From assembly GCF_006345805.1 (NCBI RefSeq), contig NW_021834451.1, forward strand, positions 1 to 49,835: a stretch of DNA of 49,835 nucleotides, in the 5' to 3' direction. Origin of the DNA: Octopus sinensis. Lineage: Eukaryota. The translations under genes were made by a program, and so were the position numbers. Under the pieces are notes generated by a model, which searched no databases, was not told the origin of the DNA, and saw only the letters and a program-made list of their open reading frames with translations. Shown here piece after piece: positions 1-49,835 of this stretch. Each line of letters begins with the position of its first letter. Within the stretch, counting starts at the first letter, position 1.

Positions 1-600
1 GTCTATATACACACACACACATGCACGCACAAAAAGGATTATACGTCTAACAAGAAAAAACAGGGCTAAGGGCAAAAATACGGGAAAATGTGTAAAAACA
101 CTGAGTAAAATTACGTCTATATACGCACGTACTCGCATGCACGCACCACGCGCACATCTACATACAACATACCCGCACAACACGCTCACATTCACACGCG
201 CGCACAAAAGATTCCATATACACGTCTATATACGCACAGGGAAAATTGCAGGTTGTGAAGGTAGAATACAGATACCATTATGTGTAAAAAATATATAAGC
301 AATAAACCTATAACCCAAAATCTCTATAAATATGTAAGAAATATATGTAATAAAATAGAAATAAAATTTAAAAATATATAAGAATATAAGTAAAAGGTGT
401 AAAGAGATAAAAAGCTTGTGCTTGGACACATATAGAAAGCAGTTCTATCTGTAGTCTCGGAGGGGGACCAAAAACGTAATAAATATTTGGCCACGTATGG
501 GCATGAACCGAAAAGTTCAGTCCTTGAATTCAGACATGTAGTAGGATCTAAGCTGCTTTTCTAGATGAGCCATCTTTCCATATGGCGAACCATCTTTCCA

Positions 601-733
601 AAAGAGACCGATAGAATAAGTAGCAGACTTCCAAAGAATAAGTCCTGGAGTCGATTTGCTCGACTCAAGGCGCTACTCCAGCATGGCCGCAGTCAAATGA
701 CTGAAACAAGTAAATGAGCAAATGAGTAAATGA
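601..733 (+). mobile_element. SINE family A, 3' fragment
   Basis: Matches the 3' half of full copies (GATAGAATAAGTA...CAGCATGGCCGCAGTCAAATGACTGAAAC). Confidence 0.75.
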
Positions 734-1404
734 GATGTAGAACGAGTCTATAAGATTCATTTGTTTGTTGCCTGTGCGCATGCGTACAGTCAAAGAACCT
801 AAAAAAGAGAGAATACCCTTAAGGATTTACAAATTCTCGTTTTACAACCCAGAATGTGCATCGTTTTAATCTTTACTCTTTGGATGCACTCTAGCTTTTC
901 TAGTTTTTGGTTTTTGGTTAATGCATATCAGTTGCTCAGAAACAAATGAAAATGTTACTGTTGGATATTACAGCGTTATATTTGTAGTAAGTTCTCTAAA
1001 AATGTTATCCTTTTCCCACTATATCAAGAGACAATAATGAAAATACTTCTAAAATTTTATTCCTACCTCAATTATAAAATTTCATTAGAACTTATAACTA
1101 TTTTTGCATTTAGTTTTTAATGTCTTCGATAATGTGTCTGCTATAATAGCAGGAATAACATGTATTTAAGCAACAATTTGGAAGCAGCGATTTTCTGGGA
1201 TCAGTATACGTCGGCATGTAAAAAACAGCTTCTAAACATTGTCGTGTTTTTATTCAAACGATTCATGTCGTCACTGAAGGACATTGACGTAATGGAGGAC
1301 ATAAATTTGATATTGTCCAAAATTACAACTTTTTAATTATTATTTCTTACAGCTGTTCCTGGCACATGAACCGACAAAATTGAATAACATCGCATAAATC
1401 GTGG

Positions 1405-2570
<1,166 letters not shown>

Positions 2571-2770
2571 TCATACATTCACAAATGGAAAATCCTATTT
2601 GTAAACCCATCAACAAGAGATATTCACTAAGAGTACTCTAGAATGAAGGTTAATTGCCAACATAACACGGTAGTCGAATGTTAATGTTATTAAGCTCAGA
2701 AGACGATGTTTTCCTGGGATTAAACAACAGTAACATTCAGCTGTCACTTTATGTTGGCAAACAACCTTTA

Positions 2771-2815
<45 letters not shown>

Positions 2816-2989
2816 ATATATATATATATATATATATTATATATACATCGTCGTTACACGAGCAAAGCCATTTGCAAGAAGACTTACTGAAAGCCGGAGT
2901 AAAACAAAGTTTAAAGCTGTTCACTGAATAACCAAGACTACACAACCATCATCAACCAGTCTGGACTTTGCGCAAGAGAAAGTCTACTG

Positions 2990-3035
2990 AGCTTTTTATA
3001 TAAATACCGTTCGGATCTGATAAGTATGTAACATT
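2990..3035 (+). promoter_or_regulatory. Putative TATA box and short non-coding leader exon donor of gene 1
   Basis: TATATAAATA followed by ...TGATAAGTAT|GTAACA. Near-identical at about 21958-21997 upstream of gene 2; similar TGATAAGCAG|GTAACG at about 31168-31184 upstream of gene 3. Each signal exon starts with a splice acceptor a few nt before its ATG, which requires an upstream non-coding exon. Confidence 0.4.
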
Positions 3036-3163
3036 TAAATTATTCATTGTTGCTCTATGTGATTAAGTAATAGCAATAGACAGAGTATGTTATGGTAATG
3101 ATGATGGTGGCAGTGGTTGAGCTTAAGCCGTTTGTTGCCTGTTTGCATGTGTACAGTCCAAGA

Positions 3164-3548
3164 GTGGAGACGCAATGGCCCAGTGGTTAGGGCAGCGGAC
3201 TCGCGGTCATAGGATCGCGGTTTCGATTCCCAGACCGGGCGTTTGTGAGTGTTTATTGAGCGAAAACACCTAAAGCTCCACGAGGCTCTGGCAGGGCATG
3301 GTGGTGATCCCTGCTGTACTCTTTCACCACAACTTTCTCTCACTCTTACTTCCTGTTTCTGTTGTACCTGTATTTCAAAGGGCCGGCCTTGTCACTCTCT
3401 GTGTCACGCTGAATATCCCCGAGAACTACGTTAAGGGTACACGTGTCTGTGGAGTGCTCAGCCACTTACACGTTAATTTCACGAGCAGGCTGTTCCGTTG
3501 ATTCGGATCAACAGGAACCCTCGTCGTCGTAACCGACGGAGTGCTTCC
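3164..3548 (+). mobile_element. tRNA-derived SINE family B with 12-bp TSD TACAGTCCAAGA
   Basis: A box TGGCCCAGTGG, B box GTTTCGATTCC; TSD at 3152-3163 and 3549-3560; empty site at 22115-22126. Confidence 0.9.
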
Positions 3549-4145
3549 TACAGTCCAAGATCCGCAAAGAGAGAGGATAACCGGAATGATTTACTGATTT
3601 TCACTTTACATCTCATCGATTGTGTTTGATGAAAGTGAATCAGTTGACCCTTTAGTTTTGGATAAAGTCGAGCTTTTGTAGTGTTTGATTTTGGTCATAG
3701 AAAATAGAGAAAATACTTTTGACAGTGTACATTTCACATAGAACATTCTGTCAAATGGAAAGTGACAAGCCTTACATATTTGTTTGCGACAGAAATAATA
3801 ATAATAATAATAATAATATAGAAGTCAGAAAACCTTGAAGTAAGAACATTTCATTCACTGTTAACAGTATGCAGGATCTTTACGGAGAAATGCTTCGAAG
3901 GCGTCGTCTTCACCAAAATATATACTTACATTCGTATTTTTGGTGCAATTAAATCTACATTAGTACTATTGGTGCAATTAAATTAGGTATATTACTAATT
4001 GTTTAAATGGTAAAGCTTGGATTTTCAGAACAGCTAAAAGGTAGTTTTTTTTACCTAAATTTCAGCTGTAGACTTTTGCTTCTTTGTAAGAAAAATGCTT
4101 TTGTATTAATGACTCTCGATGTTATATTTGTCTATCATCAGGTGC

Positions 4146-4212
4146 ATGATGAAAAGCATCAGTGTCCTATTGTTTTGTGTATTCATTTCATACACATTCT
4201 CGGTTAAAAGAG
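4146..4212 (+). CDS. Knottin prepropeptide gene 1, coding exon 1 (signal peptide MMKSISVLLFCVFISYTFSVKR)
   Basis: Acceptor CATCAG|GTGC before the ATG; 22 codons + 1 nt; donor G|GTAAGT (phase 1); hydrophobic N-terminal stretch; near-identical paralog at 22870. Confidence 0.85.
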
Positions 4213-5380
4213 GTAAGTATATTTAGAAATTTCTTTTATTTCATAGCAATCCGAAATGTAGTGGGGGAAAAGGGGGGAAATAGAAAGGTGGAGAGGAGGA
4301 AAATGAATAACGCCACCTCGGCGGTCTTTTGGTTGTACCCCATTTATATGCAATTTCAGCTTTTAAATAAATAACACACTTTTTATATACACAACTCTTA
4401 GACCAAGTATACGGAATTAAGATTCTTCTAAATAATATATAACATTTAATTAACACTATGACTGATACAAATCGGGGAGACTTCTAGTAGTGTGCTCTCA
4501 TCTGTTACTCCTGTATTTGATCAGAACATAAACATGGACGAAATGCCGCTGAGCATATTGTCCGTCGAGCTAACAATTCTGCCGGTTCTCCGCCGCCTTT
4601 TGAATTCTTAATTACTAAAATAATTACAGAAGAGAATCAGCAAGTGCTGTATACAATGTTTCATGTGTCTTTTGTTTGTTTTCTTGTCATTCCTTTTTAT
4701 TGTTTCATTGGTTTTTATCTCCTTGTATGTATTAAAAATATCCATTACTACAGTGATGAGCCATATTTAAGTGTCTGAGTGAGGAAATGTGAGCTCCAGT
4801 CGTCAGGATCCCCCCATCTTGTTTCAGATGGTGTTATCATAAATACATTCTCTTCTATTCAATGAATTATACATCATCCTCCATTTGATACATTATCCTC
4901 TATTTAATGAATTACTATACATGCATATAGTATATAGAATATATATGTGTGTGTGTTTGTTTACGTATTTATATATGGTTATTACATATATATAGTATAT
5001 AGTATTTAATATTTTACTAAGAATGAAATATTTCTATAAGTTTGTGGTTGAGTATCTGCGGCTACTGGATGTTATATTTCCTCTGTGTTATTATCATGCT
5101 GAGAGAATATGTTTATGAATGAGTGATTGAATTAAATATAATTAAGATATCCACTACGATCGTTTCTTGTCACTTCTATGGACATTCATCAGGTGGTTTC
5201 AAGACCTAAAATATAATCAATATTTTTAAGATATAAATTTGAAATTATCCTCTATTATACATTATCCTCTATTTAATGAGTTACTTTTTGAGTGTTTCAT
5301 GGGTATTTTGTGTATTTCTACGCGAAACTTTGGTAAATGGATATCTAATTCTTTCATATATATTTTAATATCTCTTTTAG

Positions 5381-5411
5381 ATGTCGCTCCCTTGACTAAA
5401 ATGCTTCTAAG
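5381..5411 (+). CDS. Gene 1, coding exon 2 (propeptide DVAPLTKMLLS)
   Basis: Acceptor CTTTTAG|, donor AG|GTAAGA; 31 nt (2+27+2) keeps frame between the phase-1 and phase-2 introns; paralog at 23561 also begins DVAP. Confidence 0.8.
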
Positions 5412-6105
5412 GTAAGAACAATATATGTACGTCTCTTATAAATATGATTAATCTAGTATTGGCAAGGTGGGAAGTTGGCAGAATCGTTTGTATTCTGGAT
5501 AGTTCTTCTGGCTTTATGTTTTGAGTTAAAATTTTGCCGATGTTGACTGCGCCTTTCATCATTTCTGGGTCGATGAAATAAATACTAGTTGAGAAGTAGG
5601 GTCGATGGAAAATTGTAACACCCTCCATCAACTATTCAGGCCTTGTGCCTGTCGTAGAAAAGGTTTTGAGTATTGGGACTGTTTCCAAATTACAGTTTCT
5701 GGATAAAAGAAAATCTGAAAAGGGAATATATGAAGCGAGATATCTCGAAAAGACAGTTTTTTTCATGAGTAAAAATCAAATGATATTTCTTTATATTTTG
5801 CCTACAAATGACTGGTATGGCTGAGCGGTTAAGAACTTCACTTCATAACCACGAAGTTTGAGGATTCAATTTCTGAGCAAGATTTTTTGTATTATGGCGC
5901 CGGGTCGAACAATATTATTTCAATGAATGTGGCAGACGAAAAGTGTTGCATATTTACTCTTGCACTTTCAGATTGTATTTGTATTCGCTGGTCGATTTCT
6001 TTTCTGAGTAGCCAAGCTTATCTCCATTGTCACTTAAGCATCTACTCACAAAACCAAGTGCACCAATTATTATTGGTATAAATGTCAATTTATAATCTGG
6101 ATGTA

Positions 6106-6672
6106 TTGGGTTGTCCGGAAAGTTCGTGCCGATTTCTAGTAGCTTACCTTTCGACTTATTTTAGAACATGGTTGAGTCCATAAAATAGGATTTGATTACA
6201 CCTCCATTTAGAGCACAGTTTAAGCTATCTTTTCATGGAAGAAGATTTATGTTCCTATAATCTGTGTTAATTCTGTAACCCTTTAAATTGGAAGATAAGA
6301 AAGTTCATTTTCGGCACTTCATGCTTTTGGAACCAGATAAAAATTGTTGCAGCTCGGCTGCGATGTGTTACCCCACCCTCCATATTCACCAGATATCGCT
6401 CCTTCGAATTTCCACTTATTCAGGTCTCTGCAGAATAGTCTTAATGGTAAAAATTTCAAAATCCTTGGATGGCGTAAAAAGATACCTTGATGAATTCTTT
6501 GCCATGAAACCACCTCAATTCTGGGAAGAGGGTATTTCCAAGTTAAAGGAAAGATGGAGACGCATTGTGCAACAAAATGGTTCATATTTGGTTGATTAAA
6601 AATGTAATGGCAAGCATTTATTGGCCTTTTTCTTTCCTTTAAAAATCGGCACGAACTTTCCGGACAACCCAA
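6106..6672 (+). mobile_element. Internally deleted mariner (Tc1/mariner) element
   Basis: Perfect 30-bp TIRs TTGGGTTGTCCGGAAAGTTCGTGCCGATTT with TA flanks. The N-terminal MEDKKVHFRHFML remnant joins the C-terminal PHPPYSPDIAPSNFHLFRSLQ...RWRRIVQQNGSY remnant of a mariner transposase. Confidence 0.9.
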
Positions 6673-7052
6673 TAGAAGCTGAAGCGTTGCAGCAGTTGTC
6701 CAGTGTTAGCATCCTCCTCTTTGGTTTTCAAAGACCGGAGATCTCTATGACAGTTTATTCATTTTCTTGCTTGCCTCAAGTTATGTTATCCGACCGGTTA
6801 TCTTTACATTGACAGATATTCCGATGTTAATATTCCACCAGCATTCGTTATGTTGATGTCTATGTATGTATTTAGCAACAGGGTTTCACTATATACATTC
6901 CAGGACAATCTTCCTACCAGAATGGCATTGTCTATTGTGTTGGCGACAACGTCTTGTCGCATAGGGTGCTTGTACCTCGATAGTAGTACCATACATACAT
7001 GCATATGCACACAATACACACACACACACCAAGGCATATATATATTACATAT

Positions 7053-7412
7053 ACTCTTTTACTCTTTTACTCTTTTACTTGTTTCAGTCATTTGACTGCG
7101 GCCATGCTGGAGCACCGCCTTTAGTCGAGCAAATCGACCCCGGGACTTATTCTTTGTAAGCCCAGTACTTATTCTATCGGTCTCTTTTGCCGAACCGCTA
7201 AGTGACGGGGACGTAAACACACCAGCATCGGTTGTCAAGCAATATACATATATACGACAGGCTTCTTTCAGTTTCCGTCTACCAAATCCTCTCACAAGGC
7301 ATTGGTCGGCCTGGGGCTATAGCAGAAGACACTTGCCCAAGGTGCCACGCAGTGGGACTGAACCCGGAACCATGTGGTTGGTTAGCAAGCTACTTACCAC
7401 ACAGCCACTCCT

Positions 7413-7416
<4 letters not shown>
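7053..7416 (-). mobile_element. tRNA-derived SINE family A
   Basis: Head GCGCAGGAGTGGCTGTGTGG...GGGTTCAGTCCC; tail (AAAAGAGT)n. Confidence 0.85.
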
Positions 7417-7464
<48 letters not shown>

Positions 7465-7473
7465 TATATATAT

Positions 7474-7509
<36 letters not shown>

Positions 7510-7868
7510 CAAACATACATGTAGAGAGATATACAATGCAAATTGATATTTTGGTATTTAATGGGATTCTTTTATATTCACTTCTACCGTCTTTGGCCCC
7601 TGTCAAAATACTTATTGCTTCTTATACAAATTTTAAAAGCTCGCCGTCGTCGATGTTCAAGTTTTACATGGATTTATAAAAGTACAAAGCATGACTGGTG
7701 CTGTACTTCACAAAATATGATTCAAGTGATGAAGAACGGCATAATCCAGACTTTAGTTACTTACAATTGTTTTTATTTTTTTATCATGAAAGAATGCAAA
7801 AATGAAGTGAATTCATATTGTTCTCATAATGGAATAAATTAAATTCGATTCAAAATAGAATATAATTA

Positions 7869-8333
7869 ACTAGCATTATCGCCCGGCGTTGCTCGGGTTT
7901 GTAAGGGAAATAACTATATAAGCATTTTTAGAGAGTTACTTCCCTTATAGATGCCAATTCGGGCTTTCTTAGCCATTTCTGTTTTGGTGTCTTCAAGCTA
8001 TGAAGTCGTTGTTCTAAAAGAACAACGACAGCTTCACGAGGGAGGGAAGAAGGGGGAGAAGCAAACAGGTGCAGGTGTGACCATGGACGCCAACTCCGCC
8101 GCCATCTACACACGAAAAATTATGCATTAAAATGGAATAAAAAATGATGATAAATTATTTTTAAAATCATAGACTCATCGTAGACGCGCGCTAATACTCA
8201 GACGGGCTCGATATGAATCACGACTATAAGATACCCGGTTTTGGTTAAACTGCACCGCAAAATGTGGGAGTAATTAGGAATCTAAATCGAAGGGGACAGA
8301 CACTCACACAACTACAGTTTTATATATATAGAT
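7869..8333 (+). mobile_element. Non-autonomous helitron-like element
   Basis: Starts ACTAGC..TCGCCCGGCGTTGCTCGGG (subterminal hairpin), ends CAGACA..TTTTATATATATAGAT; no TSD; absent from the paralogous gene 2 intron. Confidence 0.6.
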
Positions 8334-8452
8334 GTGTTAATGAAATTGAGCAGCTGAACTGAGGTGAAAACTTGTTACAAAGCCAGGGCTACGTAGTATT
8401 AACTGCTCACTACTTTATGTAACTCGAAGCGCACTAGGGCTATATTTGTGTT

Positions 8453-8906
8453 AAGGATCTTTTCCTTTTGATGGGCAACTCGATTAATTAATTTTCTATA
8501 ACTAAACACTTTGAAACTTCGGATACTGGTAGAATGTGTCATACAGAACATCCTTTACTCTTAGCGTTGTTGAGAAAAGTTTATATTTTCGAAGTTATTT
8601 CGTGTTAAAGTTGTCGTATTTCGGTAATATCAACCAATCAATGACGCGTATTCAGCTGAATAAAATTTCTGCTGTTGTTTGTCAACAACTATCGGCGGAG
8701 TATGTTTCGTTTGTCACTGTTATTTATGACATCGTTCGTGCTTTTGTACTTTAATACGAAATAACTTCGAAAATAGAAACTTTTCTCAACAACGCTAAGA
8801 GTAAAAGATGTTCTATATGACACATTCTACCAGTATCCGAAGTTTCAAAGTGTTTAGTTGAAGAAAAATAATTGTTCTAGCTGCCCACGAAAACGAAAAG
8901 ATCCTT
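8453..8906. mobile_element. Foldback/MITE-like inverted-repeat element
   Basis: About 170-bp imperfect terminal inverted arms; TGTT on both sides; empty site near 24940 in gene 2. Confidence 0.75.
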
Positions 8907-9119
8907 TGTTAAATAAACCAAAGGGATATATACAAATGTTACATGCTATGCAACTCGCTAATCATACGGATTTACTCGTAGACAGACATTAATCTCCATC
9001 ATTAATAGATGATTTGAAACAACGAGCCAAGGAAATCGTTTTTCTGATACAAATACAAATAAACCAAAGTAAATAGAATTGAAAACTATATAAAGGTCAA
9101 GATTTCCGTTTTATACACT

Positions 9120-10020
9120 ACTAGCAGTATCGCCCGGCGTTGCTCGGGTTTGTAAGGGAAATAACTATAAAGCATTTTTAGAGAGTTATAGCCAAAAAAT
9201 AGCAAAAAAATGGAAAAAAATGATGGTAAATTTTTGTTTTAGTTAAAAAAGGTGGAGTTGCGTCCCCTAGACAGTTTGCGGTTTGTGTTTCTGATTCTCG
9301 ACCCCATGTCGAATTTATCGATTTTTTTCAGAACTGGGGGAACTTTTCAAAATTTTCGCTGCGTTAGTTTTGAATTATGACATTGGGCTATGTGTGTGTC
9401 AAGTTTCATCAGAATCGGTTGAAAGCCGTGGTCAGGGTGAGGGTACAAGCAAACAGACACACAGAAACACACAGAGACAAACTGCCGTTTATATATAGAG
9501 AGAAGACTAGCAGTATCGCCCGGCGTTGCTCGGGTTTGTAAGGGAAATAACTATATAAGCATTTTTAGAGAGTTACTTCCTTTATAGATGCCAATTCGGG
9601 CTTTCTTAGCCATTTCTGTTTTGGTGTCTTCAAGCCATGAAGTCGTTGTTCTAAAAGAACGCTGGTCTCCTTGACAACGCTTTACGACGTTGATTTCTTT
9701 ACACTCCCTTCCCCACAGCTTCACGAGGGAGGGAAGGGGGAGAAGCAAACAGGTGCAGCTGTGAGCGTGGACGCCAACTCCGCCGCCATCGACACACGAA
9801 AAATTATGCATTAAAATGGAATAAAAAATTCTGTTAAATTATTTTTAAAATCGTAGACTCATCGTTGACGCGCGCTAATACTCAGACGGGCTCGATATGA
9901 ATCACGACTATAAGATACCCGAATTTGGTTAAACTGCACCGCAAAATGTGGGAGGAGTTAGGAATCTAAATCGAAGGGGACAGACACTCACACAACTACA
10001 GTTTTATATATATAAAGATA
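9120..10020 (+). mobile_element. Two head-to-tail helitron-like elements (9120-9505, 9506-10020)
   Basis: Both begin ACTAGCAGTATCGCCCGGCGTTGCTCGGG; the second matches the 7869-8333 copy. Confidence 0.6.
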
Positions 10021-10190
10021 GAGAATTGTTTTCCATATCTCATTAAGGATGTGCAGAGAAATACACGGGACAAAACTTAATGACCATAACAAAAGAAATA
10101 CCACGTAGAATTCAGATTTGATTTCCCGGTTACAAACAAATGGTTATTCGTTGAAATGTGCTGAGAATCATGAACCAAATTTGAAATTTA

Positions 10191-10814
10191 GGATCTTTAC
10201 CTTTTGACCGACAGATTTTTAAAATAATTCTTTGTAACTAAACACTTTGAAACTTCGGACACTGGTAGAATGTGCCTTATAAAACATCATTTACTCTTAG
10301 CATTTTTGAGAAAAACTTATATTTACGAAGTTATTTCACGTTAAAGTTGTCCTATTTCGGTAATTTTAACCAATCAATGACATGTATTCAGCTGAATAAT
10401 ATTACTGCTGTTGTTTGTCAACAAGAATTTCCGGTGGTGTATATTTCGTTTGTCACTGTTATTTATGACAACCCTAACCCTAAAACCCTAACCCTAACCC
10501 TAAAATCTTAAAGCTAAAACCAGTACAAACGCACGAATGATGTCATAAATAACAATGATAAACGAAAAATACACCACCGATAGTTGTTGACAAACAACGG
10601 CATTAATTTTATTCAGCTGTATACACGTCATTGATTGGTTGAAATTACCGAAATACGGGAACTTTAACGTGAAATAACTTCGTAAATATAAGTTTTTCTC
10701 AAAAAACTTCGAGTAAAAGATGTTTTATATGAAACATTCTACCAGTGTCCGAAGTTTCAAAGTGTTTAGTTACAAAAAACTATTTTAAAAATCTGTCGGT
10801 CAAAAGGTAGATCC
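10191..10814. mobile_element. Foldback/MITE-like element with central (CCCTAA)n tract
   Basis: About 280-bp inverted arms, same family as 8453-8906; ACCCTA repeats at 10470-10503. Confidence 0.8.
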
Positions 10815-11163
10815 GAAATTTATTCCTTTAGGTCAAAATAGTGACGATAATTGGAACACAGGTAGTCAATAAGTGTGACATTGGAATTCTTGATATATCC
10901 TTATATACCAAGTCACTTACAAATTCGAGAAAATACACTAAGTAATAGTTAAAAGAAAAGAAAGAATTGACTTGTGGTACTTGTTTCGGATCAGCATGTT
11001 GTGAGTTCAAGTCCCGTCAGATTCTTTAGTTTTATCGACATCGATAAAATAAATACCATTATCGTTTAATCCCTTTCCCCTATACATTTCCTTGCCTTTT
11101 CCTTTAATGTGAACCCCTAATTAAATAATATTTTGTATTCTCTATTATATTTTGTATTTACAG

Positions 11164-11299
11164 TGAAAGGCTTAAGAGAGCTTCATGTTCAATAGCGGGT
11201 TGCTGGCTTCACAAACTTAATCGACATTGTGGATGCTGCCCCGGTTACAAATGTTCACTTACAGCAACTTATTGCCTCTGTTATTTGGGTAGCCCCTAA
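11164..11299 (+). CDS. Gene 1, coding exon 3 (ERLKR|ASCSIAGCWLHKLNRHCGCCPGYKCSLTATYCLCYLGSP*), 8-Cys mature peptide; spliced product 77 aa
   Basis: Acceptor TATTTACAG|, phase 2; RLKR furin-type site followed by 8 Cys including a CC doublet; stop TAA 11297-11299; too short for the ORF track. Confidence 0.85.
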
Positions 11300-11539
11300 C
11301 ACCTGGTTCTCGGACCATGATTCACGGGACTAATAATATTATACTCCAAACCGTAATCGCTTTTCTGGTTTTTCTCGTAAATTTACCATCTAATTGGCGT
11401 GCTGCTCTGGTGAAGTTTGAAGGTAAACTACAGACGTAAGATTGTTTTTATTGAAGGCGAAAATCGATGAGAAGAAATGCAGACAAAACAGCAAAAATAC
11501 ACTCAACAAGAACATCAACAACATGCTGCTATTACTTCT

Positions 11540-11810
11540 TCCTCCTCCTCCCCTTCTTCGTCCTTCCCCTTCTTCATCCTCCTTCTTTCTCCTCCTCCTT
11601 CCCTCCCTCTTCCTCCCCACTTCCTCCACCTCCTCATCCTCCCCACTTCCACCTCCTCCTCTCATCCTCTTCCCCCTCCTCCTCCTCATCCCCTCCCGTC
11701 TTCACTCCTCCCATTCTCCTCTTCCCCCTCCTCCTCCTCATTCCCTCCCCTCTTCAACCCTCCCCTCTTCACCACTCCCCACTTCCTCCTCCTCCTCCTC
11801 CTCCTCCTCT
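11540..11810. repeat. Degenerate (CCT)n polypyrimidine tract in the gene 1 3' region
   Basis: Direct reading. Confidence 0.9.
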
Positions 11811-12098
11811 TATCTAATCAATCGTCAGATCCTACAACAGTAGAAAACTATGAATAACCATTAAGAGACACAGTGAAATATAAAATATTAACGAGCAGAA
11901 GTTTGATTTTGTACTTTATCCTGGAAAGAAATTCACGTATGTTGCACCAAGAACTGAAATGGTAAAACAAGAGAAAATCTGCAAACCATAATCTACAACT
12001 ATAAGTTTTCTAACAAACCGAAATTAATACGACGAATGTATTTAATATCTAATATATTTATGCTATTAATCCGTCAAATTTTAATGAAATTCCAATGA

Positions 12099-12104
12099 AA
12101 TAAA
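12099..12104 (+). terminator. Candidate polyadenylation signal AATAAA of gene 1 (homologs at 26769-26774 and 28088-28093)
   Basis: Hexamer in a 3' block conserved behind all three homologous terminal exons; not experimentally supported. Confidence 0.4.
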
Positions 12105-12630
12105 TTTATTAAAGCATCGCAAGTACTTGGTGTTTCGTTATTCGCTGTGCTATTTGTTTTTAAGCTATTGAAACGGTAAGAAAATCTCAGTGCTTCGTTC
12201 TTCGCTGTGATGTTGGCCTTTAAGTTATGGATTTGGATGTTAAGATTTTACATTGCAGCGTCACACTATATTATTGTAAAAAAGAGGGAGAAAGGAAAAA
12301 AGGGAGTTAAGAATAAAAATGCATGCGGTAAAGCAGTAGAAGATGGAGTGGGAGGGAGCGATGGGCAACATACCCCAGAATTAATGATGTGCTCAGTCGC
12401 ATCCCGCGGCGATGGGTGAGATGACGTAGCTGCAGAGAATGGCCAACGACCCTTGTTGTAGCTGCCACGCCACATCCCGGGTTGCACTTGGTTTGATGAT
12501 GATTTTTCTGTAATTAATTGCAAGTTGGGCGACCACGAAGTCTCGTGCATTTTCTTGACTGAGTTGCAAAATGGTAGAAAAAATGTCAAATAATGACACA
12601 CACACATATACATATACCCACACATGTACA

Positions 12631-12729
<99 letters not shown>

Positions 12730-12856
12730 ATATAATTGTCTCGAATTATATTATATAATATTTTACTATAAAATTGGATTTAACCCTAAATCTGATTTTT
12801 CCCTGTAATTTTGGATTCATTCCCTAATATTTATTATTATATATATATATATATAT

Positions 12857-13238
12857 TTTACTCTTTTACTCTTTTATTTGTTTCAGTCATTTGACTGCGG
12901 CCATGCTGGAGCACCGCCTTATTCTTTTGTAAGCCCAGTACTTATTCTATCGGTCTCTTTTGCCGAACCGCTAAGTAACGGGGACACAAACAGCATCGGT
13001 TGTCAAGCAATGTTAAGGGGACAAACACAGACACAAAAACATATACGCACACACACATATATATATACATATATACGACGGGCTTCTTTCAGTTTCCGCC
13101 TACCAAATCCTCTCACAAGGCATTGGTAGGCCCGGGGCTATAGCAGAAGACACTTGCCCAAGGTGCAACGCAGTGGGACTGAACCCGGAACCATGTGGTT
13201 GGTTAGCAAGCTACTTACCACACAGCCACTCCTGCGCC

Positions 13239-13240
<2 letters not shown>
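12857..13240 (-). mobile_element. SINE family A
   Basis: Full head to tail, same consensus as 7053-7416. Confidence 0.85.
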
Positions 13241-13271
<31 letters not shown>

Positions 13272-13278
13272 TATATAT

Positions 13279-14389
13279 GATTGATTGATTGATTGACTGA
13301 TTGATTCTAGTTTCAGCTCATGAGCTGTGGCCATGCTGGGGCACCGCCATTTGGTGTTGCTACTTGGTTTTACTTCACGAAAGCTTTTTAGCAACTGCCA
13401 TTTGGTGCATGAGAGAGTTCGATGCAGCTGCCCTCATCTGCACCTCCTGCCGTGAAGTTGGTTCATCTGGGACACCTGACAGGAAGAGATCCAGTTCCAT
13501 TTTAAAGACATCTGCATCCACCCCATGCAGGTCTCTCAGGTTCTTCGGGAGGATATTGAAGAGCTGTGGGCCTCGGAAGCCCAGGCTATCACAGTATCTT
13601 GTCCTACATCTTGATGGCAAATTTGGAGTCCTAGGCACCACGCAGTGGCGCCCAGTTCTGGCATTTGTGTAACTCTCGATACCAAAGTTTGGGACACGTC
13701 CCTCCAGGATCTTCCAGATGTATATTATGGCATATCTTTCCCGCCTACGCTCCAAGGAATATAGTTTTAATCTCTTGAGTCTTTCCCAGTAGCTTACATT
13801 CTGCATAGAGGCTATCTTCTTCGTGTAGCTACGCTGGATCGCCTCGAGCTCTGTGATCAACTTGACACTGGATGGTGACCATAACTGAGAGCAATAGTCA
13901 AAGTGGCTTAGGACAAGTGTCCTCCAGAGGACCATCATGGTTTCTTGTTCTCTTGTTCTAAAGGTTCTGAGAATCCATCCAGCCAGCCGTCTACATTTTA
14001 TTGCCAGTTTAGCAACATGTACATGAAAGGTCGCGTCATCACTCATGTGAATACCCAGGTCACGCACTGATTGTGCCTCTGGGATTGCAATCCCTCCGGG
14101 TCCAGTGTATTCATTGGGTGTTGCATTCAGTTTTGCATGCTGATAGTATAAAGCTTGAAACTTTTCAGCATTGAACTGCATGCTATTCTTTTCAGCCCAC
14201 TTGTATATTTCGTCCAGCTCACATTGCAGGTGCTTAGTGTCTTCAGGGTTCTGTATTGCCTGTGAAACTTTTGTATCATCTGCATAACTTGTGATCGTGG
14301 CTCTCTGCGTGGCTGAGGGCATGTCTGAGAGGGCCATTATGAACAGTAGTGGTCCCAAAACAGTGCCCTGCGGAACACCGCTCACTATT

Positions 14390-14392
<3 letters not shown>
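13279..14392 (-). mobile_element. 5'-truncated non-LTR retrotransposon (LINE, CR1/L2-like) with open RT C-terminal ORF 13375-14385
   Basis: RT motifs GVPQGTVLGPLLF and YADD, C-terminal LYSLERRR; (AATC)n 3' tail at 13279-13306; flanked by (TA)n on both sides. Clade assignment is by motif recall only. Confidence 0.9.
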
Positions 14393-14455
<63 letters not shown>

Positions 14456-14744
14456 ATATAATATATATATATATATTACTTTATGGTAATAATACCTTAT
14501 GCTATACAAATAAAAAATAATATAGTAAAAATATTTTCAATAAAATAAACAAGTATTTTGAAAAAGGAAAACAAATATTGGGAGATAATTAATAAAAAAA
14601 TAAACAATAAGAATAAGATATAGTCTAACTCATAACCTAGCCACCATCATATCCTCAATTTACAATAAAAGAACTTGACAATTTCTATCTAAGTAGAAAA
14701 AATAATTTTGGTAACACAAATATGAATAACAATAGCACAAAATA

Positions 14745-14781
14745 TAATAATAATAATAATAATATAATAATAATAATAATA

Positions 14782-14834
<53 letters not shown>

Positions 14835-14847
14835 AATGATGATGATG

Positions 14848-14922
<75 letters not shown>

Positions 14923-15170
14923 GAAGAAGAAGAAGAAGACGAAGAAGAAGAAGAAGAAAAAGAAGAAGAAAAAGAAGAAGAATGGAAATACCACAACCAG
15001 TAATAACAACAGCAACAACAATAATAAAAGTAATAATGATAACACTATAGGTAATAATAATAATAGCTGGAACAATAATAATAATAATAATATCAATAAT
15101 AGCTTGCAGATGGACAAGGACATAGTAAGTAAGTAAGAAGGTAAGTAATAATAATAATAATAATAATAAC

Positions 15171-15213
<43 letters not shown>

Positions 15214-15215
15214 TT
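14745..15215. repeat. Compound trinucleotide microsatellite (AAT)/(GAT)/(GAA)
   Basis: Direct reading. Confidence 0.95.
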
Positions 15216-15257
15216 GTGACTATTAATCCCAATAATGTAAACCATGTACAAGAACAT

Positions 15258-15645
15258 AGAAAATGTAATTGTAGAATAAGAGAAAATTGTGTATTTAATA
15301 ATGACTGCATTAGGAAAGAGGTAGTATATCAACGACAGTAAAGTTTATATCGGAGCTACGAAGAATAATTTGAAACAAAGACATAATTATCACAGATATA
15401 CTTTTAAAAACAGAAATAGGAAAAATTCTACAGGGTTAAGTACATATATATGGGAACGTAAGGATAAAATAATAAATTATAATTTACAATGAAAGATACT
15501 AACATCAGAATCTGCGTATAATAATAAAAACAGAAAATGTTCACTATGTATTAAAGAAATTTTCTTTCTAATCAGGGCTAAATTACCGATCATGAACAAT
15601 TTTAAGGAATGTAGTGGCTCATGTCTTCATAAAATTGGGTATACT
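15258..15645 (+). pseudogene. Degenerate Penelope-like element GIY-YIG endonuclease fragment
   Basis: Translates RKCNCRIRENCVFNNDCIRKEVVYQ, frameshift near 15340, then KVYIGATKNNLKQRHNYHRYTF...STGLSTYIWE...Q*KIL...KCSLCIKE...CLHK. This is the typical PLE EN layout, with one frameshift and one stop. Confidence 0.75.
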
Positions 15646-16002
15646 TACTCCAGATACAAATAGAACTTATTCAATTTATCCATTGAATCCAATGTAATTA
15701 GTTAGAGTGAGCACTTATTACTTTAATATATTGTTAGTTAAATTGTGATAGGTTGTAGATATATGGCTGTTTCCATAAATATGTATGTGTGTATATGTCT
15801 GTGTTTGTGTATATATATAAATATATGTGTGTATATGTATATGTGTGTGTATATACATGTGTATATATTTATATGTGTATGTGTGTATATGCATATGTGT
15901 ATGCATACATGTATACATTTGCATATGTTGGCGAGCAGGAAGTTATGTACTATGCATGTATGCATGTATATATGCTCATTCATGTACATGGTTCGGGATT
16001 GG

Positions 16003-16064
<62 letters not shown>

Positions 16065-16080
16065 CCACGTCGAGAGCGTC

Positions 16081-16387
16081 GAGCTTACGATCGTGAGGTT
16101 GTGAGCTCGAATCCCGGACCGGGCTGCGTGTTGTGTTCTCGAGCAAGGCACTTTATTCACGTTGCTCCAGTTCACTCAGCTGTAGAAATGAGTTGCGACG
16201 TCACAGGTGCCAAGCTGTATCGACCTTTGTCTTTCCCTTGGATAACACTGGTGGCGTGGAGAGGGGAGGCTGGTATGCATGGGCGACTGCTGGCCTTCCA
16301 TAAAAACAACCTTGCCCAGACTTGTGTCTAGGAGGGTAACTTTCTAGGTGCAATCCCATGGTCATTCATGACCGAAGGGGGTCTTTA
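16081..16387 (+). mobile_element. tRNA-derived SINE (further family, head truncated)
   Basis: B box GAGCTCGAATCCC, body TTGTGTTCTCGAGCAAGGCAC; related fragment at about 40380-40500. Confidence 0.65.
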
Positions 16388-16399
16388 TATATGTATATG

Positions 16400-16453
<54 letters not shown>

Positions 16454-16584
16454 CTTATACTTATGTAGATATATATGTGTATTTATGTATTTAAATTAAG
16501 GTATAAAAATATATTTGTGTGGTTATTTGTACATGTATGTATAGATGTATATGTGTGTGGATATATTTACTTTTGCATATGTAT

Positions 16585-16640
<56 letters not shown>

Positions 16641-16828
16641 CACACGCATATATATATGTGTGTATGTTAGGGGGGGTATTTATATATGTGCTTGCATATG
16701 TATACTTGTATGTACGTATGTATACGGAGGTTCTTCGAGTGTATATATAAGTGTGAATGAATGTGATGTGTGTATGTACATGTATATGCATGTGTATGTA
16801 TGTACATATATATGTATATATGTATAGA

Positions 16829-17150
16829 GTGAAGGCGCGTGGCTTATTGGTTTGGGCATTCGGCTCACGATCGTAAGGTTGTGAGTTTGATTCCCGGCGA
16901 CGCGTTGTGTCCTTGAGCAAGACACTTTATTTCACGTTGCTCCAGTCCACTCAGCTGGCAAAAATGAGTTGTACTTGTATTTCAAAGGGTCAGCCTTGTC
17001 ACTCTCTGTGTCACGCTGATTACCCCCGAGAACTACGTTAAGGGTGCACGTGTCTGTGGAATGCTCAGCCATTTGCACGTTAATTTCACGAGCAGGCTGT
17101 TCCGTTGATCGTATCAGCTGGGACCCTCGTCGTCGTAACCGGCGGAGTCT
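16829..17150 (+). mobile_element. tRNA-derived SINE with family-B 3' half
   Basis: A/B box head followed by the same 3' region as 3164-3548. Confidence 0.75.
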
Positions 17151-17945
17151 TTAAAAAAATATATGTATATATATGTGCAGATATATGTGGGTATGTATGT
17201 ATATCAATTAATATTGTATGGATGGAGGATGTATTGTAAATGTCTACACCGATGTATTTATAGACATAGGTAAGTTTTCGTTTATTTAAAGAACGTGTTG
17301 TATATATAAAATTATTTAACTTATAATAAGTTTATTTGTTCAATGGTAGAGTTAACTAAGTGTTTATAGATATATAGATATGTACGTGTTTGTAAATATT
17401 GATTTATATGTTGGTGTATAAATGTATGTGTATGTATATGTATATATATTAATATAGGTGTGACTGTATATATGTATCTGTGGCTTTGTGTAGGAATATA
17501 TCAATATACATGTATGCATGTGTATATTATGTATGTATGGGTAAGTGTATATACGTATATATCTGTATACTTCAACAGATATACTTTTATGGTATGTGAT
17601 ATATAAAATCTATATAACGTAAGTTTGGATTTTTTTTATGCTTTATTAAATGTTGTAGATAAAAATTCATGAATTACTACCTTTCGCTTAACTTGCACAC
17701 GTATAACTAATTATAAGAATTTATTGTTTACATTTAATATTCTGAAAGGGAATTTAACGATGTACATTGTAATAACGGGAGATTAAAACTGTATATTTAT
17801 TTATTAAACATTTCAGTTACTAAGAAAATATACATAAAAAAATTACATAGTTTTTACATGAGGTAGAATATAATATCATATAACTTTAATGTTTGTTATT
17901 ACATAGATTAGTACATACATGTATGTGTGTATGTATGTCTATGTA

Positions 17946-18095
17946 TGTGTGGTAAGTAGCTTGCTAACCAACCACATGGTTCCGGTTTCAGTCCTACTGC
18001 GTAGCATCTTGGGCAAGTGTCTTCTGCTATAGCCCCGGGCCGACCAATGCTTTGTGAGAGGATTAGTAGACGGAAACTGAAAGAAGCCTGTCGTA

Positions 18096-18134
<39 letters not shown>

Positions 18135-18444
18135 TATATATATCTATATATATAATATATATATATTATATATATATATATATGTGTGTGTGTGGTGTGT
18201 GTGTGTGTGTGGTGTGTGTGTGGTGTGTGTTGTTGTGTGTTTGTGTGTCTGTTTGTCCCCCTAGCATTGCTTGACAACCGATGCTGGTGTGTTTACGTCC
18301 CCGTCACTTAGCGGTTCGGCAAAGAGACCGATAGGATAAGTACTGGGCTTACAAAAATAAGTCCGGGTCGATTTGCTCGACTAAAGGCGGTGCTCCAGCA
18401 TGGCCGCAGTCAAATGACTGAAACAAGTAAAAGAGTAAAAAGAG
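17946..18444 (+). mobile_element. SINE family A with internal TA/TG microsatellite
   Basis: Matches the family consensus. Confidence 0.85.
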
Positions 18445-18469
18445 TATATATATATATATAATTAATAAT

Positions 18470-19900
18470 AAAATATTAGGGAATAAATCCAAACTTACCG
18501 GTAAAAATCAGATTTAGGATTAAATCCAATTTTATAGTATAAATATATTATATTATATTAAATTAGAGATAAAACCACTATTAGGCATATCAAACAATGA
18601 AAACATAAGCCAATACATAAAATTAATTATTTTTATTTTATTTTAAATATATATCAAAAGTATTAAAAAGTAATAAAAGATAAAGTGTAAAACACTACGA
18701 TCGTTTCATGGCTGTACAATTCGTAATAATCGAGTTATGGTTACAGTCCATCTTCAGGTTAATTGAAATATCTAAAATATAATCAGAAATATTTAAAACA
18801 ATATTTTTAAGATATGAATAATATAATAATTTTACTTATAATAAACTTATTATCAAACTAGAAACATAAAACTTAACAATTATGATTATATCAAATCGAC
18901 TATAATGGTAAAAATTAATTTTAATTTATAAGGTAGGAACCCACAAATAATCTAATATCGGTATTAGTCTATATCTAATTACATAATATTTAAAAATGAC
19001 TAATATATATAAAAATTATCAATGAAAATATATAAATGTATATAAATATTAAGATCTAAAATAATCTCTATAAATAAATATATTATGCACATATAATAAA
19101 AACCTTATAAATTAATTTTTCACATTTAGATAAAATAGCTAATTTCAAAATACAAAAAACAAACTTAAACGAACTTTCGGAAATCTTATGTAAAATACTT
19201 CTAGAAATAATCAATTCGTAGTAATATAGTATCGAATAAATACTATAAATACTATAAATATAATATCAATGGGAATAACTAGCGAATATCAATTAAAGAA
19301 AAACTAAGTTATGCTATTAAATAGACATGGCCTGGACCAATCTTTAGTCGAAACATATCAAAGTTTATCAAAGTTTATCTAATTTAATTATGAATTTAAA
19401 ACTACAATTAAGACTATTAAAACATGTATATGCAAGAGCCTAACTTAATACACCTCGTATGCTTGCTATCAAATAACAAATCTATCGCTAAGTAGTATCT
19501 TACGAATAAACTTAAATTTAATATCTAATAATATAGAAAATTACGATAATTAGATCATTACATAAACAACGATATTTACATAAGGAAAATATTATTACAC
19601 CAAAGACTTTTACAATATTAAAATTTACAATTTTAAGATCTAAATATAAATAAATACTTATCTTAGCGAGGTTTAGCAATGAACTAAAATTTTGAATCGG
19701 AAAACGTCTTTACAGCGTTTATAAGAATACTCGTGGAATTACGTTGTATGTATATGTATGTGTATATGTATATATATATATGTATTAAGATATGTATATA
19801 TAAATATTATAAATATTTTCAATTATTCATGGTATTTATAATTAGTTTTAATCATTCGGTCTTCAATCAATCATCAGTAACTGAAACAAAGAAATTCAAA
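18470..19900. mobile_element. AT-rich degenerate dispersed repeat, probably Penelope-related
   Basis: 18470-18580 matches the reverse complement of 12730-12835; 18693-18820 resembles 5151-5240, including a hammerhead-like motif. Boundaries are uncertain. Confidence 0.4.
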
Positions 19901-20450
19901 TTTGTTAACCAATAAGATTTAGCATATGATTAAAAATAATCCATACTAGGGTCGATCTAATCCCTCAAAATTTCGGGCCTTGTGTCTAGAGTAGAAAAGA
20001 ATGTGTCCGTGTGAAGAATTTTAGTCAGGTCGCTATGTGTTAGTAAACAATGTAGACTGGTACTACCTGCGGCATTCTGCAGAGAAAAATAATTCTGTGT
20101 GGGAGAAAAAGAAACAGAATGTGAAGAAAAAAAGTTCTGTTGAAAAAATTTTGTTGTAACACATAGTTGGAAAAAAAAACTCTGTATGTGGAAGAAAAGA
20201 AATGAAAAAAATATGTGTGAAAGAAGAAAAAATCTCAAAGGGAGGTGTGTTGTGGAGGATACCCCCAAGTGAGACGTAGGCTATTCCACTACTGATAAAT
20301 AGTGGACAGACACAGCAAGCAGTGTCAGTCAGCGAGGTATTTATGTTAGTGTTAAATCATTTTTGATTCCGGTTGACGTAGGTCCTATTGTGCTGTGTTA
20401 TACACATGGTGAGGGGTCTCCCGTGAGGGTGAATCTATCTTCTTCTTTCT

Positions 20451-20852
20451 TCTTTTACTTGTTTTAGTCATTTGACTGCGGCCATGCTGGAGCACCGCCT
20501 TTAGTCGAGCAAATCGACCCCGGGACTTATTCTTTGTAAGCCCAGTACTTATTCTATCGGTCTCTTTTGCCGAACCGCTAAGTGACGGGGACGTAAACAC
20601 ACCAGCATCGGTTGTCAAGCAATGCTAGGGGGACAAACACACAAACACACACATACACACACACACATATATATATATACATATATACGACAGGCTTCTT
20701 TCAGTTTCCGTCTACCAAATCCACTCACAAGGCATTGGTCGGCCCGGGGCTATAGCAGAAGACACTTGCCCAAGATGCCACGCAGTGGGACTGAACCCGA
20801 AGCCATGTGGTTGGTTAGCAAGCTACTTACCACACAGCCACTCCTGCGCCTA
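20451..20852 (-). mobile_element. SINE family A
   Basis: Full-length match to the consensus. Confidence 0.85.
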
Positions 20853-21679
20853 TGATTTAAATTTTTGAATTTCTTAAATACTGTTATTGTTTTTGCCTTC
20901 TGGCTTGTGATTTTTTGCGTTTATCTTCTCCATTTTGGGGCAAAGGGAATAAAAAAGAGAAAATGGATTGGGAACCAGTTCCAGCACATGCCGGGAGTTA
21001 TGCTTCAGCTGAAGAACTAAGTCATAAAGCCCGTCCATCAAGCAGTTTTAAATCCAGTGTAAGCTGTGCTGCAAAGAGGTGTTACGATTCGATTATGCTT
21101 ATTCAATTATCTGTAACTCAACGTCCCGAGGATATCTGGAATCTAACTTCGTGACACGTATATGTTGCTCTGACATGTGTGAAGAAATAGCATCGAAGTT
21201 TATACGTGATATATGGAAATAATTCCACAATATTTCAAATAAAATAGGGAGTCGATTTTTGCATCAGAGTGATTTTTTTTTATAGTATACCCGGTAATTC
21301 ATATGTAGCCAGATACACAATATAAGGTGGTCATAAATGAAAAATGCCATTGACCATATGTCACCTGGACTGGGAATCATCTGGATCTGAACGACAATTT
21401 CGATTTTTGCATCGAGTTTTAGGAATCAATTATATGTTGGCGTGTAAAAAAAACAATATATAAGCATTATCGTGTTTCAGTCCCAAATTTTGACGTCTAC
21501 CAAGGTGAACATTGGCATAACTTGGGACATAAATTTGATATAGCATCAAATGACGATTTATATCCACTATTTCACACAGCTGTTGACTTAAAAGAGTTCG
21601 TAAATATTGAATCAAATCGTATAAATCATGCTGTTGATATTATATATATATATATATATATATGTTTGTATGTATATGT

Positions 21680-21750
<71 letters not shown>

Positions 21751-22869
21751 TGTGTGTGTGTGTGTGTGTATATATATTTAAATGAATGTGCGAACGTGTG
21801 TATGTATGTAAATAAAAAATATAAAGTCTGCAAATTGAGAAAAACAAAAAACGAAAGCCGGAGTAAGCAAAGTTTAAAGCTGTTCACTGAATAACCAAGA
21901 CTACACAACCATCATCAACCAGTTTGGACTTTGCGCAAGAGAAAGTCTACTGAGCTTTTTATATAAATACCGTTCGGATCTGATAAGTATGTAACATTTA
22001 AATTATTCATTGTTGCTCTATGTGATTAAGTAATAGCAATAGACAGAGTATGTTATGGTAATGATGATGGTGACAGTGGTTGAGCTTAAGCCGTTTGTTG
22101 CCTGTTTGCATGTGTACAGTCCAAGATCCGCAAAGAGAGAGGATAACCGGAATGATTTACTGATTTTCACTTTACATCTCATCGATTGTGTTTGATGAAA
22201 GTGAATTAGTTGACCCTTAAGTTTTGGATAAAGTCGAGCTTTTGTAGTGTTTGTTTTTTGTATTACGCAAATCAGTTCTTAAAGAACAAGTGAGCATATT
22301 TATGCTGGATGTTTGTGTTATGCATTTCTCGTTATTTTACGGAAGATGTTCCCATTTTCTTACTTTATGTCGACACATTCACATCCATCAAACTCTGCTG
22401 ATCTTTGCAACAATTCCTAATTGCGGCCCTCTGTTCGATAGAACACTATTTGACCAATTTTGCTATCGGTGGGTCGCTGCTTGTATTTAGTTGACTCAAC
22501 GCTATTCTTTGTGTAGAATGGTGTGAATACATTCTGCTTCTGCTGTAGCTTTGACATAGCAGTCAAAACAATGCGGTTTTCATATAGAATTTTAGATGCT
22601 GTGTGTGTGTGCGTGTGTTTGGCGTCATCTTCACCAAAATATATACTTACATTCGTATTTTTGGTGCAATTAAATCTACATTAGTACTATTGGTGCAGTT
22701 AAATTAGGTATATTACTAATTGTTTAAATGGTAAAGCTTGGATTTTCAGAACAGCTAAAAGGTAGTTTTTTTTACCTAAATTTCAGCTGTAGACTTTTGC
22801 TTCTTTGTAAGAAAAATGCTTTTGTATTAATGACTCTCGATGTTATATTTGTCTATCATCAGGTGCAAG

Positions 22870-22933
22870 ATGAAAGGCATCAGTGTCCTATTGCTTTGTG
22901 TATTCATTTCATACACATTCTCGGTTAAAAAAG
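22870..22933 (+). CDS. Knottin prepropeptide gene 2, coding exon 1 (signal peptide MKGISVLLLCVFISYTFSVKK)
   Basis: Acceptor CATCAG|, 21 codons + 1 nt, donor G|GTAAGA; paralog of 4146-4212. Confidence 0.85.
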
Positions 22934-23560
22934 GTAAGAATATATAGAAATTTCTTTTATTTTATAGCAATCCGAAATGTAGTGGGGGAAAAGGGGGGAA
23001 ATAGAAAGGTGGAGAGGAGGAAAATGAATAACGCCACCTCGGCGGTCTTTTGGTTGTACCCCATTTATATGCAATTTCAGCTTTTAAATAAATAACACAC
23101 TTTTTATATACACAACTCTTAGACCAAGTATACGGAATTAAGATTCTTCTAAATAATATATAACATTTAATTAACACTATGACTGATACAAATCGGGGAG
23201 ACTTCTAGTAGTGTGCTCTCATCTGTTACTCCTGTATTTGATCAGAACATAAACATGGACGAAATGCCGCTGAGCATATTGTCCGTCGAGCTAACAATTC
23301 TGCCGGTTCTCCATATTTAAGTATCTGAGTGAGGAAATGTGAGCTCCAGTCGTCATGATCCCCCGTCTTGTTTCAGATGGTGTTATCATAAATACATTCT
23401 CTTCTATTCAATGAATTATACATCATCCTCCATTTGATACATTATCCTCTATTTAATGAATTACCTGTTGAGTGTTGCATGGGTATTTTGTGTATTTCTA
23501 CACGAAACTTTGGTAAATGGATATTTACTTCTTTCATTTATATTTTGATATCTCTTTCAG

Positions 23561-23642
23561 ATGTCGCTCCCGTCCATCTAGAGACAGGAGATTATGTAAG
23601 TTTGAGTTTGAGTAATAGGAGTTTGAGTAATAGGACAAAAAG
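23561..23642 (+). CDS. Gene 2, coding exon 2 (propeptide DVAPVHLETGDYVSLSLSNRSLSNRTKS)
   Basis: Acceptor CTTTCAG|, donor AG|GTAAGA; 82 nt (2+78+2) keeps frame. Confidence 0.75.
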
Positions 23643-25245
23643 GTAAGAAAAACATAAGTACATCTCTTACAAATGTAAATAGTTTAGTATTGGGAAGGCG
23701 GGAAGGTGGCACAGTCGTTAGCACTCTGGATAAAATATTTAGAGACATTTCGTTCGGCTTTATGTTTTGAGTTGAAATTTGCCGATGTTGACTGCACCTT
23801 TCATCATTTCTGGGTCGATGAAATAAATACTAATTGAGAAGGAGGGTCGATGGAAAAGTGTAACACCCTCCATCAACTATTCGGGCTTTGTGCCTGTCGT
23901 AGAAAATGTTATTAGTATTGGAATAAAACGAAACTTGCAACGATGTTCAAAATTCTACCACCACATTCGACTGGAAAGCAAACAGGTGAAAAACCTAGAT
24001 AGGAACCTTTTATGTGGTGGATGCGCATGGCTTAGTGGTTAGGGTATTGTACTCAAAATGGCGATTCCTTAGCTTCAATTCCTAGACCTGGTGATGCGTA
24101 GTGTTCTTGCGCAAAGCTATTCACTTCAAGTTGCTATGCGATCATTTCTCAACGGGTGTGTGCTGTACGGTGCACTAATTCAGGTCACGTCGATTTGATG
24201 GATTGCGAAAGGATGCATTGTGGGAAAACTTGGATCTAAAGAAGATGAAGACGTTTGACATCTGAAAGATGTATATTCTGTGAAATGATCCTAAAATCAT
24301 CTAAAAATTGAACTTCTATCGAAGGATAATTTGGTACTTATCAATATCGTACTGCGTTGGCATCAATAGTTTCCGGTGGAGCAAAATAATCTTTCAAACT
24401 GTTTAAAATGGAATAATGTAAATTATATAAACCAAAGATTAAAGTTACTTACAATTACAATATATCATAATTGTAATAAGTACTGTAGTAGAAATTATTA
24501 ACAAAATTGGGCTTGATTAGATTATGATTTGGCTGTTTCAAGTTTGATGCAACTATTGTCGCCAAATTTCCGGATCTGCAACGGATGCAAATGTTGCTCC
24601 AGATTACGCAAATTTAGTTATGATATATTTGGAAGTTATATAAATTCAGAAATCGCTACGAAAGTATATTAATTAGATGAGGAAAAGATTTCTAGACAAT
24701 TGTTTTATTCTTTAGTATGAACGAATGCAAAATTGAAATAATTCATATTGTTATCATAATGTAATAAAATAAATTCGATTCGAAAATAGAATGTTATTAA
24801 GAGAAACTATTATTTGTAGCTATTTTGTTAATGATATTGAGCAGCCGAACTGAGATGGTAACTTATTAAAGACCCAGGGGTATGTAGTGTTAACTAAACT
24901 TTAGTTTGCATAGCCCGAGGCACACAGGACCATATTTCTGTTGAATAAGCCAAAAGAATATACACAATTGTGATATGCTATACTATTTGAAGATCTTAAG
25001 GATTTACTCATAGAGAGACATTAATCCGCATCATTAATAGATGATCTGACACAACAAGCCAAAAAAATCGTTTTTCCGATACAAATACAAATAAACCAAA
25101 ATAAATAGAATTGAAAATCATATAAAGGCCAAGATTTCCGTTTTATACATTACTAGCAGTATCGCCCGGCGTTGCCCGGCTTTGTAAGGGAAATAACAAT
25201 AAAGCATTTTTAGAGAGTTATAGCCAAAAAATAGCAAAGTCGTTA

Positions 25246-25601
25246 GTGGAGGCGCAATGGCCCAGTGGTTAGGGCAGCGGACTCGCGGTCGTAGGATCGC
25301 GGTTTCGATTCCCAGACCGGGCGTTGTGAGTGTTTATTGAGCGAAAACACCTAAAAAGCTCCACGAGGCTCCGGCAGGGATGGTGGTGATCCCTGCTTTA
25401 TTCTTTCACCACAACTTTCTCTTACTTCCTGTTTCTGTTGTACCTGTATTTCAAAGGGCCGGCTGAATATCCCCGAGAACTACGTTAAGGGTACACGTGT
25501 CTGTGGAGTGCTCAGCCACTTACACGTTAATTTCACGAGCAGGCTGTTCCGTTGGTCGGATCAACCGGAACCCTCGTCGTCGTAACCGACGGAGTGCTTC
25601 C
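25246..25601 (+). mobile_element. SINE family B, preceded by a truncated helitron-like 5' end (25152-25240)
   Basis: Consensus match; AAGTCGTTA on both sides is a possible TSD. Confidence 0.85.
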
Positions 25602-25857
25602 AAAATACCAAGTCGTTAACAAATTCGAGAAAATACACTAAGTAATAGTAAAAAGAAAAGAAAGAATTGACTTGTGGTACTTGTTTCGGTTCTTCATGTT
25701 GTGAGTTCAAGTGCCGTCAGATTCTTTAGCTTTATCGACGTCAATAAAATAAACACCATTATCGTTTTATCTCTTTTTATCCCATGCATTCCTTGCCTTT
25801 TCCCTTAATGAGAAACCCTAATTTAATAATATTTTGTATTCTCTACTTTATTTACAG

Positions 25858-49835: not shown

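Follow-up and report, generated by a model that had tools for sequence, protein, structure and literature searches.

Judging from its sequence, the terminal exon at positions 11164-11299 of the DNA stretch analysed here (49,835 nt of Octopus sinensis contig NW_021834451.1, RefSeq assembly GCF_006345805.1; hereafter the window) is best explained as part of a tandem, octopus-specific family of secreted precursors of knottin-type peptides with eight cysteines (Cys). Relative to other members of this family, the peptide encoded by the gene (gene 1) has lost one Cys and carries a new one elsewhere. Sequence comparison established that the resulting framework, C-C-CxCC-C-CxC, is a derived one that has so far been seen in gene 1 only, out of 14 family members. 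The most likely single reading of this difference, which is unproven and to which we assign a probability of about 0.4, is a compensated partner swap that would have evolved while the gene 1 peptide was under selection.

Gene 1, its relatives and the cysteine change

The three genes of this family in the window all lie on the forward strand. In gene 1, the coding part of exon 1 (4146-4212) encodes the signal peptide MMKSISVLLFCVFISYTFSVKR plus one base and ends in phase 1 at the donor G|GTAAGT, a junction of the same type as in the RefSeq models of the O. bimaculoides relatives. Its exon 1 block shares 98.7% identity with that of the middle gene. Exon 2 (5381-5411, 31 nt), which encodes DVAPLTKMLL between the acceptor tcttttag|AT and the phase 2 donor AAG|GTAAGA, was located by a splice and phase scan and by alignment with exon 2 of the other two genes; tblastx between introns detected repeats only when this exon was sought. 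The terminal exon follows a canonical acceptor (tatttacag|T at 11163/11164), and its coding part consists of the split codon AG|T (Ser), ERLKR, a 39-residue peptide with eight Cys and a TAA stop codon. The frame from 11165 translates to ERLKRASCSIAGCWLHKLNRHCGCCPGYKCSLTATYCLCYLGSP and stops at 11297-11299. The exon product is ERLKR followed by ASCSIAGCWLHKLNRHCGCCPGYKCSLTATYCLCYLGSP, and the full precursor reads MMKSISVLLFCVFISYTFSVKR-DVAPLTKMLL-S-ERLKR and then the 39-residue peptide. A Lys-Arg dibasic site (11174-11179) directly precedes the predicted mature peptide and is matched by KR or KK at the equivalent place in most relatives; the precursor would presumably be cleaved there. Each exon of gene 1 is intact; the splice sites are canonical, the phases (1 and 2) agree with those of the O. 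bimaculoides RefSeq models, and this copy may still be expressed.

A six-frame scan of the window revealed three more exons of the gene 1 terminal type. Two of them, 3a (25858-26005) and 3b (27293-27506), are tandem terminal exons of the middle gene (exon 1, 22870-22933; exon 2, 23561-23642; phases 1 and 2). They encode different knottin domains whose Cys cores (25886-25981 and 27318-27413, respectively) both have the ancestral framework with the spacing C-4-C-10-CC-4-C-1-C-4-C-1-C. Exon 3b ends in an intact 30-residue tail closing with NLPSY and a stop codon. The tail of 3a is cut off by an 86-nt tandem repeat (25999-26192; 2.3 copies, 99% identical) that lies over the tail and the 3' flank and puts a TAA eight codons after the last Cys; this repeat is a very recent rearrangement. 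The remaining, more distant exon (41200-41446; Cys core 41228-41344) belongs to a third gene (exon 1, 34122-34194; exon 2, 36521-36572; phases 1 and 2) with the spacing C-6-C-10-CC-4-CxC-9-CxC, and it was used as the outgroup. The signal-peptide exons of all three genes end in phase 1 at G|GTAAGT-type donors, and their middle exons share the donor AAG|GTAAGA in phase 2. The last intron splits an Arg codon (AG|G) in the third gene, but a Ser codon (AG|T) in the other two.

The third gene represents a divergent subfamily: its signal peptide (MMKSTVALYFCFCVL...) differs, its pro-region is acidic and its loops are longer. Its tail runs into a TA microsatellite. No DNA counterpart of it was detected within the approximately 80 kb of O. 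bimaculoides loci that we compared.

The 32-codon cores of gene 1, 3a and 3b could be aligned without gaps, as the original prediction had claimed, and both codon differences that it had described were recovered. At the position of Cys VI, gene 1 has CTT (Leu, mature residue 27; 11258-11260) opposite TGT in 3a and 3b, a change that requires two substitutions. Two residues before CC, it has TGT (Cys, mature residue 17; 11228-11230) where 3a and 3b have TAT (Tyr), which differs by a single A-to-G transition. The even number of Cys is also kept, in agreement with that prediction, and the gene 1 spacing is C-4-C-8-C-1-CC-4-C-6-C-1-C. Cys VII (mature residue 32; 11273-11275), the former partner of Cys VI, is now orphaned; the assignment of VI and VII as a hairpin staple was taken from the literature and from a structural model of 3a, in which the corresponding positions 29 and 34 are opposed. 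Gene 1 retains the family-typical Ser after Cys I and the Gly in CCxGxxC.

An alignment of the four full precursors of the window was used as the query against O. bimaculoides RefSeq proteins, and relatives were detected on one chromosome (LOC128250513, -514, -516, -517, -536 and -541). Comparison of the loci around four of these proteins, about 80 kb of that chromosome, revealed the same three exons, phases and splice motifs as well as further unannotated mature exons. Together with 3a, 3b and the third gene, ten O. bimaculoides mature domains formed a comparison set of 13 relatives. Cys VI and the rest of C-C-CC-CxC-CxC are kept in all 13, and the position two residues before CC is never Cys; gene 1 is therefore the derived and unique member, and the earlier claim that it departs from an ancestral framework is borne out. 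One-to-one orthology with the O. bimaculoides genes was not resolvable: LOC128250513 was the best match (70-84%) for the flanks of gene 1 and likewise for those of the middle gene.

The tandem arrangement of terminal exons is also present in O. bimaculoides (locus L002, 21932-22130 and 22869-23087), and in LOC128250541 it is essentially the mature exon that distinguishes the RefSeq isoforms X2 and X3 (P0006 versus P0010). Together with the tandem exons 3a and 3b, this suggests that alternative terminal exons yield different peptides from one signal and pro region.

The sole annotated protein from this region (about 5402-27500) is CAI9738877.1 (P0001), an O. vulgaris "hypothetical predicted protein". 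It is chimeric: it begins inside gene 1 exon 2 (MLLS-ERLKR) and joins part of gene 1 exons 2 and 3 to exon 2, 3a and, out of frame, 3b of the middle gene. The three real genes of the window are unannotated. When a profile of the four peptides was compared with 1.84 billion representatives, only this chimeric protein and one unrelated repeat protein were detected. A protein word search with the concatenation of exons 1 and 3 returned nothing; it also missed P0001, which makes it a weak negative. In the protein databases searched, family members were found only among O. bimaculoides RefSeq entries, with none from O. sinensis or other cephalopods, and these missing records may reflect overlooked small genes rather than true absence. 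Neither the four mature peptides nor the two O. bimaculoides proteins compared with Pfam gave a match. A search for octopus or cephalopod knottin-like peptides, and for the peptide strings themselves, found no relevant literature.

Probable relationship to CCWamide and agatoxin-like peptides

The precursors of this family share a common plan, in which a signal peptide is followed by a short pro-region that closes with Lys-Arg, and the last exon encodes the C-C-CC-CxC-CxC domain. A similar plan has been described for the protostome CCWamide/agatoxin-like peptides (ALPs), whose short three-exon precursors carry an eight-Cys peptide in the last exon and a conserved phase 2 intron that splits a basic codon; the splice patterns of Lottia and Notospermus CCWamides are phase 1 followed by phase 2 (Thiel et al. 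2021, PMC8557429). The window genes and the O. bimaculoides RefSeq models have this three-exon architecture: exon 1 carries the signal peptide, exon 2 is short and variable, and the last exon encodes the entire eight-Cys peptide. Intron phases are 1 and then 2 in all three window genes. The third gene also splits an Arg codon, as CCWamides do, whereas gene 1 and the middle gene split Ser. The framework C-C-CC-CxC-CxC is present in 13 of the 14 octopus members, the exception being gene 1, which lacks Cys VI. An aromatic residue between Cys VI and VII is a further shared feature, and Lineus CCWamide has the spacing C-4-C-10-CC-4-CxC-8-CxC.

Comparison of a 12-sequence octopus profile with 24 spiralian CCWamides by hhalign gave a probability of 96% (E = 4.8e-9, score 38). 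In 100 permutations that preserved Cys register and loop composition, the score was 21.6 +/- 4.2 with a maximum of 32.1, and none reached 38. Single octopus peptides did not score above Cys-fixed shuffles against the CCWamide HMM. On the other hand, several features set the octopus family apart from CCWamide/ALP. It lacks the C-terminal aromatic-Gly-basic amidation signal and has a hydrophobic tail or an early stop (gene 1 and 3a) instead: gene 1 ends in CYLGSP and the tail of its relatives in NLPSY, whereas canonical CCWamides end in WG(R/K), e.g., LWGR. In addition, the hypervariability of the octopus mature region contrasts with the strong conservation of the canonical peptide, and a canonical CCWamide of O. 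vulgaris is encoded elsewhere. Because the profile similarity exceeds that of the Cys-preserving controls and the exon-phase architecture is shared, the octopus family probably derives from, or is at least built like, the CCWamide/ALP family, as a probable offshoot rather than a demonstrated member.

Fold, tail loss and readings of gene 1

Structure prediction had been proposed as a check of the rewired bond, and its outcome was mixed: the hairpin was predicted, but the resemblance of gene 1 to knottins was weak. The AlphaFold model of gene 1 (single sequence, pLDDT 70.6) contains hairpin strands at residues 23-27 and 31-36, with Leu27 opposite Cys32, and the block of residues 11-20 has a mean pLDDT of 62. 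Its matches to knottins had a TM score of 0.43 or less and E > 1. The model of 3a (four-sequence alignment, pLDDT 68) contains a C-terminal hairpin with Cys VI opposite Cys VII, and it matched four-disulfide spider knottins (1kqh, TM 0.63/0.69, rmsd 2.1 A, E = 0.54; 2n6n, 41% identity). Sequence matches in PDB were likewise spider knottins, with E of about 0.05 to 1. Gene 1 has the knot Cys order C-C-CC-C-C, and the spacing of its six knot Cys is unchanged from that of its relatives. The knot premise appears reasonable in view of the 3a model, and the connectivity (I-IV, II-V and III-VI, with the third bond threading the ring) is a putative one.

The four-disulfide spider knottins (purotoxin-1, delta-palutoxins, U4-agatoxin-Ao1a and ACTX-Hi:OB4219) share CC-x4-CxC-x4-6-CxC and CCxGLxCxC with the octopus family. 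The family profile found its nearest PDB sequences, and the 3a model its nearest folds, among these toxins. They differ in belonging to another phylum and in being venom components, and the sequence match is not significant (E about 1). The extra bond of the four-disulfide framework is the hairpin staple (purotoxin-1, delta-palutoxin), and gene 1 has lost this typical staple pair. A Cys two residues before CC is also present in spider CxCC frameworks with 10-14 Cys (Phoneutria groups V-VIII, C10.0, lampotoxin family 1). In these, however, it always occurs with an additional Cys after the last CxC, and both CxC are kept, whereas gene 1 lacks such an extra C-terminal Cys as well as one of the two CxC; it therefore falls outside this group. 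The original prediction had also called the framework new. At the coarse level this does not hold, since C-C-C-CC-C-C-C is known from conotoxin framework XIII (de13a) and HWTX-XVIII, to which gene 1 can be likened by coarse Cys pattern; the loop spacing differs. The novelty may stand for the fine pattern CxCC-C-CxC, which was not found in the literature searched.

If the compensated partner swap took place, Cys VI, one half of the beta-hairpin staple, would have been replaced by Leu in the gene 1 lineage, and the Tyr two residues before CC by Cys. Three knot bonds (mature C3-C20, C8-C25 and C19-C34) would persist, and the orphaned Cys32 would pair with the new Cys17. This C17-C32 bond is a candidate arrived at by elimination only.

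Gene 1 has also lost the C-terminal tail of the family. After the last Cys, the consensus SSQxMIHxxNxxILQTVIAFLIFLVNLPSY-stop follows in 3b and in nine O. bimaculoides domains out of ten; the tenth domain (P0010) has a different tail. The tail comprises 30 residues, is hydrophobic and looks like a GPI-attachment signal or a C-terminal propeptide. Divergent O. bimaculoides tails without the NLPSY end are those of P0009 (28 residues, ending in AILY) and P0006 (35 residues). Tail positions are 14820 in L001, 22043, 23010 and 27024 in L002, 13113 in L003 and 15093 in L004 of the O. bimaculoides loci, and 27414-27503 (in frame, 3b), 11317-11394 (out of frame, gene 1) and 26027-26104 in the window. 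In gene 1, a 35-nt linker (11282-11316), unrelated to the 12-nt SSQN-type linker of the family, introduces a frameshift and holds the stop codon. The tail homologue behind it (MIHGTNNIILQTVIAFLVFLVNLPSN) now lies in the 3' untranslated region (UTR). Any gene 1 product would be a tail-less soluble peptide of 39 residues, given that the exon lost its hydrophobic tail; the gene may be either a newly soluble form or a copy beginning to decay. A shared origin of the truncations of gene 1 and 3a was rejected, because the gene 1 linker has no similarity to the 3a insertion.

The gene 1 tail homologue differs from O. bimaculoides tails with pN of 0.13-0.20, compared with 0.23-0.24 for the in-frame 3b tail. 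Since it is no more diverged than that of 3b, the truncation looks recent, and the Cys changes may be older. For dating the truncation, tail dN/dS was uninformative (0.3-2.9 on 26 codons). Further downstream, the gene 1 3' UTR contains a conserved block (11812-12644; poly(A) signals at 12099 and 12108) that shares 99.6% identity with 26482-26953 and 97.7% with 27802-28629. Between the tail homologue and this block lies a CT-rich low-complexity insertion (11440-11810), which gives spurious proline- and serine-rich ORFs and has no counterpart in 3a or 3b.

Selection on the core was examined by comparison with 3a and 3b, from which gene 1 differs at 42 and 41 of 96 core nucleotides, respectively. 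Of the eight ancestral Cys, seven are present in gene 1, whereas of the 24 other residues only 3 are kept in the comparison with 3a (Fisher p = 2.6e-4) and 6 in that with 3b (Fisher p = 3.2e-3). In simulations of neutral drift at the observed divergence, at least seven Cys were kept with P = 1.5e-4 to 3.7e-4. As such retention is improbable under drift, it argues for past selection on the gene 1 scaffold during most of its history. In the same simulations, at least one new Cys appeared in the core by chance with P of 0.54-0.57, so the Cys gain alone proves nothing. Core dN/dS (0.54-0.66) was not diagnostic.

Divergence between the paralogous loci is unevenly distributed. Identity is 0.56 in the core and 0.89 in the last 84 nt of the intron, compared with 98.7% in the exon 1 block and 97.7-99.6% in the 3' UTR block, and intron stretches are 76-89% identical. 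The resulting mosaic (2889-4915 versus 21853-23464; 11812-12644 versus 26482-26953 and 27802-28629) suggests that gene conversion acted on the flanks, that hyper-divergence was focused on the core, or both. Conotoxin genes combine a conserved signal and conserved flanks with a hypervariable mature core and fixed Cys codons. The octopus cluster resembles them in this evolutionary style, but gene conversion of the flanks would account equally well for the pattern.

The compensated partner swap is favored by the intact exons, the retention of seven of the eight Cys, the even Cys count, the predicted hairpin and the documented role of the staple. Counting against it are the unique framework, the lost tail, the high chance of a new Cys (P about 0.55), the non-diagnostic dN/dS and the weak knottin match. 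Moreover, in spiders the partner of a Cys at this position is an added C-terminal Cys rather than one in the hairpin, and gene 1 is known from genomic sequence alone, its sole annotated model being chimeric. It is quite possible that the terminal exon of gene 1 is instead a decaying or dead copy, which was released from constraint and whose even Cys count is coincidental. Loss of the in-frame tail through an unrelated linker, a frameshift and a TAA would fit such decay, as would a framework found in 1 of 14 family members, an exon 2 of 31 nt compared with 54-82 nt in relatives, the ease with which a new Cys arises by chance, and an O. vulgaris annotation without a correct gene model. The very recent repeat that truncated the neighboring 3a implies that the cluster carries damaged copies. 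However, gene 1 still has its start codon, an open frame, every splice site, the KR site and the remaining seven Cys codons, and drift that hit the Cys VI codon twice should have struck other Cys codons too. Loss of a C-terminal tail need not kill a secreted peptide, and the low divergence of the tail homologue is again more in line with a late truncation that may have followed the Cys changes.

Another explanation, which appears rather unlikely, is that the peptide is made and its eight Cys are oxidized with a different connectivity, such as a register shift (C17-C34, C19-C32), another isomer or a covalent dimer via C17 or C32. The CGCC cluster offers three closely spaced Cys for two partners in the last strand, the gene 1 model is moderately confident at residues 11-20 and less knottin-like than that of 3a, and prediction methods disagree on the connectivity of knottins with more than three bonds. 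Nevertheless, the unchanged spacing of the six knot Cys and the conserved Gly in CCxGxxC speak against an alternative pairing, for which there is no direct support. Mistakes in sequencing or assembly, or an allele private to the individual sequenced, are very improbable as the source of the two codon differences: although these are known from one genome only, they comprise three substitutions, and the core around them departs from its paralogues at 41-42 of 96 positions, which is not the pattern of errors. The fuller proposal, i.e., that gene 1 encodes a functional, tail-less secreted knottin with half of a disulfide replaced and not the whole pair lost, within an octopus-specific hypervariable CCWamide/agatoxin-like expansion that had not been described before, is somewhat doubtful, and we put it forward tentatively.

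Cysteines in knottin families are usually gained or lost in pairs, and six-Cys spider toxins are thought to be derived from eight-Cys ones by the joint loss of Cys 6 and 7. If the compensated partner swap is true, the replacement of a single partner would represent a different route of disulfide framework evolution, and gene 1 would document a swap in which the fourth bond moves from the hairpin to a bridge between loop 2 and the hairpin. It would then also be a natural test of how well the knottin scaffold tolerates such re-siting, and the octopus expansion would be a counterpart to the way in which agatoxin-like peptides were recruited into spider venom. Of greater interest is probably the family context: an unannotated cluster that appears to be a lineage-specific, fast-diverging offshoot of a conserved protostome neuropeptide family. 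With its alternative terminal exons and conserved hydrophobic tail, this cluster makes it directly testable whether agatoxin-like peptides took on new roles in cephalopods.

Repeats and other features of the window

Rfam and tRNA scans of the window returned nothing. Large intronic palindromes are present at 10198-10809 and 40659-40902, with arm pairs of 49-122 nt that are 86-97% complementary. In gene 1 and in the third gene, the mature exon follows approximately 300-350 nt downstream of them, and related copies were found at 8451-8873. Between gene 1 and the middle gene, an ORF of 336 amino acids on the reverse strand (13375-14385) matches Pfam RVT_1 (E = 3.9e-11) and represents a fragment of a non-LTR retrotransposon; exact look-up of this ORF returned no record. 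Satellite arrays are located inside and downstream of the third gene (184 nt x6, 113 nt x4 and 201 nt x3; 34613-35690, 41890-42343 and 42282-42893, respectively), and a 1.7-kb (AT)n tract lies in the same region at 37866-39532. The window as a whole is AT-rich and microsatellite-rich, with SINE-like elements containing internal microsatellites scattered throughout.
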